IMG/VR virus record: IMGVR_UViG_2513237360_000007 | Span: 1 to 64,000 of that record | DNA: 64,000 nt | Strand: one strand, 5' to 3' | Source: a virus | Taxonomy: Duplodnaviria; Caudoviricetes | Part shown: one piece after another, positions 1 through 64,000 of the stretch | Position numbering within the stretch: position 1 is the stretch's first letter | Layout of the letters: the number at the start of each line of letters is the position of its first letter | Made by a program: the position numbers and the translations under genes | The notes under the pieces: generated by a model | What the model was told of the DNA's origin: nothing | Seen by the model: the letters and a program-made list of their open reading frames with translations, nothing else | The model's database searches: none

Positions 1-267
1 CCCGGTGTGAACGATTCCGGGGATTATTCTCAGAAGAGTGTGCATGTTTCCAAGCATGGCTCACCCGCTTTACGCAAAACACTGTACCAGGTCATGGATG
101 TTCTAATTAAAACCAAACCGGATGATCCCGTTTATCTATTCATGGACAAGAAGCGCGCACAAGGTAAACCTTACTATGTTTACATGACCGCAGGTGCCAA
201 TAAATTTTTACGTATTTACTATGGGCGAGTGAAAGAATATCTTGCTTCTCTTCCGGCATCGGAATAA
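1..267 (+). CDS. IS110-family transposase, C-terminal fragment (5' truncated by window edge)
   Basis: Frame open from base 1; GVNDSG..SKHGSPALRKTLYQ...KKRAQGKPYYVYMTAGANKFLRIYY resembles the IS110 (Transposase_20) C-terminus. Confidence 0.85.
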   Translation, partial: PGVNDSGDYSQKSVHVSKHGSPALRKTLYQVMDVLIKTKPDDPVYLFMDKKRAQGKPYYVYMTAGANKFLRIYYGRVKEYLASLPASE

Positions 268-289
268 CCAACACGTAAAACCTGTTTTT

Positions 290-318
290 AGACCGGCATA
301 TCCTGGCGGTCTTATTTT
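290..318 (+). terminator. Hairpin after transposase stop
   Basis: AGACCG(290-295)/CGGTCT(307-312) followed by TATTTT. Confidence 0.45.
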
Positions 319-396
319 GATACCCACTTTTCAACCTGTATAAATTTTTCAATGTTCTTTAAAATTTAGCTTGACTTTTTATTTGCAGGCTTCCTT

Positions 397-630
397 TTAG
401 ATTTTTAGAATTTTATCAATACCCGCAATAACTTCATTTAATTTGTCTACCAAACTGTCAAGTATCTCTACGGCCTCCTCCATGGCTGCACCACGTTCGG
501 TACACTTTAGTCCATCAGAAAGATTATCAAAATTTTCTGATTCAGAATCCATTACACCACATATGATTTCTATGGCACGCTCAATTATGTCTCTGGCGGC
601 AGCTAGAAGCTTTCTCTTATTTTTATTCAT
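397..630 (-). CDS. Hypothetical phage protein (77 aa, helical)
   Basis: ORF with GGGAG RBS, co-oriented with neighbours. Confidence 0.75.
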   Translation of the reverse strand: MNKNKRKLLAAARDIIERAIEIICGVMDSESENFDNLSDGLKCTERGAAMEEAVEILDSLVDKLNEVIAGIDKILKI

Positions 631-633
631 ATA

Positions 634-876
634 TCACTCCCAGGTGTCCTGTTTTTTGGGGATTGAGATAAACCTTTTTTGTTTACTGCTCCAAACTGTT
701 TTCTGATGTTTCTGATGTTCTGCTTTGGTAAACTCTTTTTTTGATTGTCTCCTATTATATAACAGGATCCCACAAAAAATTGCAATGGCCAACGGAATGC
801 CAACGCCATTGCATATAGACAAACAGCAACATAAAATAAATCCCCATAATACATTGTAACTTCGTCTTGGTGTCAT
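634..876 (-). CDS. Small membrane protein (80 aa)
   Basis: GAGAGGTGA RBS before ATG at 876; hydrophobic N-half, basic C-tail. Confidence 0.6.
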   Translation of the reverse strand: MTPRRSYNVLWGFILCCCLSICNGVGIPLAIAIFCGILLYNRRQSKKEFTKAEHQKHQKTVWSSKQKRFISIPKKQDTWE

Positions 877-960
877 AACGTTATCACCTCTCTCACTTCT
901 TACATTTTTTCTTTCCCACACCATTACCTCCATATCATTTTTTAGGTAGTAGCCTATAAT

Positions 961-1221
961 TTATGTATTATCCGCCAGTATCTCAATCTGCATTTGTGCT
1001 CCTTCTCGAAAGCCCAAAAGATATCCTTCCTGTAAGGCGGCTGACACCATTAGCATCTGCGCCTCAAGAACCTCATCAAGGATTTCCTGTTGCTCATTAT
1101 TCAGCAGTTCTCTTAATTGCTGTTCCAATAAGAAAGCCTGTTCTCGGCAACTCATATATTCCTCCGAAATCCCAAGGCGATCCACCGGTTTTAGTTCTCC
1201 AGTATACAATTCTTTCAACAT
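961..1221 (-). CDS. DUF6809-like small protein
   Basis: GGAGG RBS before ATG 1221; MLKELYTGEL...LNNEQQEILDE...EGYLLGFREGAQM pattern. Confidence 0.65.
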   Translation of the reverse strand: MLKELYTGELKPVDRLGISEEYMSCREQAFLLEQQLRELLNNEQQEILDEVLEAQMLMVSAALQEGYLLGFREGAQMQIEILADNT

Positions 1222-1240
1222 TTCATTACCTCCAGACATC

Positions 1241-1265
1241 AAAAAGGCCGGCATCCCTGCCGACC
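1241..1265 (-). terminator. Rho-independent terminator
   Basis: Minus strand GGTCGGCA-GGGA-TGCCGGCC then TTTTT. Confidence 0.7.
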
Positions 1266-1306
1266 ACATTTAATTTCCACTATTATTATAGTCATTACAA
1301 TTCTTC

Positions 1307-1555
1307 TTAATCTTTATTGTTCTGTAAATCCCACAATTTCGAATTGTAGTATCTGAGTGCCAACTCAAAATATATATCATTTATAAGAAGTTCTAATGAA
1401 ACATCCTTTTTGTAAATTTCATTATACTTCCGACAAATCTCTTTAACATGTCCATCTTCCGGTAATATTTTAGTAATATGGTACACTCTACACTCACTAA
1501 AGGCCTTAAGCAAATATTCATCGCTCAAATTTCTTATATACTTTATATAGTCCAT
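1307..1555 (-). CDS. Hypothetical protein (82 aa)
   Basis: ORF with GGAGAGG RBS. Confidence 0.7.
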   Translation of the reverse strand: MDYIKYIRNLSDEYLLKAFSECRVYHITKILPEDGHVKEICRKYNEIYKKDVSLELLINDIYFELALRYYNSKLWDLQNNKD

Positions 1556-1711
1556 ATATTTATCCTCTCCAGCAAGTACAATATTCTACATGATTCCCCC
1601 TGATCTGTCTGTTTCTATTATACTATTAATTCGTTAAAATACCACCAGTTTTTTAATCTAGGCTACCTTGACTGTTACGATCCAGAAATATCAGCTGATT
1701 CAATACCTGTT

Positions 1712-2056
1712 TTAAGCTTTTAAGTGCCAGTAGTAGCTTACATCTTCTCCATCCGGGATCTCACCATTTTTCCAATGATCTGATGGTACAATTTCTCTAT
1801 AATCAAAATCATCTAAATCCAAAAGAATTTCATCACGCCCAACTGCATCCTCCACTTTCCGTATTGCATCTCCTGAATTTTCCGCGTTAACAATCACAGT
1901 CCTTTTAAATATTTCTCTTACACTAACTGCATATCTTCCCATATTATTTTTATCCTTTCTCCACCAGTCTGTTTTCTCACATTTCTTGCAAATCTCAATA
2001 TTGTCAAGCCATGTCCAAAGAATAGGGAATTCCCCTAAGTAACAGTTCTTAGTCAA
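1712..2056 (-). CDS. DpnD/PcfM-like protein (may start at 1942)
   Basis: YAVSVREIFKRTVIVNAENSGDAIRKVEDAV..DEILLD.DDF motif. Confidence 0.7.
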   Translation of the reverse strand: MTKNCYLGEFPILWTWLDNIEICKKCEKTDWWRKDKNNMGRYAVSVREIFKRTVIVNAENSGDAIRKVEDAVGRDEILLDLDDFDYREIVPSDHWKNGEIPDGEDVSYYWHLKA

Positions 2057-2582
2057 TTAAATCTTTATAACGTTTCAACATTTTTTTGATATCTTCTGAT
2101 CTGTAATGACACCAGACTCTCTTACCATCTTCATATTCTGCACATACGCCCACATCCAGAATATCACCAGAAAACATCGCCCGTTTTGGTATAATATCTG
2201 CTGAATGTCCAACCACTTCCATATTATTTTTCAAACAATAGCATGCCATTTCATATGGGGTTCCATATAACCACGAATTGCACATTTCATGATATCCTAA
2301 TTCATCACCATTTAACCTATTTTGCATTGCCCTTAATACTTCTTTTGCCTTGTCATGGTATTTTACTTTAAACTCTTCCTCGGTCATTTCGACCCGAAAC
2401 ATAAGAGAGGCATCTATCTTTTCTTCATCTCCACCCTTCCGCCACATTTCTACTGTGACATAGGCCGAATTAATAGATTTTACAATTGCTGAAAAATATC
2501 TGTTACTTCCTCCACCTTCTGTCCCTTTAATTTCCTGTCCTACTCTTAAATGCTTATACGTTACTAATTTATTTTCTATCAT
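2049..2582 (-). CDS. Hypothetical phage protein (177 aa)
   Basis: ORF with AAGGAG RBS; overlaps next gene by 8 nt. Confidence 0.75.
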   Translation of the reverse strand: MIENKLVTYKHLRVGQEIKGTEGGGSNRYFSAIVKSINSAYVTVEMWRKGGDEEKIDASLMFRVEMTEEEFKVKYHDKAKEVLRAMQNRLNGDELGYHEMCNSWLYGTPYEMACYCLKNNMEVVGHSADIIPKRAMFSGDILDVGVCAEYEDGKRVWCHYRSEDIKKMLKRYKDLID

Positions 2583-2934
2583 TCTTCTCCTTATTTCCCT
2601 TTAGTAATTAGATAATTTTCCAGGTTAAAAATCGCCCATCGAAGTGTTGCCCCTGCTTCTATATCATGCTCCCTTTCTGCTCGCCTGAGCAGTTCATATG
2701 ATTTTTCAATCTTTGGCACATCCATATTTTTTATATTCTCCTAATAACTTAGCTACTCATCCATACATAATTGGTTCATTTTATTTAAATTTTGACGTGC
2801 TATTTCCTCGGTGTCTCTTCTATTTATCCTTTTCCTCCAAAATTCTTGTGTTCCATACCTTTCAACCATTAATTACCGATGTGTCGTTTAATTTGCCAGT
2901 TCTATCTAATCTTATCGCCTTCCTTCTTGTTTCG

Positions 2935-2943
2935 TGATATAAT
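2935..2943 (+). promoter_or_regulatory. Extended -10 promoter for K+ channel gene
   Basis: TG-A-TATAAT 31 nt upstream of ATG 2975. Confidence 0.55.
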
Positions 2944-2974
2944 TTAGTTGTAATTCATTTTGGGGGAGACATTT

Positions 2975-3763
2975 ATGAAAAAAAGAATATTTGAGATTAT
3001 TCAGTCAGCAAATACCGGTGATATTGCAAGTAAGATATTTGATTTATTTATCATGCTTCTTGTAATAATCAATTCAATAACGATAATGATTGATACTTTT
3101 TCTTTGCCTCAGAACTTCAAGACAACTATCCGTATAATTGATACTTCTACATCAATCATTTTTTCTATTGAATACGCATTAAGAATTTGGACCGCTCCGT
3201 TTTTATTTCCAAATAAATCAAATACAAAAGCGCGTATACGTTATATCTTTTCCTTTATGGCTATAATAGATTTACTTGCTATACTTCCATTTTACCTACC
3301 AATGTTAATACCATTTAATCTAAAGTCATTAAGATTGTTACGCTTAACACGCTTATTACGAATATTTAAAATGAACCGATATACAAACGCACTCTATAAA
3401 GTCGGAGCTGTTTTCAAAGCCAAGGCTAGTCAATTAATATCTTCTATGCTAGTTGTGGTAATGCTTATTATTTTGTCATCAATTTTAATGTTTAACATTG
3501 AAAATACTGCCCAACCGGAAGCCTTCACCAATATCTTTGATAGTATGTGGTGGGCTGTTGCCACTTTCACTACTGTTGGATACGGAGATATTTACCCGAT
3601 CACCGTAGCCGGTAAACTTTTAAGTACAATCATAGCGTTTCTTGGAATTGGACTAGTTGCTGTCCCAACTGGTATTATCTCTGCAGGTTTTGTAGAACAG
3701 ATTGATAAACATGATGATGATAAAAAACATTATTGCCCTTACTGCGGCAAACGATTAGATTAA
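2975..3763 (+). CDS. Voltage-gated-type (6TM) potassium channel / ion transporter, moron gene
   Basis: Selectivity filter TTVGYGD, pore helix DSMWWAVAT, S4-like LRLLRLTRLLRIFK, C-terminal CPYCG; opposite strand to neighbours; GGGGAG RBS. Confidence 0.93.
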   Translation: MKKRIFEIIQSANTGDIASKIFDLFIMLLVIINSITIMIDTFSLPQNFKTTIRIIDTSTSIIFSIEYALRIWTAPFLFPNKSNTKARIRYIFSFMAIIDLLAILPFYLPMLIPFNLKSLRLLRLTRLLRIFKMNRYTNALYKVGAVFKAKASQLISSMLVVVMLIILSSILMFNIENTAQPEAFTNIFDSMWWAVATFTTVGYGDIYPITVAGKLLSTIIAFLGIGLVAVPTGIISAGFVEQIDKHDDDKKHYCPYCGKRLD

Positions 3764-3831
3764 TCTGAATAAGAGGATCCTTGTGTTGTTATACTATTTA
3801 TATTGCATCAAATATTCCAGCACTAGATATC

Positions 3832-4071
3832 TCATAAGCACTTCCTACAAAATTTTGCTATAGCCTCTCGATTTTCTAGCGTATCAATCCAGCCAAAATA
3901 TCTTCTGCCAAAATTATCCGGAAGGTCCTCAACCGGAATGATTTTGATACCATCATGTACCGCCTGCTTCACGGCGCCTGAGTCATCTTCAAAAATTCCT
4001 GCTGCATCAACTTTCTGGATTTCCAGCATTCCAGTTCCATCAAAATCAAAAATATCGTAACCTTTATTCAT
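3832..4071 (-). CDS. Hypothetical phage protein (79 aa)
   Basis: ORF with AAGGAG RBS. Confidence 0.7.
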   Translation of the reverse strand: MNKGYDIFDFDGTGMLEIQKVDAAGIFEDDSGAVKQAVHDGIKIIPVEDLPDNFGRRYFGWIDTLENREAIAKFCRKCL

Positions 4072-4127
4072 AACATTACTCCTTCTTTAATTATTATCGA
4101 TCAAACAGATGATTGATTTACTAAATA

Positions 4128-4319
4128 TCAGTTTAGATGAATAACTTTTTCTACTCTTTCTAAGCTGAAGACGAATCCAACTACAATGATTTCTTTATCA
4201 TCCACTCTGATGTCTTCTAATGTGCCATCAAAATGAGTGCCATCATAGAATATTACATCAATTTCATCACCAATCTTGTAAAATTCCATGTCGTATTCAA
4301 ATCCTAAAAATACATCCAT
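4128..4319 (-). CDS. Hypothetical protein (63 aa, possible Sm/SH3-like fold)
   Basis: ORF with RBS; IGDEIDVIFYDGTHFDGTLEDI pattern; stop lies inside the boundary motif. Confidence 0.65.
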   Translation of the reverse strand: MDVFLGFEYDMEFYKIGDEIDVIFYDGTHFDGTLEDIRVDDKEIIVVGFVFSLERVEKVIHLN

Positions 4320-4527
4320 GTGTTTATCCTTCCTCCGATCATGCCGGAAACCCTAATCTACTGCCTTATATATAAAGGGCAAATACAAGAGTCCCATAAT
4401 GTCGTCAACCACTCTTGGCTGTATCTGGTGGTATATTAACAACTCCAATCCCTGCCATACCAGTGCAAGTATTATGTACCACCAACACGTTTTCATAATC
4501 CTATCCATATTTTCACTTCCTAAAATT

Positions 4528-4710
4528 TTAATCTGGGCGATAAAGAGAATATCGCTCGTGACACATATTTATGATTACCTGTTGCAACTCCCTTACATCG
4601 CTTTTCAGTTTTCTATTTTCTTCTTCCAGCATATAGTTCTTTTTGTTTAAGACTTCAAACTGCTCCAATGTCAATGGTGCTACTTCCATCTCTCTTACAC
4701 ATTCTGACAT
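4528..4710 (-). CDS. Small coiled-coil protein (60 aa)
   Basis: ORF with AAGG RBS; heptad pattern. Confidence 0.6.
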   Translation of the reverse strand: MSECVREMEVAPLTLEQFEVLNKKNYMLEEENRKLKSDVRELQQVIINMCHERYSLYRPD

Positions 4711-4765
4711 ATTTTTTCCTTTCCTTCTGGTTCCCCGGAAAATGTTAATACTGCTGATATCAGTT

Positions 4766-5104
4766 TTATGAACGTACTCGCTCAGTAATATCTTTATATC
4801 CCAATTTTTTCAACCTGGCAGAAAACTCTGTTATAGATGGCTGTTCTTTATTATGGTCAATTTCAGCCATCAATTTTATTAACTCAGGCATTTTGCTTAA
4901 TGCCTCCCATGAATCATCATAGGCTTTTAATCGTATCCCAATACTATCCCACACAATTTCAAATTCGCCTTCTGTGCCGTCATTCTCATAGTAGAATCCA
5001 ATCATCAAATATGGATGCTTTGAAAACAGCTTAGCAGAAGTCTCTCCAAACCATGCTTCATGTGGGATTGAAAATGCTTTTGCTGATTCTAAAAAATCTT
5101 TCAT
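4766..5104 (-). CDS. Hypothetical phage protein (112 aa)
   Basis: ORF with GGAGG RBS. Confidence 0.75.
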   Translation of the reverse strand: MKDFLESAKAFSIPHEAWFGETSAKLFSKHPYLMIGFYYENDGTEGEFEIVWDSIGIRLKAYDDSWEALSKMPELIKLMAEIDHNKEQPSITEFSARLKKLGYKDITERVRS

Positions 5105-5116
5105 ATCTGTCCTCCG

Positions 5117-5502
5117 AAATACTAATTTAATCCTCCTTAATTCCCCGCCCGAGGCAGTTCGGGCAAATCTCAGTTTTGAAGACTATCTGTTATCTCAGTT
5201 GCAATACGGTCACTGACAGTTCTAATCACATCGCCTTTGTCTATATTTTCCATAAGGCATTTAACCGCTTCATCCGTGACCTTTTCTCTTACTACCCTGT
5301 CCACAGCATCCCTCATATAACTATTCCAGTCCCATTCCCGCATCAAAGTGTTAATTCTGTCACCCATGCGCTTTCTAATCTGGTTAACTGCCCACTCTTT
5401 TAACTCCACCTCATTAATTTCTATTTGCATTTTTTACCTCCTTAAACATTAATTTAATCCTCCTTAATTCCCCGCCCGAGGCAGTTCGGGCAAATTTCAG
5501 TC
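5117..5502. repeat. 59-bp direct repeat pair (5117-5175 and 5444-5502) flanking gene 5170-5430
   Basis: Identical 37-nt core TAATCCTCCTTAATTCCCCGCCCGAGGCAGTTCGGGC at 5128-5164 and 5455-5491, each bracketed by two copies of the 11-bp motif. Confidence 0.92.
5170..5430 (-). CDS. Hypothetical protein (86 aa)
   Basis: ORF with AAGGAGG RBS. Confidence 0.75.
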   Translation of the reverse strand: MQIEINEVELKEWAVNQIRKRMGDRINTLMREWDWNSYMRDAVDRVVREKVTDEAVKCLMENIDKGDVIRTVSDRIATEITDSLQN

Positions 5503-5822
5503 TCATAACTCCAGTACCACTTATGGCACTGCTCACATACGGCAAACTCCTGATCTCTGAATTGTTCGTCTACATAGGTTTCGGGGTGCTGCCAGTCCAC
5601 AGAATCAAATACAACCTGTGCAATTTCCTCTTGCTCATTACACATTGCCAGAAAATCGCGGTGGGTGTACTTGCTATCAGACTGCTCCGGAATATAGCAG
5701 ACTATATCAAGGCCGCTGTCATATGCCTCATTACTTTTATATATCATTCCTTGGCCATAAAACTCCCTTTGAATTGTCTCGGCTTTATTTCCTGTGGCAG
5801 GTATATATTTTCCGACTACCAT
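5454..5822 (-). CDS. Hypothetical protein with C-terminal Zn ribbon (CEQC...CPNC)
   Basis: ORF with GAGGTG RBS; two CxxC pairs. Confidence 0.75.
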   Translation of the reverse strand: MVVGKYIPATGNKAETIQREFYGQGMIYKSNEAYDSGLDIVCYIPEQSDSKYTHRDFLAMCNEQEEIAQVVFDSVDWQHPETYVDEQFRDQEFAVCEQCHKWYWSYETEICPNCLGRGIKED

Positions 5823-5853
5823 TTAGCACCTCTCTTTTTCTTAAAGTATCAGT

Positions 5854-6243
5854 TTAGATTGGCAGCGAAATGTGTTCTGGTGTAATTAGAAGTGTTTGAA
5901 TACCATTCACAGAACCAATGTGCATTTCACTTACTTCACTAGGCTTACAATTATCTTCACTTTCCCAAATCGTATTTACCATAATTGGCAAATTGATACC
6001 TTGCAAGTATTTTGTATGTCCATCTACATCATCCGTAAGAATACTAAAAGACTTGCTACCAGTACATTTCTGTTTATTTCGCATAGCCTCTGCATCCTTG
6101 TAAAAACGGTCAATCTTATTCCATGCATCAGTCATTGATTCAGAATCTTTAATATCTTCGCACAAAGAATATACAAGCATTTTTAATTCATCTGCATAAT
6201 TTGATGCTAATTCGATATTCATTTCTTTCAATTTTTTTGTCAT
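5854..6243 (-). CDS. Hypothetical protein (129 aa)
   Basis: ORF with GAGGT RBS. Confidence 0.7.
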   Translation of the reverse strand: MTKKLKEMNIELASNYADELKMLVYSLCEDIKDSESMTDAWNKIDRFYKDAEAMRNKQKCTGSKSFSILTDDVDGHTKYLQGINLPIMVNTIWESEDNCKPSEVSEMHIGSVNGIQTLLITPEHISLPI

Positions 6244-6262
6244 TATTTTACCTCATTAAATA

Positions 6263-6682
6263 TCAGTTTAGCAGATTAGGGCTATCATAAATATTCCCCA
6301 TAATAACAAGTTCTTCACAACAAGACAAATAATCATAATTTGTTCCATATTCGTCTTTTCCATTTGTCCCCTTAAAATTCAGCTCTGATTCATCCCAAAT
6401 AATCTTTCTAACATTGACTTGTCCATCATAGACACATTCGACAATGTCACCTTCCCATATCTTTAAACCGTTTTTATCAGTTAATCCGGTACACTGGCAG
6501 ATGGTGGACGGTTCTATCTCAATCCATTCGTCATATCCGTAAAATGGCCAATTTTCAAATCTATAAAATACATCATCATTATATATTGGAAGTATATAAT
6601 GACATTTACGATAGAGTACATAATACCCTTCCACCCATTCGCCATTATCACGACCCTTTGCCTTAAACAATATTTCTCTCAC
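6263..6682 (-). CDS. YopX-family protein
   Basis: MREILFKAK..NGEWVEG, TICQCTGLTDKNG.KIWEGDIV, GNIYDSPNLL motifs. Confidence 0.9.
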   Translation of the reverse strand: MREILFKAKGRDNGEWVEGYYVLYRKCHYILPIYNDDVFYRFENWPFYGYDEWIEIEPSTICQCTGLTDKNGLKIWEGDIVECVYDGQVNVRKIIWDESELNFKGTNGKDEYGTNYDYLSCCEELVIMGNIYDSPNLLN

Positions 6683-6721
6683 TTTATAGCCCCTTTCGCT
6701 TAATTGGTTAAATCCTAATTT

Positions 6722-6922
6722 TCAGTTATAAATCGGATTACCCACAGCATCTATTCCAATCAGAGATCCGCGCATATCATCTTCTTCCAAACCATTTTCA
6801 CGCATAAAATCTGTTCTTGCTGCAATATCACAAATTGCAACATATGGATCATCACACCCACAACCTGAAGCACTGCAATATGTTCCACGTTCGGTATCTT
6901 CCGCATACTTACATTCCTTCAT
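6722..6922 (-). CDS. Small Cys-containing hypothetical protein (66 aa)
   Basis: GAGGAGG RBS before ATG 6922. Confidence 0.65.
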   Translation of the reverse strand: MKECKYAEDTERGTYCSASGCGCDDPYVAICDIAARTDFMRENGLEEDDMRGSLIGIDAVGNPIYN

Positions 6923-6940
6923 TGTTGACCTCCTCAAATC

Positions 6941-7168
6941 CTAATTTTCCGTTCCCGTCATGAAGGGAAGAAGTATCTCTCCCCTTATATTTACGTGCAA
7001 TTCATCCAGCGTCCACCCATCAGCATATTCAAAAATCGGTTCGTCATATGGTTCTATAGGAGTTCCGTGAGCCGTCCAGAACTGATGGGAATCATCAAAA
7101 CCGGTATCTTTAAAAATCGTACAATGATACAACTCCTCTAATTGCTTTTTTGTGTATCGCTCTTTCAT
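6941..7168 (-). CDS. Hypothetical protein (75 aa)
   Basis: GGAGG RBS. Confidence 0.7.
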   Translation of the reverse strand: MKERYTKKQLEELYHCTIFKDTGFDDSHQFWTAHGTPIEPYDEPIFEYADGWTLDELHVNIRGEILLPFMTGTEN

Positions 7169-7183
7169 ATAGCCTCCAAATTA

Positions 7184-7318
7184 TTAATCTACCTGAATAC
7201 AATCAACCTGAAATGGTGCGTCTTCTAGGGCTTCAAAAACAACCTCTGACAATGTATATTTTCCGGCAATCTCATCATCAACTGTTATTGTCATTTTGAC
7301 TGTATATTGTTTTTCCAT
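7184..7318 (-). CDS. Small hypothetical protein (44 aa, MEKQYTVKMTITVDDE...)
   Basis: GGAGG RBS; fills the space between two boundary motifs; below ORF-track cutoff. Confidence 0.6.
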   Translation of the reverse strand: MEKQYTVKMTITVDDEIAGKYTLSEVVFEALEDAPFQVDCIQVD

Positions 7319-7436
7319 GATCTTCCTCCAAAATTTCAGTTCTGTTTATTGGAATTATATGCCAGCTTTCCCCATGTCCAAATATTCCGCACAAAAATTG
7401 TTTTAATCTTCTCATAACTTCTCCTTAAATTTTAAT

Positions 7437-7528
7437 TGGTGCAGGTAGGCTGGAATCGAACCAGCGCCGTACAACACCGACATTTAATATCTGGCGCTGT
7501 TGTCCTGCCAACTTGGACTACTACCCGC
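7437..7528 (-). ncRNA. tRNA-like RNA with 8-bp acceptor stem, extended anticodon arm and encoded CCA
   Basis: GCGGGTAG/CTACCTGC acceptor, GTCC/GGAC D stem, GCTGG-TTCGATT-CCAGC T arm, ends ACCA; 11-bp bulged anticodon arm with loop ATTAAAT. Confidence 0.8.
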
Positions 7529-7547
7529 CTAAATCCTAATTTCACAG

Positions 7548-8381
7548 TTAAAATCCGTTCCATATTTTCTGATCATGATATCGGAAACATTCTGCATCTT
7601 GGCACTCCTTCGGCATCAAATCCTCGATCCGTTTGCGTGATCGGGAAATATAAAGCTTGCTCCGTATCTGCGTGTTTGGCTGCTCACACTCTAACATACG
7701 GTCAAATTCAACCAGTTCGCAGTACTGATCTGTATGATTATTCCGCAGATATTCAAAAAAGTAATTCCGATGAAATGGGCAAAATGTACATGCGCTGGCC
7801 CTTGTTTCCAGCCCCCACACATCTCGTATGTATGCATAGTTGTCTTTACGTTCCAACCCCATCTCGACCAGCGGAAAATAATTCACAAACATCTTGTGCG
7901 GATTTTCTTTGCAGCGCTGTTTCTCCTCGGCAGAAAATCCAATGTGCATCTCATGGGCTTTTAGATCCTCCGGCCTTGTTCTCTGTCCCTTTCGGTATCC
8001 CAGCAGATTCCATCGTACATACTTCTGGATCAGACCAATCTTATAATCCATTGTGCAGTTACGCATCATTTTGCCCTTTTTTCCGTCCAGATCCAATGTC
8101 CAGAATGGGATAGACACGACACGCCTGTTACCGAAATCCCGCAAATAATCTTGATATAATGGTGACGTTAGAACCTCAAATCTTATTCCGGCATCCTCAC
8201 AGGCAGTCTGTACAAACCTTACCTGATCTATAACCCAAGGTGGCTCTTTTCCAAGATCGCAAAAGACCACTAGATCATAAACTGGTACAATCGGGTACCT
8301 CCCGGGATGCCGTACATTTTCGCAAGCCATTAGGGCCAATGCAGTACTTTGCATTCCCGCTCCACAACTTAATATTTTCAT
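7548..8381 (-). CDS. PAPS-reductase-like / adenine nucleotide alpha-hydrolase (PP-loop) protein
   Basis: N-terminal ILSCGAGMQST PP-loop, VFCDLGKE, CTMDYKI, SACTFCPF. Confidence 0.75.
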   Translation of the reverse strand: MKILSCGAGMQSTALALMACENVRHPGRYPIVPVYDLVVFCDLGKEPPWVIDQVRFVQTACEDAGIRFEVLTSPLYQDYLRDFGNRRVVSIPFWTLDLDGKKGKMMRNCTMDYKIGLIQKYVRWNLLGYRKGQRTRPEDLKAHEMHIGFSAEEKQRCKENPHKMFVNYFPLVEMGLERKDNYAYIRDVWGLETRASACTFCPFHRNYFFEYLRNNHTDQYCELVEFDRMLECEQPNTQIRSKLYISRSRKRIEDLMPKECQDAECFRYHDQKIWNGF

Positions 8382-8446
8382 GTCTCAAAAGGTTCCGTGT
8401 ACACTTTCCCGGCCGGGGAACGGCTCCTTTCTTAGTCCTCAAAATA

Positions 8447-8656
8447 TCAGTTTTGTTGTGTAACCTTATCCTTTTTTGCGTATTCTATACAAAATTTCAA
8501 CAGCGCTTCTTGCTCATCTTTTCTTAATATTTCTTCCAATTCAAGTGCATTATCAGAAATAAAAAATAATAACCGTCTTGCCTTGAAAGCTTCCGAATAA
8601 CTACATTTATGCGCTTTTTGTATGTCTGAAATCTTGTATATATTAGTATCCTTCAT
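8447..8656 (-). CDS. Hypothetical protein (69 aa)
   Basis: GGAGG RBS before ATG 8656. Confidence 0.65.
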   Translation of the reverse strand: MKDTNIYKISDIQKAHKCSYSEAFKARRLLFFISDNALELEEILRKDEQEALLKFCIEYAKKDKVTQQN

Positions 8657-8674
8657 ACTAAGTTCCTCCAAATT

Positions 8675-8839
8675 TTAATTCTTCTGCTCACGAATTAACC
8701 GTTCGCACTCTTCTGTTGATAATTTACAAATACATCCCTGACAACTTTTCCTTGTCACTGCACATCTATAAGCTTCGTCATATTCGTTCCCGTTACGAAA
8801 TGGAATAACTACAACATAAGGACAGTTATAAAAATCCAT
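8675..8839 (-). CDS. Small Cys-rich protein (54 aa, MDFYNCPY...CQGCICK)
   Basis: AGGAG RBS; stop inside boundary motif; below ORF-track cutoff. Confidence 0.6.
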   Translation of the reverse strand: MDFYNCPYVVVIPFRNGNEYDEAYRCAVTRKSCQGCICKLSTEECERLIREQKN

Positions 8840-8866
8840 AGTTTTCTCCTTTTAAAAATAGCGATT

Positions 8867-9058
8867 CTATTTCCTTTCACAAGACAAATACCCTTCAAGC
8901 CACTTATAACAATCCGATGACCTTTTAGTACATAACCAGCCAGCTTCATCAAAATCTGCAAGCATTTCTCGAACGGATTTCATCCCTTTCGCCTGTTCTT
9001 CATCACTACATATCTCTATTAACTTATCAATAGCATCCATCATTTCATCTGTTACCAT
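8867..9058 (-). CDS. Hypothetical protein (63 aa)
   Basis: AAGGAGG RBS. Confidence 0.65.
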   Translation of the reverse strand: MVTDEMMDAIDKLIEICSDEEQAKGMKSVREMLADFDEAGWLCTKRSSDCYKWLEGYLSCERK

Positions 9059-9317
9059 TGTTAGTTTCCTCCTTATCGAATCCTGATTTTATCTCTTGAT
9101 TCAACTTATTTTATGGTGATCCCTGTATTCTTTACACATCTGACGATCCCAAACACTCTTCTATAAGGTTCCATATTGTCATACTCATTTCTTCATCGTC
9201 CTCAATACTGTGTCCTACATATTCTTCTATCCGTTGCTTTTCATTAAGACTGAACGTCATCAATACATTTAAAATTTCTTTCAACGCTTCTCCTACTAAA
9301 CTACAATATTACATAAT

Positions 9318-9352
9318 AAAAAACCACTAACTCCATATTTAAGTTAGCGGTT
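9318..9352 (-). terminator. Rho-independent terminator downstream of GNAT gene
   Basis: AACCACTAACT(9322-9332)/AGTTAGCGGTT(9342-9352) stem, followed by a T run on the minus strand. Confidence 0.7.
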
Positions 9353-9427
9353 CCCTATTTACATATTATTAAAACTGGATTTTGTACGACAGCATATCAC
9401 CGTAACGATTATTACAACCGGAAATTA

Positions 9428-9955
9428 TCAATCTATATCAATCCAATATCTTTGCTCTGTTTTCCCTTGATTTTGAATCTCATTTTCCAAGATTCCACCA
9501 TTGTTTTGAATGGATTTTGCTGAGCCGATATTATCCTTGTCGCATACCATTAGAACCTTATGAATTCCAAGTATTTTGCATTCTTCTAATGCTAATGCAA
9601 TCATTTTTGTGGCATATCCTTTTCTTCTTTCCGATGGTCGAATTCCATCACCGATATGACCCCCAAATTGTAGTAAATAATCATTTAAATAGTGGCGAAT
9701 ATTCACAGCACCAACAATAATATTTCTTTCGTTATCCAAACAAAAAAATGTTGAATCTGGAACCATTCCTTCTCCAGCTTTCTTACAATCTAGATTTGAA
9801 ATGTAGGATGTAAAATTGTGGTAGTCATTTCTGAAAATTGCCCAAGGAGAATGATTGGCAGATGCATGGTTATTATTATAATCAATCCATTCTTCCAGCA
9901 TATTTACTATTAAATTTTCATACTGAGCACTTGCCTTTACTAATCTTAACGCCAT
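9428..9955 (-). CDS. GNAT-family N-acetyltransferase (moron-like)
   Basis: IVGAVNIRHYLN..L..FGGHIGDGIRPSERRKGYAT, NIGSAKSIQNNGG motifs. Confidence 0.92.
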   Translation of the reverse strand: MALRLVKASAQYENLIVNMLEEWIDYNNNHASANHSPWAIFRNDYHNFTSYISNLDCKKAGEGMVPDSTFFCLDNERNIIVGAVNIRHYLNDYLLQFGGHIGDGIRPSERRKGYATKMIALALEECKILGIHKVLMVCDKDNIGSAKSIQNNGGILENEIQNQGKTEQRYWIDID

Positions 9956-10007
9956 AATTTATCATCCTCCACAAATACCATTTTCTATTTACAATATACA
10001 CCCGAAT

Positions 10008-10035
10008 ATACTAACTATCAATATAAACTTGTCAA
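10008..10035 (-). promoter_or_regulatory. Putative sigmaA promoter of GNAT gene
   Basis: TTGACA-16 nt-TAGTAT on minus strand. Confidence 0.45.
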
Positions 10036-10130
10036 GGTTCATTTACACTTTCAATATCGATTTTGTAAACTTAATTGTCCCATATATGCAACTATCTCTG
10101 GGACAACCATCTCTATCAATCTTAACCGTC

Positions 10131-10661
10131 TCACTCTGCCCCCTTAAATGGCTCCGGTAAAGGCATCCAGGCTAACACTTCGTCTATTGGGTAGAAGATA
10201 TGATTCAAATCTCCTAAGGCCGAAAATGCTGATGTCATCTCATATTCGCATTCCTGGTCTGCATATTCCCACTCTTTTTCATCGATATATCTCGCCTCAC
10301 ATGTCTCCAACCATTCGGGATGCGTGCATTGATCTCTATGTCTGGGATCTGCAATCCATTTATGATGCATAATCGTAACGAGAACCCTAACCTCTTTTTG
10401 TGGCAGCCGCTCCATCACCGAAATCCACCGTTGTTTCCACTGCTCCTCCTGAAACGCTGCCAAACAGTGCGCGGTCCGGGGTTTTTCAAAGTTATTCAGT
10501 TCCTCAATCTGATCGGTACCCTCATACTCCATCAGCTTCCAGAGGGCACCGTACAGCTTCTCGGATACCTCCTGAGTGATTGTCTGCCCAACATGTAGCT
10601 GCTCCCATTTCACGCCTCGCAGACTCCAGTTGCCTTGATCGTCTTTCTGCGTTAGTCTCAT
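10131..10661 (-). CDS. Phage protein with DUF551-like C-terminal domain
   Basis: WISVMERLP...VLAWMPLPEPFK signature. Confidence 0.8.
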   Translation of the reverse strand: MRLTQKDDQGNWSLRGVKWEQLHVGQTITQEVSEKLYGALWKLMEYEGTDQIEELNNFEKPRTAHCLAAFQEEQWKQRWISVMERLPQKEVRVLVTIMHHKWIADPRHRDQCTHPEWLETCEARYIDEKEWEYADQECEYEMTSAFSALGDLNHIFYPIDEVLAWMPLPEPFKGAE

Positions 10662-10772
10662 TCTGCTCCTTCCTCTACTAAATCTTTGCTTTCTGATGTA
10701 TACTCCAATACTCCCTGGGTAGGCATCCCCACAATTCCATTACAGCTATCCTTTACTTTGTAAGCTATATTT

Positions 10773-11375
10773 TCAAAATAATTTCATTACCGCCCTTATT
10801 TTTTTTGATACATATCTCCTATGTAAGAAGCATAAATGTTTCCATGTGTCAATATTAAATCGGATTCTCATTTGATATAAAAATATCTCAGAAATCTTTT
10901 CCATGAAATCCCGCGGAAGGATATCCTGCTTAATACTATTACAGACCCTGCAGGTTGCTTGCAAGTTATCTAAATCATTAGTTCCGCCCTTTGATAAGGG
11001 AATAATATGATCGACTGTAAATTCATCAACCCCCATGAATCTCCCACATAAAACGCAGCGACCTTTTGATTTTGCATAAATGACTTTTCTTTCAGCTGGC
11101 TCGAATCGCCTTCTTTTTGACATCGTTCTTATATCCATCGCAGCATCTTCATTCAATGACATGATATAGAAATTTTTTAATTTTCTGGTTGCTTTATTCA
11201 GCACGGCCCTTGCTTCTTCAGAACTTGAAAACTGTTGTGCCTTTCGCTTACTGCTTGTCTTATTAATTTTCCCCCCAGTACTATAGGACATATACTGCGT
11301 GCCATTTGTGATCACATAATTCAAGAATCTACCTTTCTTCATTCCTTTCCCCTGGCTATGAAGCCAAGTCTTCAT
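10773..11375 (-). CDS. HNH endonuclease
   Basis: CVLCG...TVDHIIPLSKGGTNDLDNLQATCRVCN. Confidence 0.92.
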   Translation of the reverse strand: MKTWLHSQGKGMKKGRFLNYVITNGTQYMSYSTGGKINKTSSKRKAQQFSSSEEARAVLNKATRKLKNFYIMSLNEDAAMDIRTMSKRRRFEPAERKVIYAKSKGRCVLCGRFMGVDEFTVDHIIPLSKGGTNDLDNLQATCRVCNSIKQDILPRDFMEKISEIFLYQMRIRFNIDTWKHLCFLHRRYVSKKIRAVMKLF

Positions 11376-11467
11376 TCACATCATCAATATCATGACATTG
11401 ATTCCACAGCGTCAGACTAGCATGATCTGTCTGTACACCCTCGGTTTTACCACCCACTCTATTTCCT

Positions 11468-12094
11468 CTAGTGTTTCTTAAACCAGACCGACTGCCCGGG
11501 TTTCAAACTCCAGCAAGAGTTCTCTGTTGTCACGCATTTGCCGCAGTAGCCAGTGCATTCAATCGCATCATCAGGTATCTCACATTCTGAATCGTTCAGT
11601 CGGACCCAGGAAGTGGGGAGATTATGCGGATTCTCACATCTCCATCTCCCCCAATTACTAAAGACCAAAATCAAATTTGACGGTTTCCTTCGCCTGTCCA
11701 AATACTCATTGACCAATTCATATTTCTTAGTGAAACAAAGGAATCTGGTAAACCTATGTTTCCGTGCCAATTTGCACATCAACTCTAAATACTGCTGATC
11801 AGGTATATCACCGCTTGAATGCCATCTGAAATACTTGTACGGGACCATGGTTAATACCGAATCAATCACATTGAAATACCCCTGCGGATTATCTTGGTAG
11901 GCCATTAAGTTTTTTCTTAAACTTTCCTTCACACGATCAAATGCAAAATTCCCTCGTAAAGCGTAGCATTTACGATTACAGGGAGCATCCCTCCTACAGG
12001 TCTCACCCACAGGAAGATTAACACTTGCAATGCTGGCTCCCAATTTTGAGATTCCCGTGGATATTCTCGGATAAACAAGTTTATCACTTTTCAT
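11468..12094 (-). CDS. GP88-like (radical-SAM-related) phage protein
   Basis: LPVGETC....PC...CYA; FRWHSSGD; WCFTK-like CFTKK; C-terminal CxGxCGxC. Confidence 0.7.
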   Translation of the reverse strand: MKSDKLVYPRISTGISKLGASIASVNLPVGETCRRDAPCNRKCYALRGNFAFDRVKESLRKNLMAYQDNPQGYFNVIDSVLTMVPYKYFRWHSSGDIPDQQYLELMCKLARKHRFTRFLCFTKKYELVNEYLDRRRKPSNLILVFSNWGRWRCENPHNLPTSWVRLNDSECEIPDDAIECTGYCGKCVTTENSCWSLKPGQSVWFKKH

Positions 12095-12114
12095 GCTTAA
12101 CCTCCCCGGTATAA

Positions 12115-13146
12115 TTAAAAGATTTCATAGTCATATACATCATTAAAACAAATATTTCCGTTTTCTAAAAAAAACTTTCCCCAGGCGCTCTCGGCCGAAG
12201 ATGAATTAACGCAATACTCAGATTCACATCCTCCGTCATTAACATAAACCAGTAAATAAACAACTTTTTCTTTTTTAGATCCTTTTCTATAGGAATATGT
12301 ATCCATATCATCAAACCAGTCTTCTACACCGCATTTATATCCACCTCCATATGATCGTTCGTAATCATGCCAAACACCATAGGATCTTTCTATGTATTCA
12401 TACTGTTTGCTTTCAACAAGAAGAAGCCGCTTGACCACCTCTATCGTATTCAGCATTTCTTCGACTACCACTTCTTCTTTTACTGTATGTGCATAATAAT
12501 ATCCACAGCTCAAATTAACAGCAGCTATGCCACATTGGGGAGCTATAATGCTAATATCAGAAAAGGTACCATAGCACTCCTTAAATCCCGTTTCTTTTAT
12601 GATGAATTCTGTAAACTCCGGATTATCGCACTCATAGAATACCGCATCATTTGCGTGTGCCCGGTCAAGTTCAATCAAATAATGCAGCGAGTTTAACTCA
12701 TATAAGAGATCTGTATCACAAAATTTCCCACTTCCAACTCCACCGATTTCTTCGTCCTCGCAGAAAAGAACGGAGCATTTATACTCTTCCACGATTTTTA
12801 GAATTATATAGATACCACACCTGTCATCGCCCCCTATTCCTTGGGGTGAACTAATAATATGTTGCCCCTCAATAATTTGTTCATAGAAATTATACACTGT
12901 CGATTTATGCACAGTATCCATATGGGCGGTAAGAAGAACAGGAATTGTCCCCTTTGCGTATATGAACCCATCACCGACTGCGATATCCGTATAACCAGCA
13001 GCAATCAATGCTCTCGGAAGAAACTCTTTAAGTTGCACCTGTGTCATTTTACAAAGTTTTATAAAATCTGGCACTATGGAAAAATTTATCCCAATGCCAT
13101 TTTCGTTTTTGTATAGTTTTCCTTTTGTTTTCCCACTTTTGCTCAT
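12115..13146 (-). CDS. M28/M20-clan zinc peptidase-like protein
   Basis: AHMDTVH, GGDDRCG, DEEIGGVGS, IELDR, GYYYAHTVKE metal-ligand motifs. Confidence 0.85.
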   Translation of the reverse strand: MSKSGKTKGKLYKNENGIGINFSIVPDFIKLCKMTQVQLKEFLPRALIAAGYTDIAVGDGFIYAKGTIPVLLTAHMDTVHKSTVYNFYEQIIEGQHIISSPQGIGGDDRCGIYIILKIVEEYKCSVLFCEDEEIGGVGSGKFCDTDLLYELNSLHYLIELDRAHANDAVFYECDNPEFTEFIIKETGFKECYGTFSDISIIAPQCGIAAVNLSCGYYYAHTVKEEVVVEEMLNTIEVVKRLLLVESKQYEYIERSYGVWHDYERSYGGGYKCGVEDWFDDMDTYSYRKGSKKEKVVYLLVYVNDGGCESEYCVNSSSAESAWGKFFLENGNICFNDVYDYEIF

Positions 13147-13159
13147 GCTATTTCCTTCC

Positions 13160-15334
13160 TCAGGCAGCAGGGCTATTTATTCCCGCTTCATCTTCGTTTT
13201 CTTCAAGAATATCATCCACACAATCATCGCAACAATCATGGTCACTATTCCAGGCGGAGTCATGTACTAAAGATTCGCAATGCTCACAATGATGAACTTC
13301 ATTCTGTGGATACCACTCTCCGCTCTCTACCATGCGGTACCCATCAAGATAAGCGCAACTCGAATTACAGTAACTCCGACCGTCCTCTGTCTCGACTGAA
13401 TCACCATATATATAATAAAAGGCACCGCAGGAATCACATTCACGAAATTCCGGCTCATCTAGTGCGTTGTCACATACGTTTCCATATCCAACTATGTGAT
13501 TGCCACTGCCAATTTCCCACTCACTATGATAACTACAATAGAAGCAACAATTTTCGCAGTACCACTCGCCATCAATATAATGCATATCATCGGTATTATT
13601 TTCCTCTTCACATTCACAGCAGATTTCTCTGGCAAAACACTGATCACACTCAATTGTTTTTTCTTCCATATGTTCTCTTCCACAGCGGGGACAGATTGGG
13701 GCATGTCCAACGCTTATTCTTTTGATATTTACCCCTCCGTCAGCGTTTTTAAGGTAACTGACATTGCAATCTTTAAAATACAAGTAGTCCGTATAGTGCA
13801 CCCCATAAGTATCTATTACGTTATTACATTCCGAGGGTCCTTTCTTGTTTACCCAAATGTTTGGTCGATTCATACAGTCAGATATGACTTTTTGAACTAT
13901 TTCACGTACTTCTTGATAGAAAGAGTTTTCTCCATCTGTCGCTTGCGGATAAATACGTCCCTGCACAATCTTATCTTCACCCAAATGGAACATATTCCTG
14001 TTGATTTTGGGCTCTAATTCTAATTGATCTCCCGTATAAGAACTATCGACCGTGTAGAATACCATACTTGTACCATCAAGCATATATGATAGTGTCCCAC
14101 CTGAATAGCAGCCCTCATAAGCATGTTCCATACCGCGCTTGTTCTCCTTATCAATAGTATGGCAACTAGCCCAACTATTCCCAAAAGACATAGTAAAATA
14201 ATCTATTGGGTGGCAGCTAAGTATTGTATGTCTTGTGATTTTAAGTGGATTTATTGCGTCTGAATATTGCGCGAACCTTCTCTGATATTCCGGATCCTTG
14301 TCGATACCAATAAAGTGGCAAAATTTATTTACAATTCTTGATGTTTTTTGTCCTGCAACAGCCTTCAATGTGGGGGATATTGCATTTATAACATCGGCCA
14401 TAAACACATCTATAAACTGATCTTTATAGTTCATTAATTGTAGAGAAAAATCTCTTACTTTGCTCAATAAACCTAAAGATTCTGATGTATATAACTCACT
14501 GGGGCAACCAGACCAGCCACATAAATGCGCCCGATTGGCTTCTTCAAATTTATTGACTTTTTCTGTAAAGAAACTATGATTTTTAACACACTCAAGGTAG
14601 TAGTCCTTCAGATATAGCCCTCCATGAGCTCTTATAGTATTGTAGGCGCTAATAATTTTATACATTCGATCTCTGATATCAACGGACTCTTGATAGCTAT
14701 GGCAACCAATCATGTATTTCTTTCTAATATTCTGAGACCATCTGCGGATGTACCCACTAAAGTCTTCTAATATTTTACTGTCGCATATTCTATTATAATC
14801 CTCGTCAAAGGCTATTTGATATTTCCCATTGTAATTAGGATGCCTCGATATCAAAAGAATTAGATCTCCTTTTTTTTCTGCCCATTCATCCAATATTTTA
14901 TTGCATCCACTAATAGTTGGATGATACTCGTATTCATTGAGAAGTGCCATCATCTCCTCGAGCAGCTCATCCCTCCGTTCCTCAGTCAATACAAATTTTT
15001 CTCCTGCAACAATCTCCTTCATATATGCATGATCGCCGCAGGGGAGAGGTACATTCTTTGACAAATCATCATATCCCGGCACTTTCTCCGCATTGGGGTA
15101 AATACTGAAAAACTCCTCCTCTGATATTGGATGAATCCTGCGAATATCGACCGTATCTATGTAACCAAGATTTTTGCCAAATCGACTAGCTATAATCTCA
15201 ACGGATACCTGTCCATCACAATCTACCTCTTCATCAATCAACCTCAAAAGTGTTCCATGGTCTGATCTAAGACTGCATTCATCTCCTCTATATAAATTTC
15301 CTACAGCATATTTTTCATACATAATTTTTTCCAC
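13160..15334 (-). CDS. Large hypothetical protein (724 aa) with Cys-rich C-terminal repeats
   Basis: SCHPIDY..MS.GNSWASCH and GRIYP motifs; many CxxC pairs in last 180 aa; adjacent to the peptidase. Confidence 0.85.
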   Translation of the reverse strand: MEKIMYEKYAVGNLYRGDECSLRSDHGTLLRLIDEEVDCDGQVSVEIIASRFGKNLGYIDTVDIRRIHPISEEEFFSIYPNAEKVPGYDDLSKNVPLPCGDHAYMKEIVAGEKFVLTEERRDELLEEMMALLNEYEYHPTISGCNKILDEWAEKKGDLILLISRHPNYNGKYQIAFDEDYNRICDSKILEDFSGYIRRWSQNIRKKYMIGCHSYQESVDIRDRMYKIISAYNTIRAHGGLYLKDYYLECVKNHSFFTEKVNKFEEANRAHLCGWSGCPSELYTSESLGLLSKVRDFSLQLMNYKDQFIDVFMADVINAISPTLKAVAGQKTSRIVNKFCHFIGIDKDPEYQRRFAQYSDAINPLKITRHTILSCHPIDYFTMSFGNSWASCHTIDKENKRGMEHAYEGCYSGGTLSYMLDGTSMVFYTVDSSYTGDQLELEPKINRNMFHLGEDKIVQGRIYPQATDGENSFYQEVREIVQKVISDCMNRPNIWVNKKGPSECNNVIDTYGVHYTDYLYFKDCNVSYLKNADGGVNIKRISVGHAPICPRCGREHMEEKTIECDQCFAREICCECEEENNTDDMHYIDGEWYCENCCFYCSYHSEWEIGSGNHIVGYGNVCDNALDEPEFRECDSCGAFYYIYGDSVETEDGRSYCNSSCAYLDGYRMVESGEWYPQNEVHHCEHCESLVHDSAWNSDHDCCDDCVDDILEENEDEAGINSPAA

Positions 15335-15359
15335 CTTTCGTCAATACATCCAATGAGCT

Positions 15360-15638
15360 CTAATTTAGTTCCATTACATCTATAACCACATTTTTGTTGA
15401 TTTCAAAATCAGCAAATTTAACAACAACTCTTGTGCCGTCAGGTAACTCTGGCGGGTCACTGATTTCTACAGCCTCTCCATTATCCAGGACAATGATTGA
15501 GCCCCAATCATAAGCAGTTCCGCATTCAATGCTGAGGCTCAAAATAGGCTCGGCAGCAAAAGTTTTCGTAGTCAAAGTCCCAATTTGGGCAACAAAAACC
15601 ACACCCAACGCCAAAAACCTTAGGATCTTATTTGCCAT
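15360..15638 (-). CDS. Small exported/membrane protein (92 aa)
   Basis: Signal-peptide-like N-terminus ending TFA-A; GGAG RBS. Confidence 0.65.
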   Translation of the reverse strand: MANKILRFLALGVVFVAQIGTLTTKTFAAEPILSLSIECGTAYDWGSIIVLDNGEAVEISDPPELPDGTRVVVKFADFEINKNVVIDVMELN

Positions 15639-15857
15639 ATTCAGTTATCTCCTTTTGAAAAAGTTGTGACGATTGTCACGAATAATTAGATATGTTAATT
15701 TCCAGATAATCCAACCTATTGGTATGATGACATCAGATGCTTTGAGCCTAAAGCCCTATTCATTGGATTCCAATATTTGTCCACATCCCTCTGCCCCCTT
15801 CCATTCAATGTTTTGGTAAATACCTTTTTTCCAATCACAATATCTCCCCGCATACTT

Positions 15858-16005
15858 TTATTTCACCTTGATCCCTGTAATTTCTTCAAAAATTTTCACA
15901 TCAAAATTAGGGATCTCTTTAATGATATTTTTCTGTTGGCCAGATAAACTATTCCACCATAACTGACTACGGTCTTTTTCATTAAGTTCTTTCTGATAAC
16001 CTCCT
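15858..16005 (-). pseudogene. Remnant C-terminus of a phage repeat-protein family (GGYQKEL...WWNSLS...IPNFD.KIFEEITGIKV)
   Basis: Recognisable C-terminal motif, but in-frame TAG just upstream and no start codon. Confidence 0.45.
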
Positions 16006-16114
16006 AGACCTCTCTATACCTGGTCCGTTTCATATCAATAAAATTTGTGGGAGTTGTCACATAGAAACCATGTGTTTCAGATTTGAAAATAGACATATAT
16101 CTCATGTCTTTTTA

Positions 16115-16143
16115 GTTATATCACTTTTAAAGTTATATGTCAA
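16115..16143 (-). promoter_or_regulatory. Strong sigmaA promoter overlapped by an imperfect palindrome (candidate operator)
   Basis: TTGACA-17 nt-TATAAC with TG extension; ATATAACTTT/AAAGTGATAT dyad in the spacer. Confidence 0.75.
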
Positions 16144-16171
16144 TGTTTTTTCCAAACATTCGTTCTCCTTT

Positions 16172-17122
16172 TTACGCCACAATTGAAATTTTGTTATCAA
16201 CATAGGCAAATCTGTTACGGCTCCCAAAACGCTCTTTCAGCAGATCATCAGCATACAGCACACATGCAACCCTATAATTCCGATTTGGATAGGCCAAATG
16301 AGCCCGCTCTTTAAATGCCGTGGGCGAACTTTCCCTTAGCAAGGTTCCAAATATATTAACTATCTTACGTTCTTCCCCATATGCCTGGAAAATGTATTTC
16401 ATTGTTCTCATGGTATAGGTGGAATAACCAAAGGTTTCCATATCCCAGCCAGCATGGTGAATCACCTTGAACGCAAATTCCAACCCTTTCGGCCCATTCG
16501 TTTTTACAATGTCTAAGGCATCCAGATAGGATTTGAGATATACCTTTCCGTCTCTCCTCTCCTTTGTTGTTGGACTTATCAAAACACCATACTTCCTTGA
16601 CAGCGTATCAACTACGGATACAATAGGATCATTCAGAACAAGGGCTGCCGTATGCTGGTGTATTGCCTTCATTGGGCGTACCTCGTCATACTGTCCGCGG
16701 AAAAGCTCCGCTCCGTATCTCTCTATCTCATCATCTCCCACACTTAAATGGACATTTGCCAGGACATATTCACGCCCACACATCTGTGCAGCTATTACCC
16801 TGCCCATCCCCTCACACACATCAAAACTCCCTTTCTGAGGATTTGGTATGATATCTATATATCCAGCCTTTCTTAGATCAAAGTTCTGGCTTAAGGAGAG
16901 AATTTTATCTTCATTCAGAAAATGGATTCTATCGACTTGATATCTGGGAAAGTTTAGCATTGTAAGCGGAACTTTAGCTGTCCCTAAAATATCTCGTCCA
17001 TCTTCCGTTACCATTACATCAACATTTGCCAGCAGATCATTCATCCTTTCATGGTTTCCGACCCTGTTAAAATACTCCTCTGCTATTTCATAAATCCTTT
17101 TTACCATACTATATCCCTCCAT
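16172..17122 (-). CDS. ParB/Srx-like (DUF6551-like) protein
   Basis: YQVDR..., IDIIPNP...FDVCEGMGRVIAA resembles a degenerate ParB-N DGxHR motif. Confidence 0.5.
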   Translation of the reverse strand: MEGYSMVKRIYEIAEEYFNRVGNHERMNDLLANVDVMVTEDGRDILGTAKVPLTMLNFPRYQVDRIHFLNEDKILSLSQNFDLRKAGYIDIIPNPQKGSFDVCEGMGRVIAAQMCGREYVLANVHLSVGDDEIERYGAELFRGQYDEVRPMKAIHQHTAALVLNDPIVSVVDTLSRKYGVLISPTTKERRDGKVYLKSYLDALDIVKTNGPKGLEFAFKVIHHAGWDMETFGYSTYTMRTMKYIFQAYGEERKIVNIFGTLLRESSPTAFKERAHLAYPNRNYRVACVLYADDLLKERFGSRNRFAYVDNKISIVA

Positions 17123-17383
17123 TTATTTTTCTCTGCTTTTTGTATATGTAACACCAATCAACACACATAGAAATTTCCCTTCTCCGTTCCTAAGACCCTT
17201 ATTCCTGGCACGCTTTGCGTTTCCGTATATTCATGCTTATACCGGACTTTCACCTTACATTTACTTTCCCTTCGCCCGAAGGTATTTGATGTATAGTCAG
17301 GGCATACCCAAAGGGAGATCCAGGGAGCCGAGGTTATCTAATGGCAATATGAACCTATCACCGGTCTTTCATTTGCCTTATGA

Positions 17384-17584
17384 TCAATCCGTTGGGACCT
17401 TCCGTACCGGTTCCAGTGACGCAACAACCATCTTATGTACTGACGCTATAGTGCAATAATCACATTTTATGTTTATCCCTCTGCAGCAACATATATCACA
17501 GCTATGTTTAAAGCTGCTCATTGCTTCCTGTGCGGAAGTACATTGCATCTGATAATTAACCCCTACCTGCTCAAACTTAGTCAT
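17384..17584 (-). CDS. Small Cys-rich phage protein (66 aa)
   Basis: AAGGAG RBS; SCDICCCRG..CDYC. Confidence 0.7.
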   Translation of the reverse strand: MTKFEQVGVNYQMQCTSAQEAMSSFKHSCDICCCRGINIKCDYCTIASVHKMVVASLEPVRKVPTD

Positions 17585-17625
17585 TTTCCTTGTCTCCTTC
17601 TATATTGGTATTAGCTAAAGCGCCT

Positions 17626-17934
17626 TTAGCTCAGCGCATCATGTATTAATCCTAAAACCTCATCCTCTCCCGCCCATTGATTCCTTCCGCCAACATAATC
17701 GGTCAATGACCTAGCTTCGCGGTACAGGACCTTATCTCTTAATGGACCATAGCAGCTGCTTTCCGTGTTTATGTACATGATTTTTCCATTACCTGCATTA
17801 AGGATGAAACCACTTGCTCCTCTGACGGTTCCGTTTATTCTGATCGGTTGTACATGGCATTCAAAACCCGGATCCAGCTTTCTCATATGTGCCTTTATCT
17901 TTCTACTCGTCAACATAATATTTCCTTTCTGCAT
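17626..17934 (-). CDS. Hypothetical phage protein (102 aa)
   Basis: ORF; start may be downstream. Confidence 0.65.
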   Translation of the reverse strand: MQKGNIMLTSRKIKAHMRKLDPGFECHVQPIRINGTVRGASGFILNAGNGKIMYINTESSCYGPLRDKVLYREARSLTDYVGGRNQWAGEDEVLGLIHDALS

Positions 17935-18249
17935 GGCAGGGATATTGTGCTTACCCCGCCTTGACTACGCCATGGCCAAAACAAAAGTGTTTCGTAACCA
18001 TCAAATCTCCCTCCCTTCCTTTTGGATTGTGTGGGTGATTTTTTGTTTCACAGCACATCATAAAAGAGCAGAACTATCCTGTTTTCTGCTCTCCTGACTG
18101 TGCCATTCTATCCAACTGTGCTATTCGCTTTTCTGCATTCCCCCTCTATTATTGAATCAGTTGCCGTCCAGCGCCTTCCCTGACATTTGCCCAGGCATTC
18201 TGTTAAAGGCAAATTAACCCTGTGATTCCCCGGCATTCCTGATTCGCGA

Positions 18250-18471
18250 CTATCGTTCCCAATACCAGCCGAAACCATCTTCCGTGTATAACATAAGCCC
18301 GGCTTCTGTGGCGTTAAAGTCTATAACTGTCCGTATGTCCAGATAGTCTGGAGCATTTGCATAGCTGGTGTTTTCCGGCACAGCCATACCCACAAAAAAT
18401 CCAAATGTAAAAAAGCATGATATGGCCGCTAAGGTTTTAATCCTCATTTCCTCCTCCATTTCCAGGCACAA
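18250..18471 (-). CDS. Small exported/membrane protein
   Basis: Hydrophobic N-terminus; GGAGGAGG RBS suggests start at MRIKTL (18447). Confidence 0.6.
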   Translation of the reverse strand: MCLEMEEEMRIKTLAAISCFFTFGFFVGMAVPENTSYANAPDYLDIRTVIDFNATEAGLMLYTEDGFGWYWER

Positions 18472-18495
18472 AAAAAGCCAGGGTTATCCCCTGGC
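18470..18495 (-). terminator. Rho-independent terminator
   Basis: Minus strand GCCAGGG-GATAA-CCCTGGC then T7. Confidence 0.75.
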
Positions 18496-18515
18496 AAGTG
18501 CCCCTTGCAAAAATT

Positions 18516-19025
18516 CTATTTCCAGATTGAATCATGATTCGTTGATGCCTCGAACCGCGTCCCATTTCCCCGGCATTGCGGAATTGCGTTTATCCCCCTT
18601 TCAGGGGTCCTCCGAACCTTTAAGCGTGACGCCTTCGTCCATGACCTCGTAAGCAAAGGTCTACGCATTTTTTTGTACATCTGATTGGAATCCGGCAATT
18701 GTTCTACAGACAGATGAAAAATCCTTCTCTTTTCCAATATCATTTTTGCAAGGCAATGGGTCTGTGGAATCTCAATGTCGAACCAAATATTTTTGCCGTA
18801 AAGGTATGAGCGCAAAGATCCTTTGCTATAACGCTGTATGACAGGGGCGGCCTTGTCATCACTGACAATGTGAACGGTCAGTTTGCCATGGCGTAATCTG
18901 TAGTCATCACAGACATATGGTATACGCCCACTATCCACCCTATATTCCCCGTAACAAGCCCCCTTAGGGACTTTCCTGTCATATATGCAAGTGCAGAAAT
19001 CACCTGTAAAACGACATTGTTTCAT
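18516..19025 (-). CDS. Hypothetical protein (169 aa)
   Basis: AAGGAGG RBS before ATG 19025. Confidence 0.6.
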   Translation of the reverse strand: MKQCRFTGDFCTCIYDRKVPKGACYGEYRVDSGRIPYVCDDYRLRHGKLTVHIVSDDKAAPVIQRYSKGSLRSYLYGKNIWFDIEIPQTHCLAKMILEKRRIFHLSVEQLPDSNQMYKKMRRPLLTRSWTKASRLKVRRTPERGINAIPQCRGNGTRFEASTNHDSIWK

Positions 19026-19103
19026 GGCACTACCTCCTTGTATTTTTGTGCTTAAATACACTCCCCAGGGGCAGACAGATTGCGTCCGCCCCCTGAACTA
19101 TAC

Positions 19104-19961
19104 TCAAGCCGTCTCAGACTGATTGAGTAATTCATTCTTAGATTTATTCATGCCGACCTTCTCCGCCTTTTTCTCCTCCGCAATTATCTCCTCCCTGGTC
19201 TGATCAATACTTTGTCCCGTAATCATAGCATACCCAAAGACCACTGCTAATTTCTTGAATCCGGCCTTATTATCCTTACGAACAACCTTGCCCCCGTCTT
19301 TATCAACTCTCAGCACGCTATTGTAAAGTCTGCTGACCGTCCATGTTAAAGTGGCGCTACAATGCCATTTTATGGGAAGGAAAAGATTGGACTTGAAAAG
19401 CGTCCCCTCCTCCCTTATGCCGAAATTATCATTCAGATACACCGCAATCGCAGTCCGTAACTCTTTAAAAGCGTCCTTTGTATACTCGTCAAGTATAAAG
19501 TTGCCGTCCCCCTCCGTATCACAGGTTGCTAGATAGCAATTAAAGTTATGTACAGCATTTTCCAGCCGGATATAAGCCGGGGCGTAATCCACCCCGTCAA
19601 CGCCTTTACGCGGTGCCATATATCCCACGCCTGGAATGGAAAACCTTGCTATGGTCTTTATAATGTGCAGGTCTTTCCCGGTCACGTCCTCAGGATTAAA
19701 CACTATCTCACCCTGTTTTTCCTTAAGAATGCATTTAGTCTCACTATAACTTGAGACAAGTGCTTTTTCCTCTTCGGTTAACTCCTCCTCGCTGCGAGTA
19801 ACCTTGTTTCCATCACGGTCAACGATCGTTAAGATGGATGTAATGGCAAGCTTTACCTTGCTTATCTGGTATTCCAGTGCCCAATGTTCTACGCCGTTCT
19901 CAAAAATCTGCCTTGCTTCCTCGTTCTTAAAATTCAGTTTCAGTGTAATGTCCTTTTTCAT
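19104..19961 (-). CDS. Hypothetical phage protein (285 aa), first gene of leftward arm
   Basis: GAGGAAGG RBS before ATG 19961. Confidence 0.8.
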   Translation of the reverse strand: MKKDITLKLNFKNEEARQIFENGVEHWALEYQISKVKLAITSILTIVDRDGNKVTRSEEELTEEEKALVSSYSETKCILKEKQGEIVFNPEDVTGKDLHIIKTIARFSIPGVGYMAPRKGVDGVDYAPAYIRLENAVHNFNCYLATCDTEGDGNFILDEYTKDAFKELRTAIAVYLNDNFGIREEGTLFKSNLFLPIKWHCSATLTWTVSRLYNSVLRVDKDGGKVVRKDNKAGFKKLAVVFGYAMITGQSIDQTREEIIAEEKKAEKVGMNKSKNELLNQSETA

Positions 19962-20716
19962 ATTGTTCCTTCCTCTCTGCGGTTTTCCCGCTATAAAATT
20001 CTTTGTCATCATGCCCCACATACTGCATAGGATAGTCCTACACACTAGGACGGGCACGAGTAAATCAAACTATGAGGTTGCCCCCATAACCGCGCCTACT
20101 TTCGCAATAGTTCGCGGATTTCGCCGTATGGATGCACGCCGTTTCACTGTACCCCGTAGCCGCTTAGCGCACTGCGGAGGTGTTGCCGTGGGCACACACT
20201 GTGTTTTGGAATGCAATTATGTCATGGTGCAGGTGGATGAATAAATATGCATCCAGTTCTTAAAATTTACGATAGTCACCGTCAGCCCCTCCTCCCTGCT
20301 GACATCTTAATAATACACAATACGCGAAAACAATTCCACCACGTTAATATTTTTCCGGAAAACCGTATGTTTTATGGGGAAAATGTATATTTTTCACATA
20401 AATAAAAGCGGACTAGGGGGCGTATTAAAACCTAAAAAAATCGTTTTTATCACTGATACCTCCATAGCTGTCCTCCTTCCGAACTGACCCAAAATACCGC
20501 CATTTTTCATCAAAAAAGGCCTAATCCAGCCGATTCAAGATCCGATACCAGGGTTAGGCCCCTATTTAAACCTTATAAGGGAATGTATATTTTTACCGCA
20601 GAAAATCATATTTATGCAATAAAAATGCATATTATACAGTGCGGTTATAGCGATTGGCCAAGAAAAATAAGAACGTTATCGATATGAGATCGGGAATACT
20701 TTATAAGTAATACTTA

Positions 20717-20745
20717 TTGACATATTGCTTTTCAAGTGTTATAAT
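20717..20745 (+). promoter_or_regulatory. Consensus sigmaA promoter
   Basis: TTGACA-17 nt-TATAAT, with TG extension; no long ORF for about 850 nt downstream. Confidence 0.85.
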
Positions 20746-20794
20746 ATATATAGTATTACAGAAAAAACGAAGCATTTATTATTATACAAAATGG

Positions 20795-21237
20795 ATCTAC
20801 GGGCAAAAAATGAATATGTGTTTATCGCTTTAATTCATCGTAGATTATATATCTACTCTTCTTTCCTGTTCGGAAACTGTTATCCCCTTAAATAAATATA
20901 CTATATATTTCTATATGGCTTACAGGTTAATATTATTATATATACTCGCTGCTAATATATTATTATAAACTGTAGTAGCAATAACCTGTAAGACATATAC
21001 ACTGTGATGTTCAATGGTATCAGTTTTCCATATTCTTATCTGAACATCACAGGACTATCTCATTTAAAGATTACTTCTAATCTTTTAATATAAGAGAACA
21101 GAAGCATATCTTTTTTCTTTTCATGGTATTATAAAGCTTCTGTTCTCTCTCTGGCTCACAAAAAATCTATTAACCATATTTTTATAAAATCATGTGAGCC
21201 AGAATATGTTATTATAAACTCTTATAAAAAAAGAGTT
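20795..21237 (+). ncRNA. Array of seven tandem stem-loops (candidate ncRNA or cruciform array)
   Basis: Perfect 7-13 bp inverted repeats at 20795-20845, 20919-20992, 21002-21052, 21066-21085, 21093-21148, 21150-21203, 21217-21237. Confidence 0.6.
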
Positions 21238-21345
21238 ATTATATATAGTGTTTATAATAACATAGTATATATTATTATATATAAACTCTTTATATATATA
21301 GTTATATATAATAACTCTTTATATATATTATTATATATAATATAT
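21208..21345. repeat. Very AT-rich tract with repeated AACTCTT(TATATATA) units
   Basis: AACTCTT at 21217, 21284, 21312 embedded in (TA)n; candidate unwinding/origin element. Confidence 0.6.
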
Positions 21346-21506
21346 AAGGAATAAGGCGAAGCATAGCGCCGATCCGGCCAAAACCATTATAATATCCAGC
21401 ATTTTCTGCATTTCATTTTCTTCGAGAGGATCTTCCATCCCGCGTCCCTCTTTAGATCTTATACGCGATTCCCAATAAATGTAAATACCCACGGTACAAG
21501 GAGGTA

Positions 21507-21608
21507 ATGCTTATTTTTTGCAAAGAATGCCAGCTTAGAACAGCGCAGTATTCGTTTCAACAATCAGCAGTAAGCAACAGGAGGAATTACCAATACCCAA
21601 ACATTTAA
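21507..21608 (+). CDS. Short upstream ORF (33 aa, CxxC) overlapping the RNAP start
   Basis: AAGGAGGT immediately upstream (spacing to ATG is short; ATT at 21513 is an alternative start); MLIFCKECQ... Confidence 0.4.
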   Translation: MLIFCKECQLRTAQYSFQQSAVSNRRNYQYPNI

Positions 21609-24349
21609 TATCTCAACGGTATGTTTTTAAAATCCATTCATCCCGGTTACGCCGGGCGAAATGGGATCTGCAGCTCTCGCTTGATCGTGCCAGAAAAAAC
21701 AAAGAATTGATTGCTCTAAGCGAAAGCCAGATGATGCGGTTCATTGATGAGATCAACGGGATCACTAATCCCGAACTACACATATCATCAATACGCAGGG
21801 AGATAAAAAGGCTTAGGCGGGACAAGGATATTATAAGGTCCCGGCCAAAGGTTCAGCGGCTCTATGAAGAACTGGATCACTATCAGTTCAAAAAAGATTA
21901 TGTGTGTGTCGTGATAGATAACGAAAAAGATTATTATCACATATACAAGAGGGGATTCAAAATAAATGGCACAACATTCCGCAGGCTGCTGGGGACTACC
22001 GGCGGTATCAAGACAAACACTATCGTTTTTGTAAACGAGCTGCTGCTGCCAGAATTAATGACAAGGATCAATAACGGGCGCGATCCTCGGAAGGAGTTTT
22101 CTCCAGCCAAACTTGAAGCATACATTGCATTAACATGCAGCTCCTCCACTCCGGTTAGTATGCCGCGTGGCATTGTAGTTGTGCACGATTGTATTACACA
22201 CTTCAAAGATGATGTGATCGAACTGGATGATACCGGAGTTGATCAACCAAAGATGCGGTTCCTCAAAAACCACGAGATTGAACTGAACAATAGCGATGGC
22301 TACGGGCTCGGGATGCCGTCCCTTATGGAACAATGGGGGATAGACATTGGAGAAGACTTTATCCTTCCTGCTTGTGTTATACGAAACTCATTCTGCAAAG
22401 GAGCTGTCGTATGTGTGGATTTTCAGCAATTCGCTTCAGACCATGGCCTGACAACCATACAAGATATCTGGGGGAACACGCATAGCATATTTGAAGTAGC
22501 ACTTATCTTAACAGAATCAATGCTTAAGCTCTGGGATTCCTACTCCTCCATTGACGATTATCTGGAAAACTGTAAAAAGAATCATTATACTTTTGCCATT
22601 ACGAAGTCATCTGAGTCCGAACTTGAAAATATGAGAACTATGAACTATCAGTTTTTACAAAGCTATGATTTTACAGACGAAGAAATTGACGAGTTGATTG
22701 CCCCTACAGTAAATGAGATACAGGACATCCTCTCCGGAGATTACAGGAAAACCATACTCTATGTAAAGGGCATCGGCCTGAATGATGATAATGTACAACA
22801 CCTGGACACCTCTTTCGCAACTGCTCTGATGATTGATAAGGAAATGCAGAAGGACCCGTTTGTACAAGATCAGATACGCGGGATGATCCGCAAGAGAATA
22901 GACAATGCAAAAGTTGGAGTCTTAAATGTTCCAGCAAACTATTCTATCATCTGCGGGGATCCGTACTCCCTTTGCCAATCCATGTTTGGCCTGGAAGTGA
23001 CCGGGCTGCTCCAGAAGGGGCAGATCTATTCAAAATACTGGATTGATCATGGTATAAACAGAATAGCCAGCTTCCGGGCGCCTATGACATCACACAATAA
23101 TATCAGACTCTTAGATGTTGTCCATAACAGCGAAATGGATGAATTCTACCGTTATATTACCACTCCCACCATTTTTAATAGCTGGGACACCTGCGCCCAA
23201 GCCATGAATGGGTTCGACTTTGATGGTGATTGTGTGATCAACACATCCCTGCCATTAATAGTAAATAACACGCACCAGCTGCCGGCCATATGTTGCGTGC
23301 AGCGAAAGGCTCCAAAATGTGTCCCCACTTCTGATGATCTGATGGCATCCAATATCAAAAGCTTTGGAAATGCGGTTGGCCCCATTACCAATAAAATCAC
23401 CTCAATGTATGATGTTAAAGCACGGTTTTCTCCCGGCAGCCGAGAATACAACATCATGGACTATAGGATAAAATGCGGTCAGCTTTATCAGCAGAACGCT
23501 ATTGACAAAAGCAAGGGAATTGAAGCGCGTCCAATGCCCGCAAAGTGGTATAATTGGATTTCCAATAAGGTAACTCGTACTCAACCATCAAGAGAAAAGA
23601 AATATAATGTACTCAACCGTTATCTCCTGGCCGACAAAAAACCATATTTCATGAAATACATATACCCCTCATCAAAAGCGGAATATGAAAAATATCTTAA
23701 ATCAAATAGTGATAAGTGCATACTAAGGTTCTCGCTTACGCTGGATGAGTTGATCAGCAAGCCCACCCATACGGCAGAGGAAGAACAATTTTTAAAGGCT
23801 TATTACATTGGCCTTCCTCTGGGTATGGCCCCCTGCACATTAAACCGTATATGCTGGAAAATAGAAAGTATCTTTGACAAGTATTATTTACCGCTGAAGG
23901 ATAATTTTGATTACTCGATCCTGAAATCAGATGTAGAATACACCCCTTATATGTTTGGGAAAATCAAAAGGATCTATGATGAGTATGTATCAGAACTGCG
24001 GGAATACAGTAAAGTATGTGCCAAAGAAAGGATTAAAGATTATGACAGCAAGACACTAAAATTCACTTTACAGGAAAACTTCAGAAGGCACTGCGTGGAA
24101 GCATGCCCAAATGCCGACATGCTATGCAATATCATCCTGGATATATGTTATACCAAAAATGGTTCTAAAAGATTCGCCTGGGACATGTGCGGTGAAACCA
24201 TTATCCAGAATCTATTGAAACGAAACAACTATAAAATAACATACCCTACGTATGATCAGAACGGAGACATTGAATTTGGAGGTAACACATATAGGATGAC
24301 AACCACAGATATAAAAGTTGCTATAGATATTGAGGATACCATTCATTGA
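21593..24349 (+). CDS. YonO-like single-subunit DNA-dependent RNA polymerase (RdRP-fold, two-barrel); probable AUA start, 918 aa
   Basis: Catalytic DFDGD at 23216-23230 in NGFDFDGDC; SDGYG, IRNSFCKG, RAPM, QQNAIDKSKG motifs; frame open from 21539. Confidence 0.9.
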   Translation: MPKHLISQRYVFKIHSSRLRRAKWDLQLSLDRARKNKELIALSESQMMRFIDEINGITNPELHISSIRREIKRLRRDKDIIRSRPKVQRLYEELDHYQFKKDYVCVVIDNEKDYYHIYKRGFKINGTTFRRLLGTTGGIKTNTIVFVNELLLPELMTRINNGRDPRKEFSPAKLEAYIALTCSSSTPVSMPRGIVVVHDCITHFKDDVIELDDTGVDQPKMRFLKNHEIELNNSDGYGLGMPSLMEQWGIDIGEDFILPACVIRNSFCKGAVVCVDFQQFASDHGLTTIQDIWGNTHSIFEVALILTESMLKLWDSYSSIDDYLENCKKNHYTFAITKSSESELENMRTMNYQFLQSYDFTDEEIDELIAPTVNEIQDILSGDYRKTILYVKGIGLNDDNVQHLDTSFATALMIDKEMQKDPFVQDQIRGMIRKRIDNAKVGVLNVPANYSIICGDPYSLCQSMFGLEVTGLLQKGQIYSKYWIDHGINRIASFRAPMTSHNNIRLLDVVHNSEMDEFYRYITTPTIFNSWDTCAQAMNGFDFDGDCVINTSLPLIVNNTHQLPAICCVQRKAPKCVPTSDDLMASNIKSFGNAVGPITNKITSMYDVKARFSPGSREYNIMDYRIKCGQLYQQNAIDKSKGIEARPMPAKWYNWISNKVTRTQPSREKKYNVLNRYLLADKKPYFMKYIYPSSKAEYEKYLKSNSDKCILRFSLTLDELISKPTHTAEEEQFLKAYYIGLPLGMAPCTLNRICWKIESIFDKYYLPLKDNFDYSILKSDVEYTPYMFGKIKRIYDEYVSELREYSKVCAKERIKDYDSKTLKFTLQENFRRHCVEACPNADMLCNIILDICYTKNGSKRFAWDMCGETIIQNLLKRNNYKITYPTYDQNGDIEFGGNTYRMTTTDIKVAIDIEDTIH

Positions 24350-25116
24350 GTATAATCCTTAACGAAGTAAAGTATGCCGAACAAATTTTAAGTGGTGAAG
24401 AACCCGCAAATAAACCATATGCTACTCTCACGCTTCTTGGTAAGTACTATCGACAAAAGGTAGGTCTAAAACCAATGGAGACAATTACCGCTTTAAATGA
24501 TTTCATGGTATCGCACTATGATGACTATAACCCAGATTCTTGGGAAGAAGTTATTGAGAAAATAGCCAGGTCAAAGAAATACCTGATTCGTGAACTGGAT
24601 CACATTGAGATCATGCAAACTGAATTGGACTGTATAGCTTTAATCGATGACTTGAATCTACAGAAAATCATGTTTACTATGCTATGTTACGCCAAATTTT
24701 ACAATGCCATAAATCCCCGAAATAATAACTGGATTAACACGGATATAGCTGAAATCTTTAAAAACGCAAGAGTTAATACGCGGTGCCGTAAAGATAAACT
24801 CCTGATTCTAAATAAGCTTTTAAATATGGCAAAATGTGATGGCGAACCATATATATCATTATCAAAGAAAAATACCAACACCAATGTGAAACTGAACTTT
24901 TTAGATATAAGCGGTAAGCCGGTGCTGCAGATATCTGACTTCAGAGAACTGGGGTATGCGTATCTGCAATACCTTGGTAAGGAGCAGTTCACCCACTGTG
25001 AGAAGTGCAGTCTATTAATCAAAAAAGGGAAAAGACGACCCAAGTACTGTTCTAATTGCGCCAAAAATATAAACAGAGAAAAGACCCGGCAGAGGATGCA
25101 GAATCTAAGGGCTTGA
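24346..25116 (+). CDS. RNAP-associated hypothetical protein with C-terminal Zn finger
   Basis: Overlaps RNAP stop; CEKC...RPKYCSNC. Confidence 0.8.
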   Translation: MSIILNEVKYAEQILSGEEPANKPYATLTLLGKYYRQKVGLKPMETITALNDFMVSHYDDYNPDSWEEVIEKIARSKKYLIRELDHIEIMQTELDCIALIDDLNLQKIMFTMLCYAKFYNAINPRNNNWINTDIAEIFKNARVNTRCRKDKLLILNKLLNMAKCDGEPYISLSKKNTNTNVKLNFLDISGKPVLQISDFRELGYAYLQYLGKEQFTHCEKCSLLIKKGKRRPKYCSNCAKNINREKTRQRMQNLRA

Positions 25117-25230
25117 AAATGTTTGATTTTATTTGGCCCCAAAATCCACGTTTTTATGATGGTTTTCGGGCACCTTGCAATTTTCGTTATTATGAAGAGA
25201 TAAGAGAAAACACATTGAAGGAGAAATATT

Positions 25231-25860
25231 ATGGAGAAAATGCTGGTAACACAGGCGCTTAATGAATTGAAACTTTTAGATGGTCGTATAAACCGTGCAA
25301 TTTCCAATGGAGAATATGTGGCTGCTGCAAGACTAAACGAATCTAAAGTATCCAGTACCGTGACAAAAGAGGAGTTCATCTCAAATGCCAAGTCCTCGCT
25401 CCAATCAGTAAATGACCTGATTGAAAGGCGTAAAAAGATCAAGGCTGCCGTTGTAATTTCAAATGCCAACACTTTTGTTGACATTTCAGGAGTTTCAATG
25501 ACTGTGGCAGACGCAATTGAACGTAAAGATAGTATTGAGTATGACGAAGAAATTCTGGGAACCCTAAAAAAACAACTAAGCAATGCAAGGGCTACTGTTG
25601 GTCAGAAAAATTTAAATATGGAGCTTCAGATTGACAAAATTGTAGAGTCCTCGTTTGGGAAAGACTCCAGGCAGAAAATCAATTCTGATGATTATGAGGC
25701 CATTGCTAAGCCGTATAGGACGAACAATGAGTATGGTTTGGTTGATCCACTAGGCATTGAGAAACTTATTGCTCAAATGGAGGAAGCCATCCAGGGATTT
25801 ATCTCTAACGTGGATGCTGCTCTGCAGATAAGCAACTGTACGACCTATATTGAATTTTAA
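25231..25860 (+). CDS. Conserved phage coiled-coil protein (209 aa)
   Basis: GGAG RBS; ALNELKLLDGRI...SNANT.V...MTVADAIERK...LVDPL...VDAALQISN; followed by a structured RNA. Confidence 0.85.
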   Translation: MEKMLVTQALNELKLLDGRINRAISNGEYVAAARLNESKVSSTVTKEEFISNAKSSLQSVNDLIERRKKIKAAVVISNANTFVDISGVSMTVADAIERKDSIEYDEEILGTLKKQLSNARATVGQKNLNMELQIDKIVESSFGKDSRQKINSDDYEAIAKPYRTNNEYGLVDPLGIEKLIAQMEEAIQGFISNVDAALQISNCTTYIEF

Positions 25861-25889
25861 TACATGCAAGCCTTAATTTAAAAGAAAAT

Positions 25890-26238
25890 AGTTTGGCATG
25901 GTTGTGCGAAAATTCCAAATTCACACACCTTCTCAAATAGGAAAATTTGAATATTAAATCCAATACGAATACTGTTAATAGAAAACAGAATAATGGATAT
26001 TAAAACATATTATCTAATTGAGCAAAGTATGCATTCTTTAATGCAAAAGATGCTGGCTTACTTTTTATAAAAATGCTTAATATTCAATCATCAATTCTAA
26101 ATTCTTACATTTCAATCATCTTATGATTAATCATCAATTATAAATCCTAAATCATCGATAAAATCCTATAAGATTGGTTAGCGCCGCTTGTGTGATTAGG
26201 CCGGAATGGTCCAATAGGCTGCCCAGCCATGCCAAACT
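25890..26238 (+). ncRNA. About 350-nt multi-stem ncRNA candidate with internal AATCATC repeats
   Basis: 15-bp terminal helix AGTTTGGCATGGTTG/CAGCCATGCCAAACT; internal TTGAATATTAA/TTAATATTCAA, ATCCA/TGGAT, CTGTT/AACAG, TCACAC/GTGTGA. Confidence 0.7.
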
Positions 26239-26253
26239 TTCTTGAAATAAAAT

Positions 26254-26327
26254 GCGAATATTGAGTAATGGCTATCTCCCTTGCCTTCCAAGCAAGTATA
26301 TTGCTGGTTCGAATCCGGTTATTCGCT
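26254..26327 (+). tRNA. tRNA-Gly(TCC)
   Basis: GCGAATA/TATTCGC acceptor; CTTGC-CTTCCAA-GCAAG anticodon arm; GCTGG-TTCGAAT-CCGGT T arm; no encoded CCA. Confidence 0.85.
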
Positions 26328-26337
26328 TTTACTTATA

Positions 26338-26409
26338 GCTGGCGGAAGGTCGGATATCTTACTAAGCCTCATAAGCTTGGTCAAACAGGTTCAACTCCTG
26401 TGCGTAGCA
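26338..26409 (+). tRNA. tRNA-Met(CAT)-like, imperfect acceptor stem (possibly degenerate)
   Basis: TAAGC-CTCATAA-GCTTG anticodon arm; ACAGG-TTCAACT-CCTGT T arm; acceptor GCTGGC/GCGTAGC needs a bulge. Confidence 0.65.
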
Positions 26410-26513
26410 AGCAAGTCAAATTTCACTTGATCTATAGAGTCATCCCCAGCATGACGTACTTTTTTTAATGATATGGGAAAATAATAATCAAACTATGAAA
26501 GGTAGGTAATAAT

Positions 26514-26681
26514 ATGGCAGTTGTTACAAACAAAAATGCAGACCCAAGAACTGCGGAGCAGAGAGCTAACGATGCTGCTCAGAATGTCCGTCCCAAAGGT
26601 GCCCAGGATACAGCCTATGTAACCACCGGTCCCGCCACTGGGGTAGAGGACGAACGCGCCAAAGATACAGAAACTCAGTAA
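26514..26681 (+). CDS. Small hydrophilic protein (55 aa, MAVVTNKNADPRTAEQRANDAAQNVRPKG...)
   Basis: GAAAGGTAGGT RBS; below ORF-track cutoff; lies between tRNA genes. Confidence 0.7.
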   Translation: MAVVTNKNADPRTAEQRANDAAQNVRPKGAQDTAYVTTGPATGVEDERAKDTETQ

Positions 26682-26708
26682 TTTGGTCATGGCACCAAAG
26701 TGCCCTTT

Positions 26709-26781
26709 GCCGGAATAACTCATTTAGGTGAGCAGCCACAGAGTATGTGAAAGGCTGTTGGTTCGATCCCAACTTCCGGCT
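26709..26781 (+). tRNA. tRNA-like element with defective anticodon arm (undetermined/pseudo)
   Basis: Perfect GCCGGAA/TTCCGGC acceptor and GTTGG-TTCGATC-CCAAC T arm; anticodon stem only 3 bp, loop AGAGTAT lacks U33. Confidence 0.65.
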
Positions 26782-26825
26782 TATTAAAATATACGCAGAA
26801 AGGATGTAATACTATAGGTTCTTGC

Positions 26826-27794
26826 ATGATTACATATCAGGAAGTTAAGGATCTGGTCAAGTCAAAACTAATTGATAAGACAGATTCCCGCAGTTTTGAA
26901 GAATTAAGCGAGTATCTTTTTGGAGAGGGAAACTGCTTCTGTGAAAGTGAAGTCCGCAAAAGAATGTATGGCATGCAGAGACTTGTTGAAATAATAGAGG
27001 CCAGCACCAATGATATTAATATCTCCCGGCGTATTCTGTCCATTTCGGATGCACATATCCCATTTAACCTATCACCTGGCATATTCAAACAATACTCCGG
27101 GATGGTTGATATTCTAATCTTCAATGGAGATATTTTAGATTGTCAATCTATATCCAAGTTTCCTCGGTTATATAGAATCAGCCTCACAGAAGAAATGATC
27201 CGGGCCCGGAAGTATATGACAGATGTCATAAAAATGATACAACCAAAAACCGTCTACATTAATGTTGGGAATCACGAAAAACGGCTTGGTAAATACCTAT
27301 CAGAACGGTTGAATGACGACTTAATGCGCATTATGCCAGATAATCCTCTTGATTTGATAATCAACGATGGCTTCAAGGATAAGGACCGCGAGAATAAAAC
27401 TGAAACATACTACTCTCCGTTAAAAGAGGTGTTTAAAGATTCCGGTATAGATATTATATACACCGGCGGATGGTATTGTATGGTTGGTAATACTATTTTC
27501 GCACATCCACTCTCTTACTCTTCCGGAATGTTAAAAACCACAGAGAAGGCTACAGACTATTTTCTTCGGAAAAACAGAATCTTTACGTCTGTCGTATTGG
27601 GCCATACACATAAACTTGGAAGTTTCATTCAAGGTGGAATACAAATGTACGAGCAAGGTTGTACCTGCGATTTGTCCCGGCTTGATTATGCGGATGGGAT
27701 GCTTACTCTGCCCAATCAAAATGGATTTATCTATATTTGCCAAGATATAGATGGAAATATCATCAATGAAAAAACAAAAATAGTAAAAATATAA
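26826..27794 (+). CDS. Calcineurin-like metallophosphoesterase
   Basis: ISDAH, FNGDILD, GNHE, GHTH motifs. Confidence 0.9.
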   Translation: MITYQEVKDLVKSKLIDKTDSRSFEELSEYLFGEGNCFCESEVRKRMYGMQRLVEIIEASTNDINISRRILSISDAHIPFNLSPGIFKQYSGMVDILIFNGDILDCQSISKFPRLYRISLTEEMIRARKYMTDVIKMIQPKTVYINVGNHEKRLGKYLSERLNDDLMRIMPDNPLDLIINDGFKDKDRENKTETYYSPLKEVFKDSGIDIIYTGGWYCMVGNTIFAHPLSYSSGMLKTTEKATDYFLRKNRIFTSVVLGHTHKLGSFIQGGIQMYEQGCTCDLSRLDYADGMLTLPNQNGFIYICQDIDGNIINEKTKIVKI

Positions 27795-27817
27795 ATTGGA
27801 GATTTAAGGAGATTAAT

Positions 27818-28096
27818 ATGTCAAAAAATGATTTAGCTAAAATATACGTTAACAATGGCTATGCCGGATCCATCACCGAAGCGGCAGAACAGATTGATAA
27901 TTTTATCAATGTAATTGGGGAAGCTTTGAGTACTGGCAAAAAGGTTACCCTTCATGGATTTTTAAGTATGCAAGTAGTAGAAAAACCGGCTCAAAATTTT
28001 ACTGACCCCATTACAAAAGAGAAAAAGATACTTGCTCCCAAGAAACGAATTAGGATTTCTCAAACTCCTGGGTTTAAGAATATTGCGGGTAGATAA
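27818..28096 (+). CDS. HU-like DNA-binding protein
   Basis: MSKNDL...IGEALSTGKKVTLHGF...TDPITKEK..APKKR HU/IHF pattern. Confidence 0.85.
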   Translation: MSKNDLAKIYVNNGYAGSITEAAEQIDNFINVIGEALSTGKKVTLHGFLSMQVVEKPAQNFTDPITKEKKILAPKKRIRISQTPGFKNIAGR

Positions 28097-28097
28097 T

Positions 28098-28496
28098 ATG
28101 CATGGTCTTATATTTAGAGATATATATGATTTCTCTGACTTTGTTCTAAATACTGTAAAAGTATCGGGACTTGATTTGAATATCATATGTAAATTTGAAA
28201 TTGCTAATGCTCTTATTTCAAATCTAAGTCAGGATGATAATACATCATTTGCTTCAATTGATTTGGAAAATGAGTTTATAGGCGGCTACGCCCAGGAATA
28301 CTTGGTATGTCTTGATTCCAATTTAAATATCCGGGTACAGAAAACCTATCTTGATAACAAGCTCTACAGCAGACAAAGAGATTTAGACCCGGAGATACCA
28401 ACATTACTACATAAAAGCTGTAACTGTAATGCTGTAAATAGCATAAATGAGGACTATTTATTCATCTTCTCACTTTCAGATATTGATGACGAATAA
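28098..28496 (+). CDS. Hypothetical protein (132 aa)
   Basis: ATG immediately after HU stop. Confidence 0.7.
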   Translation: MHGLIFRDIYDFSDFVLNTVKVSGLDLNIICKFEIANALISNLSQDDNTSFASIDLENEFIGGYAQEYLVCLDSNLNIRVQKTYLDNKLYSRQRDLDPEIPTLLHKSCNCNAVNSINEDYLFIFSLSDIDDE

Positions 28497-28524
28497 GTGG
28501 CTTTTAATTTAGAGGAGGAAACAT

Positions 28525-28782
28525 ATGGATTTTTTACAAGAATATAGTGTTGTAGTAATTCTGGGGATTTGTTTATGTGTAGGATATATTGTTAAAAAAT
28601 GGATTGCAGATTTAGACAATAAGTACATCCCGACCATTGTCGCTATTTTAGGTGTACTGATCAACATCTGGATCAACGATGGAGCTTTTACTCCCCAAAT
28701 TCTACTCCAAGGATTGTTTAGTGGCCTATCATCTACCGGCACGCACCAGTTCTTTAAACAATATATAGAGAAAACTGAATAA
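28525..28782 (+). CDS. Phage holin-family membrane protein
   Basis: GICLCVGYIVKKW..NKYIPTIVAILGV...GLFSGLSSTGTHQFFKQ; three hydrophobic segments. Confidence 0.8.
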   Translation: MDFLQEYSVVVILGICLCVGYIVKKWIADLDNKYIPTIVAILGVLINIWINDGAFTPQILLQGLFSGLSSTGTHQFFKQYIEKTE

Positions 28783-28791
28783 GGTTTATTT

Positions 28792-28830
28792 GAGGGCTGT
28801 CTAGCAGTAATAGTTGGATGGCTCTCTTAT
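28792..28830 (+). terminator. Terminator-like hairpin after holin
   Basis: 14-bp GAGGGCTGTCTAGC/GTTGGATGGCTCTC stem (with G-U pairs), then TTATT. Confidence 0.55.
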
Positions 28831-28909
28831 TGTAGGTACCTCTTGCTAAACATTGTAGATTTAATTCCTACCCGGCCCATTTTTATAAACTACTCAAGGA
28901 GGTGCCGTT

Positions 28910-30232
28910 TTGGTACAAAGCATGCAAAGAAATAACGGCAATCCGAAGGGCATAACAAAGATTATGGACAGCCGAATTGCTGAAATTGCAAATGAAATCT
29001 CAGAATGGGACAATCGATATATTTTCAAACTGTTACAAAAATTAGGCGTTGGAAGCCAATATTATACTTGCCAAAGATGTAATAGGGTGCTCCTACGCGG
29101 AGACTTTTATGTTTCAACAGAACCCGGCGTCAAATCACAAATAACCAATATATGTAAGGCTTGTGCTAATGAAATAGCCATGCCCACTGTTAATGGAGTA
29201 CAGCAGCCGCCCACAAAAAATACAGTAGATGCTGCCTTGAGAGCCTTGAATAAACCCATGTTGGAAAAGCTTTGGGAGTCTTCTCTCTATGAGGCGGCGA
29301 ATACAGTGAGCGGAAAACCCAAGAAAAACGCCTGGACCTCTTATATTAAAAACATCCAAATGGTGAACTATGGGACAATGACCTATGAACAATCAGATGG
29401 ATATACAAGTGGAAATTATAGTGTTGAATCAATTAAGAAAAATGCAAAGAGTAGTGAATCCCAAGAAATTATTGAACAATTTGAAAAGAATAAGAAAGAC
29501 ACACTCAGGCTTTTGGGGTATCTTCCTTTTGAGCAAGAAAAATTATCTGATCAACCATTTTTATATGCTCAGCTCATAGGATTTTTGGATTCATCTCCCG
29601 AGGGCAATGATGACATGATGCGGACACAATCCATTATTACTATTGTGCGTGGCTTTCTTCAGATATCGCAAATAGATGATATGGTTGCCCAAGCACTGCA
29701 AGACCCCAAAGGTGCGATCAAGAATGTCGCAAATATAAAGGCTTATGAAGAAATAAGCAAAAACATCAGTATGAGAATTACAAAGTTAGCTGAACAAAGC
29801 TGCATCTCACTGAAAAATAGCAAAAATTCCAAAAAAGGAGAAAATACCTGGACCGGTAAAATTAAAAAGATTAAGGAAATCAGCCTTCGCGAAGGCGAGG
29901 TCAATGGTTTTGACATTGGAACCTGTCGTGGTATGCAACAGGTCTTGGATATGAGTAACGCTTCAATTCTCAAACAACTATCTCTAGACGAGTCTGAATG
30001 GTCTGATATCGTCAAGGAACAACGCGACAAACTTACTACTACTCAAAAAGAAAAAGACATCTATCAAGAGATAGCTAGGGTATTACTAAGGGAGAACCTT
30101 GATTTGAAAGATACGCTAAAGTCTAAGGGGGTGTCCCTCAAAGACAATCTTGTTGATTTACCCTCTCTCTTCTCTCCGTTCTCAGAAATTTCTAACACAA
30201 CCCCAGATCCAAATGAAGAAATAGGTGTATAG
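28910..30232 (+). CDS. Putative terminase small subunit / packaging-associated protein with Zn finger
   Basis: CQRC...CKAC; directly upstream of TerL as in SPbeta-like phages; start may be ATG 28965. Confidence 0.6.
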   Translation: MVQSMQRNNGNPKGITKIMDSRIAEIANEISEWDNRYIFKLLQKLGVGSQYYTCQRCNRVLLRGDFYVSTEPGVKSQITNICKACANEIAMPTVNGVQQPPTKNTVDAALRALNKPMLEKLWESSLYEAANTVSGKPKKNAWTSYIKNIQMVNYGTMTYEQSDGYTSGNYSVESIKKNAKSSESQEIIEQFEKNKKDTLRLLGYLPFEQEKLSDQPFLYAQLIGFLDSSPEGNDDMMRTQSIITIVRGFLQISQIDDMVAQALQDPKGAIKNVANIKAYEEISKNISMRITKLAEQSCISLKNSKNSKKGENTWTGKIKKIKEISLREGEVNGFDIGTCRGMQQVLDMSNASILKQLSLDESEWSDIVKEQRDKLTTTQKEKDIYQEIARVLLRENLDLKDTLKSKGVSLKDNLVDLPSLFSPFSEISNTTPDPNEEIGV

Positions 30233-30236
30233 GTCC

Positions 30237-32294
30237 ATGGGCAAACCAAAATACAAACTGCAGATTGTTGATAACATGACGGATGATTTATTGTCCAAAA
30301 TGTTTGATGACAACTACACTGTATATGTAAAGCCTGGCATTTACGCCATGTCATCCCGAAAACTTGAAAGCTTAATTAAAATTGCAGAAATTCAAAAGTA
30401 CTATCAATGTAATCCGGTTCGGTTCATTGATGATTTCTTCAAAATTGAGTTATTTGATGCACAAGCCCTTGTCATAACAAAAGCTTGGAATTGCCCAAAT
30501 GTGCTGGTCGTTGCCACTCGTGGATTCGGAAAGTCAACCATCATTGATCTTTTGATAATGGCAAAGGATATGCTATTCTCCAACTATTGGTGCTATATTG
30601 CATCTGGATCTGGCAGCCAGGCCGAGCAAACATTTGCAACCCTTGAAAAAATCGCGAATGATAACATTGATGAGATGAAGGGTTCCACGGGTTACATATT
30701 CAAAAACGAGGTTGAAATTAAAAATGCTGCTGGCGATGGTTTCTCCCACTCAAGCAATGGTTTTACCTATTCAACCTATAACGGCTCAATGACCATGACC
30801 CTAAATTCCAACATTGATTCAAAAAGAGGTTTCCGCGGATCCGTTATTTTTGATGAATGTGGATTCTTATCCGCTGAGATGATAAAAGTCTATGGGGCAT
30901 TCGCTATTGTAAATAAGAACTTCACTACCGGAAAAGATCGTGATGGTAATTCCATTGATCCTATTCGGCAAAGAACTTTTGCTACTAATATTCCCAACCA
31001 AAAATTCTACATTAGCTCAGCTTCGTCTACTGATACAGAATTCTATCATCTGTACCGTGAGTTTTCCAAAAAACAGCTTATAGGTGATCCCAATTATTGT
31101 GTTTTGCACATTGATTGTGAGGTAGCTTTCTCTCCTACAATGAAAGGTGAGATCATCTCTCCTCTTCTAAGCCGTGACACGGTAGAAACTGAAATGCGCA
31201 CAAATCCTGAAAAAGCGCGCCGCGAGTATTACTGTGAGTTTACTACGGATGCCGGAGTTAAAGCTATTATAAAACGTGGTGTCATAACCCAAAACGAAGA
31301 GCTCAGAAAGCCCTTATTATATAATGATACCGGTGATAAAAAGTTTATCATTTCGTATGATCCCGCCAGGAGCCGGGACAACTCCGTTATATTGGTTTGT
31401 GAAGTATACGAGGAAATGATTAATGGAGAGCTTGACACAAGAATGAGGATCGTCAATTGTATCAATCTGCTTGACGTTGGCAAGAAAAGAAAGTCCCCTA
31501 TGCAGACGCCTGATCAGGTTGAGTATCTCAAGGAAGTCATTCTTGATTATAACGCTGGTGCAGATGCATATGGCAATATCATTGGCATATATATTGATGC
31601 TGGATCTGGTGGTTCCGGCGTTAATATAGCCGACTATTTGATGCCAGATTGGATTGGTACGGATGGTATTTTACATCGTGGATTAATTGACAAGGAGTAT
31701 TCTGCAGATTATGTCAAAAAATTCCCGAATGCCGTAGATAAAATACGCCTAATGTCTCCATCGGCATTTAAATCAGAAATGTACGAATGTATGATTGAAC
31801 TTATGAATCAGAACAAAATCGATTTTACTGCCACTTATGATAATAAAGGCTATTTGACTTTATTTGATGTGGATCAAAAAAAGCTAGAAGCCGAAAAGAA
31901 ACGGATCTCTGATAAATTACATAGCCTGAATATTCAAGGTAAAAAATTTGATGAGGAATTGAAAAAGGAATTGGCAAATATTGATTCAATAAAAACGAAG
32001 TCTATTAAACTGGACTGGCAGGAAGAACTTGCCCTTAAGAATATTGATGCCTTGAAGGAAGAACTTGTCAATATGATCCGCAAACCAAGGGAATCAGGAA
32101 AAGACAGTTTTGAATTATGTCCAGAAAATGCGAACCGGCTAAATGATGATCGTGCATATACGCTATGTATGGCTTCCTATGCCCTCAGTCTCGAACGTAG
32201 AAAAAAGATGATAGACCGGCGTAAAGCACGAAAGATTGACTCATCTAGAATGGTGGGCATTTCTAAAAAGGCTAACGTTTGGCGGCGGAGGTGA
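30237..32294 (+). CDS. terL: Terminase large subunit
   Basis: Walker A ATRGFGKS, Walker B VIFDE, nuclease YDPARSRDNS and DDRAY; start 30237 (AGGTG RBS) or GTG 30225. Confidence 0.93.
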   Translation: MGKPKYKLQIVDNMTDDLLSKMFDDNYTVYVKPGIYAMSSRKLESLIKIAEIQKYYQCNPVRFIDDFFKIELFDAQALVITKAWNCPNVLVVATRGFGKSTIIDLLIMAKDMLFSNYWCYIASGSGSQAEQTFATLEKIANDNIDEMKGSTGYIFKNEVEIKNAAGDGFSHSSNGFTYSTYNGSMTMTLNSNIDSKRGFRGSVIFDECGFLSAEMIKVYGAFAIVNKNFTTGKDRDGNSIDPIRQRTFATNIPNQKFYISSASSTDTEFYHLYREFSKKQLIGDPNYCVLHIDCEVAFSPTMKGEIISPLLSRDTVETEMRTNPEKARREYYCEFTTDAGVKAIIKRGVITQNEELRKPLLYNDTGDKKFIISYDPARSRDNSVILVCEVYEEMINGELDTRMRIVNCINLLDVGKKRKSPMQTPDQVEYLKEVILDYNAGADAYGNIIGIYIDAGSGGSGVNIADYLMPDWIGTDGILHRGLIDKEYSADYVKKFPNAVDKIRLMSPSAFKSEMYECMIELMNQNKIDFTATYDNKGYLTLFDVDQKKLEAEKKRISDKLHSLNIQGKKFDEELKKELANIDSIKTKSIKLDWQEELALKNIDALKEELVNMIRKPRESGKDSFELCPENANRLNDDRAYTLCMASYALSLERRKKMIDRRKARKIDSSRMVGISKKANVWRRR

Positions 32295-32339
32295 TCTCTC
32301 GCTGTTTTATTATGCTTTGAAAGGAAGTGATTTTACCTA

Positions 32340-33950
32340 TTGAATAAAACAGTTATAGCTTCAACAAACAAAGTCAAGGCGAAAATACCCGATGGAAATC
32401 TCACTTCCACCAACAAATCGCATGGACAAATAATAAACTATTCTGAGTTGAAGAAATTACTTCTTCAGAATGTAGGAAAAACAACTAATCGTACCTATGT
32501 TCAGTATACCAAAGATAACATTCAAACATATCTACGTTCACCATTATCAAACCTCGATAATATTAGATTAGTCTCACAATTCTTATATAGAGTTTCTGCT
32601 CCCTACAAAATTATCGTCAATTACTTTGCCAATCTCGGTACTTTTTCCTATAACACAATTTACAAAACTGACATAACTAAGTCTTCTTCAGAAAAGAACA
32701 AAATGTTGAAGTCATATCAAGAGACACTTAGAAGGTTAGAATCAATACGCTTCAAAGATGAGTTACCCAGTGTAATAGCTACTGCCATTAGAGATGGTGC
32801 CTTTTTTGGATTCTGCTGTGACAATGAGGATACTTTCTTTATAAATGCATTAGATCCAAAATATTGTAAAGTATCTTCCTTACAGAACGGAGTTTACGAT
32901 TTTTCATTTAATGCATCATTTTTTGATCAGGGCACAAACAAATATTATATTGATAGTGACCTCAATCCTGATGGCCTTTGGGATCAAGTATTCATAGATG
33001 GTTACAACACATATAAATCACAAGGACGGGATTATATGTGGTTTGATATCCCCCCCGAAAAGGGGATTTGTATCATTGCCGGTGATGATGCTATATGCCC
33101 ACTACCTTATTTTCTTAGTGTCTTTAATGACTTATTAGATTTACTGGATTACCAGGACCTGATAAAAAGTAAAACCGAGTTAGAGAACACAGTATTGCTT
33201 ATTAGCAAGATTCCTCTTTTGGATGGATCCAATGAGGTAAATGACTTTTCGGTTGATTTGGATCTGGTACAAGCTACTCAGGCCGTCATCGATGAAGTGG
33301 TTCCGTCTTTAGTGGCAACAGCCTATAGTCCCTGCGAAGTTGATAAAATTGAATTCAACAATGACAATCAGGTTCAGCAGACCAATATATATGGACAGGC
33401 GCTCTCTAACCTTATGAGTAATATTGGCCTAAGTGAAATGTTATTCAATCCAGATAAAAATGGATCTGTTGGGTTAAATGCATCGATTAAGGAAGATGAA
33501 ATGGTATTCTTCCGGTTTCTTAGCCGGTTAGAATCATGGGTAAGCCGATATCTGCAGCTCAATATATCTGAAGACTACCTCTTCTATTTCCATCAAATAA
33601 CCTACTACAGCCGTAATGAATATGCCGGCAAACTTAAAGAAGCTGCTACTCTTGGTGTACCTGTAAAGATGGACTATGGAATTGTGCTTGGTTTTACACC
33701 TCTTCAACTTGTCCAAAAAACTCATTTCGAGAATGCTCTTGATTTAAGTTCTCTTTGGACCCCACTCATATCTTCTTATAATGAAGCATCTCAGGAAAAA
33801 AGTGGTGCTCCGAAAAAGGACGATGAGGCATTAACGGATGAAGGGGCATCTAGCAGGGATGATGGTAAGAATGAAGGGACTGCTGCCAAGAAGGCACTAA
33901 ACTCATCTCCCGCACGAGGACGCGGACGTCCCAGAAAAACGAAGGAGTAA
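32340..33950 (+). CDS. Portal protein
   Basis: 536 aa after TerL; RDGAFFG, LDPKYCK motifs; synteny. Confidence 0.85.
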   Translation: MNKTVIASTNKVKAKIPDGNLTSTNKSHGQIINYSELKKLLLQNVGKTTNRTYVQYTKDNIQTYLRSPLSNLDNIRLVSQFLYRVSAPYKIIVNYFANLGTFSYNTIYKTDITKSSSEKNKMLKSYQETLRRLESIRFKDELPSVIATAIRDGAFFGFCCDNEDTFFINALDPKYCKVSSLQNGVYDFSFNASFFDQGTNKYYIDSDLNPDGLWDQVFIDGYNTYKSQGRDYMWFDIPPEKGICIIAGDDAICPLPYFLSVFNDLLDLLDYQDLIKSKTELENTVLLISKIPLLDGSNEVNDFSVDLDLVQATQAVIDEVVPSLVATAYSPCEVDKIEFNNDNQVQQTNIYGQALSNLMSNIGLSEMLFNPDKNGSVGLNASIKEDEMVFFRFLSRLESWVSRYLQLNISEDYLFYFHQITYYSRNEYAGKLKEAATLGVPVKMDYGIVLGFTPLQLVQKTHFENALDLSSLWTPLISSYNEASQEKSGAPKKDDEALTDEGASSRDDGKNEGTAAKKALNSSPARGRGRPRKTKE

Positions 33951-33953
33951 AAT

Positions 33954-34139
33954 ATGCCCCAACCCTTTATAAAAACAAGCGACTGTGAAACGGCCAAACG
34001 GCTATTGGATTCTGGATTCGTTTTGATTTCAGAAGTTGCTGGTATATACACATTCGTAAATGATGCTTCTAAATCAATAGATGTAAAGTTTGCAAATGAT
34101 CTCAAAAAGCTTAGTTTTTCTAACAAGCTTGAAATCTAG
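33954..34139 (+). CDS. Small conserved phage protein (61 aa)
   Basis: GGAG RBS; between portal and protease. Confidence 0.7.
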   Translation: MPQPFIKTSDCETAKRLLDSGFVLISEVAGIYTFVNDASKSIDVKFANDLKKLSFSNKLEI

Positions 34140-34179
34140 TCCCCATATTCTGGGCAAATCTGCAGAAAGGAGGTAAAGC

Positions 34180-35805
34180 TTGAAGGAAAAATTACTTACT
34201 TTAGATAATCTCTATGAATTCTTTCTTAAACAAAATAAAGACATTCAGTTTTGCGCTAAGACATCTGGTTCGGATGGTATATGTGTACAAGTCCCCGCCT
34301 ATTTTTCAGCTTCAACGGAATCGGCTAAAGGGCTGATGCCTGTACATATGAAAGTATGCCATACCAAACTCAATCGCAACAACTCATTTATTTCAGAAGA
34401 AAATATGAACAAGGCACTCCCCTCTCTCTTCAACAGGCCAATACTTGGTCACATAATCGTGAATGATGATGGAGTTGCTGATTTTCATGCACATGATATG
34501 GAAATCAATGAGGATGACACGATTACATATATCGAAAGACCTGTAGGGGTCTTCCCTGAGTCATGCAACGCCCGCCTTGAATACGACAGTATCAATAAAA
34601 AGACTTATGTCCTTGCTGATGGGTATGTATATGAAGATTATGGGAACCAGGCTGCTTCCATATTAAGAAAATCCGGCTCCAAGAAAATGAGCTGTGAACT
34701 GGTGGTAAATGAGTTTTCATTTAATGCAAAAGACAAATATTTAGAAATTACTGACTTTTATTTTAATGGAGCAACAATTCTTGGAACAGATCCCGATACT
34801 GGTATCGAAATCGGAGAAGGAATGGTTGGAAGCGAGATATCTATAGAAAGCTTCAGTAAACAAAATAATAGCCACTTCTCTTCCATTCCTGGTGATGAAG
34901 AGAAATATAATTGTCTGCTTGAAAGACTTAATCAGGCCATCATGGCTATAGAAGAATTAAAAACCCAGCAAGAAAATTTGAAAGGCGGTGAAAATTTGAC
35001 AAAATTTGATGAATTACTTGCTAAATACGATGTGGATTTAAAGGATATAGAATTTGAATATGAAGGTTTAACAGATACAGAACTCGAAGCCGCCTTTGCT
35101 ATGGCTTTTGACAGTATCACAGATAATTCTAACATGGAATCAAATCCGGATACTCCTCTAAATGATACGTTTGAGCATGACAATCCGTTACCAACAAAAA
35201 AACTTAATACAGTTAACAACATGACCAACATTAGTTTTGAATTGTCGCACGAAGACATCAGATACGCACTATATAAGCTAATTGAACCCTTTGATGAAAT
35301 GGACAATGATTATTATTACATATCTGCTGTCTATAATGATTATTTTGCTTTTGAGGGGTGGGCAAGCGGCCGGATCTGGGGACAGAAATATACACAAGAA
35401 AAAGATAATATTTCGCTTGATGGAGAACGGTATGAACTTTATAAGGAGCTCCTAACGGCATCAGAAAAAGCAGAATTAGAATCCATGCGTTCTAATTACT
35501 CTGTTTATGAAAAGAAGTTGAATGAGTATGAACTGAACAGCAGCCGCAATGAGAAGCTGACCATATTAAAAGATGAAAAATATTCTGTTCTTACAGGAGA
35601 TGAAGCATTTAAAACACTTACAAATGACATTGACAACTACTCGGTTAAAGAACTTGAAGATAAAGCAAAGATTTTGCTTGCTGAGTATGTCCTCAAGGAG
35701 GGAACATTCTCTTATAAACCAAAAACAACCAACCGCGTTGCCTTCAATCTAACCGACATTGAAGATAAACCATATGGTTCTCTATTTGATGATTTAGAGC
35801 CCTAA
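34180..35805 (+). CDS. Prohead protease-scaffold fusion (YonD-like)
   Basis: CHTKLNRNNS, RPILGHI, MSCEL protease-like N-terminus; acidic coiled-coil C-terminus. Confidence 0.75.
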   Translation: MKEKLLTLDNLYEFFLKQNKDIQFCAKTSGSDGICVQVPAYFSASTESAKGLMPVHMKVCHTKLNRNNSFISEENMNKALPSLFNRPILGHIIVNDDGVADFHAHDMEINEDDTITYIERPVGVFPESCNARLEYDSINKKTYVLADGYVYEDYGNQAASILRKSGSKKMSCELVVNEFSFNAKDKYLEITDFYFNGATILGTDPDTGIEIGEGMVGSEISIESFSKQNNSHFSSIPGDEEKYNCLLERLNQAIMAIEELKTQQENLKGGENLTKFDELLAKYDVDLKDIEFEYEGLTDTELEAAFAMAFDSITDNSNMESNPDTPLNDTFEHDNPLPTKKLNTVNNMTNISFELSHEDIRYALYKLIEPFDEMDNDYYYISAVYNDYFAFEGWASGRIWGQKYTQEKDNISLDGERYELYKELLTASEKAELESMRSNYSVYEKKLNEYELNSSRNEKLTILKDEKYSVLTGDEAFKTLTNDIDNYSVKELEDKAKILLAEYVLKEGTFSYKPKTTNRVAFNLTDIEDKPYGSLFDDLEP

Positions 35806-35814
35806 TCTGATTTT

Positions 35815-35838
35815 GAAAGCTTAAGAGCTTTCTTTTTT
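35815..35838 (+). terminator. Rho-independent terminator inside head operon
   Basis: GAAAGCT-TAAG-AGCTTTC then T6. Confidence 0.7.
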
Positions 35839-35866
35839 ATTGTCAAAATGAAAGGAGATATTTTTT

Positions 35867-36376
35867 ATGACTAATTATAATTTAGGAGCTACACATGGCG
35901 CGGTTGAAACCTCACTTATGCTCGCCACAAATGGTGGTGCACATATTTTAAACCTGCGCGCTCACGAAGATATTGATAACGGTAATGTTGTTGCATTAGG
36001 TGATCATGATGCCAAAAATCTTGATGTATGGTATTCCAAGTCTCCAGCTGCGACCGACCACGTTTTTTTAGTAGGAACATCCGTTGTTATTTATGAAGAT
36101 TATACCGAAATGTTCCAAGATGAGGCCCGGTTTTACAATGCCAAAGATGACGTTATGCGATGCTACGATATGAAGCCATATGATAAGTTTGCTATTTCAA
36201 AGGAAGCATTGGGTACAAATGCGGATGATGCCGCAATTGGAAAGTACCTGATTCTTGAAGCTGGCAAAACAAAACTTCAGGTCGCAGATGCCCCTGGTGA
36301 CAGTGCATTTGCTGCTCATGTGTATGACATTGCAACTAATGGGAAGTACCGTGCCATGGTACTTAAAAACGCCTAA
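35867..36376 (+). CDS. Putative capsid decoration/stabilising protein
   Basis: 169 aa immediately before MCP; DIDNGNVVALG motif. Confidence 0.6.
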   Translation: MTNYNLGATHGAVETSLMLATNGGAHILNLRAHEDIDNGNVVALGDHDAKNLDVWYSKSPAATDHVFLVGTSVVIYEDYTEMFQDEARFYNAKDDVMRCYDMKPYDKFAISKEALGTNADDAAIGKYLILEAGKTKLQVADAPGDSAFAAHVYDIATNGKYRAMVLKNA

Positions 36377-36395
36377 TGAAAGAGGTATTTGAATA

Positions 36396-37499
36396 ATGAG
36401 ATTAGACTTTAATTACGATGCATGCGCTGACAACATCAAGGCCGTGTTCAGTGCTCCCGATTACATAGAATTTTCAAAATTATGTTCTGATACCGTTAAG
36501 GGAGCTGTAGTCAAATATAGTACAGAGGATGCTAATAGAATAATCCTGAAAAATGTACGCAAGGTAATGGGAATTAGCAATAATCCTACCATTAGAGAAG
36601 TAAAGAAATCACTGAAGAAAACCGCTAATAGGGAAGCAATGTTTGAGTTAGTTGCCGAGACTATTGAGGATACGATCATTACTGGCTGGCAGGATCAACC
36701 GTTTTTTGTTAAGTATGTAGAGTACCGTACAATGGCTTTGGGGCAGAGCAATCGGTTCTCCGTACCGGAAAATACTGATTTCATTGTAAGTGAGATTTCC
36801 GCAAGTAACCACATGATCACTCGTCAGAGACCTGGAAAGGGTAAAGAGTTTACCGTAAGTGTTAAGTCTTATGGTGCAAAATTCTATTGCGAGGCTGAGG
36901 CTTACTTAATGGGACTTGAAGATTGGTCTGCTTTAATCGAAAAGATTGCTAAAGCCTATACTAAACGCATCAATACTTTAATCTATTCCGCAATTAAGTC
37001 TGCCGGTAAAATGCTGCCTAATCCAGATCAGTGGAATATTGCATCTCAGATGCAGAAGGCTGACAGAAAGAACTTTGATAAACTTTGCCAAGATGTAGCC
37101 ATGGCTACTGGCAAACAGCCCATTATTATAGGTACAGCTGTTGGCTTAGCACGCCTTACAGACATGGCCGATGTTGACTGGGCACCGGAAAGTGCAAAGT
37201 CGGATGTTTACAGTCTTGGGCGCCTTGGAAAATGGACTAAATATGATATCATTGAAATCCCAAATGCCTTTGAGGACAATGACACCAGTAAATATTTGGT
37301 AGATGATGATATCCTATACATTATGCCCGATAGCGGACAATTCATTAAGTGGTATGATGAAGGCGATACTGAGATTTATGAAATCACAGATAGGGCTACT
37401 CATATGGATCACACTTATGACTACGAGATCAGCCGTAAGTTTGGCCTGGGTATAGTAACTGCCGGTACAAGGTTTGGTACGGTTAAAATAGCCGACTAA
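36396..37499 (+). CDS. Major capsid protein
   Basis: 367 aa, synteny, HK97-like size and composition. Confidence 0.8.
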   Translation: MRLDFNYDACADNIKAVFSAPDYIEFSKLCSDTVKGAVVKYSTEDANRIILKNVRKVMGISNNPTIREVKKSLKKTANREAMFELVAETIEDTIITGWQDQPFFVKYVEYRTMALGQSNRFSVPENTDFIVSEISASNHMITRQRPGKGKEFTVSVKSYGAKFYCEAEAYLMGLEDWSALIEKIAKAYTKRINTLIYSAIKSAGKMLPNPDQWNIASQMQKADRKNFDKLCQDVAMATGKQPIIIGTAVGLARLTDMADVDWAPESAKSDVYSLGRLGKWTKYDIIEIPNAFEDNDTSKYLVDDDILYIMPDSGQFIKWYDEGDTEIYEITDRATHMDHTYDYEISRKFGLGIVTAGTRFGTVKIAD

Positions 37500-37560
37500 T
37501 TTGACGTGGCAACTGTCAAAGGATGGTTGCCGCCATTTTATTGATATAAAGGAGATAATA

Positions 37561-38097
37561 ATGCCAGCAAGACAAACAACAGCCAGAAAGCCAGCCGCCA
37601 AGGCGGATCCTGCAAACTCCGAACAGCTTGAAGTGGTAAAGCAGAAAGAATTCAAACCCGGTGATATGATCCCCTGCCGCTCCTACTTCTTAGGAAGGCT
37701 AACTTTTAATGGTGAATCAGGCGTCCATTACTTTTGGGCTAAAATGGGTGATGTCAAATATGTTCAATATGTGGATTTAAAAACTGCATTTATGGAGACA
37801 TCCGATTATATATTTGAGCCACTTCTTATTATTGAAGATGAGGATTTCTTAAATGATCCATTTTTCCAGGAGCTGCATGAAATATACGAAAAGCTATGGA
37901 GTGAAGATGATATAAATACTTTTCTCTCCCTTCCTAATCAGAAATTTGAAAATGAATTAAGATCTGCCCCCGCGGTCCTCAAGAACCTGATTAAATCTAA
38001 GGTTGGTAGTCTGGTTTCCAAGAATAACTTTGATAGTATTAAAAAGATTGAGATCATTGATTCTATCTGCGGGACCGATTTTAAAGCAATGATCTAA
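37561..38097 (+). CDS. Head-associated hypothetical protein (YonA-like position)
   Basis: AAGGAG RBS before ATG 37561; synteny. Confidence 0.65.
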   Translation: MPARQTTARKPAAKADPANSEQLEVVKQKEFKPGDMIPCRSYFLGRLTFNGESGVHYFWAKMGDVKYVQYVDLKTAFMETSDYIFEPLLIIEDEDFLNDPFFQELHEIYEKLWSEDDINTFLSLPNQKFENELRSAPAVLKNLIKSKVGSLVSKNNFDSIKKIEIIDSICGTDFKAMI

Positions 38098-38113
38098 GTC
38101 AGAGGGTGGCCAT

Positions 38114-38581
38114 ATGACACTCTTTTATGAAGATATATTCTCATATTTTTTGGGAAAGCAAAAAGACTATAAACTGATATCTCTTCCTGAAGAGATGGCA
38201 AATGAAAATATGTGTGAATGGCTCCATGCAGCTGCCTCAAAACCATATGTGAGAAAATTGTTCAAAGAATTTACAATGAGCGATGAGACAACCAAAATTG
38301 ATGCTGTTCTATTCCAAAGCATTGACGATAACTTTGATTCAGATTTTATTGTAGATATTCTTTCGCTAGGAATGCTGGTTGAATGGATGCGTCCAAAGTT
38401 AAATTCAACAGAAAATCTGGAGCAAATGTACGGTGGTAAAGAAGAAAAATTCTATTCCCAATCCAACCACTTAGCCCAATTGCAAAGCCGGAATAGAGAA
38501 ATCAAGAATGATCAACGCAAATTAATCAGAAGTTTCGGGTACGACTATGACGTTATCTCAAAGAGAGGGGAACAAAAGTGA
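38114..38581 (+). CDS. Putative head-tail adaptor
   Basis: YEDIFSYFLGK..DY...ILSLGMLVEW...FYSQSNHL; synteny. Confidence 0.65.
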   Translation: MTLFYEDIFSYFLGKQKDYKLISLPEEMANENMCEWLHAAASKPYVRKLFKEFTMSDETTKIDAVLFQSIDDNFDSDFIVDILSLGMLVEWMRPKLNSTENLEQMYGGKEEKFYSQSNHLAQLQSRNREIKNDQRKLIRSFGYDYDVISKRGEQK

Positions 38582-38889
38582 AGCATATATATGGAACTTT
38601 TTCGGCTGAACAGATTCATCAGCAGAAGGAGAATCTGCATAATTCCATCCACTGGCTTTTGCTTTACAAAGAACAACAGTATCCCCATTTATCAAGTTAT
38701 ATAAAGTCTTTGATGATACGCATATCTGGATTGAACAAGCTTTTAAACGAACCTGCCGAATTAGTCACTTTACTAAGCCTTCTACAAGCCATAAGGGATA
38801 TGAATGATTCTCCCGATTGTGACTTTAAAATGTACAGAAAATTAGTGCTTGATGCGCACTCTATAACCGACATGATAAAGGAGGAATAA
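38578..38889 (+). CDS. Hypothetical structural-region protein (103 aa)
   Basis: Overlapping GTGA start; synteny. Confidence 0.7.
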   Translation: MKHIYGTFSAEQIHQQKENLHNSIHWLLLYKEQQYPHLSSYIKSLMIRISGLNKLLNEPAELVTLLSLLQAIRDMNDSPDCDFKMYRKLVLDAHSITDMIKEE

Positions 38890-38890
38890 C

Positions 38891-40105
38891 ATGCCTTCAT
38901 TATCTAAGTTAAAGGAGATATACAGAAATCAAGATGGATCAGCTGTGTCCCTGGGAGAAATACGCAGTGAAGCATCAGATCTTATCATGGAGTCAACGTG
39001 GGATGGTGATCCTCAAAGTCGCATTGCTTACATATATGACTATTTTCATGATAACGAATCATCTATGGCATATAAGCTGAACTCACCAAAAGATTCATTG
39101 AAGATACCCGTTCACATTAAATTCATCGTACATTCCTACAACGCAGATGGAAAAGACCAGGTTAGTTACCACATACAGTTTAAGCCATCATATTCCTGTT
39201 CACTTGATTATTATGAGCAATCATATGAAAAGAAATATGGAGCCCAGTTTCCTATTGGACTTTATATTGATATCCCCGATAGAAAAGGCTCTTATCGCCG
39301 TTGGTTAATAGCCGAGGACGGAAGTCGCTATGATCTTTCTTTTGATAAGTACTGTGTTTATCCGACAAATTATTTATTACATTGGATCGATGAAAGTGGC
39401 AGTTCAAGATTGCTCCGGCATATGTGGGCTGTTGAAAGAATGAGAAACAGTTACAACGCAGGGGTTTATACAGATAGAGTTTTTACACGAGTGGAGAACC
39501 AAACAGTATTATGGCTTCCTATGAATTCCATTTCAGAAAAACTGACATATGATAAACGGCTTATAGTCTCTGCACCAATTGACTGTCCATTAACATGGGC
39601 GGTAAGTAAGGTAGAAAATACTTTGCCGTATGGTATAAATCGCTTGGTACTTTATCAAGACACATTTAACCGCGATATTGATTATGTCAATCTTGACACC
39701 GGCGAAATGTATGCTGATTACTATTTATCACCCATCTCTCCTACCCTGCCATCTGATTCCTCTGTCTCTGGCATTCACGGTAACATGATCGTTAGTACAA
39801 AGAACATACGAGTTGGTGGAGGCCATAAGAAGGTACAAGTGCAATGGATGAATCCGAATGGTTCTGAAAACAAATCTATTACAACTATGATCAATGACTG
39901 GAATTTCTCAATTGATAACAATGATGTTTCTAACTTAGTTGATATGATCCCCGTTTATGATTCTGATAATAATATCCTACCAAATGTGATCAAGATACAG
40001 TTTTTAGGTGACTTCAATTATCTCACCAAAATACTTATGGTAGAAGCTCATAACCCTGCAGGTGATGAGAAGGCATATATTGGACTTGAGATTTTAAGTT
40101 TATAA
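38891..40105 (+). CDS. Putative head closure/neck protein with Ig-like C-terminus
   Basis: 404 aa; synteny. Confidence 0.55.
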   Translation: MPSLSKLKEIYRNQDGSAVSLGEIRSEASDLIMESTWDGDPQSRIAYIYDYFHDNESSMAYKLNSPKDSLKIPVHIKFIVHSYNADGKDQVSYHIQFKPSYSCSLDYYEQSYEKKYGAQFPIGLYIDIPDRKGSYRRWLIAEDGSRYDLSFDKYCVYPTNYLLHWIDESGSSRLLRHMWAVERMRNSYNAGVYTDRVFTRVENQTVLWLPMNSISEKLTYDKRLIVSAPIDCPLTWAVSKVENTLPYGINRLVLYQDTFNRDIDYVNLDTGEMYADYYLSPISPTLPSDSSVSGIHGNMIVSTKNIRVGGGHKKVQVQWMNPNGSENKSITTMINDWNFSIDNNDVSNLVDMIPVYDSDNNILPNVIKIQFLGDFNYLTKILMVEAHNPAGDEKAYIGLEILSL

Positions 40106-40115
40106 GGAGTATTGT

Positions 40116-40703
40116 ATGGGAGTATTTATAACGAATCCTCAACCAACTATGGATTTCACAAAATTCCTGTCTCTTCCAGATTCAGATAATATCAGAATTA
40201 AAGATATTATAAAAAAGAAGATACTGGCAAATAACGATATATTATATTTGCTTAATGCCGCCGAGGATGATTATGAAGCAGAGGACTTTTTTGGAAAATA
40301 TGTATTACCCTGCTATATTGTAGATAGTTCAAACGCGGAAGTGCACAACTACCTGTGCTTTGAAACTTCATTCTTTGAAACACCTAGATATAGTGAAATA
40401 TATAAAACCATGCAAATTATATTTTATATATGCATAAATAAGTCTGACATTATTCACCCACAAAGCGGTATAGCCCGCCATGATTTAATATCTGCGTTGT
40501 TAACCAGAGACATTAATTGGTCTGAAGCCTTTGGAATGAAATGTAAAATTGTTCAAGACAAGGCCAGTACTACTGACCTTAACTACGCCACCAGAACACT
40601 AATATTTGAATGCGAACTCCCCAATGGAATTGCCAAGACAGACATGACAAATGGTGAAACCTATTTCTGTAATAATGATCCAGATGAGGAGTGGTATGCA
40701 TGA
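40116..40703 (+). CDS. Putative tail terminator/completion protein
   Basis: 195 aa; RHDLISALL..INW motif; synteny. Confidence 0.55.
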   Translation: MGVFITNPQPTMDFTKFLSLPDSDNIRIKDIIKKKILANNDILYLLNAAEDDYEAEDFFGKYVLPCYIVDSSNAEVHNYLCFETSFFETPRYSEIYKTMQIIFYICINKSDIIHPQSGIARHDLISALLTRDINWSEAFGMKCKIVQDKASTTDLNYATRTLIFECELPNGIAKTDMTNGETYFCNNDPDEEWYA

Positions 40704-41452
40704 GCTTATTCTCATCCGGAAGTGAAGAACTGCGCATATACCGTGGGGAGGATTATGTAATCAATGAACATATCGTTGTCCATACTCCAACACTTGATGA
40801 AATATGCAATTATGGTGAAGATGAATACTTTTCGCTCATTCATTTTCTAGCTGCTACTCCCACCGATCTATGCTATCAGTTATGGGACCTTGGATTTGAT
40901 TATACGACCATCTCTGACTATGTTCTTTTTTCGCAGCTTATATCTAAGATGTTCCCACCAGAAAAAACATCTATTATTTTCGGCAGACTGGATTTCACAA
41001 AATTCCGTCTGAAAGCTCATCCAAATAATAAAGGTGAGATCGTTATGGAGTATCCTGATGGTAGCTGGTATATTGACGAATGTACATATGAAATTCTTGT
41101 TGATTACCTACGCAAAGTACATTTTCTAGAAAAGAATGTAGCCATACCAGCTAATGAAAGTACGAAGATGGTTTTAATAGAAGATGCTCGTGATGAAGCT
41201 TTGATTAAAAGCCGTAATCATAAGCATTCCTCTTTACTAAACATGATATCAGCCATGGTCAATAGCGAAGGATTTAAGTATAACCATAATGAAGTATGGA
41301 ATCTTAAAATAAACGTATTCATGGATAGTGTTATGAGGATAGGGAAAATAAAAAATGCAAGCCTGTTACTTCAAAGTGGGTATTCAGGTTTTGGAATAAA
41401 TTTAAAAGAAGTTGATCAAAAACAACTCAATTGGATGGGCGGTTTATACTAA
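40700..41452 (+). CDS. Tail-region hypothetical protein (YomV-like position)
   Basis: ATGA overlap with the previous stop; synteny. Confidence 0.6.
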   Translation: MSLFSSGSEELRIYRGEDYVINEHIVVHTPTLDEICNYGEDEYFSLIHFLAATPTDLCYQLWDLGFDYTTISDYVLFSQLISKMFPPEKTSIIFGRLDFTKFRLKAHPNNKGEIVMEYPDGSWYIDECTYEILVDYLRKVHFLEKNVAIPANESTKMVLIEDARDEALIKSRNHKHSSLLNMISAMVNSEGFKYNHNEVWNLKINVFMDSVMRIGKIKNASLLLQSGYSGFGINLKEVDQKQLNWMGGLY

Positions 41453-41483
41453 CTCATCCCTTTTCTTTGAAAGGAGACAAATT

Positions 41484-42284
41484 ATGGTTTTTAATCCAAA
41501 TGAATTAATATTGGAGAAAATTCGGGCTATTGAGGAATATGATCCTCAGACCTTAGAATTAACCGGTAGATACACTCAGATTGAAGAGCCATCGCTTCAA
41601 ACATCAGCAGAAGGAACTGATGTTACTGACGCTATGGGAACACCGATCATGACTTTTTATCGGAATCAGCAAGCACAATTAAGTTTTACCAACTCACTTT
41701 TCTCTCTTGATTTAGCTGCTACTCAGTTTGGATCAGAAAAAGTGGTTGCGGGTGAAGATGCAAAACTAAAAATACCGACATCCGAAATCATTAAAGTGGG
41801 CGGGACCGCTGAAGCTCCCACTGCGGAATTACATTACACTCCTATTACAGGTACTGTAAAGTATGTGAAAGTAGTAAATGCAAATAAGACTTTTGGAGAA
41901 ACATACATCCTTGATACGGCAGCTTCTGCAGATGACAAAAAGTTCTCTCTGGCGGACAAAGTAATCACATTGCCCAAAGGAGTAACTGGACGAGTTTTTG
42001 TGAGTTATGTCAGAGAGACTTCTACCGGTGCTTCGGTATCTAAACGCAGCGATGGCATTCCGGAGATTAAGACCATCTGGATGCATGCAATCTTTCATGA
42101 TCCTTGTAATGAGAATGTAAAGTATGCCGGTGTTATAGTGGCCGAAAATGCCCAAATTGATCCAAGCAGCGTAGAAATCGGCTTGAAATCCGATAGCAAG
42201 CACTCTGCTACATATTTAATCCGTCCAGATTATTGCAATGAAGAAGAGTCTAAGCTGTTTGAAATATTAGTGAGTCAAGACTAA
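41484..42284 (+). CDS. Major tail (tube) protein
   Basis: GAAAGGAG RBS; 266 aa beta-rich; flanked by hairpins; synteny. Confidence 0.7.
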   Translation: MVFNPNELILEKIRAIEEYDPQTLELTGRYTQIEEPSLQTSAEGTDVTDAMGTPIMTFYRNQQAQLSFTNSLFSLDLAATQFGSEKVVAGEDAKLKIPTSEIIKVGGTAEAPTAELHYTPITGTVKYVKVVNANKTFGETYILDTAASADDKKFSLADKVITLPKGVTGRVFVSYVRETSTGASVSKRSDGIPEIKTIWMHAIFHDPCNENVKYAGVIVAENAQIDPSSVEIGLKSDSKHSATYLIRPDYCNEEESKLFEILVSQD

Positions 42285-42338
42285 TCGTTAAGGAGGGATG
42301 GTAACACCATCTCTTCTTAATTTATATAGGAGACATCT

Positions 42339-42683
42339 ATGCCAAGAAAACAAAAATGTATCTGCTGCGGGAAAACCTATGATTTATGCATTCATTGCCC
42401 TACAGACGTTGGCTATACGCCATGGCGAACCATGCATTGTTCAGTGGATCACTTCAAGATTTTTGAGTTGGTTCGGGATTATGTGAATGGGAAGTTACCA
42501 AAGGACAAAATTTTAGAGATGCTGGCAAAAACAAATACGGAGGGTTATGAAAGATTCAACACTCAGACGGGCGCTGTACTCCGCGAACTCTTTAAACCTG
42601 ATGGAGAGGATGATATTATCAGCCCCGAAAACGAATCAAGTGATAAAGTATTAAAGCATCGAAAACCCAAGACGCAGATTTAA
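42339..42683 (+). CDS. Zn-finger hypothetical protein (CICC..CIHC..HC)
   Basis: GAGGAG RBS. Confidence 0.75.
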   Translation: MPRKQKCICCGKTYDLCIHCPTDVGYTPWRTMHCSVDHFKIFELVRDYVNGKLPKDKILEMLAKTNTEGYERFNTQTGAVLRELFKPDGEDDIISPENESSDKVLKHRKPKTQI

Positions 42684-42760
42684 GTGACGAGAATTGATCT
42701 AAGCCAAAAGGCATGCATCTAACTCGTCACGAGTATAGTTTTTGCATGCCTTACTTTTTA
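42684..42760 (+). promoter_or_regulatory. Terminator with a competing/pseudoknot helix
   Basis: AAGGCATGCA(42708-17)/TGCATGCCTT(42743-52)+ACTTTTT; GTGACGAG(42684-91)/CTCGTCAC(42723-30). Confidence 0.5.
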
Positions 42761-42781
42761 CGCTGAATTAAAGGAGAATGA

Positions 42782-42988
42782 ATGAGAGAATATTCTGATA
42801 TTTTTAAACACTATTACGAAGCTGAAGATGTAATACTAATTTACAATACCAAGCAAGCATACTTCTATGTTTTAAAAAACTGTCCACTCGTTGATTTATT
42901 TTGCTCAAATGGCACACTTGTCTTCGCATTCGACAGGGCTGCTTCTAAGCCATTGTACGACAAATGGTGTAGGCATGATCTGACATAA
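42782..42988 (+). CDS. DUF5659-like small protein
   Basis: IYNTKQAYFY...LVFAFDR..SKPLYDKW pattern; AAGGAG RBS. Confidence 0.6.
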   Translation: MREYSDIFKHYYEAEDVILIYNTKQAYFYVLKNCPLVDLFCSNGTLVFAFDRAASKPLYDKWCRHDLT

Positions 42989-42990
42989 AT

Positions 42991-43485
42991 ATGGACTGCA
43001 GGTTATGTTCCATTGACGCATCTACTACTTCTACAGGGATTTCATACTTTTTAAACGGTGAATACCAATCTTCCACTCTTATCCAATATGATGATAAAAT
43101 TGCTGACTCTCGCTTTAATAAAATGTGTTTAGCTATATTGAGAGAACTGGACACCCTAAATCCAGATATCATATATATGGAAGAGGCGGCCAATCCAAGG
43201 AATCCGCATACTCAGCGTCTTCTTGTCCGGCTTCAAGGCGTTGTATATTCTTGGGCAATATCACACGGTGCCGATTGCGAATTTATTAGGCCATCCAGTT
43301 GGAGGTCCTTAGTAGGAATTAAAAGTAAGGGAAAGCGTAAAAATGAACTGAAGATCGCGGCGATTGAAATGGTAAAAAGTATATTTAATATCACAGTAAA
43401 TGATGATGTCGCAGAATCGATTTTAATTGGAATTGCTGCTATTAACAAATACAACCCGGACTTAAAGGAGATATTTAATGAATAA
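42991..43485 (+). CDS. ruvC: RuvC-like Holliday junction resolvase
   Basis: SIDASTTSTG, YMEE, IRPSSWR, NDDVAESILIG catalytic motifs. Confidence 0.85.
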   Translation: MDCRLCSIDASTTSTGISYFLNGEYQSSTLIQYDDKIADSRFNKMCLAILRELDTLNPDIIYMEEAANPRNPHTQRLLVRLQGVVYSWAISHGADCEFIRPSSWRSLVGIKSKGKRKNELKIAAIEMVKSIFNITVNDDVAESILIGIAAINKYNPDLKEIFNE

Positions 43486-44044
43486 AAAAATGACCGTATC
43501 TACATTTACAACCCAATATATTAATTGTAAAAAGGAAAGTGACCGAAATAGTTTAGTACGTAGTATTATTAAAAGGTCTTATGTTCCAGTCACTGAAAAA
43601 GTATCTATTATCCAAGAACTATTAGGGGTGGCCTTCGATGAGAAAGATGGATTGAAAATCCCTAATGCACTGTGCCTCCATATCAATTTCCATATTATAA
43701 TCCTATCCCTATACACTGATCTAGAAATTGATAAAAAAGAAAATGATAGAACAGCCGGTTTCCGCACCTACGATATTTTCCAGTCTTGTGAATTATGGAA
43801 CGTACTTAAGCGTCAAATTGGCGCTGACTACAAAGAATTGGAAAAAATAAGGGATCTATACTTGGAAAATATGGCCACAGAGAACGATTTGGTTGTTCAG
43901 CTTTCAAACCAGATAACACGTTTCGGGACATTGATCAGTTCAGCTTTCAGGCCACTCGCGAACACAATCCAGTCAGAAATGAATAACCTCAATGAAAGCC
44001 AAAAGGATAATCTCAAGAATAGTATGATTAAACTATTGAAATAG
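43478..44044 (+). CDS. Hypothetical protein (possible tail assembly chaperone)
   Basis: AAGGAG RBS; position before tape measure. Confidence 0.65.
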   Translation: MNKKMTVSTFTTQYINCKKESDRNSLVRSIIKRSYVPVTEKVSIIQELLGVAFDEKDGLKIPNALCLHINFHIIILSLYTDLEIDKKENDRTAGFRTYDIFQSCELWNVLKRQIGADYKELEKIRDLYLENMATENDLVVQLSNQITRFGTLISSAFRPLANTIQSEMNNLNESQKDNLKNSMIKLLK

Positions 44045-44110
44045 AACTTAAATACTTAATTTAGAGTCTGTCGGGGTCATAGCCGCCAGACTTATTTATT
44101 GGAGGTAATC

Positions 44111-44560
44111 ATGAAATATATGTCTGAAAAGAAAATTAACTGGTTAAAAAACTACTATCGACAATGTAATATTGAATATTTGGAACTATTAGCCACTGAA
44201 TTAGAATGGATGGCTTGGAAAATTATTGATGATTTTTATGCTGATTACGATCCAATCTATTATAAACGTAACTATGGACTTTACAATGCCATTCATATAA
44301 CAAGAAGGTATTCGTTTTCAGAACCATCAATATTGTTTTCAATAAGAAGTGCTTATATGGAGGATTGGTATAGAGATCCGACTGAGTATATTTTTGTTGG
44401 TGCTATTATAATGGGAAAACACGGTACAGCAAAGGTCAAAATCTCCCTCCCTGCTCCAATGAAAAGAATAATAGATTATATCAATTTGTATAATGACAAA
44501 GATATTAAATCCAAAGCTATTGAGAGCGCTAAAAAAATTGTGGGATCATGCCCTTTTTAA
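44111..44560 (+). CDS. Hypothetical protein (149 aa)
   Basis: GGAGG RBS before ATG 44111. Confidence 0.7.
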   Translation: MKYMSEKKINWLKNYYRQCNIEYLELLATELEWMAWKIIDDFYADYDPIYYKRNYGLYNAIHITRRYSFSEPSILFSIRSAYMEDWYRDPTEYIFVGAIIMGKHGTAKVKISLPAPMKRIIDYINLYNDKDIKSKAIESAKKIVGSCPF

Positions 44561-44572
44561 TAGGAGGTAAAA

Positions 44573-47500
44573 GTGGCTAATAAAGGAGTAGATATTGAAT
44601 TTAAAGGAGGTTTTAATGATGATGATATTATTAAAGCTCTCCGTAAGGTAAATGGCGAAATAGATGAGACCAAGAAGAATGCTGAAGAACCAATTAAAGT
44701 TAATCTCGGTGGATTTGTAAAAGAATTCACAAAAGAGTTTGATGAAATTGATCGTATTATAGCTAAAAGAAAAGCTAATATTGATAAAAGGGTCATCAAT
44801 TACATCCCCAAGATCCAATTCAACTTGCGTGATGTTGAGTTATGGGAAGAAACACAAAAGAAAATTGATCGGCAGATAGCAAAAGCCAGAATGAACTATG
44901 ATCTTCCATCATTACAGACCGATTCATTTTCTAAGCAGCTAATCGCCAGAGAGAAACTTCTTGCTAGACTAGGCGAAAACACATCAAAACATAAAGCCTT
45001 AAAGCAAGTATGGATGGATGATGGACCATCTATAAGCAAAGCAAGAGCCAATATTGAGCTACTGCAACAACAAATAGCTTTAAAAGAAAAAATTCTACAA
45101 ATAGATACAAAAGTAAAACCCTTTCTTCCAAAAAGCGATTGGTCTACAAAATTTAATGGATCCGATGTAAATGCGCAAAAGGAAGCATTAAAAGAATCAA
45201 AAAGATTAATGGCTGATGAACTCTATACTGCTGCTGATAAAGAAAAAGAAAATATATTGGTAGCGTTAAAGGATTATGAAAAATCTGCTAACAAAATAAT
45301 GAGAGAAGGCAAATTCGATGAGTTTGTTTTCCCGGATCTTATTAGTAAATTTAATGCTATCGAATCATCTGCTCAAGACTATTTAATGAAGCTCGGCCTC
45401 ATTAAAGGAAAGACTTCCGAAACGCTAGAAACTTCACATAAGCAACTTACTTCATCTGCTCAGTTATTTGACAAATATGGGGCTACTGCCGAAGAAGTAT
45501 TCGTGAAGATTGACAAAATATTTTCTCAGGCTAATGATAGCGATGATGGCTTTTATGGATTAAGCAGTAGGAGCATTTCAGACCTCACAAAGATGATGGC
45601 TTTACTGGAACACTTTTCTGAGGGTGATTTATCGAAGCTTTCTTTAGAAGGTGATGAGTTCTTTGGCTTCCAAGATGAGCTAAAAGAAATCCAGAGTTTC
45701 TTAAAAGATGAATTTACAGTTGACGAATCATTAGAAGAAGTATTTAAATCCACAATAGATCAACTCAATCAATTGGAGTCTACTGCTGAGGAAGCTGTTC
45801 CTGCTATTGAAAAAGTGGAAAATTCCCTTAATCCAGATAGTGATGAATCTAAAATAGAGGCAAAAACTGACGCCATTGAAAATTTAACCGAAGCAATGCA
45901 GCGCCAGGCAGAATCTGATGAAGCTTTATCAAAAACATCATCATTATCCGATGATCATATCACTAATATAGAAAACACCACGGAAGCCATTAACCAATTG
46001 AATGAAGCTGAAAAAGAAAGGGATAAGTTAGATGCCCCCACCGCTTCTATCGATTCCACGTTGGATACTGATATTGATAAACTTGAGAAAAAAACTAAAG
46101 CTACTAAAGAGTTAGATGATGTACAGGAAAAGCAGAAACAAAATGAAATTGCGCTCCAAAAAGAACTCTTATTCTTAGACGAACGAGAGAATTCATATTG
46201 GGAGACACGGGAAAAGCTTTTAAAAGATGGAGTTGCACAGCAAGAAGCTTATGCTAACTTAAGGAAAGAACAAGAAAATAATTATAACCAAAGTTGGATT
46301 ATAGCAGAGACTAACAGGATGTTATCATCCTATGCTGCGGCTGAAGGTAAAGTAATTGGCTATGGGCGTGCAGTTCAAAGTGCCAGTGATAAGGCTAATC
46401 ATCTGGCGACTGCCTGGGAGAATGGTAGCATATCTGCAAAGAAATATGAAACAGAGATAGCAAAAATCAATAGTGAATTAAGTAATAAAAAATATAACTT
46501 AACCGGCGCAGAGACCGGCGTCTTTTCGACTAATCCACAGAACATAATTATACTGGAAAAAGAGATGCGCGCTCTTGCTCTGGCAACTGAAGGTATTATT
46601 CCAGAAAGTATTGCATTCAATGAACAATCAAAAAGAATGTCATATGAAACAAAAGATGCTGCTGGAAATATTAGTAAGTATTCTATTGCCATCAATTCAC
46701 TTAATGACGAACTTCTTCGTTATCAAACAAAGACTATTCAGGCCATAGGTCCAACACAAGAATTTTTCAACTTTTTATCTCAGAGTTTTAAGAAGGTATC
46801 GTCATATATCTTTAGTTTTGGGTCTTTTTATAGATTATGGGCAGAACTAAAACAGGGAATTACTATCATTCGTGACATTGATGATGCCATGACTGAACTC
46901 AAGAAGGTCAGTGATGAAACTGCCTATACATACACTAAGTTTCAAAAGCAGGCAGCTGCCGAAGGGCGCGATGTTGCCCAAACTACGAGCGACATGGTTC
47001 AGGCTTCGTCTGACTGGAAAAAGATGGGATACAATTTACAGGAATCCCTTAATCTCGCAAAATCATCATCACTCTATGTTAATGTTGGTGACGATGTTAA
47101 CATAACCGAGGCTACATCAGACTTAGTTTCTACCATTAAAGCGTTTAATATGAACGCAGATGATTCAATAGGCATTGTTGATCGTCTAAATGCTGTATCA
47201 AATAATTTTGCTGTCACATCAAAAGATCTAGGAAATATTCTAAATCATTCCTCATCCTCTCTCGCTGCCGCCAATACTTCAATAGATAAAACAATAGCAA
47301 TGGGCGCTGCCATGAATGAAGTTCTACAAGATAGTTCTACTTCTGGTAGCACATTGAAAATATTGTCCATGAGGCTACGCGGAGCAAAAGTAGAATTAGA
47401 GGCTGCGGGTGAATCAACTGAAGGTATGGCAGAATCCACATCAAAACTTCGCGAAAAAATCAAAGCCCTGACGAACATAAATGGATCTGGCGGATTTGAC

Positions 47501-47929
47501 ATAATGAAGGATGATAATACATTCAAAGATGTATACGAAATGATGGATGGAATTGCTGAAAAGTGGAAAGGTATGGATGATATATCCAGAGCTGGCTTAC
47601 TTGAATTAATCGCAGGTAAGATGAGAGCTCAAGGAGTATCTGCGCTTTTAAACAATTGGTCCGAAGCCGAAGCCATACTAAAAACTTCCTTGGATTCATC
47701 TGGATCAGCAGCCAAAGAAAACGAAACCTATCTTGATTCAATATCTGGTCGCGTTAAGCAATTACAGGCTCAGTATCAAGAGCTTTGGCAGACCACCCTA
47801 AATGACGATTCAATCAAATTCTTTATTGAACTTGCGACAAGTGTCACTAAAGTTGCAACTGATATGGGAGGACTACTTCCTATAGTTGCAACCTTAACGA
47901 CATTATTAGCTGGTATCAAATATGCGGGT
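44573..47929 (+). CDS. Tape measure protein, exon 1 (1119 codons; TP901-type TMP domain)
   Basis: AGGAGG + GTG start; IDDAMTELKKV...NAVSNNFAVTS...ILSMRLRG TMP motifs; ends at predicted 5' splice site GCGGGT/. Confidence 0.88.
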
Positions 47930-48472
47930 AAAGTAATTCGTAACCGTGACAACGAATGTGCCCTTCTCATTAATGCTGCGTAATATACTCCCACAAAGTA
48001 AACGATGAGAATGTCCCGTCACGTAAATAAATAACTAAGGGACGCATAGGCGTATAATATGCTGGGAACTCCCCCAAACACCTCTTCACCGAAACTCACC
48101 GAAAGGTGTGCTGTACAGCCGGGGCCGTGAGGCAGAAAAAAGTAAGAGGTTCTTGTTCAGAACAAAATTCTGTTCAATACACCAGTCCAATATTTTCTGG
48201 TCAAGGGAGGGTCAATAGGTAGCCCATATGGGTGAAAGCAGGCTGTTTCCTAAGTGCGTAAGCATATGGAATCGCCCCAGAGACTGACAAGGCCGGTCTG
48301 CCCGCAGGGATAATTGCGTGCGGATTCAAAATACAGTCCAAATGCCGAAGGAAATTGGATAACACTTCGGTCGGAGTAGTGCTCCGTGTGGTACTCTTCT
48401 TCTATTGCCTGGTGCAACGGGTTATCCCGGTGGCAATCGAAGTGCTCTTAAATGAGTGATATTTTCTAAAAA

Positions 48473-48688
48473 TTATAAAAGGAAATAAAACATTAAAATA
48501 GCCAAAAATATAAAGATAATAATCCAAAGTAATGATTCTCCAGTGGGCTTCTGTCCCTTCACTTTTTTATTCTTCGTCTGTTTTAGAGAAAACCTCTTGG
48601 GTGTCTTTTCTCTATCAACACCTCTTGCCTGATCAAAAAGATAGTGATCTCGGGAGTCGATTTTATTATCATGGTTCATGTCAAACAT
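48473..48688 (-). CDS. Intron cargo: small membrane protein with EF-hand-like N-terminus
   Basis: DMNHDNKIDSRD loop; C-terminal TM helix LLWIIIFIFLAILMFYFLL. Confidence 0.7.
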   Translation of the reverse strand: MFDMNHDNKIDSRDHYLFDQARGVDREKTPKRFSLKQTKNKKVKGQKPTGESLLWIIIFIFLAILMFYFLL

Positions 48689-48715
48689 AACTTCAATTCC
48701 CTCTACTACATATTA

Positions 48716-49858
48716 CTAAATAATCAGTTCTACAATACCTTCATACAAAGTTCCGCTTTCTAAAATAGCCTCTTTAATTTGTGTGCTAGTGGTCAGAGGA
48801 GGAAAACTGGCGAAATCACACTGAGAATATTCCACATTGTTGTTAATACAGTAATTTTTTTTATTACAATAGCAATCAATATTTTTTGACTCACAATTAT
48901 ATTTGTTTAGTCTAAACGTTTTTGGGGGGATTTTGTTTGCATCAAGTCGCTGTTTACAATTCAGTGAATTGTAATATCTATATAGAGGAAAATATTCATT
49001 GTCAAGATTATATAATGCAATTTTCTCTTCTAGATCAAGTTTTTTATATTGCCTATATTTCTCTTTAACCCACTCATCAAGGCGATAGAGATCCTTTGAC
49101 CAATCTCGAAATCCCTCCATTATGCTCTTATGAATTCCACTATTTATATCATCCTCTAACCTCTTGTACCAATCTGCCTGTTTTAAAGGCACAATGCCAA
49201 AATCAAAATTTGCAAAATTATAAAAGTCAATCTCTAAGTCAGGCATTTTTCCATTTCTGATTCTTTTTTGATTTTTAAAAAACCAATCTTTAGAAAGGGT
49301 ATTCTTTAATTCCGTTGGGTGGATAGGATTCCTTTTATTCCTCTCTCTAAAATCATTTATTTCATTTATTCCGATAATAGCTTTTTCTATTGTTGAAAAA
49401 TAATAATGTGGAAACTTAATAATAACTGACCTAAGTTGCAAAGTACTATTTAATTTAATCCTATATAATCGTAACATATTAAGAGATGTACTATAACTCC
49501 GCTTAGCATTATTGTATGAGTCCAAGTAAGCTGAATTATCCTCCAAGTATATACATTTTTCATTAATATACTTTATTGTTTTTTTTATCTCATCAATTTC
49601 TTGTCGCAATATTTGAATTGATTCCTTTAAAAATGCAATCTTTTTATCTATAGCAATATACTTTAGTGGGTTATTTAATACATCAGCTTTGTTGCCAGAA
49701 TTCCTAGCACGTTTACTCTTGGTCCTTAATTCCTGTACTTGCTTTTCAATTTTCTCAATACTGTTATATAATATTTGTAAATCATCATAAGATGCCTGTA
49801 TGTCCCGTCTTTTTTCCACTTTAGCAGTTTGAATCCATTTAAACTGTTCCTTTGGCAT
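48716..49858 (-). CDS. Intron cargo: unknown 380-aa protein, coiled-coil N-half
   Basis: GAGGT RBS; AT-rich; no LAGLIDADG, GIY-YIG or HNH motif visible. Confidence 0.8.
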   Translation of the reverse strand: MPKEQFKWIQTAKVEKRRDIQASYDDLQILYNSIEKIEKQVQELRTKSKRARNSGNKADVLNNPLKYIAIDKKIAFLKESIQILRQEIDEIKKTIKYINEKCIYLEDNSAYLDSYNNAKRSYSTSLNMLRLYRIKLNSTLQLRSVIIKFPHYYFSTIEKAIIGINEINDFRERNKRNPIHPTELKNTLSKDWFFKNQKRIRNGKMPDLEIDFYNFANFDFGIVPLKQADWYKRLEDDINSGIHKSIMEGFRDWSKDLYRLDEWVKEKYRQYKKLDLEEKIALYNLDNEYFPLYRYYNSLNCKQRLDANKIPPKTFRLNKYNCESKNIDCYCNKKNYCINNNVEYSQCDFASFPPLTTSTQIKEAILESGTLYEGIVELII

Positions 49859-50133
49859 ATAGTATATTTACCTCTTAATCATTCTATGCAAAAAGTATTT
49901 GTATCCCAACCAATTGCATCAAAATTATAGCCTATTTCATTTCTCTCATAATATCTTTAACTAATCTATCTCTTGATAATATTCGCTCCATACATTTCGC
50001 CAAGTAATCGTTCTGGTAATTTCATCAAAAAAATTATTATTATTCAACACGGTATGTTTTAAATACGCAGAACACTCTTCTGCTATTTTTATTGGATCTT
50101 TCTTTTGATCTAATGCCAACAAATAATTATAGA

Positions 50134-50511
50134 TTACCATTCATATCCACAATTATCACAGTGAAACTGACGTTTCACTTTCTGCGAAAATATCCCAAAA
50201 GCCAGTACCGATCCTGCCTTTGATATCTCTGATATTTTATGAACATTTGTGCTTGAACAAGTTGGGCAACGAACAACATGTTCTTTTTTATATTCATTGC
50301 GCAATCGCATATCATTACTATTTTCAAAGGAGATGTATTTCTCAACTATAACCCTTGCTTCATCAGGGCTACATCCTCCGACTTCGCTAATTCTTTGTAT
50401 TAACCTTTTTCTTTCATGAACACTATTACTTTTCCGAATTTCAGTAAAAAGCGAACTACTTTTTTGCAAAATTTTGCGTTCATTTAAAGTATATTTTTGA
50501 GATACCATCAT
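50134..50511 (-). CDS. Intron cargo: Zn-ribbon protein (CPTC...CDNC, 125 aa)
   Basis: GGAGG RBS before ATG 50511; CPTCSSTNVHKIS...AFGIFS...FHCDNCGYEW. Confidence 0.8.
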   Translation of the reverse strand: MMVSQKYTLNERKILQKSSSLFTEIRKSNSVHERKRLIQRISEVGGCSPDEARVIVEKYISFENSNDMRLRNEYKKEHVVRCPTCSSTNVHKISEISKAGSVLAFGIFSQKVKRQFHCDNCGYEW

Positions 50512-50537
50512 TATTTCCCCTCCCCTCTTTTTAACCA

Positions 50538-50546
50538 ATTATAACA
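50538..50546 (-). promoter_or_regulatory. Extended -10 promoter driving the antisense cargo operon
   Basis: TG-T-TATAAT on minus strand, 26 nt upstream of ATG 50511. Confidence 0.6.
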
Positions 50547-50605
50547 TATGAATATATGCAATGCACCTGCTATTTCATATATGTATGGCTACCTACCACA
50601 TTGTG

Positions 50606-53600
50606 ACATTCGAATTAGTTGGGGAAAAAATAAATGGAATCAAGGCCGCCGTCACATCATCATCATCTCTAAAAAACATAACAAATGAACTCTTAGAGCT
50701 GACAAAAGATATGACTGTCCAGAAAACAATGGAATATTTGTCTTATGCCCAAGTCAATAAGCAACTGGCCGCCAGGATACTATATTCTAAGGGATTACGG
50801 GCAGAACAGCTCAAGGAAGCCATGTCTACCTATCAAATAGCTACAGCAACAGGAATACTTGGTACAGCACAAAAAGTAACGTCTGCTACAACAGTACTGT
50901 TTTCCAGAACAATTGTCCAATCCAAATTCCTGCTCCAAGGTTTATGGGCTACCCTAATGGCCAACCCGTTAATCCTAGTTGTCGGCTTAATATCAGCAGT
51001 TACTCTGGGAGTTACAAAATGGAAACAGGCTCAAGAAGAATTACGCCAGACTACAGCGGATGCAGCAGCCGAACTAGAAAACTCATCAAAAGAAATTGGC
51101 ACTTATGCGGATAGATATAAGGAACTTCATACAGCTCTTCATGATGCAAAAGATAGTGAAGAAGAAACATACAAAATTAAGAGTGATCTATTAGCACTTC
51201 AAAAAGAATTAAACGAGAAATACGGTGATGAGTATGGGAAAATCAATCTCGTCACTGATGCTTATAGAGATCAGACGGAGGCTATTCTAGCTTACAAGCG
51301 TGCTGCCAGCGAGAAATATTTAAATGAGAATCGCTTAGGTATTAATGATGCCAAGCAAAAAATGACTGAAATCAATACCTTCCAATTGGCAGATATGATT
51401 TCATCAAAATCCAGTTCTGGAATATCCATTAAAAATCTAGCCAAAAAGCATGGTATAAAAATCGCGGAAAATGAAGAGTATGGATTGTTTAGTCTATACA
51501 TTAAAGCAGACGCTACTCAAGCCAAAGAAACAACAAATAGTTTCATGACTGACTTGAGCAAGATGCAAGGCAGATTTAATGATAGTGCCGTAGAAAATGT
51601 ACTGGATTCTTCCAGCCGGGTCATGAAGAACCTTCAGGATGATTTCTTCAATCTGTATGGAGACCAATTCCAAGAAGCACTATTGGCTGAAGTCCAAACG
51701 GACTATGGACGGGCTGATAATGTCCTCTCTCAAGGATATAGTGATGCCACTGCCGCGGTAAATGAATACAATGAAGCATTACTAAAAAGTTCTAATCCGT
51801 ATGATGACAAAGCCGTTACTGAAGCGTATGAAAACTTGCAGATCATCCGAGCTTCTATAGAAGAAAATTCCAGTGCATGGGATGGATACGAGTCTGTTAT
51901 TAGTGATGTATTTAGTGCTGCTGATACAAGACTTATCGATTTCAATAATCTCATTGGTTCCAACAAAGAGGGGATCGGGGATTTAGTTTCTGAAATCAAG
52001 GATTTGAATTTGTCGGATGTGGACTTACAAGCTATGTCGGATAATGGAGCAAATGGTGATATCTTTGATCGGTTATCCGCAAAAGCAAAACGGTATCAAG
52101 TTAATGTTGGAGAGCTGATATCATTATTAGTTCAACTTGGTGTTGTACAGAGTACAGTATCCAAGCAGGAAATTGTTAAGCCCCAAACCAAAGCCGAAGC
52201 AATCAGTGCCGTAAACGCTCTTACTGATGGTTTTGAAGAATTGGATAAGATTTACAAAAGCCTCAAGGGAAAAGATCCGTTTGACTTTTCATTGCTTGAT
52301 AATAAAAATTTCAAGGATACATTTGGCGGACTCGGCAAAAGCTACACGGACTTCGTAGAACAAATAGCAAGTTCTCCTAAAGATATTGCTGCTTGTCAAA
52401 GTGCTTTTAATGACTTGATCACCACATGGCTTGAAAGCACCCACATCTTAGATGATGTTAATGAAGATACTGCGGGCGTAACCGTGGCAATGCTTAAAAT
52501 TATGGGTGTTGCAAATGCCGAAGAATTGGTAATGAGCCATCTCGCCGATGCTCATGAATACGCAGCGCTTGAGAAGAAATTCAATGCTGAGATGTCAGCT
52601 AATCTTGAGGGAGCCACTGCCAGCGAGATTAATAAAATTTTTGATGAAGCAGATGTTGTTGACGAGGCAAAACAAGCGATGGCTGGATTTGCTCTGCAAA
52701 AAGAAATTGCCAATGGAATATCCCTTGATACCTCTGCAGACATTGAAAACTTACTTGCACTCGTTGGAATAATCGGTTCTGCTAATACTGCATTAAAAGC
52801 CTTAAATACATTACGACAAGGCGGCGATGTTGGCGGAAATATTGGCGGTAAGGAAGGCTATGACTATCTTGTTCGACAGGCACAGCTTGAAATTGAAGAA
52901 GCTTTAAAGAAGGCTGCCGAATATAAAGGAAAAGGCAAGGTCAATTACATTGGTGGTAATGAATCCAACAAAAGTGGCTCAAAAGGGAGTAAGCCTAAAA
53001 AGCCAACAGAATTTGATGCAGCTGCGGAATCAGTTAAAAATCTAAAAGCCCAAATTGACTCCTTAAATGGCGTACTTGAAAATACGAAGCCTTATGATCA
53101 GCAGCTAAGAATTCTTAATCTCATTGTTGAAAAACAGAAGGAATACTTTGATGCGTTAAAAAAGCAGGATGAATTTTACAATGGAGCATACCAGCAGTCC
53201 CTCTCTTCTCTACCTCAAGAATGGCAAGATAGGATTACCGGCGATGATAACTTTTCCATTGATGAGGTTCCTGAATCCATAAAAGATGCTGTCACAGAAG
53301 CTCAGGGATTGAAAGATAAATGGGTTGCTGTAAAACAAGAGATCCAAAAAGCAAACGGTGAATTGGATACGACCAAGCAAAAGACGCATGATTTAGCTCA
53401 AACAAAGTTAGATAATGAAATTGGTCTTCTTGAGAATAAAATAACTGATATCCAAAATAAAATGGACGAAGCTGAAGCCATGGGCTTGCAATCCACCAAA
53501 AAGCAGTATAAGAACTTAATCAGTCTTTCAAAACAGGCTGCTTCCTACCAACAGAATAAGCTTCAAGGATATATGGCAAATCTAATCGCCATGGAGGTTG

Positions 53601-55453
53601 CCGGAGAAACAAACACCGACCAGTATTACGAAACCGCTGAAGCAATCCAGAATTGCGAAAATGCAATATCCCAATGTGCTCAGAATCAAGCCAAATGGAA
53701 TAAGGCTATGTTGGAACTTCCCATTCAATATTTAGAGAAGGCCAATGATGAGCTCAATGACCAGCTGGAGGAGTTACAGGACAAGCAGAACGATTATGAC
53801 AGTGCTATAAATGGTGTCACCAGCCATTTGCAAGAACAAATTGACGCCCAGCAAAAACTAAGGGATGAAGCAGAAAAAACATCGCAGGCTCAGATCGATG
53901 CTATTCAGGAACAAATTGATGGCCTCCAGGAATCAAACGATAAGCGTAAGCAACAGCTAGAATTAGAGCAAAAGCAATATGATCTTGAACGGGCTAAGAA
54001 TCAAAAGACAACTAAAGTCTTCCGTGAAGAAGCTGGCGGCTTTATATATGAAGCTGATCAAAGCGCTATTCGTGATGCCCAAGATGCTTATGATGATGCT
54101 CTCTTGAACAAGCAATTGTCTGATCTGGAAGACAAGATTAAGGACATTGAGGATTCACGCGATGCATTGTTAGATTCTTATGATAATGAAATTGACCGGC
54201 TTCAAACAATTATGGATTCATGGAATGATATTACTGATGCAATCCAACGAGCTAAAGATATGGCTATGGCTAATTCTATCTTCGGCGCTGGATGGCAAGA
54301 TCGTGTTACCAGTGGCGATACAAGTGATTTAGAAGACATAACCGGCAAGTATGATAAAAATGATCGTGATCGCTCTTGGGTGGAAGAACAAATTGAAGCC
54401 AATGAACGGCTTATCCGTGAAGTTGAACGATATGTATCAGCTTGGCAGATGGGAGAAATCAGCATCCGGGAGGCCCGGGAATCTATTAATGATATTGTAG
54501 GAGATATTGCTCCTGAAATTGAGGCAAACGATGAGCGTGTCAATAGTATTTCAACTTACCAGGATCAATGGACCAATGCTAATGATAGGGTAAGCGAAAA
54601 CATTAGCGCCCTCAATGATACAACTGCTAATAACAGTGCCGAGGTAAATGCAACAAACCAACGGCGTGATGCTGCATTACAGTATGCTGATCAATGGGCC
54701 AATAATGTTCTTTCCGTTGGAAGTTCGCTATCTAACATTACTGAAGCCAACGCCGCTGCCACAAATGCTGAAGGTTTATTTCTTGATGCCAGAATAAGCA
54801 AATTAAGTCTTTTCAAAGATGTTTATGCCGAAATGGCTTCTGTAATTGGAGACAAATGCAAAAGCATTGTTGATGCATGCAAAGAAGCAGAACGAGCATT
54901 ACGTAGTTTGGATAAAGCAGAGAATGGTGGTGGATCCTCAAGCGGTGGTCATTGGGACTCTTCCGGTGCGTCCGGGGGCCCAGGCGTATACGCTGATGGA
55001 ATATTAAATGGGCGTCTTGGTGGACGTAGCGAATCTGAAAAAGAAAAGATGCTTAAGTATCTGACTACACATGATCTTAAAAATGGAGAAATTCCTATTA
55101 TTGGTCATGAAAATGAAGTCGTCTTGAACCCTGATCAGCAGGAACAGGCCATTCAGAATACGGAGAAATTGGCTGACGTTTCAGGTGCCCAACTCATATT
55201 TGACGCCGATAACATTTCCTCATTCTCAGGAATGCTTAGCAATAATGCTATGTTTACTAAAGGAAATATCTTCAAAGGTATCTCAACTCTCCCACCGAAT
55301 GTCTCCAACAGTAATGTAAGACACGGGGATATAAAGGTTGAGATAGCTAATGTGACATTGCCACGTGTAAAAGATAGTGATAGCTTCCTAAAATCCATGA
55401 CTGATGGCAGCATGCAATCTGCTATTCAACAACAACTTTATAAACGAAGATAG
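50606..55453 (+). CDS. Tape measure protein, exon 2 (1615 aa; spliced product about 2734 aa)
   Basis: Long coiled-coil, amphipathic ANPLILVVGLISAV segment, late YADG motif; no RBS at 50561; in frame with exon 1. Confidence 0.88.
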   Translation, partial: TFELVGEKINGIKAAVTSSSSLKNITNELLELTKDMTVQKTMEYLSYAQVNKQLAARILYSKGLRAEQLKEAMSTYQIATATGILGTAQKVTSATTVLFSRTIVQSKFLLQGLWATLMANPLILVVGLISAVTLGVTKWKQAQEELRQTTADAAAELENSSKEIGTYADRYKELHTALHDAKDSEEETYKIKSDLLALQKELNEKYGDEYGKINLVTDAYRDQTEAILAYKRAASEKYLNENRLGINDAKQKMTEINTFQLADMISSKSSSGISIKNLAKKHGIKIAENEEYGLFSLYIKADATQAKETTNSFMTDLSKMQGRFNDSAVENVLDSSSRVMKNLQDDFFNLYGDQFQEALLAEVQTDYGRADNVLSQGYSDATAAVNEYNEALLKSSNPYDDKAVTEAYENLQIIRASIEENSSAWDGYESVISDVFSAADTRLIDFNNLIGSNKEGIGDLVSEIKDLNLSDVDLQAMSDNGANGDIFDRLSAKAKRYQVNVGELISLLVQLGVVQSTVSKQEIVKPQTKAEAISAVNALTDGFEELDKIYKSLKGKDPFDFSLLDNKNFKDTFGGLGKSYTDFVEQIASSPKDIAACQSAFNDLITTWLESTHILDDVNEDTAGVTVAMLKIMGVANAEELVMSHLADAHEYAALEKKFNAEMSANLEGATASEINKIFDEADVVDEAKQAMAGFALQKEIANGISLDTSADIENLLALVGIIGSANTALKALNTLRQGGDVGGNIGGKEGYDYLVRQAQLEIEEALKKAAEYKGKGKVNYIGGNESNKSGSKGSKPKKPTEFDAAAESVKNLKAQIDSLNGVLENTKPYDQQLRILNLIVEKQKEYFDALKKQDEFYNGAYQQSLSSLPQEWQDRITGDDNFSIDEVPESIKDAVTEAQGLKDKWVAVKQEIQKANGELDTTKQKTHDLAQTKLDNEIGLLENKITDIQNKMDEAEAMGLQSTKKQYKNLISLSKQAASYQQNKLQGYMANLIAMEVAGETNTDQYYETAEAIQNCENAISQCAQNQAKWNKAMLELPIQYLEKANDELNDQLEELQDKQNDYDSAINGVTSHLQEQIDAQQKLRDEAEKTSQAQIDAIQEQIDGLQESNDKRKQQLELEQKQYDLERAKNQKTTKVFREEAGGFIYEADQSAIRDAQDAYDDALLNKQLSDLEDKIKDIEDSRDALLDSYDNEIDRLQTIMDSWNDITDAIQRAKDMAMANSIFGAGWQDRVTSGDTSDLEDITGKYDKNDRDRSWVEEQIEANERLIREVERYVSAWQMGEISIREARESINDIVGDIAPEIEANDERVNSISTYQDQWTNANDRVSENISALNDTTANNSAEVNATNQRRDAALQYADQWANNVLSVGSSLSNITEANAAATNAEGLFLDARISKLSLFKDVYAEMASVIGDKCKSIVDACKEAERALRSLDKAENGGGSSSGGHWDSSGASGGPGVYADGILNGRLGGRSESEKEKMLKYLTTHDLKNGEIPIIGHENEVVLNPDQQEQAIQNTEKLADVSGAQLIFDADNISSFSGMLSNNAMFTKGNIFKGISTLPPNVSNSNVRHGDIKVEIANVTLPRVKDSDSFLKSMTDGSMQSAIQQQLYKRR

Positions 55454-55500
55454 GCTCCGGGAGTCCACTTGTCTGGGCTCCCACTCTATTTGGAGGAGAT

Positions 55501-55752
55501 ATGACAAACAATAATCTATCAAAGGACTTTATAGCTCTGCTAACAGAACTATTTGAAGGTCTTATAAAGAAAGCAAAGTTCCCCGTTGTTGTATCCTGTA
55601 AAATCATTTCCAAGACCGGGGATAACAAATACCTGGTCAAACGTAATGGAAATACTCATCTCGTTAGAGGACGGGGCACTTACCCTCCTGACAGCATTGT
55701 AGAGGTAATGCTTCCCGATGGAGAATGGAACCGTGCCTTTATTGTATATTAA
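55501..55752 (+). CDS. Small baseplate-region protein (83 aa)
   Basis: GGAGG RBS; synteny. Confidence 0.7.
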   Translation: MTNNNLSKDFIALLTELFEGLIKKAKFPVVVSCKIISKTGDNKYLVKRNGNTHLVRGRGTYPPDSIVEVMLPDGEWNRAFIVY

Positions 55753-55766
55753 AAGGAGGCTCAAAT

Positions 55767-56870
55767 ATGATTGGTGTTCCTGTTCTTTATGATGATACGC
55801 GTATCTCTAAAGACGCATTCAACGATTTTAAAATTACATATAAGTGGGACGGCAATAACCCGCAGCAGACAGGAAATGTAGTAACCATTTATAATAATGA
55901 AACAAATTCCGTTGTGTATACTGCAACTACTCCAAATTATTATAGAACGGAATGCATCATTCCTGCTAACACGCTGGTTAACGGCGTATTGTATAAGGCG
56001 ACTATCTGTGTTATATCTAGTGAAGGTACCTCGGCACCGAGTGAAGCACTGCTATTCTACTGCTACACTACCCCTACTTTAGCTTTTACAAATCTTGCAC
56101 AGGATCAGTTAATTGAAAGTGATAGTTTCAGGGTGGAAATCTCATATTTCCAGCCTGAAAATGAGGAGCTTGAAGACTACTATATCACACTTTATTCAAA
56201 TGACAACCGGGTACTGTACACTTCTTCAATTCGTTATGATACAGAAAACATGAGTTTAGTTGTTCCTGGCTTAGAGAACAATACTCAATATTATATAAAG
56301 GCCTTTGGAAAAACCATCACCGGGATGGACATCGAAACAACCTTAATACACATAACTGTGCGTTACCTACAACCCACGCTATATAGCCTTATTGAATTAA
56401 GTAATAATTACCGCGGTGGATATACCACTATCAAGTCAAATATTGTTTCATTAAGAGGGCGAGTATATAGAGATGGAGTTGAAATAGATCCAAACTATAT
56501 TAACGGAGAATATGTTGATCTTAGCAACCAATCAGATGTACTGAAATTTGCAGATAGTTTTATTATCCCAAATAATTTCACTCTTGAACTTAAGGGATAT
56601 GGGTTTATCCGTAATACAATCCCCCTTATCCTAACCAATGGAAAATACCACATATCCGTGTATTACCGTGCAGGATGCTATGATAGCGCAGGTGGTATTG
56701 AAAAAGCCTATTTCGAAGCCAAGGTTGAAAATGAAATGATATATTCCATTTACAGTAATTATATAGATCTTCCCTCCTCTAATGTCCTTATTGGTTTTAT
56801 GTTATCTAGAAAAGAAAACTATTATGAAATCTGTGCTTACAATTATGGAAAGGCGGTGACTAGAACATGA
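55767..56870 (+). CDS. Tail/baseplate protein with Ig/FN3-like repeats
   Basis: AAGGAGG RBS before ATG 55767; GLENNTQYYIK FN3-like motif. Confidence 0.7.
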   Translation: MIGVPVLYDDTRISKDAFNDFKITYKWDGNNPQQTGNVVTIYNNETNSVVYTATTPNYYRTECIIPANTLVNGVLYKATICVISSEGTSAPSEALLFYCYTTPTLAFTNLAQDQLIESDSFRVEISYFQPENEELEDYYITLYSNDNRVLYTSSIRYDTENMSLVVPGLENNTQYYIKAFGKTITGMDIETTLIHITVRYLQPTLYSLIELSNNYRGGYTTIKSNIVSLRGRVYRDGVEIDPNYINGEYVDLSNQSDVLKFADSFIIPNNFTLELKGYGFIRNTIPLILTNGKYHISVYYRAGCYDSAGGIEKAYFEAKVENEMIYSIYSNYIDLPSSNVLIGFMLSRKENYYEICAYNYGKAVTRT

Positions 56871-57790
56871 TCATTCTAGGCAGCACAGCCTGCGGAGACA
56901 AAAACTCAATGATGTCTACCCCTACAACAGTAAATAATATAAATGATATTCGTATGCAAAACGGGGTGTTTGATGAACTCTTTATAACCACACAGGTATA
57001 CACTACTTGGGATGGAACAATACCACAAGATTGGGATTTTGATACGAAAATGCATGCTTTATTCCAGAAAAGCCTTTTTGGTGGTAACGTTGACTTTACC
57101 TCCGAAACCGTATCTTCAATTCTGGTAAAAAAGCGGCGTGTCGGCGAACTAGCATGGAAAACGTTTTTTGAAATACCGATAAATTCAAACCAAGACTTCA
57201 ACTTTATCAGAAACGATTATTATAACCGATCTGGATGCGAATATCAGTATTGTCTCATTCCTACCCTAAATGGAGTTGAAGGGAACTACTCTTCTAACCA
57301 TAACATGAGTACAATCCTTTCAAAATTTGATGGTATATTTTTGGTTGAAAAAGAGGTGGCATACCATACAATAATTGATATATCAATTCAGGAAGAACGC
57401 ATTTTCACATCCAGTAAGCTCGAACCGAAAGGCAGGAAAAAGCCCCTTGTCATTTACAATGGAGACACTAATTATCGCGAGTTCAATATCGATGCCTCCT
57501 TCGTATATATGAAAGAAGATGCCTGTACGTTTGATATTGAAAACAGCAGAGAATATCGGGAAAAGGTTGACAACTTTCTTTCTAATAAAAAACCCAAAAT
57601 CTTTAAAGCTTTTGATGGGCGGATGGCGCTGGTATGTATTGTTGATTCCATTTCACATTCTGAAAATGGCCACCCACTAAATATAACAACAAGTCTCACG
57701 GCCGCCGAAACTGGAGATTGCGAATCCATAAACGACTTATATGACAATAACTTTATTGATTGTGATAGAGATGTCAGCCGCAGCATCTAG
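56867..57790 (+). CDS. Distal-tail/baseplate-like protein
   Basis: EYQYCLIP..NGVEG; FLSNKKPKIFKAFDGR motif; synteny. Confidence 0.6.
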   Translation: MIILGSTACGDKNSMMSTPTTVNNINDIRMQNGVFDELFITTQVYTTWDGTIPQDWDFDTKMHALFQKSLFGGNVDFTSETVSSILVKKRRVGELAWKTFFEIPINSNQDFNFIRNDYYNRSGCEYQYCLIPTLNGVEGNYSSNHNMSTILSKFDGIFLVEKEVAYHTIIDISIQEERIFTSSKLEPKGRKKPLVIYNGDTNYREFNIDASFVYMKEDACTFDIENSREYREKVDNFLSNKKPKIFKAFDGRMALVCIVDSISHSENGHPLNITTSLTAAETGDCESINDLYDNNFIDCDRDVSRSI

Positions 57791-57805
57791 GAAGCAGGTG
57801 ATAAT

Positions 57806-59224
57806 ATGACAGATATTACGCAAGCTCAACGGGACATTATTTATCAATCTGATTGGGTACTTCATTCAAAGGTTGAAATTCTGAATCGGAATTTTAAAAT
57901 CATCAATTATGTAGAAGGTAACCTATTAGATGACAAATATTCCATTGATGCTGATTCTGATATGAGAAGAACATATGACTGCTCTCTCGCTGTCACCGAT
58001 GCGTCCTTTATCCTTGATCAAAATAGTTGGGTCTGGCTGGATAATTATGTGCGACCATATGTTGGTATTGAGCATCTACGTAGCGGAGAAATCATATGGA
58101 ATCTTATGGGGACTTACGTGCCTACCAATGTATCATATGATGATGCTGAATCCTATTCACTAAGCTTGGAATGTGGTGATCTCATTGCTACTATTAACGG
58201 CGACCGTGGTGGTCACCTCGAGGGGCTGTCTACAAAAATCGAGGCGGGAACGGACGCTTACAAGGCCCTTGTTGGTACACTCAAGGAAATCGGAATATCA
58301 AAATACATAATTGAGGATGTTGATTTTGAGATCCCTTATGATTTGGAATTTAATGCAAATGTTACTGCTTATGAAATCCTTGATGAAATAAGGAACCTAT
58401 ATTCTGGATATGAAATGGGGTTTGACATTTATGGAACATTTTTCTTTCGGAAGATTCCTCAAAGGTTTGAAGATAATATAACACTTGATTACACTCAGCT
58501 ACGCCCTCTTGTTATTAATGAGGGACGCTCAACCTCTTTAACTGGAATATACAATCATATCCAAGTGTGGGGACAGATAATTGAAACTGACCGATACGTG
58601 AATGCTTCTGCCCTCTCTGGTGATACTTACAACATTTCTTTGGATGGCATAGCTTCACTTTCGGACTTGGATAACTTTGAAAAGATAGCCTTCAAGATAA
58701 ATACAACCAACCCAGCAAACGCTGCAATATCCATAAATGGGTTAGAAAAACTGCTTATTGTTGATGATTCCGGCAACCCTCTTCCCGCTCAAACTCTTCC
58801 AACTGGGACAGATGGTGTATTCAAATATCGCCGTAAAGACAAAAGCATGTATTACCTTGGTCAGTACCAGGTATTCGGTGAAGCATATGATGAAAATCCT
58901 GACAGCCCTTTTAGAATTGATGCATTAGGCAAAGAGTTACTGCTTGTCTGCGAAGGTAGCGATTTTGACAATATATACAGTAATGACTTAGCTAATCAAC
59001 GGGCCAGATATGAAATATATAACCATACAGTCCTCAGCACATCTCTAGATCTAAATCTGGTATCTATTCCTTGGCTGGATGTCAACCAAAAAATATCCTA
59101 TATCTCCCAAAATGAGTTAGAGGAAAAACAATATATTGTTAAGTCTATATCCGGCAGCACAACCGATGCGGAGATGTCTATTAGCTGTATCTCTTTCTAC
59201 CCAACTTACAAATACAACATTTGA
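57806..59224 (+). CDS. Baseplate hub / minor tail protein (DUF5048-like)
   Basis: SIDADSDMRRT, IPYDLEF, YEMGFDIYGTFFFRKIP motifs. Confidence 0.7.
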   Translation: MTDITQAQRDIIYQSDWVLHSKVEILNRNFKIINYVEGNLLDDKYSIDADSDMRRTYDCSLAVTDASFILDQNSWVWLDNYVRPYVGIEHLRSGEIIWNLMGTYVPTNVSYDDAESYSLSLECGDLIATINGDRGGHLEGLSTKIEAGTDAYKALVGTLKEIGISKYIIEDVDFEIPYDLEFNANVTAYEILDEIRNLYSGYEMGFDIYGTFFFRKIPQRFEDNITLDYTQLRPLVINEGRSTSLTGIYNHIQVWGQIIETDRYVNASALSGDTYNISLDGIASLSDLDNFEKIAFKINTTNPANAAISINGLEKLLIVDDSGNPLPAQTLPTGTDGVFKYRRKDKSMYYLGQYQVFGEAYDENPDSPFRIDALGKELLLVCEGSDFDNIYSNDLANQRARYEIYNHTVLSTSLDLNLVSIPWLDVNQKISYISQNELEEKQYIVKSISGSTTDAEMSISCISFYPTYKYNI

Positions 59225-59236
59225 AAGGAGTAATCC

Positions 59237-60319
59237 ATGTCAGTTACAAATCCTGACTTAACCGGGACAAAATTCCCGGATGAAATAGATAATTGGGACC
59301 GTTGGCTTGATCCTACACTTCAGACCATTGCTGCGATTCAGCAATATCAGTCGCTATACAGTCAATCCAAATTTGAAGAAGCAAATATAGTTATTGAAAG
59401 TAATCCCTCATTAAAACGTATAATTGTAAATGCCGAGAGCATGAACAAATTGTATGATGCCATTATAGCAATGGAAAGATTCTATTTCAGTGATTTTCAA
59501 GCATATCTTCAAAATATTGTTCAATATTCTGGAGAATATGTTCCAACAAAAAAATATCCTAAATACTCAGTAGTAACGTATATAGTCCACAATGCTCAAC
59601 AGGCTTACCTCTGCATTGTTCCGGACTGTCCGATAGGTACCTTACCTACTGACTTATCCTGCTGGATCCCATGGACAGCTCGGGGTGAAAAGGGAGAATC
59701 AGGAACTGGCCTCTCTCCACGCGGTACATGGAATCTATATGTGGACTACTATAAAGATGATATGGTGAGTTGGAATAACAAACTGTGGGCAGCCTTAGTA
59801 AACAATACTGGAAAGGAACCCAGTACTGCAAACGCAGGTACCTGGCTACCTGTAATGGAATTCAGTTCTGAGAAATTTTGTTTGATTGATGATACTACAA
59901 ATACCAGATATAACTTAGGGATAAAGAACGGACTTCCTTGGTATCGAATTGAAGGGGATGGTTCTGAAAATGGAAAGATATCCATTGCAAAAAGCGATGA
60001 TATAGTACGCCTTGATGATAAGGTTGAAAAATATAGCGGCTTTCAATTAGCAGAAAACATTGTAATTAAGCAATCAGATTGGACAGCCTTAACAGATATT
60101 CAAGATTATGGTTTCTCTTATACATATGAAAACTCTTCTATCATGGCGGATGATGGCGTAAGCGTGAATTTTGATAATACAAGCATGCTCAATGCTTCCA
60201 AAGCTTTTATTATTGTCAAAGAAGATAATCTAGCTGGCAGCCTTACTCTCCTTGCCAGAAAACTCCCCTATACAGACTTAACAATACGAAATATTGAGGT
60301 GATAAGAAAAAATGGCTAA
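59237..60319 (+). CDS. Baseplate/fibre protein with carbohydrate-binding-like repeats and short collagen-like segment
   Basis: YPKYSVVTY / YYKDDMVSWNNKLW repeats; GEKGESG. Confidence 0.7.
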   Translation: MSVTNPDLTGTKFPDEIDNWDRWLDPTLQTIAAIQQYQSLYSQSKFEEANIVIESNPSLKRIIVNAESMNKLYDAIIAMERFYFSDFQAYLQNIVQYSGEYVPTKKYPKYSVVTYIVHNAQQAYLCIVPDCPIGTLPTDLSCWIPWTARGEKGESGTGLSPRGTWNLYVDYYKDDMVSWNNKLWAALVNNTGKEPSTANAGTWLPVMEFSSEKFCLIDDTTNTRYNLGIKNGLPWYRIEGDGSENGKISIAKSDDIVRLDDKVEKYSGFQLAENIVIKQSDWTALTDIQDYGFSYTYENSSIMADDGVSVNFDNTSMLNASKAFIIVKEDNLAGSLTLLARKLPYTDLTIRNIEVIRKNG

Positions 60320-61616
60320 ATACGGGAAAACGAACTGCTCCGGGGGGATTAGTGTCCTATCTGAAGACATGGATTCTACTCTCGGAGATGTAATAAAAGG
60401 GAAAAAAGCTATGACTTCAGATTCTGGAGACGAAGGTGGCATTGGTACTCTTGAGTTAACGGGAAACGCTATAGAATCTCGCGTTCTCAATGGATATAGC
60501 TTCTACTCCACGGACGCAAAGAAAAAGCTTACTGGCAATGTAGTTGTAAATAGTTTACTGTCTTTTAGCTGTGCCGCCTATTCTGGCCGGAGGGTGTTGG
60601 CCAAATGGCAGAATCCAAAGGCGGCGACTGGAAAACCTTACAGCGGAGTGATCATCCGCTACAGCACCAGCGGATATCCTGGTAAGACCGGGGGGACGCA
60701 GATCTATAAGGGAGCCGGAAGCAGCTCTTCATCTGGAGGAAATTCTCAAGCATATCTTGATCTTCCCAATTTAAATACAACCTACTATTTGAGTATTTAT
60801 CCCTATGTAACTTGTAGTACAGGGGAGATGACAGGGGATGTACTTAATGCTTCCATAAAGACATTAACAGAGATTTATGTGACTATTAAGGCAACACAAA
60901 CCTATACTATACAAGGCTTCAAATATGCAGATTTCTTTTTAGTCGGAGGTGGTGGTGGTGGTCATCTCGGAGGCGGTGGTAGCGGCAGAACGACTACCAA
61001 AAAGGGGGTGTCTGTTAATACCGGTGAAGTATTAGCAATGACAGTTGGTGCTGGCGGAGCACAACAGGGAAATGGTGGGGCATCTTCTGTCTCACGCGCT
61101 GGAATAACAATAGCTTCGGCGTCAGGAGGAAACGCTGGTGGCGATAATGGTGGATCCGGCGGTTCTGGAGGCGGCGGATGTACGATTGGCGCTACTTCTC
61201 CCGGCGATGGTGGCTCTGATGGCTCTGATGGCGTAACGCCTAAAATTTTAGGTGGCGGAAGCGGTACATCTGGAGGTACTGGCCAAAAAACAACAACAAG
61301 AGCATGGGGAGATGCATCTGGGACAGTATACTCCGGGGCTGGTGCTGGCGGTAATAGCTGGTACGACCGAGTAGATAACGAAGGAGAACGGAACTACTAC
61401 TTTAGTGCCGGTGGAAAAGGCGGCGCTGGCGGTGGCGCAAACGGCGGTGGATGGACTGGACAAGGTGGACAAAACGGTTCGATTGACGCAGAAATACCTG
61501 CCCAAAATGGTGTTGCCAATACTGGAGGCGGTGGTGGTGGACGTGCTCGCGATGACGGTCTCTGGAAAGATGCAGGACGCGGCGGATCTGGTGTAATACT
61601 AATGAGGTTATATTAG
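60312..61616 (+). CDS. Tail fibre / receptor-binding protein with glycine-rich C-terminal domain
   Basis: GDVIKGKKA..TGNA...VLNGYSFY repeats; VGGGGGG...ANTGGGGGG...GGSGVILMR. Confidence 0.8.
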   Translation: MAKYGKTNCSGGISVLSEDMDSTLGDVIKGKKAMTSDSGDEGGIGTLELTGNAIESRVLNGYSFYSTDAKKKLTGNVVVNSLLSFSCAAYSGRRVLAKWQNPKAATGKPYSGVIIRYSTSGYPGKTGGTQIYKGAGSSSSSGGNSQAYLDLPNLNTTYYLSIYPYVTCSTGEMTGDVLNASIKTLTEIYVTIKATQTYTIQGFKYADFFLVGGGGGGHLGGGGSGRTTTKKGVSVNTGEVLAMTVGAGGAQQGNGGASSVSRAGITIASASGGNAGGDNGGSGGSGGGGCTIGATSPGDGGSDGSDGVTPKILGGGSGTSGGTGQKTTTRAWGDASGTVYSGAGAGGNSWYDRVDNEGERNYYFSAGGKGGAGGGANGGGWTGQGGQNGSIDAEIPAQNGVANTGGGGGGRARDDGLWKDAGRGGSGVILMRLY

Positions 61617-61628
61617 GAGGATGATTAA

Positions 61629-61955
61629 ATGATAGCTCATGAGATATACGCGCAAATTTATAATAATACCGTAACACAGGTTGGTGTAGCCTTTAGTTAT
61701 GAGGATGCCAACCGAGTGGCACGGTGTGTTTATGGTGATAATGCGTTCGCGGTGAATTGTACATATTGCCCCTGTGAGGAAGGTGACACATACATAGATG
61801 GTACCTTTTATGATATTAATGGTACCGTTAGGGCATGGCTACCTACACCAGAGCAAGAAATCACCCAGTTAAGAGACGAAAGTCTGCTACTTAAACAGGA
61901 AAACCAGGAACTGACGATAGCCTTGGCAGATATAATTGGAGGTGTTTCAATATGA
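61629..61955 (+). CDS. Fibre-associated hypothetical protein (108 aa)
   Basis: AGGAGG RBS; TPEQEITQL motif. Confidence 0.7.
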   Translation: MIAHEIYAQIYNNTVTQVGVAFSYEDANRVARCVYGDNAFAVNCTYCPCEEGDTYIDGTFYDINGTVRAWLPTPEQEITQLRDESLLLKQENQELTIALADIIGGVSI

Positions 61956-62110
61956 TTAGCAATATACAGCGCAATATCATTATCCGTGCCTTACGGATCC
62001 GGGTGAGCCATGGAGAAAAACCTGAAGAAATCTTATCAGGATACACAAAATTATCAGATAAAGAAAAAACGGATATATTAGCAGCTGTTAAAGATGGCGG
62101 CGTTATTTAA
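61952..62110 (+). CDS. Small phage protein (52 aa, MISNIQRNIIIRALRIR...)
   Basis: GGAGG RBS; ATGA overlap; below ORF-track cutoff. Confidence 0.7.
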   Translation: MISNIQRNIIIRALRIRVSHGEKPEEILSGYTKLSDKEKTDILAAVKDGGVI

Positions 62111-62153
62111 GCCTATTCGCTTAAATCTTATGGAAAGGAATAGTGATTGCATT

Positions 62154-63131
62154 ATGGATAATGCTTATGCAAAAGGAAAAAAACTGTTTTGGGGTGATTA
62201 TTTTCAATACACTCCTACCGGCGTTAGTCTTGCGAAAAAGGCTGGGCGATATATAACTGATGGATCTAAAGTTCAACGAGGTGATTTAGCATTCTTCTAC
62301 TACTCTTCCCTCGGTCGTGTAGGACATGTCTTAGCTGCCTATGTAGTATCGGTTAATCAGACGAAGCAAACCATTTATATCAAATCCATTGAAGGAAATA
62401 CTTCTGGGGTAGCCTATGAACGTAATGGTGGAATGGTCGCTATTAAAGAATATACTATCAAATTCTCTGAGATTGGTGGTAAAAACAAATTCAACGGTTT
62501 TGCTCGTCCTATGTATGGCAATGATACTTGTACCATTGATGAATTCATTGAGATTCTTGAAGGTGAAGTAGGATATATTGAAAAAGCATCTAATAGCCAA
62601 TTGGACAGCAAAACTTCCAATTCTGGCGACAATAACTATACTAAATATGGAAAGTGGTACGGGTGCAATGGCGTTGCTTGGTGTGCCCAGTTCGTATCCT
62701 GGTGTGGTTATGTAGCATGTAAAAAGCATATGGAACTAACCAGGACTGGTTGGGAACGGCAAACAGATGGAACTTGGAAGTATCTTCTAAACGGTGAGTA
62801 TATCAGAGATTCTTGGAAAGAAATCGCTACTGCTGCTGGGAAACAATGGTTTGCGTTTGTCGGAGATGGGACAATGGTTACCGGATGGTTTGGAAATGCT
62901 GAAAATGGTTGGTATTACATGAATCCTGCCGATGGTGCCATGCTTTCTTCCCAATGGTTCGATATAAATGGAAAATGGTATTACGCAACCAAATCGGGTC
63001 TGACAGCCCAAAATACATATGTCAAATCCACAACCTCCGGTGTATATTGTTGGCTTAACACTGACGGTATCTGGGAAGAAAAATGGGATACAACAACTCC
63101 TGATTTGTTAAAGTATGAATTAGCTGAATGA
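62154..63131 (+). CDS. Endolysin: circularly permuted CHAP amidase + cell-wall-binding repeats
   Basis: GHV...IEGNTSG precedes NYTKYG...WCAQFVSWC; C-terminal MVTGW/WYYMNP/WYYATKSG repeats; GAAAGG RBS before ATG 62154. Confidence 0.85.
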   Translation: MDNAYAKGKKLFWGDYFQYTPTGVSLAKKAGRYITDGSKVQRGDLAFFYYSSLGRVGHVLAAYVVSVNQTKQTIYIKSIEGNTSGVAYERNGGMVAIKEYTIKFSEIGGKNKFNGFARPMYGNDTCTIDEFIEILEGEVGYIEKASNSQLDSKTSNSGDNNYTKYGKWYGCNGVAWCAQFVSWCGYVACKKHMELTRTGWERQTDGTWKYLLNGEYIRDSWKEIATAAGKQWFAFVGDGTMVTGWFGNAENGWYYMNPADGAMLSSQWFDINGKWYYATKSGLTAQNTYVKSTTSGVYCWLNTDGIWEEKWDTTTPDLLKYELAE

Positions 63132-63151
63132 AAGGAATGGTGTGAGTTGGT

Positions 63152-63643
63152 TTGAATACAATAGAAACGTTATTTAATACATGGACAATGGATACCTTAT
63201 TATCCATTTTTTTATTGCTGTTTGCGCTCAAGGAGATATGGAATATTTTAAATTGGTTTTTAGAAATATTAGGAGTTCAGACAAAATGGTCTTTGCAAAA
63301 GAAATATGATAAAGATATGCTTTTGCGGCATGAAGAAAAACTCAATGATATTTCCTCATATGTACATACAACAAAAGACAAAATCAATGTGCTTGGGCAA
63401 ATGATTTTAGACATGCAAGATAAAACTGACGCAACTGAAAGAGCCAGACTCAAGGATCGAATCTCTCAAGCATATAGGATTTACCATGAAAAAGGTGAAT
63501 GGAGCTATATGGAGAAGGAATCCTTCGGGGACTTAATCCGCGATTATGAAGCGCATGGGGGTAAAAATAGTTTTGTTCACGACACATGTGAGCCCGAATC
63601 AAATTTATGGAAAGTTATCAGCCGCACTTCTACGGATGATTAA
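63152..63643 (+). CDS. Lysis-region membrane protein (holin-like, uncertain)
   Basis: N-terminal TM, coiled coil, LKDRISQAYRIYH...YEAHGGKNSFVH. Confidence 0.55.
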   Translation: MNTIETLFNTWTMDTLLSIFLLLFALKEIWNILNWFLEILGVQTKWSLQKKYDKDMLLRHEEKLNDISSYVHTTKDKINVLGQMILDMQDKTDATERARLKDRISQAYRIYHEKGEWSYMEKESFGDLIRDYEAHGGKNSFVHDTCEPESNLWKVISRTSTDD

Positions 63644-63661
63644 ATCCAGTTAGGAGACAAA

Positions 63662-64000
63662 ATGCCAAATATAATATTAGACAATAGCAAAATCAGAACC
63701 GTAGATTTTAGCTCCAGTACAGAATATGAACTGACTGATTTGAGTTTTTATATTCCTGCCGAATATTTTGATCATACAATTTATGCCATCATTTATGACT
63801 GTACCGGTGTTAATGAAATCTGCAGCTTAACAAATACGGAACTTAGAGCCAATTATAAAGTCTTCAACTTTGACCCTTCTTATTCTTATCGGATTAAGTC
63901 TGGCAATTCAATAATATATCTAGTTTTAATTAGCCCGGATATGGGATCTATCACTATTTCGCAGGATTTACACGTAATTGTAAAGATTGATAAAATGAAA
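63662..64000 (+). CDS. Hypothetical protein, truncated by window end
   Basis: AGGAG RBS; frame open to base 64000. Confidence 0.65.
   Translation, partial: MPNIILDNSKIRTVDFSSSTEYELTDLSFYIPAEYFDHTIYAIIYDCTGVNEICSLTNTELRANYKVFNFDPSYSYRIKSGNSIIYLVLISPDMGSITISQDLHVIVKIDKMK

Follow-up and report, generated by a model that had tools for sequence, protein, structure and literature searches.

A stop-codon-containing 12-nt motif as the probable linker of an exchangeable accessory-gene array in a temperate Lachnospiraceae phage

The 64 kb of DNA analysed here (referred to throughout as the window) belongs to a gut Lachnospiraceae prophage, in which co-oriented small genes of unrelated sequence are separated by copies of a short motif, AAYTRRNATTT, better described by the 12-nt form AAAYTRRNATTT. 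We consider it probable that this motif is the conserved boundary, or linker, of an accessory-gene array in temperate Lachnospiraceae phages, and that the array recombines through the 7-13 nt of identity that its copies provide. The shuffling of accessory genes at linkers is a known principle among phages, seen in the PeSLs of T4 and the boundary sequences of lambdoid phages, and the case described here is a clear new example; it probably represents a much smaller form of that principle, built around a stop codon. The features of the array are collected in Table 1.

Table 1. Linker copies and associated features of the accessory-gene array, in window coordinates
Feature	Position	Strand	Remarks
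Array of about 17 unrelated small ORFs (44-277 aa) and one tRNA-like gene, co-oriented, with the linker motif at each junction	4123-8870	-	
Exact motif AATTAAAATTT; stop of ORF 8675-8839 (EQKN*)	8670-8680	-	Insertion site of the HNH cassette in L031, between two motif copies
Exact motif AACTGATATTT; stop of ORF 8447-8656 (TQQN*)	8442-8452	-	Left joint of the L031 and L055 deletions; left border of the PAPS-reductase-like cassette
Exact motif AATTAGGATTT	7531-7541	-	Between the PAPS-reductase-like gene (7548-8381) and the tRNA-like gene, 3 nt from the latter
tRNA-like gene, a cassette flanked by two motif copies	7437-7528	-	
Exact motif AATTAAAATTT	7427-7437	-	Overlap with the CCA end of the tRNA-like gene; RBS of ORF 7278-7415 follows
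Exact motif AACTGAAATTT, before the RBS of ORF 7184-7318	7331-7341	-	Within ORF 7278-7415, which uses a different frame
Exact motif AATTAGGATTT; stop of ORF 6941-7168 (GTEN*)	6936-6946	-	
Two overlapping copies, AACTGAAAATT (one mismatch) then AATTAGGATTT (exact)	6710-6727	-	AACTGAAAATT holds the stop of ORF 6722-6922 (PIYN*)
Exact motif AACTGATATTT; stop of YopX ORF 6263-6682 (NLLN*)	6258-6268	-	Right joint of the first L055 deletion
One-mismatch copy AACTGATACTT, overlapping the stop of ORF 5854-6243	5844-5854	-	
Copy A of a 58-59 nt direct repeat, starting with motif-like GACTGAAATTT and ending with AATTAATGTTT	5444-5502	-	GACTGAAATTT lies within the coding 3' end of zinc-ribbon ORF 5454-5822
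Copy B of the 58-59 nt repeat, non-coding, with exact motifs AACTGAGATTT (start) and AATTAGTATTT (end)	5117-5175	-	AACTGAGATTT is the stop of ORF 5170-5430 (SLQN*); the copy looks like the scar of a motif-by-motif crossover
Composite junction: AAAACTGATAT (4757-4767), then TATTAACATTT (4740-4750)	4740-4767	-	AAAACTGATAT is the joint of the L031 deletion; TATTAACATTT borders a 60-aa cassette in L009, L010 and L025
One-mismatch copy GATTAAAATTT; stop of ORF 4528-4710	4523-4533	-	L009 and L025 depart here from the window and from one another
Exact motif AACTGATATTT; stop of ORF 4128-4319 (IHLN*)	4123-4133	-	Right joint of the second L055 deletion

Thirteen exact matches to AAYTRRNATTT were found in the window where 5.55 were expected (SD 2.25), a number reached in none of 100 shuffles, and 11 of them lie on the minus strand within 4.6 kb, from 4123 to 8680. 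If one mismatch is allowed, 19 minus-strand copies fall within 3800-9300, with about eight one-mismatch copies at further array junctions; about 14 of the 17 junctions from 9058 to 4071 carry a copy at this threshold, and the remaining three carry two-mismatch variants (8856-8866, about 7180-7190 and about 4350-4360). An earlier note on this DNA had spoken of about 20 copies, a figure that holds when near-copies are counted but not for exact ones; the range that it gave, 1686-10062, was too wide, the actual array occupying about 4123-8870. All copies are on the coding strand, and the stop codon is in fixed register with the motif in 35 of 69 cases, the registration being with the upstream stop; start codons follow the motif at anything from 10 to 60 nt. 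Intergenic spacers in the array are 18-65 nt long and its proteins, compared among themselves, show no mutual similarity and are not paralogues.

When the array was compared with the rest of the 74.6 kb record at matched AT content (0.63 versus 0.62), a stop codon embedded in the full motif was seen in 6/15 versus 0/76 cases, asparagine as the last codon in 7/15 versus 1/76, and a motif with at most one mismatch no more than 50 nt upstream of the start in 10/15 versus 3/76 (p = 1e-7), the differences overall having p values between 1e-5 and 1e-7. When the upstream regions were shuffled, the motif turned up 0.44 times on average and never more than 4 times, compared with 10 in the real sequence. 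The enrichment at gene boundaries proposed in the earlier note is thus upheld with AT content and stop codons controlled, the repeated Asn-stop C-termini that it described are real (seven such endings, given in Table 1), and it was also correct that some copies do not serve as stops: that at 7427 follows the tRNA-like gene, that at 7331 is read in another frame, and those at 5117, 6710 and 7531 are 3' of the true stop. The late and replication genes of the same phage are without the motif. In two host genomes, prophage clusters excepted, the 12-mer occurs only at background (52 versus 53 and 78 versus 51 for a reversed control), indicating that host ribosomes do not need it.

Comparison with close relatives associated the motif with gene gain and loss. 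Copies of this prophage that share 98.6-99.9% identity differ in the presence of entire genes, with all joints falling within motif copies. In L054 (99.9% identical) and 14 similar places, ORF 5170-5430 is missing together with one of the 58-nt repeat copies. Two deletions are present in L055 (99.8-99.9%), one joined in AAACTGATATTT (sites 8442-8452 x 6258-6268) and the other in AAACTGA-T-ATTT (sites 5165-5175 x 4123-4133), and in L031 (98.6-99.2%) positions 8444-4767 are absent, the ends being joined in AAAACTGATAT, while an HNH gene has been inserted with a motif copy on either side. The motif pairs used in these deletions are among the best matched, and the commonest variant comes from the repeat of greatest length (58 nt). 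The use of best-matching pairs, together with a variable crossover point (see below), gives only indirect support for exchange by general or phage homologous recombination functions.

Single cassettes are also found in five to six different neighbourhoods in other phages, their flanks parting at the motif. The PAPS-reductase-like gene (98-100% identical) has six downstream contexts, which diverge at AAATTAACATTT (window site 7531-7541), and is present in phages with unrelated replication and recombination modules; homologues of ORF 5170-5430 stand in at least five contexts, which diverge on either side at ATTT. The same strand-specific motif also marks arrays in additional IMG/VR contigs from which the PAPS-reductase-like gene is missing. 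The motif is common to phages with different immunity modules and has been kept in lineages L006, L007 and L016, in which the shared gene is 20-25% different in protein, and a longer variant of the linker includes an extra small hairpin that covers part of the Shine-Dalgarno sequence.

Breakpoints were recorded at 17 of 21 motif junctions and 17 of 65 non-motif junctions (Fisher p = 1.5e-5), and 51 of 201 breakpoint clusters were no more than 5 nt from a motif where 3.1 were expected, although the loci behind these figures were retrieved via a few genes and are not independent and, because nearly all array junctions carry the motif, its link to breakpoints is partly confounded with the junctions of a variable region. 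The position of indel and replacement breakpoints in relatives had been set beforehand as the observation on which the idea would stand or fall; they fall inside the motif, and these joints bear out the proposal that it bounds single-gene cassettes that are inserted, lost and shuffled. The stretch common to both parents at recombinant joints is 10-13 nt, that is, the motif itself. The crossover point varies, some joints having it in the left half of the motif and others in ATTT: in L055 the joint 5175 x 4133 was crossed in AAACTGA, left of N, and the PAPS/tRNA joint of the window maps to AAATTA, while many independent joints map to the 4-5 nt NATTT. Other short linkers also served as joints, namely TAAACACAGATTTAGSGG, the RBS block AGGAAAGGAGGAT and TGAAGGGAGG. 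In one case the exchange took place at a motif-like sequence within coding DNA and a non-coding scar (5117-5175) was left behind, so that sequence, and not only selection for intact genes, appears to guide exchange.

Our current working model is that a cassette would span linker to linker, as (ATTT)-RBS-ORF-AAAYTRRN-(ATTT), with the ORF stop usually within the linker and the start of the following ORF 10-30 nt further on. The near-identical 12-base cassette ends would allow linker copies to pair within one genome or between co-infecting or resident phages, the likely routes being general or phage-encoded homologous or single-strand-annealing recombination, or replication slippage. Exchange would be in register, the upstream ORF retaining its stop codon and the downstream ORF its ribosome-binding site, and as a result whole-gene deletions, insertions and swaps would yield viable phages. 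The motif may be maintained by homogenisation through such exchanges, by the spread of motif-bearing cassettes and possibly by a further role in expression. Two observations sit uneasily with a linker of this kind: for RecA- or SSAP-type recombination, 7-13 nt of identity is little, and the roughly 17 bits of information kept across diverged lineages exceed what microhomology on its own would need, as might be expected if a protein recognised the motif. In the early arm of the prophage, neither a single-strand-annealing protein nor any other recombinase could be identified.

Three other explanations have to be considered. That the pattern reflects chance in AT-rich intergenic DNA together with stop codons, or is a relic of tandem duplication, is extremely improbable: the TRR of the motif does match all three stop codons and the region is AT-rich, but the clustering of 11 of 13 exact copies on one strand, the comparison at equal AT content and the lack of similarity among the array proteins refute this reading, and moreover the shuffles never came near the observed count and the motif recurs in the arrays of other phages. 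It is unlikely, although less remotely so, that the motif is primarily a gene-expression signal on polycistronic RNA or DNA, with recombination as a by-product of its repetition; the same judgement applies to each candidate, whether a termination context, an RNase processing site, an AU-rich element ahead of the Shine-Dalgarno sequence, or a site bound by a regulator such as a RegA-like or stoperator-like protein. Such a role would account for the conservation of the motif and is consistent with the coding-strand orientation of all copies, the fixed register of the stop codon, the position of the motif just before the RBS at many junctions and the hairpin of the longer variant. However, the distance to the start is not fixed, copies flank a tRNA-like gene that has no RBS, the late and replication genes are without the motif, its frequency in the host genomes does not exceed background, and its presence across different immunity modules argues against a repressor site. 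Nor does it coincide with terminators or with sigma-70-like promoters, of which there were 41 sites in 12 kb (43.8 expected), none of them at a motif; there was no Rfam match.

We regard as quite improbable the remaining explanation, that a dedicated site-specific recombinase or nuclease of phage or host acts on the motif in an integron-like or pdif-like cassette system; with the same slight probability, such an enzyme would recognise AAAYTRR and exchange strands in or beside NATTT. On that account, to be given equally little weight, a recombinase or nicking enzyme would move single genes among unrelated Lachnospiraceae phages as a minimal, hairpin-free, integron-like system that is phage-community-wide. 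In integrons the attC sites, hairpin-forming imperfect inverted repeats some 55-140 nt in length, stand at the cassette 3' end and often overlap the stop codon, the IntI-type tyrosine recombinase is encoded with attI and a promoter beside the array, and crossover occurs at one fixed position in the core site. The present array resembles them in that co-oriented, promoterless single-gene cassettes are gained and lost at a 3' site that holds the stop codon, with contents that vary among close relatives, and an enzyme would fit a consensus that is sharp, directional and preserved across diverged lineages, with many joints in NATTT. There are also candidates: a 343-aa tyrosine recombinase encoded about 750 bp past the left end of the window and co-oriented with the array, another tyrosine recombinase, with a Rep protein, at the array end of L040, and the HNH endonuclease gene that is itself a cassette in L031. 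However, 14 junctions folded as single-stranded DNA gave no common attC-like hairpin (most z-scores -0.8 to +1.2, with two outliers of -2.8 and -1.9 and no common structure), the spacers are only 18-65 nt long, the crossover position varies, and linkers other than the motif serve as breakpoints too. The two array-end recombinases are only 21% identical, L038, L039 and L041-L047 have no recombinase beside the array and differ in their replication and recombination modules, and the record itself contains only a 22.9-bit integrase fragment (PF00589, 73274-73363) and no resolvase. An integron proper was rejected, attC hairpins, a fixed crossover and an IntI-type recombinase conserved among the carriers and linked to the array all being absent, and the integron-like mechanism of the earlier note is not supported; its prediction of a recombinase outside the window was right in that a tyrosine recombinase is encoded just outside, but it is at the array's distal end, and the arrays of most relatives have none alongside.

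The array also has counterparts in other phages. The promoter-early stem-loops (PeSLs) of T4-type phages are composites of a strong sigma-70-like promoter, an AT-rich block and a stem-loop terminator, for which mini-circles have been shown (Arbiol et al. 2010, PMC2839356; Comeau et al. 2014, PMC4122927). Like them, the elements described here are repeated between small non-essential ORFs of a hyperplastic region, span the upstream stop and the downstream Shine-Dalgarno sequence, and are where indels and replacements between close relatives end, but they are only 12 nt long, have no promoter and no stem-loop terminator or attenuator, and are carried by temperate phages of Firmicutes. Short gene-boundary sequences have been proposed to guide homologous recombination, the mechanism that we prefer here as well, in lambdoid mosaics (the modular theory of Susskind and Botstein; HK620/HK97 comparisons; summarised in PMC3029335), although in lambdoid phages and mycobacteriophages only a minority of mosaic joints have them. 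The common ground is a short conserved boundary sequence with unrelated flanking genes, shared by different phages and coincident with mosaic joints, the overlap at a joint being the shared sequence; the difference is that a single consensus here marks nearly every array junction, holds a stop codon and spans many phage lineages. The start-associated sequence (SAS) of cluster K mycobacteriophages, a 13-bp GC-rich element that takes in the RBS and keeps a constant distance to the start, is likewise a short asymmetric repeat in one orientation at many gene junctions of one genome arm, and to our knowledge has never been linked to breakpoints. The motif described here, by contrast, goes with the upstream stop, varies in its spacing to the start, and is a breakpoint.

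Small genes of unassigned function, many of them likely to act in host takeover or anti-defence, stand in long runs in the temperate phages of gut Firmicutes, and the array offers a sequence-level rule for their exchange, with one 12-nt linker and each recombinant in register. The same cassette, encoding a 100% identical protein, is found in phages with unrelated replication modules. The linker can serve as a marker for delimiting cassettes and for finding such arrays in metagenomes, and should a dedicated enzyme be found, this would be a new kind of cassette system. The array also offers a natural setting for testing the long-standing 'linker' hypothesis of modular phage evolution, and a system in which the minimal homology for phage recombination may be measured.

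The early and accessory arm of this prophage, whose source is a 74.6 kb IMG/VR provirus record of which the window covers bases 1–64000, consists of the minus-strand genes in roughly the first 20 kb, and between 9058 and 4071 it comprises about 17 small co-oriented ORFs (44–277 aa) and one tRNA-like gene, with a spacing of 18–65 nt. Exact copies of AAYTRRNATTT number 13 in the window against 5.55 expected, and 11 of these are on the minus strand from 4123 to 8680; with up to one mismatch allowed, 19 copies are found in 3800–9300, almost all at gene junctions. The consensus pooled from 100 unique junction copies (window and related loci) is A-A-A-Y-T-R-R-N-A-T-T-T, with two subtypes, AACTGAnATTT and AATTARnATTT. 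In 35 of 69 cases TRR serves as the upstream gene's stop codon, which accounts for the Asn-stop ending of seven genes; the start that follows lies at a variable distance (10 to 60 nt). Against the remainder of the record, whose AT content is equal, the array is strongly enriched, with a stop codon embedded in the motif at 6/15 versus 0/76 and a motif upstream of the start at 10/15 versus 3/76, and in two host genomes of related prophages the 12-mer occurs at background frequency outside the prophage clusters. The claim of an earlier note that this motif marks the array junctions is therefore borne out on every measure, including the control for background, stop codons and AT content, and the notion that the motif is there by chance can be given practically no weight.

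Features of the array and its surroundings, in window coordinates
Feature	Position	Strand	Observations
PAPS-reductase-like protein (PHROG 424)	ORF 7548-8381	-	family match; no Pfam hit
YopX protein	ORF 6263-6682	-	family match
tRNA-like gene	7437-7528	-	Rfam tRNA 37.7 bits; no anticodon reported by ARAGORN; cassette flanked by two motif copies
45-aa ORF	7278-7415	-	spans motif 7331-7341 in a different frame; ~40 nt overlap with next gene
Repeat copy A (58 nt)	5444-5502		coding; begins at motif-like GACTGAAATTT
Repeat copy B (58 nt)	5117-5175		non-coding; begins at stop-motif of ORF 5170-5430
Longer linker type	4716-4750	-	motif followed by TCCGGGAGAACCGGAGGAAGGA
Ion_trans ion-channel gene	2960-3763	+	1e-38; reverse orientation within array; own strand without motif
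GNAT acetyltransferase gene	9428-9955 (region 9300-10040)	-	own sigma-70-like promoter at 10035-10008; hairpin then T-run downstream (~9310-9350)
316-aa protein	16172-17122	-	no match in Pfam, PHROG or NCBIfam; grouped by ESM Atlas with phage ParB_N/DUF6551-like proteins (TM 0.83)

The remaining array ORFs that were checked, all of them above the smallest sizes, gave no significant family match, and no paralogy was found among array ORFs. The tRNA-like gene has normal acceptor, D and T arms, but its anticodon arm forms a hairpin of 13 bp closed by a 3-nt loop, which leaves it unable to decode; no further copies were found in related loci or the phage collection, and it may serve as a decoy or processing signal or be a mere remnant. 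The 45-aa ORF is probably what is left of a cassette after a frameshift or truncation. The ion-channel gene looks like an independent moron, and the acetyltransferase gene like a self-contained one directly upstream of the array. The sequence TCCGGGAGAACCGGAGGAAGGA of the longer linker, a type also present in six related loci (L006, L040, L043, L048, L052 and L087), forms a small hairpin pairing with the first Shine-Dalgarno bases and recurs ahead of many unrelated cassettes; a linker of this kind may act as a translational attenuator.

Related loci were fetched via the PAPS-reductase-like gene, the 60-aa ORF 4528–4710 and ORFs 4766–5104, 5170–5430 and 5454–5822, the last of which, a zinc-ribbon ORF, had no relative in IMG/VR. 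Variants of the same prophage differ by whole cassettes only. A 99.9% identical form (L054), present in 14 further places, is without ORF 5170–5430 and one copy of the 58-nt repeat. Another (L055) carries two deletions, one of window 8437–6269 with its joint within AAACTGATATTT and one of window 5165–4149 with the joint AAACTGA-T-ATTT. The third (L031) is missing window 8444–4767, with a joint in AAAACTGATAT, and has gained a 113-aa HNH gene between AATTAGAATTT and ATTAACATTT, at the place of motif 8670–8680. For joints with both parental forms on hand, the shared overlap is the motif, 10–13 nt. Breakpoints were seen at 17 of 21 scorable motif junctions and 17 of 65 non-motif ones (p = 1.5e-5), a motif copy lay no more than 5 nt from 51 of the 201 breakpoint clusters when 3.1 were expected, and the motif coincided with 56 of the 98 pairwise context divergences. 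These joints and the excess of clusters confirm a further prediction, namely that gene gain and loss in relatives should break at the motif.

Cassettes also move between phages. The PAPS-reductase-like gene, at 98–100% identity, has downstream neighbours of six kinds that diverge at AAATTAACATTT and upstream neighbours that diverge at the variant AAATCGNTNTTT, and its carriers have unrelated replication/recombination modules (DUF3799-SSB-ERCC4; ERF-SSB; AAA_24-DnaB; a phage with a large serine recombinase). Its protein is 100% identical across the phages L038–L047, whose replication modules are unrelated, and the index of the assembly collection lists it in 169 blocks; this gene is a cassette that has spread widely and very recently. 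Homologues of ORF 5170–5430 (83% identical) occur in at least five contexts, their flanks parting exactly at ATTT on both sides. Motif arrays, strand-specific in every case, are also found in Diplocloster modestus (Lachnospiraceae), a Ruminococcus MAG and further IMG/VR contigs without the PAPS-reductase-like gene. The motif is absent from four more distant relatives of that gene (L008, L017, L018 and L020; 66–77% identical) and therefore belongs to some phage groups, not to the gene. One related array (L007) holds the same 67-aa cassette twice, at 11353–11556 and 18777–18980, 7 kb apart and with ATTAAAATTT at the start of both copies, a case of cassette duplication within one array.

A single crossover that joined the 3' motif of ORF 5170–5430 from one genome to the motif-like sequence within ORF 5454–5822 of a second genome would give rise to the 58-nt repeat, whose copy A is the 3' end of the zinc-ribbon ORF. 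The form without ORF 5170–5430 that this scheme predicts is present in L054 and a further locus (L060). As one of the partners lies inside a gene, sequence similarity guided the event, and not merely selection for intact genes.

The earlier note had likened the array to an integron, with a recombinase acting on the motif. The integron reading did not hold: junctions show no attC-like fold, the apparent crossover falls in the motif's left half at some joints and in ATTT at others, and no array-linked recombinase is common to the carriers, most of which lack one beside the array. The note had also suggested a search for tyrosine recombinases in the rest of the prophage. The record itself contains only an integrase fragment and no resolvase; a 343-aa tyrosine recombinase sits roughly 750 bp past the window's first base. 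The latter is at the distal array end, on the same strand, in L031 (10334–12034) and L032 (11455 onward), in L031 together with a 199-aa MrpR_C-like protein on that strand in the same interval; as both fall beyond the provirus boundary drawn in IMG/VR, the record must be truncated at this end. The recombinase just past the window's left end and the array-end one of L040 are unrelated (21% identity). Searches of the early arm (Pfam, PHROGs, NCBIfam, PDB sequences, ESM Atlas) for an annealing protein or other recombinase found none, the matches being HNH, GP88, DUF551, a peptidase-like protein and the ParB_N/DUF6551-like protein only. We consider a dedicated site-specific system acting on the motif improbable. 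The reverse complement of AAATTAACATTT resembles the XerD arm of dif; this applies to one variant only, with no second arm at 6 nt, and the idea was set aside. A Chi-like hotspot was dropped as well, since the Chi sites known so far are rich in G and exert their effect from a distance.

A primarily expression-related signal is a somewhat better candidate, if still an unlikely one. TRRNAT faintly resembles a -10 box and CTGATATTT an extended -10, but the hexamer register differs between the two subtypes and a promoter scan gave no enrichment, so a promoter was rejected. The same applies to an RNA family or structured element, the tRNA-like gene being the sole Rfam match and the folds having nothing in common. 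Stoperator-like repressor sites are unlikely, the motif being common to phages with different immunity modules.

We favour the view that the motif is a boundary linker at which recombination depends on short identity, and think this probably correct. Joints also occur at other short linkers of the same phages, the motif copies that pair in deletions rank among those matching each other best, and the commonest variant derives from the longest repeat, all of which fits recombination through short identity. The classical boundary-sequence idea for phage mosaics embodies the same principle, which has also been shown for the promoter-early stem-loops (PeSLs) of T4-type phages. The boundary linker alone does not explain the approximately 17 bits kept across lineages; the motif might be maintained by homogenization through the exchanges themselves, by the spreading of linker-carrying cassettes, or by an extra role in expression or protein binding. 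We found no paper that describes this motif, and phenomena of this kind are already known. In contrast to the known kind, the element here is small (12 nt), is built round a stop codon and is without promoter and terminator parts; it is spread across unrelated temperate phages of gut Lachnospiraceae, and insertions and deletions at it are visible at the level of strains.

Follow-up and report, generated by a model that had tools for sequence, protein, structure and literature searches.

A gene of phages and bacteria coupled to a knotted RNA with heptad repeats

What is made by a locus in which a protein gene of no known family is followed directly by a long, folded region devoid of open reading frames? 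The question is raised by a 64,000-nt stretch of Caudoviricetes DNA (positions 1 to 64,000 of the IMG/VR record IMGVR_UViG_2513237360_000007; henceforth the window), for which an earlier note, written from the letters alone, had described a gene for a 209-aa protein with a closed, multi-stem, repeat-bearing RNA behind it. As described below, the gene and the RNA constitute a module that is real, widespread and uncatalogued, being absent from both Rfam and Pfam, and no description of this gene-plus-RNA module was found in the searchable literature.

The gene and the RNA in the window

An ORF-free gap of 393 nt separates the 209-aa ORF from tRNA-Gly, and the MFE fold of the + strand is better than that of shuffled sequences (z = -2.6; for the - strand, z = -1.3). 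The features of the locus are as follows (positions are those of the window):

25133..25160, + strand: weak candidate sigma-70-type promoter of the gene-plus-RNA unit (TTGGCC-16-TATGAT, 9/12; consensus match only)
25231-25860, + strand: partner-protein gene, 209 aa, PHROG 1491, homologue of T5.085 (from ORF call and homology)
25890-26238, + strand: whole structured RNA, 349 nt, with bounds from helix P1
25890..25908, + strand: 5' arm of P1, pairing with 26220-26238
25909..25919, + strand: A-rich junction, family consensus GAAAAC NNN AAA
25921..25926, + strand: P2, 5' strand TCACAC of the long-range pseudoknot, pairing with 26190-26195
25928..25950, + strand: probable 5' H-type pseudoknot (CCT 25928-30/AGG 25939-41; TCAAAT 25933-38/ATTTGA 25945-50)
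25951..26071, + strand: variable middle region with local hairpins, poorly conserved in length and sequence
26072..26120, + strand: heptad tract 1, seven 7-nt units (AATGCTT AATATTC AATCATC AATTCTA AATTCTT ACATTTC AATCATC)
26114..26128, + strand: short inter-tract hairpin AATCAT-CTT-ATGATT; relatives have a hairpin at the same place
26129..26156, + strand: heptad tract 2, four units (AATCATC AATTATA AATCCTA AATCATC)
26155..26166, + strand: conserved motif UCGAUAAAAUCC, at the same relative place with <=2 mismatches in 40/73 distinct loci
26165..26169, + strand: P3, 5' strand, pairing with 26214-26218
26183..26201, + strand: P4 hairpin (GCC 26183-85/GGC 26199-201), whose loop holds the P2 3' strand GUGUGA (26190-95)
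26214..26218, + strand: P3, 3' strand, then conserved GGCUG
26220..26238, + strand: 3' arm of P1, pairing with 25890-25908
26254..26327, + strand: tRNA-Gly(UCC), 15 nt after the RNA (ARAGORN, Rfam)

The long helix that the earlier note had proposed to close the RNA is real: it extends over 19 positions (25890-25908/26220-26238) with one U/C mismatch, begins 29 nt after the stop codon and encloses the rest of the gap. The proposed pairing of TCACAC (25921-26) with GTGTGA (26190-95) holds as well, as the covarying long-range helix P2, which is a pseudoknot because its 3' strand sits in the loop of the P4 hairpin, within P3. An 11-bp perfect helix of TTGAATATTAA (25947-57) with TTAATATTCAA (26077-87), also pointed out in the note, is present in the window but is not conserved, being absent from relatives at 65-77% protein identity (L092-L097). 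Since it is not kept in these relatives and competes with the first repeat units and with the 5' pseudoknot that is common among relatives, we treat it, on present sequences, as lineage-specific or fortuitous. The AATCATC copies that the note had placed in a probably unpaired tract proved to belong to a 7-nt periodic array of seven units (26072-26120) and four units (26129-26156). Finally, the statement that the RNA lies directly before a tRNA cluster holds in part: one tRNA-Gly is found at 26254-26327, together with a tRNA-like stretch called by neither ARAGORN nor Rfam. This stretch, just 3' of tRNA-Gly (26336-26412, + strand), contains a T-arm-like GGTTCAACTCC and has the ends GCTGGCGG...GCGTAGCA; it is not called a tRNA even by relaxed ARAGORN, and it recurs behind the RNA in two other loci (L035 and L090). 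A 55-aa ORF without a family match follows the tRNA region (26514-26681, + strand) and occupies the same place in L090 and L091. Elsewhere in the window (7437-7528, - strand), ARAGORN reports a tRNA-like gene of 92 nt whose two-base anticodon is undetermined.

The earlier note had been unable to assign the RNA to a named Rfam family, and this stands: Rfam 15 gave no match to the RNA in the window or 27 related loci, and at the gathering threshold returned tRNA only (window and 23 related loci). Relaxing the search to E up to 10 for the window region and E up to 1 for four relatives yielded nothing relevant. GOLLD, ROOL, tmRNA, RNase P, RAGATH-27 and all other families of release 15 can be set aside as identities of the RNA for want of a covariance-model match. 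A blastn search of the window RNA against the phage collection found no similarity; the window's clade is too distant from the isolates. A skipping-rope RNA (Rfam RF02924, 54 bits) was seen just 3' of the module in Paenibacillus xylaniclasticus (L117:2519-2647).

Coupling, spread and transcription of the module

The occurrence of the RNA was followed with R1, a covariance model of its 3' domain. In the window, R1 matches at 26120-26235 (60.9 bits), which is its sole match there and in the whole 74.6-kb record of this provirus, a prophage from a gut bacterium. R1 finds one + strand match per locus, just behind the gene: there are 69 matches in 76 phage and metagenome sources (422 kb in all; these include T5-like phages, PVP-SE1, Bcp1, PHB09, 949 and River4) and 73 within 80 independent bacterial-genome loci, again at the same position behind the gene, even though these 80 loci had been found via the protein alone. 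Of 91 Bacillaceae genomes taken without bias, 16 carry the gene with the RNA beside it, 74 carry neither and one holds a deletion remnant, so that the RNA is found in 17 genomes and the protein in 16. In the seventeenth genome (G023, L213:1274-1470) a single deletion took away the gene along with the RNA's 5' half; what survives, directly after a permease gene, is the 3' half with its terminator. Overall, the coupling of gene and RNA holds across >150 loci. The earlier note would have been refuted by homologous genes lacking a downstream structured region, which is clearly not what these matches show, and the protein-RNA pair that it inferred is borne out as a coupling of gene and RNA, with physical binding remaining an inference.

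Homologues of the 209-aa protein were detected by tblastn in 739 phage records, from T5-like (T5.085), rV5/PVP-SE1-like, Bastille/Bcp1-like and Otagovirus phages to Lactococcus 949, Vibrio Thalassavirus and Erwinia jumbo phages, and the module itself was seen in T5-like, rV5-like, Bastille-like, Otagovirus, Lactococcus 949 and Vibrio phages and in bacterial genomes. The module is also cellular, since in Bacillus safensis and Lysinibacillus it lies, without a prophage, among PTS, permease, methyltransferase, fumarase and similar genes. Its flanking genes differ everywhere, the settings including prophages, the T5 early region and housekeeping genes. A tRNA is found <=600 nt away in many relatives, and T5-like phages carry the module in their tRNA-rich region, where rad, an anti-retron gene, is ~6 kb away. 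Rad itself (anti-retron, T5/SP15) was considered as the module's identity and rejected, being a separate gene (ORF75, 189 aa, Toprim), as were the anti-Ec83 genes ORF71-73, which are located elsewhere; the module corresponds to SP15 E0157_083. In two relatives at 77% protein identity (L092 and L093, 96-1133 and 2781-3630) the module sits between a phage integrase and Tad2-like/ThsB-TIR-like genes, that is, in a setting of defence and counter-defence genes. A Parabacteroides-labelled MAG contig (L114:2098-2800) carries one protein gene followed by two different full RNAs in tandem, with two R1 matches 357 nt apart. In many T5-like records the RNA region is covered by a second annotated 'hypothetical protein' (e.g. 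L184, phage SP15, 41821-42901 of the record); such short ORFs are likely to be spurious.

The partner protein is unexplained by any known family: Pfam, NCBIfam and PADLOC contain no family for it, and a search of the PDB by sequence did not explain it either. Its AlphaFold2 model (pLDDT 91) is an elongated all-helical bundle of five long helices with one small two-stranded beta-hairpin, in which an RRM sheet is absent. Searches with the fold and structure (Foldseek against the PDB, VIA-align wide, BFVD and ESM Atlas) returned solely uncharacterised relatives or generic helical bundles; they revealed no known RNA-binding relative of the fold and no fibre-like fold, and the best solved match was 3kdq, from Corynebacterium and of unknown function (Z 10). 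The 'tail fiber protein' label of PHROG 1491 rests on annotation alone and finds no support here; the gene copies lie in early/tRNA regions and in phage-free chromosomes. The most conserved block, residues 63-101, surrounds the beta-hairpin, at the tip of which K/R is conserved, and the conserved basic tip comprises R67, K71, the beta-hairpin, R98 and K99. Overall, the protein is mildly acidic (pI 5.0-6.6, net charge -7 to 0).

Intrinsic + strand terminators lie directly after P1 in Bcp1, PHB09, Lactococcus phage 949, River4 and all Bacillus loci, and at the window and many other loci a tRNA follows ~15-100 nt after the RNA. In the T5-like phage AKFV33, T5-type promoters are annotated ahead of T5.086-T5.085 and again immediately behind the RNA but nowhere in between, and no promoter-like site was found on the + strand of the window between gene and RNA. 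The positions of terminators, tRNAs and AKFV33 promoters therefore place the RNA in the 3' part of the transcript of the gene itself; in the window, processing of tRNA-Gly probably determines where the RNA ends. Gene and RNA occur together in 441 T5-like records. Between the 23 distinct T5-like copies, per-column variability is 0.015 for the RNA and 0.034 for the gene, with the heptads nearly invariant. Members of the B. pumilus and B. licheniformis groups show almost no variation in the 3' domain and slow change in the heptads.

Covariation and heptad repeats

An unannotated gap of 390-480 nt was present directly 3' of the homologous gene in all annotated phages examined, and a similar gap, often with tRNAs next to it, was found in nearly all of 80 IMG/VR loci. 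The gaps share the order UCGAUAAAAUCC, helix CCNNN...NNNGG, GGCUG, and AAAUCC is nearly universal among the homologous RNAs. Their closing helix has 13-18 bp and a different sequence at each locus. P1 was recognised in 56/73 distinct loci, bounded by ...CG|AAAA(C) on the 5' side and GGC|UG on the 3' side. It was anchored by hand (RNAalifold on raw MAFFT alignments recovered P3 alone) and the 56 loci were chosen for having the helix, so that the paired fraction itself is no test; the tests are the coincidence of P1 with the conserved flanks and its strand asymmetry. Each position shows 4-6 kinds of standard pair across the 56 anchored loci, and the tally of 142 G-U against 10 A-C pairs implies that P1 functions solely on the + strand, as RNA. 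For P2 and P3, a plain, unfitted MAFFT alignment of 33 full-length RNAs is 93.9% paired, with compensatory changes at 10/11 pairs; none of 500 shuffles reached this value, and slid controls gave 27-40%. Taken singly, P2 has compensatory changes at all 6 pairs and 91.9% of cells paired in the plain MAFFT alignment, and P3 has 96-98% of cells paired, with AU, UA, CG and GC all frequent. The support for P4 is modest, its register varying and its alignment being poor. The topology of the 5' H-type pseudoknot recurs with other sequences in many relatives (e.g. L006, L009, L028, L029 and L039, and also T5-like phages), and a generic pseudoknot scan of the 5' domain gave a modest excess over shuffles (mean 12.1 vs 10.8); as judged from sequence, this is a probable second knot of the family. 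Because G-U pairs far outnumber A-C pairs and terminators or tRNAs come after the element, the comparative evidence identifies the element as an RNA on the + strand.

In the repeat array, a lag of 7 is the strongest period in 62/73 distinct homologous loci, in the form of U-n-A chains at 7-nt spacing, typically with 7 units in tract 1, 4-5 units in tract 2 and a short hairpin between them. Both tracts lie at fixed distances from AAAUCC, and the U and the A, two bases apart, are invariant. The unit consensus is (A)(G)(U)-U-Y-A-A, that is, UYAA with three freer bases, and these free positions are strongly biased to AGU-like triplets within one RNA. That the units hardly differ in number or position between very distant phages speaks for a defined architecture and against a loose sponge whose length varies. 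Coding sequence is excluded for the tract by its 7-nt period and by the frequency of UAA. Likenesses of the heptads to T-loops, anticodon loops or RNase E sites were set aside, being pattern-matching on A/U-rich motifs without support, as were the ideas of 16S helix 17 and a divergent RNase P RNA.

A proposed dedicated particle and its alternatives

The reading that we favour, with a probability of roughly one half, is that gene and RNA make a dedicated RNA-protein particle in which the knotted core is a handle and the fixed row of heptads is a track of equivalent binding sites. The RNA, its strand, fold and repeats, and its coupling to the gene are established by the comparisons above, whereas binding, stoichiometry (the copy number on the track) and role are inferred. 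Under this proposal the module would be self-contained and in two parts, yielding one ribonucleoprotein. The gene and the RNA would be co-transcribed from a promoter 5' of the gene, with the RNA as the 3' portion ending at an intrinsic terminator or, via an RNase P cut, at the next tRNA. P1 would then lock the ends of a closed core, P2 would fasten the 5' end to the loop of P4, within P3, and the second, 5' pseudoknot would probably be part of the same core, which would display two single-stranded tracts of phased UYAA-plus-three units, typically 7 + 4-5. The partner protein is inferred to bind the RNA through its basic tip (R67, K71, beta-hairpin, R98 and K99), for which there are no binding data, and the heptads are inferred to be equivalent sites occupied by repeated copies of one ligand, which could be the partner protein itself or a cellular factor that it brings. 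Selection would hold the repeat sequence fixed, without reprogramming. Against such a particle it must be said that no experiment or complex prediction ties the protein to the RNA, that an acidic protein would be unusual for coating some 80 nt of RNA, that its fold (best match 3kdq, Z 10) has no known RNA-binding relative and that P4 and the 5' pseudoknot are modestly supported; the heptads might instead serve RNA-RNA contacts, self-assembly or a host protein. More tentatively, and as no more than a possibility, the module might be a new kind of RNA-scaffolded machine, common to phages and bacteria, in which a knotted core and a helical protein hold a fixed row of about a dozen heptads in phase; this row would recognise or organise some conserved nucleic acid or protein of the cell, e.g. 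tRNAs or the translation apparatus.

The module shares only single features with RNAs and RNA-protein systems that are already known. Like OLE RNA and Oap, it pairs a large structured bacterial RNA with a dedicated protein encoded next door, but it has an unrelated fold, lacks membrane partner genes and is mostly viral. Like tmRNA with SmpB, the RNA is ~350 nt long, has paired ends and pseudoknots around a single-stranded tract and has a small partner protein; in contrast to tmRNA, it has no tRNA-like domain and no tag reading frame and is called by neither ARAGORN nor Rfam. A tmRNA is rejected because ARAGORN finds none and the 7-nt periodicity, with UAA in all frames, excludes a tag frame. 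Short single-stranded motifs, set in a phased or repeated row that fits multiple subunits or copies, are also found in the trp leader bound by TRAP and in CsrB, RsmZ and CrcZ, from which the module differs in motifs, spacing, proteins and context, and nothing here identifies the protein that reads the heptads. The same verdict of single shared features applies to type III antitoxins and to GOLLD and ROOL. The earlier note had drawn analogies with type III antitoxins, Csr/Rsm sponges and GOLLD/ROOL, which stand as resemblances in one feature each, but no test of membership was passed.

We considered whether the heptad row could titrate an RNA-binding protein or a nuclease of the host, as a sponge or decoy in the manner of CsrB/RsmZ or CrcZ, with the partner protein stabilising or delivering the RNA. 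The many equivalent short single-stranded sites on a structured scaffold, the acidic protein, and the positions of the module ~6 kb from rad in the T5-like tRNA-rich region and beside Tad2-like and TIR genes in L093 would all suit such a role, which we nevertheless hold to be doubtful: the carriers span phages of Gram-negative and Gram-positive hosts as well as Bacillales chromosomes, where the module lies among housekeeping genes, so that a single common target would have to be universal, and the UYAA core matches no binding motif among those that could be tested. A self-assembling RNA-only machine, such as is reported for GOLLD and ROOL, in which the upstream protein would serve merely to assemble or stabilise the RNA, appears unlikely. 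GOLLD and ROOL are large, ornate, phage-borne RNAs of unknown role near tRNA genes (PMC12286853), and the knotted RNA described here is found in the same setting of phage tRNA regions; it is also more conserved than the gene in T5-like phages. Against this, the RNA is strictly coupled to a gene and was lost jointly with it in one genome, it has no Rfam match to GOLLD or ROOL, nor any sequence or structure match, and it differs from both in being smaller, in its heptad array and in always having a dedicated upstream protein gene. Strict coupling to a protein gene is, to our knowledge, not a reported feature of GOLLD or ROOL.

Type III toxin-antitoxin pairs of the ToxIN family, in which the toxin cuts an RNA of ~36-nt repeats, encoded 5' of its own gene, into single units, are likewise two-part modules of a protein and a repeat RNA in phages and chromosomes. 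That the repeat RNA here neutralises a harmful protein in this way is suggested by a mobile, stand-alone protein gene with a repeat-bearing RNA, yet we judge it very unlikely. The RNA is downstream and not upstream, its units are of 7 nt within one knotted, closed fold of 300-400 nt and are not ~36-nt repeats to be cut apart, and the module is kept in hundreds of strictly lytic T5-like phages; the tandem repeats of ~30-45 nt that in type III systems lie upstream of the toxin gene, with a terminator in between, are lacking. The partner protein is not nuclease-like in fold, and no PADLOC, Pfam or PDB match to a ToxN/CptN/TenpN-type endoribonuclease was found, an absence that does not exclude a distant relation. 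A guide resembling VIPR, in which the protein holds the UYAA cores and the three freer bases of each heptad jointly read a target by a non-contiguous code, is also quite unlikely. VIPR consists of a RAMP protein and ~100-nt vrRNAs of GGY/NN pentads, the NN being hypervariable and target-encoding (10.64898/2026.04.26.720920). The likeness lies in a mostly phage-borne, minimal locus with a protein gene flanked by an RNA, in which, as in vrRNA, short tandem units mixing fixed and free positions (9-16 of them in vrRNA) are followed by a conserved knotted tail (10.64898/2026.04.26.720920), and the two different tandem RNAs of L114 would fit a guide. However, each criterion of membership fails: the RRM core, G-loop and thumb are lacking from the all-helical partner (AF2 model; fold searches give helical bundles only), whereas Vipr is a RAMP with an RRM fold; the 5-nt GGY/NN units of a ~100-nt RNA are replaced by 7-nt units with a U-Y-A-A core and three further bases in a closed 300-400-nt RNA; and the free positions, hypervariable there, are nearly invariant in the 23 distinct T5-like copies, change only slowly in the Bacillus pumilus group and are strongly AGU-like within one RNA. 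On these sequences the module is probably not a guide that is rapidly retargeted. It is highly improbable that the element is only a cis-acting 3' untranslated region controlling the stability or translation of its own mRNA, since a doubly knotted fold of 300-400 nt with a fixed repeat number and greater conservation than the gene would be out of proportion to that task, notwithstanding co-transcription directly after the stop codon. Action as DNA, e.g. as an iteron origin or a protein-binding array, can practically be dismissed: the element does have short direct repeats, AT-richness and inverted repeats, but such action is contradicted by the strand asymmetry (142 G-U vs 10 A-C pairs), the compensatory changes in three helices, the strand-specific terminators and the chromosomal copies far from any replicon function.

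The role of the particle that we propose is unknown. Given where the module recurs (in phage tRNA regions, beside anti-defence genes and, as a stand-alone unit, in Bacillales chromosomes), the role is to be looked for in tRNA or translation biology or in phage-host conflict. If the module were the RNA-scaffolded machine raised above, it would represent a recognition principle apart from CRISPR, VIPR, sponges and type III antitoxins, and that reading is open to direct testing in phage T5 and Bacillus, genetics being available for both T5/E. coli and Bacillus. A 300-400-nt RNA with at least two knots, a fixed repeat track and a dedicated protein of unknown fold family thus occurs in the classic model phage T5, where in T5-like phages it is under stronger constraint than the protein gene, and also in rV5-, Bastille-, 949- and Otagovirus-type phages, gut prophages and common Bacillus, Lysinibacillus and Brevibacillus chromosomes. 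Learning what the module does would give phage and bacterial biology another RNA-protein particle, and the module may account for part of what phage tRNA regions do.

Follow-up and report, generated by a model that had tools for sequence, protein, structure and literature searches.

A predicted group I intron in the tape measure gene of a prophage and the antisense gene cassette within it

How can the tape measure protein (TMP) gene of a phage, which is essential, hold a set of opposite-strand genes between its two halves? The question is raised by a locus in the window, that is, the whole stretch of 64,000 nucleotides of viral DNA that was analysed. Our best explanation, to which we assign a probability of roughly 0.6, is that a promoter-driven antisense cassette resides in a group I intron in the TMP gene of an SPbeta-like prophage from gut Clostridia of the Lachnospiraceae type. 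The split gene is composed of the following parts.

44573–47929, plus strand: TMP exon 1 (PF10145 PhageMin_Tail, E 2.7e-21; match to phrog_4211)
47930–50605, plus strand: predicted group I intron of 2676 nt (P1 and P10 pairing with a guide sequence; no match in Rfam)
50606–55453, plus strand: TMP exon 2, in the frame of the ORF 50561–55453 (matches to phrog_9959 and phrog_4211)

The TMP profile runs on from the first ORF into the second in the PHROG profile search, and positions 525–946 of phrog_4211 correspond to residues 682–1115 of the exon 1 ORF. This ORF continues past 47929 into the intron as far as a stop codon at 47983, and its alignment with homologues ends approximately 7 residues short of the ORF end. 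The 5' splice site is placed after U47929 and the last intron base is G50605; in-frame joining of the exons gives ...IKYAG/TFELVGEK (the slash marks the junction here and below). The ORF of the second half begins with an internal ATG at 50561, which has no Shine-Dalgarno sequence in front of it. Introns occupy the same TMP site among phages with a TMP identity of only 40–50%, and the TMPs of more distant relatives are uninterrupted across the insertion site. Contigs from four sequencing runs were short and identical; they contained neither splice joints nor an intron-less allele of the TMP gene of the window.

The assignment of the intron to group I is based on guide pairing, P7, and covariation, and the elements involved are listed below.

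47954–47963, plus strand: internal guide sequence GAAUGU/GCCC, pairing with both exon ends
47930–48440, plus strand: structured ribozyme core from P1 to the terminal peripheral hairpin (RNAalifold covariation)
48280–48339, plus strand: P7-P3'-P8-P7' core (P7 layout, P8 covariation)
48401–48440, plus strand: last conserved core hairpin, with four compensatory pairs in helices 22 and 23
50561–50567, read on both strands: conserved element, −35-like GTGCAT on the minus strand and (A)UGCACC on the plus strand

P1 is formed by GGGU (47926–47929) and GCCC (47960–47963) with a U·G wobble at the splice site, and P10 by GAAUGU (47954–47959) and the start of exon 2, ACAUUC (50606–50611). The guide and G/ACATTC are retained in three relatives (L058, L059, and L061) despite an unalignable 3' flank. 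The pairing is compensated in three lineages, those of the window, L002 (exons GGU/AUACAA, guide UUGUAU-GCC), and L062 (exons UUGCU/CAACUG, guide UAGUUG-GGCAA). In an RNAalifold alignment of four sequences, the core forms 133 pairs with 99.2% of the cells paired, and 17 of these pairs carry compensatory changes, compared with 0–3 in slid controls. P8 contributes three compensatory pairs, and P9, P9.1, and several upstream helices also covary. A candidate P3 (48117–48121 with 48293–48297) is invariant, and P4–P6 have no confident assignment.

The textbook group I P7, as in Tetrahymena, consists of a closing pair, a bulged A, and the G-C pair of the guanosine site. The predicted P7 of the intron is of this canonical layout, with the pair G48280-C48339, the bulged A48281, and GACUG (48282–48286) opposite CAGUC (48334–48338); the outer pair is A-U instead of G-C in one relative (L107). 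The last core hairpin has an invariant internal loop, GGUGCAA (48411–48417), and the GGUGCA(A) of this loop is complementary to the plus strand of the element at 50561–50567. The element, in the form TTGCACCTRCT, is kept in L058, L059, and L061 inside otherwise unalignable tails. Judging from its sequence, it may be part of a promoter, part of an RNA helix, or both. A pairing between the P9.1 loop and the 3' tail was considered and rejected, since the loop varies without compensation. A group II reading was also rejected: a GUGYG start is lacking, and the 94 nt from the 3' splice site to the start of the first antisense gene contain no domain V.

Rfam returned no match for the window, a 3.2-kb region, or the 501-nt core, either at the gathering score or at E ≤ 10; a genome search with RF00028 was also empty, and the loci of 18 relatives gave no match to RF00028 at its gathering score. 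This model is reported to be incomplete for phage introns and to be able to miss them (PMC11878797). We built a covariance model, R1, from P7 to the terminal hairpin with an automatic consensus structure that does not contain P7. It recovers only its own subfamily and L107, and is too narrow for a survey of the family.

The structured core also sets the limits of the cargo. A preliminary description of this DNA had placed the cargo in a loop starting at 48394 and closed by a helix at 48386/50594. An 8-bp helix (48386–48393 with 50594–50601) does exist in the window, but it is not conserved; L058 and L059 have its 5' arm and lack its 3' arm. Conserved covarying structure extends to 48440, and the cargo slot therefore starts at approximately 48441. 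The cassette itself is the minus strand of 48473–50511, within the 3' periphery of the intron, with the following features.

50538–50546, minus strand: extended −10 box TGTTATAAT, read from the sequence, with equivalents in relatives
50517–50527, minus strand: RBS GAGGGGAGGGG, five bases upstream of the ATG of the zinc-ribbon gene
50134–50511, minus strand: first gene, zinc-ribbon protein of 125 aa (ORF and conservation)
49961–50140, minus strand: doubtful gene, ORF of 59 aa that overlaps the stop codon of the zinc-ribbon gene
48716–49858, minus strand: protein of 380 aa with no family match (ORF; near-orphan)
48473–48688, minus strand: last gene, tail-anchored membrane protein of 71 aa (ORF, RBS GAGGGAA, homologues)

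The three minus-strand ORFs of 125, 380, and 71 aa had been described previously and were found at these positions, as were the extended −10 box and RBS in front of them (50546–50538 and 50527–50517, read on the minus strand). The 59-aa ORF was missing from that description. It has no good RBS, and a homologue search was empty; it falls in a segment that differs from L058, where the same ATG opens a 348-aa protein.

The zinc-ribbon ORF encodes 125 aa from its ATG or 134 aa from an upstream TTG. The C-terminal end of the 125-aa protein is a CxxC...CxxC zinc ribbon, for which the Pfam zinc-ribbon families gave only sub-threshold matches. Among 36 homologues, the N-terminus varies but the last 45 residues hardly differ. 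The AF2 model (pLDDT 76.5) consists of a helical bundle and a zinc ribbon; Foldseek searches with it against PDB and BFVD gave no informative match, and a PDB profile search gave only marginal zinc-ribbon matches, to TFIIE and RpoM. Against 50,697 phage records, tblastn with the protein retrieved one unannotated faecal contig, and blastn with the region had no match. Run X11, which is labelled metagenomic RNA-Seq but may consist of RNA or DNA of either strand, yielded two 151-nt contigs (50071–50221 and 50312–50462); the analysis placed both within the zinc-ribbon gene and did not count them as evidence.

The 380-aa protein has an N-terminal coiled coil, a Trp-rich helical middle, and a Cys-rich C-terminal part. 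Its relatives were found only in L058 (84% identity over 311 aa), P0002, and P0003/L068 (34%). Word-index, exhaustive phmmer, and profile searches returned the protein itself, one fragment, one 34% relative, and three marginal matches; viral contigs contained no relative, and the ESM Atlas had no usable match. Pfam, PHROG, PADLOC, and PDB gave no match either, and the Atlas model has a pLDDT of 0.45. The 71-aa protein begins with a calcium-binding-like loop, DxNxDxKIDxxD (EF-hand_5, E 0.15), and ends with a 19-residue hydrophobic tail; its homologues close the cassette in L058 (96%), L059, L061, and L068. The dN/dS values are 0.20, 0.43, and 0.35 for the zinc-ribbon, 380-aa, and 71-aa genes, respectively. 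Judged by these ratios (0.20–0.43) and the RBSs, the cassette genes are real and under purifying selection.

None of the four ORFs matches a GIY-YIG, HNH, LAGLIDADG, His-Cys, PD-(D/E)xK, or EDxHD family in Pfam or PHROGs, and neither PDB profile searches nor Foldseek gave a nuclease match. A homing endonuclease, which would have spoken against an accessory cassette, was not recognised in the cargo by these searches, in which the 380-aa protein had only a low-confidence Atlas model of its fold. No transposase family, of the IS200/IS605 type or TnpB, matches the cargo in Pfam or PHROGs. The suggestion that the genes serve in defence drew no support from family searches: the cargo proteins of the window match no defence, exclusion, or toxin family in Pfam, PHROGs, or PADLOC, and the best PADLOC matches (E 0.007) are coiled-coil noise without significance.

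More than 60 related loci were found, mostly in Lachnospiraceae prophages, and the zinc-ribbon gene is their constant first antisense gene. In loci of viral, metagenomic, and genomic origin alike, this gene adjoins TMP exon 2. It is the only antisense gene in approximately 15 introns, and likewise in L062; hence, the intron family can do without the 380-aa and 71-aa genes. The genes behind it differ among relatives. In the close subfamily, the last gene, for the small membrane protein, is also conserved, and only the middle of the cassette varies. The three-gene set of the window recurs in two further contigs, L058 and L068. The core is 85–99% identical in three relatives while their cargo differs, as had been predicted for homologous introns. 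The idea of a slot with swappable cargo therefore holds for the middle genes but not for the zinc-ribbon gene, which on the comparative evidence is the constant signature gene of the intron family.

The window and L058 share 95.6% identity over 47000–49653 and 75% in the zinc-ribbon gene; 50514–50828 has no similarity, and identity returns to 95% beyond it. As part of the best explanation, accessory genes would gather between the zinc-ribbon gene and the core and would be swapped by recombination between conserved flanks. At the equivalent position in L102, and co-oriented with the zinc-ribbon gene, is a gene whose protein matches NsnA/PD-T4-2_A at 2.5e-61 (PADLOC). The TMP halves of L102 are approximately 15.7 kb apart with an IS256 element between them, and this locus may be a no longer working intron. 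The intervening regions of some other relatives are 4–6 kb long.

The zinc-ribbon gene could be constant because it serves the intron, and equally because it serves the host. The protein could have replaced a homing endonuclease as a DNA-binding mobility, maintenance, or splicing factor, with the other genes hitch-hiking. This would account for the only gene that every family member possesses, alone in some introns and always adjoining the 3' splice site, and for same-site introns in TMPs of such low identity. Moreover, the segment exchanged between the window and L058, which takes in the zinc-ribbon gene together with the 3' splice site and 220 nt of exon 2, resembles a co-conversion tract. 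However, the conserved 45-residue zinc ribbon contains no conserved catalytic set of His, Asp, or Glu, and the protein has no fold match and no match to GIY-YIG, HNH, LAGLIDADG, PD-(D/E)xK, or any other nuclease in Pfam, PHROGs, or PDB. An intron-less TMP allele that would show mobility was not seen among the contigs. We consider this explanation unlikely, and regard the accessory cassette in the intron as the better account.

The composition and the upstream region of the cassette bear on its expression. The cargo is more AT-rich than the ribozyme core, as had been stated (GC 0.307 versus 0.474), and its GC content is lower than that of all 310 sliding 2-kb windows of the whole stretch, which suggests a foreign composition. 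Relatives have TGnTATAAT or TATAAT boxes at the place equivalent to the extended −10 box; of 43 related loci, 29 have a perfect TATAAT ahead of their first antisense gene, compared with 9.8% of control windows. GTGCAA/T precedes the −10 box by exactly 17 nt in the four close relatives, and GTGCAT has this spacing in the window. The −35 element is weak (3/6); for this reason, the extended −10 promoter is not in the list of the promoter scan, and the promoter and terminator scans showed no enrichment over shuffled sequences. At the level of sequence, the cassette appears to possess a promoter of its own, as a moron does. Between 48473 and 45500, the minus strand was found to contain no intrinsic terminator; strictly speaking, the cassette is therefore no insulated moron.

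The lack of a terminator-like site along this stretch would also allow the antisense RNA to run through the core into exon 1, where, as the main product, it might silence leaky late transcription in the lysogen or tune the production of tails. The antisense promoter is conserved and its position faces the late operon. On the other hand, an RNA-only role fails to explain the purifying selection on the proteins and a zinc-ribbon domain that is almost invariant as protein while its DNA diverges (dS ~1 versus L058). We find the antisense RNA quite improbable as the main product, and its effect may be an added one. Last, the suggestion that no splicing occurs, and that the TMP is made as two polypeptides around an ordinary moron island and some other structured RNA, could appeal to the absence of an Rfam group I match at any threshold and to the very long intervening regions (4–6 kb, and ~15.7 kb in L102), but it is very improbable in view of a guide pairing that three lineages maintain by compensatory changes, with a 5'-site U and a 3'-terminal G, an ACATTC retained at the junction amid unalignable flanks, a canonical P7, a second TMP half with neither RBS nor conserved start, TMPs uninterrupted across the site in distant relatives, and a model, RF00028, that reportedly can miss phage introns (PMC11878797).

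For the promoter-driven cassette in an intron, the following mechanism can be proposed. The cassette would be a separate opposite-strand transcription unit in the 3' peripheral insertion of the group I intron. Its putative sigma-A-type extended −10 promoter would sit wholly inside the last 70 nt of the intron and be followed by a strong RBS, the zinc-ribbon gene, the doubtful 59-aa ORF, the 380-aa gene, and the 71-aa gene. Because the ribozyme would cut the entire insert out of the late TMP transcript, this essential gene would tolerate it. Host RNA polymerase could read the cassette regardless of the late operon, for instance in the lysogen. The three genes may act jointly, and most likely at the membrane, as an accessory module for superinfection exclusion or abortive infection; we infer both this defence role and the expression in the lysogen.

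A broader proposal can be put forward tentatively, and we think it possible but doubtful. The locus may represent a widespread intron family of Lachnospiraceae SPbeta-like phages, in which an antisense, promoter-driven zinc-ribbon gene has replaced the homing endonuclease. The intron would then be a protected store of prophage-expressed accessory or defence genes housed in an essential tail gene that the phage could not survive deleting imprecisely, with the TMP kept intact by the ribozyme, and the zinc-ribbon protein would be a new intron-associated factor.

If the main reading is true, bacterial group I introns would have a third lifestyle beside endonuclease homing and IStron transposition, in which a ribozyme shelters an independently transcribed accessory cassette in an essential virion gene. 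It would explain why giant TMP genes appear in annotations as a pair separated by "hypothetical" genes, and would mean that the standard covariance model overlooks a whole intron family. The variable slot would be a source of candidate exclusion and defence genes, as the NsnA-like gene in one relative illustrates, and such a layout points to a natural site of phage genomes where payload genes could be placed with function undisturbed. The zinc-ribbon protein, near-invariant over 45 residues where TMPs are only 40–50% identical, is a testable target awaiting explanation.

We found no published account of an antisense cassette with its own promoter in a group I intron, and the predicted element shares features with several known systems. 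Prophage morons and the hotspots of lambda-like and P2/P4 phages are AT-rich exchanged cassettes with their own promoter and conserved flanks, sometimes with defence genes. As in these, the content of the present cassette varies between related phages. Classical morons, however, lie between genes and have a terminator, whereas this cassette is inside an essential gene, would depend on splicing, and has no recognisable terminator. IStrons, such as CdISt1 of Clostridioides difficile and BcISt1 of Bacillus cereus, consist of a 5' group I ribozyme with a long coding insert near the 3' end. As in IStrons, the whole element would be spliced out, so that a large cargo is tolerated within a gene. IStrons are moved by their cargo, a transposon of the IS200/IS605 type (TnpA/TnpB); here there is no transposase, and the cargo is an antisense accessory cassette fixed at one homologous TMP site.

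Nuclear rDNA group I introns, for example at position L2066 (PMC9548176), likewise contain a gene on the opposite strand; they are eukaryotic, carry a single His-Cys endonuclease gene expressed by an RNA polymerase II route, and are not bacterial promoter-driven multi-gene elements. The introns of T4 td, nrdB, and sunY, of the SPO1 and Moonbeam DNA polymerase genes, and of the Moonbeam terminase gene (PMC4299906) share with the predicted one the self-splicing class, the essential host gene, and an ORF in a peripheral loop. Their ORF is on the sense strand and encodes a known endonuclease, in contrast to the several antisense ORFs with no endonuclease match found here. A similar setting is that of TMP-IVS1, IVS2, and IVS3, group I introns that Tourasse and Kolsto (2008, PMC2504315) describe from the tape measure genes of prophages in the Bacillus cereus group. 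They belong to classes IA1 and IA2 and either contain a GIY-YIG or HNH gene on the sense strand, whole or in remnants, or are empty; an antisense gene or a cassette with its own promoter is unreported for them (PMC2504315), and the present family differs also in having no RF00028 match. Nevertheless, many TMP-IVS introns are likewise without a working homing endonuclease, and, like them, the predicted intron interrupts the tape measure gene of a temperate Firmicutes phage with a guide fitted to its insertion site (PMC2504315).

The IMG/VR provirus record that contains the window is 74.6 kb long, and its tape measure protein (TMP) is encoded in two halves, by plus-strand long open reading frames (ORFs) at 44573-47983 and 50561-55453. 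The first half has a PF10145 domain and matches positions 525-946 of the phrog_4211 profile, which the second half carries on at positions 914-1744. No Shine-Dalgarno sequence precedes the internal ATG of the second half, and the TMPs of more distant relatives are uninterrupted. YomU- and YomN-type tail genes are found in relatives, which are therefore SPbeta-like phages; the genomic relatives are nearly all Lachnospiraceae and other gut Clostridia. Elsewhere in the window, a 267-aa ORF at 2960-3763 (+; PF00520 Ion_trans, E 2e-38; also PF07885) seems to be a prophage gene for a voltage-gated-type cation channel, and a tRNA gene at 26254-26327 (+; 50.7 bits) is the sole Rfam match.

The assignment of the TMP insert (47930-50605) as a group I intron is well supported by sequence. 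Exon 1 ends at 47929 with GGGU, which pairs with GCCC of the guide GAAUGU-GCCC (47954-47963, 25 nt inside the intron) as P1, the splice-site pair being U.G. The terminal G is followed immediately, from 50606, by ACAUUC, which pairs with GAAUGU as P10, and the exon join preserves the reading frame (...IKYAG|TFELVGEK). Both pairings are compensated at the same TMP site in two related loci, L002 (GGU|AUACAA, guide UUGUAU-GCC) and L062 (UUGCU|CAACUG, guide UAGUUG-GGCAA). The guide and G|ACATTC are retained in the close relatives L058, L059, and L061, where both flanks of the 3' splice site are unalignable. P7 consists of a G-C pair, a bulged A, and GACUG with CAGUC (48280-48286 with 48334-48339), a layout that we take to be that of the guanosine-binding helix in Tetrahymena. 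In an alignment of four close cores, 99.2% of the cells in 133 pairs are paired, and compensatory changes occur in 17 pairs; sliding the partners gives 0-3. The covariation of P8, P9, two GNRA-capped hairpins, and a long-range helix extends to the less closely related L002 and L107. No confident assignment was obtained for P3 or P4-P6. Rfam gave no intron match, even at E 10 with the 501-nt core alone; a recent survey notes that phage introns can escape RF00028, which it describes as incomplete (PMC11878797).

Three intron lineages share a 3-bp hairpin with a GNRA tetraloop, followed by an A-rich run; this element covaries and is reminiscent of the tetraloop/A-rich-bulge motifs of group I peripheral domains.

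GNRA hairpins in three intron lineages
Window 48121-48140: GCC-GUGA-GGC
L002 about 7087-7106: GCC-GAAA-GGC
L107 about 4347-4328: GUC-GAAA-GAC

Related TMP genes show further interruptions at other positions, visible as frame changes between aligned blocks, and TMP genes with several introns seem to be common among these phages.

Further interruptions in related TMP genes
L013, L036-L044, L047, L053, L057: about 370-490 extra bases within the exon 1 match
L105: 12780-13210

The preliminary description had placed three minus-strand ORFs with their own promoter inside the intron. All three are present, as are the promoter box and the ribosome binding site (RBS) GAGGGGAGGGG.

Antisense cassette of the window
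50538-50546 (-): promoter box TGTTATAAT
50134-50511 (-): zinc-ribbon gene, 125 aa
49961-50140 (-): fourth ORF, 59 aa, overlapping the zinc-ribbon stop
48716-49858 (-): 380-aa gene
48473-48688 (-): 71-aa gene

The 59-aa ORF has no clear RBS, and a homologue search with it gave none. The cargo (48473-50511) is, as described, more AT-rich than the ribozyme core, with a GC content of 0.307 versus 0.474 in the 5' ribozyme part and 0.385 in the window; all 310 sliding 2-kb windows are less AT-rich. The dN/dS values are 0.43 for the 380-aa gene, 0.35 for the 71-aa gene, and 0.20 for the zinc-ribbon gene, whose synonymous sites are saturated against L059 and L061.

All four close relatives have GTGCAA/T, 17 nt, and TGnTATAAT (TGCTATACT in L061). 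In 29 of 43 loci, the 120 nt upstream of the first antisense gene contain a perfect TATAAT, usually 20-50 nt from the start, versus 9.8% of random windows of the same loci. A sigmaA-type promoter belonging to the cassette is upheld at the sequence level. The cassette may be expressed from the prophage. No terminator-like site was found downstream of it on the minus strand, and the antisense transcript probably continues through the ribozyme core into exon 1. On the sense strand, the region's sole terminator-like hairpin lies inside the cargo (50067-50083 (+); a 6-bp stem, then TATTTTTATT); one was found versus 1.7 expected, which is within chance. If it is real, the TMP pre-mRNA would be cut within the intron.

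The helix proposed to close the cargo loop (48386-48393/50594-50601) did not hold up: it has 8 bp in the window, and its 3' arm is missing in L058 and L059, where the 5' arm is kept. The L058 core is 99% identical to that of the window. Covarying structure extends to 48440, and its final hairpin (48401-48440) has four compensatory pairs. The invariant loop GGUGCAA (48411-48417) is complementary to a conserved 3' element, UUGCACC (50561-50567; one mismatch in the window), and this pairing is a better candidate for the closing helix. The -35-like hexamer of the antisense promoter is this same element read on the other strand; the element is a putative RNA helix arm, a putative promoter -35, or both.

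In about 25 related viral contigs, the zinc-ribbon homologue is antisense and adjoins the 3' end of the intervening sequence; this placement recurs in every metagenomic context examined and in the majority of 48 loci from bacterial genomes. In 37 loci, the gene has a long minus-strand ORF on its left; this ORF ends no more than 100 nt from the zinc-ribbon start in 26 of them and is TMP exon 2 wherever tested. The gap to TMP exon 1 is just 430-760 nt in about 15 loci and L062, whose introns hold the zinc-ribbon gene alone; about 10 loci have 1.3-5.9 kb of further genes there. The final 45 residues of the protein are nearly invariant, and its N-terminal part is variable. Given this constant placement, the sole-gene introns, and the conserved C-terminus, the zinc-ribbon gene is the fixed gene of the family. 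The earlier idea of a swappable slot therefore stands for the genes behind it but not for the zinc-ribbon gene itself. The best rival reading, in which the zinc-ribbon protein serves the intron, appears improbable to us. We favor a membrane-directed exclusion or abortive role, which the zinc-ribbon, 380-aa, and 71-aa proteins may share. This trio is present in three independent sequences.

Cassettes of the close subfamily, in reading order
Window: zinc ribbon, 59 aa, 380 aa, 71 aa
L058: extra 115-aa gene, zinc ribbon, 348 aa, 71 aa
L059: zinc ribbon, 274 aa, 399 aa, 53 aa
L061: zinc ribbon, 197 aa, 274 aa, 402 aa, 61 aa; two sense-strand ORFs
L068 (1.6-kb contig): zinc-ribbon end, 334 aa, 58 aa

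The product of the last gene always starts with M-x-D-(M/F)-NHDNKID-x-RD and has a hydrophobic C-terminal tail. The window and L058 are 95.6% identical over 47000-49653 and 75% identical in the zinc-ribbon gene, have no similarity over 50514-50828, and are 95% identical past 50828; this pattern is a recombination mosaic with its right-hand breakpoint in exon 2. In L058, the closest relative, the conserved promoter precedes the extra first gene (2622-2969, + in locus), which lies upstream of the zinc-ribbon gene; therefore, new genes can also enter upstream of this signature gene.

Pfam, PHROGs, PADLOC, PDB sequence profiles, ESM Atlas, and Foldseek gave no function for the cargo proteins of the window. 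Family and fold searches found no homing endonuclease among them, and no transposase was found in the cargo. In the predicted zinc-ribbon model, the N-terminal helical bundle is confident, and the hydrophobic loop between the two zinc knuckles has low confidence. The 380-aa protein combines a coiled coil with a Trp-rich helical region weakly similar to repeats of two large proteins.

Comparison of homologous introns showed that the slot contents vary, as had been anticipated, and include retropepsin-like proteases, HTH proteins, and coiled-coil proteins. The PADLOC models NsnA and PD-T4-2_A (2.5e-61) are matched by a GmrSD_N-S24 fusion in L102, whose gene has the orientation of the zinc-ribbon gene; an IS256 disrupts this locus, and about 15.7 kb separates its TMP halves. 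L080 encodes, possibly inside the intron, a 503-aa GmrSD_N (DUF262) protein on the TMP strand (8672-10180, - in locus), 1.5 kb beyond the zinc-ribbon gene; a TMP exon 1 query gave no match in that genome. More distant intron lineages carry a pair of genes of about 90 aa and about 140 aa on the TMP strand right after the ribozyme core, of which the larger encodes a retropepsin-like aspartyl protease (PF13650/PF13975).

Gene pair of about 90 aa and about 140 aa
L013 7711-8405
L045 7472-7882
L046 7593-8090
L065 8746-9449

The overall anatomy is well supported: a group I intron contains an antisense cassette that has its own promoter and combines an unvarying zinc-ribbon gene with a slot of variable content behind that gene. 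Cargo-bearing IStrons are already known. A non-exhaustive literature search found no published case of a bacterial group I intron with a multi-gene cassette that is antisense and promoter-driven. The location of group I introns in TMP genes is itself already known (PMC2504315).
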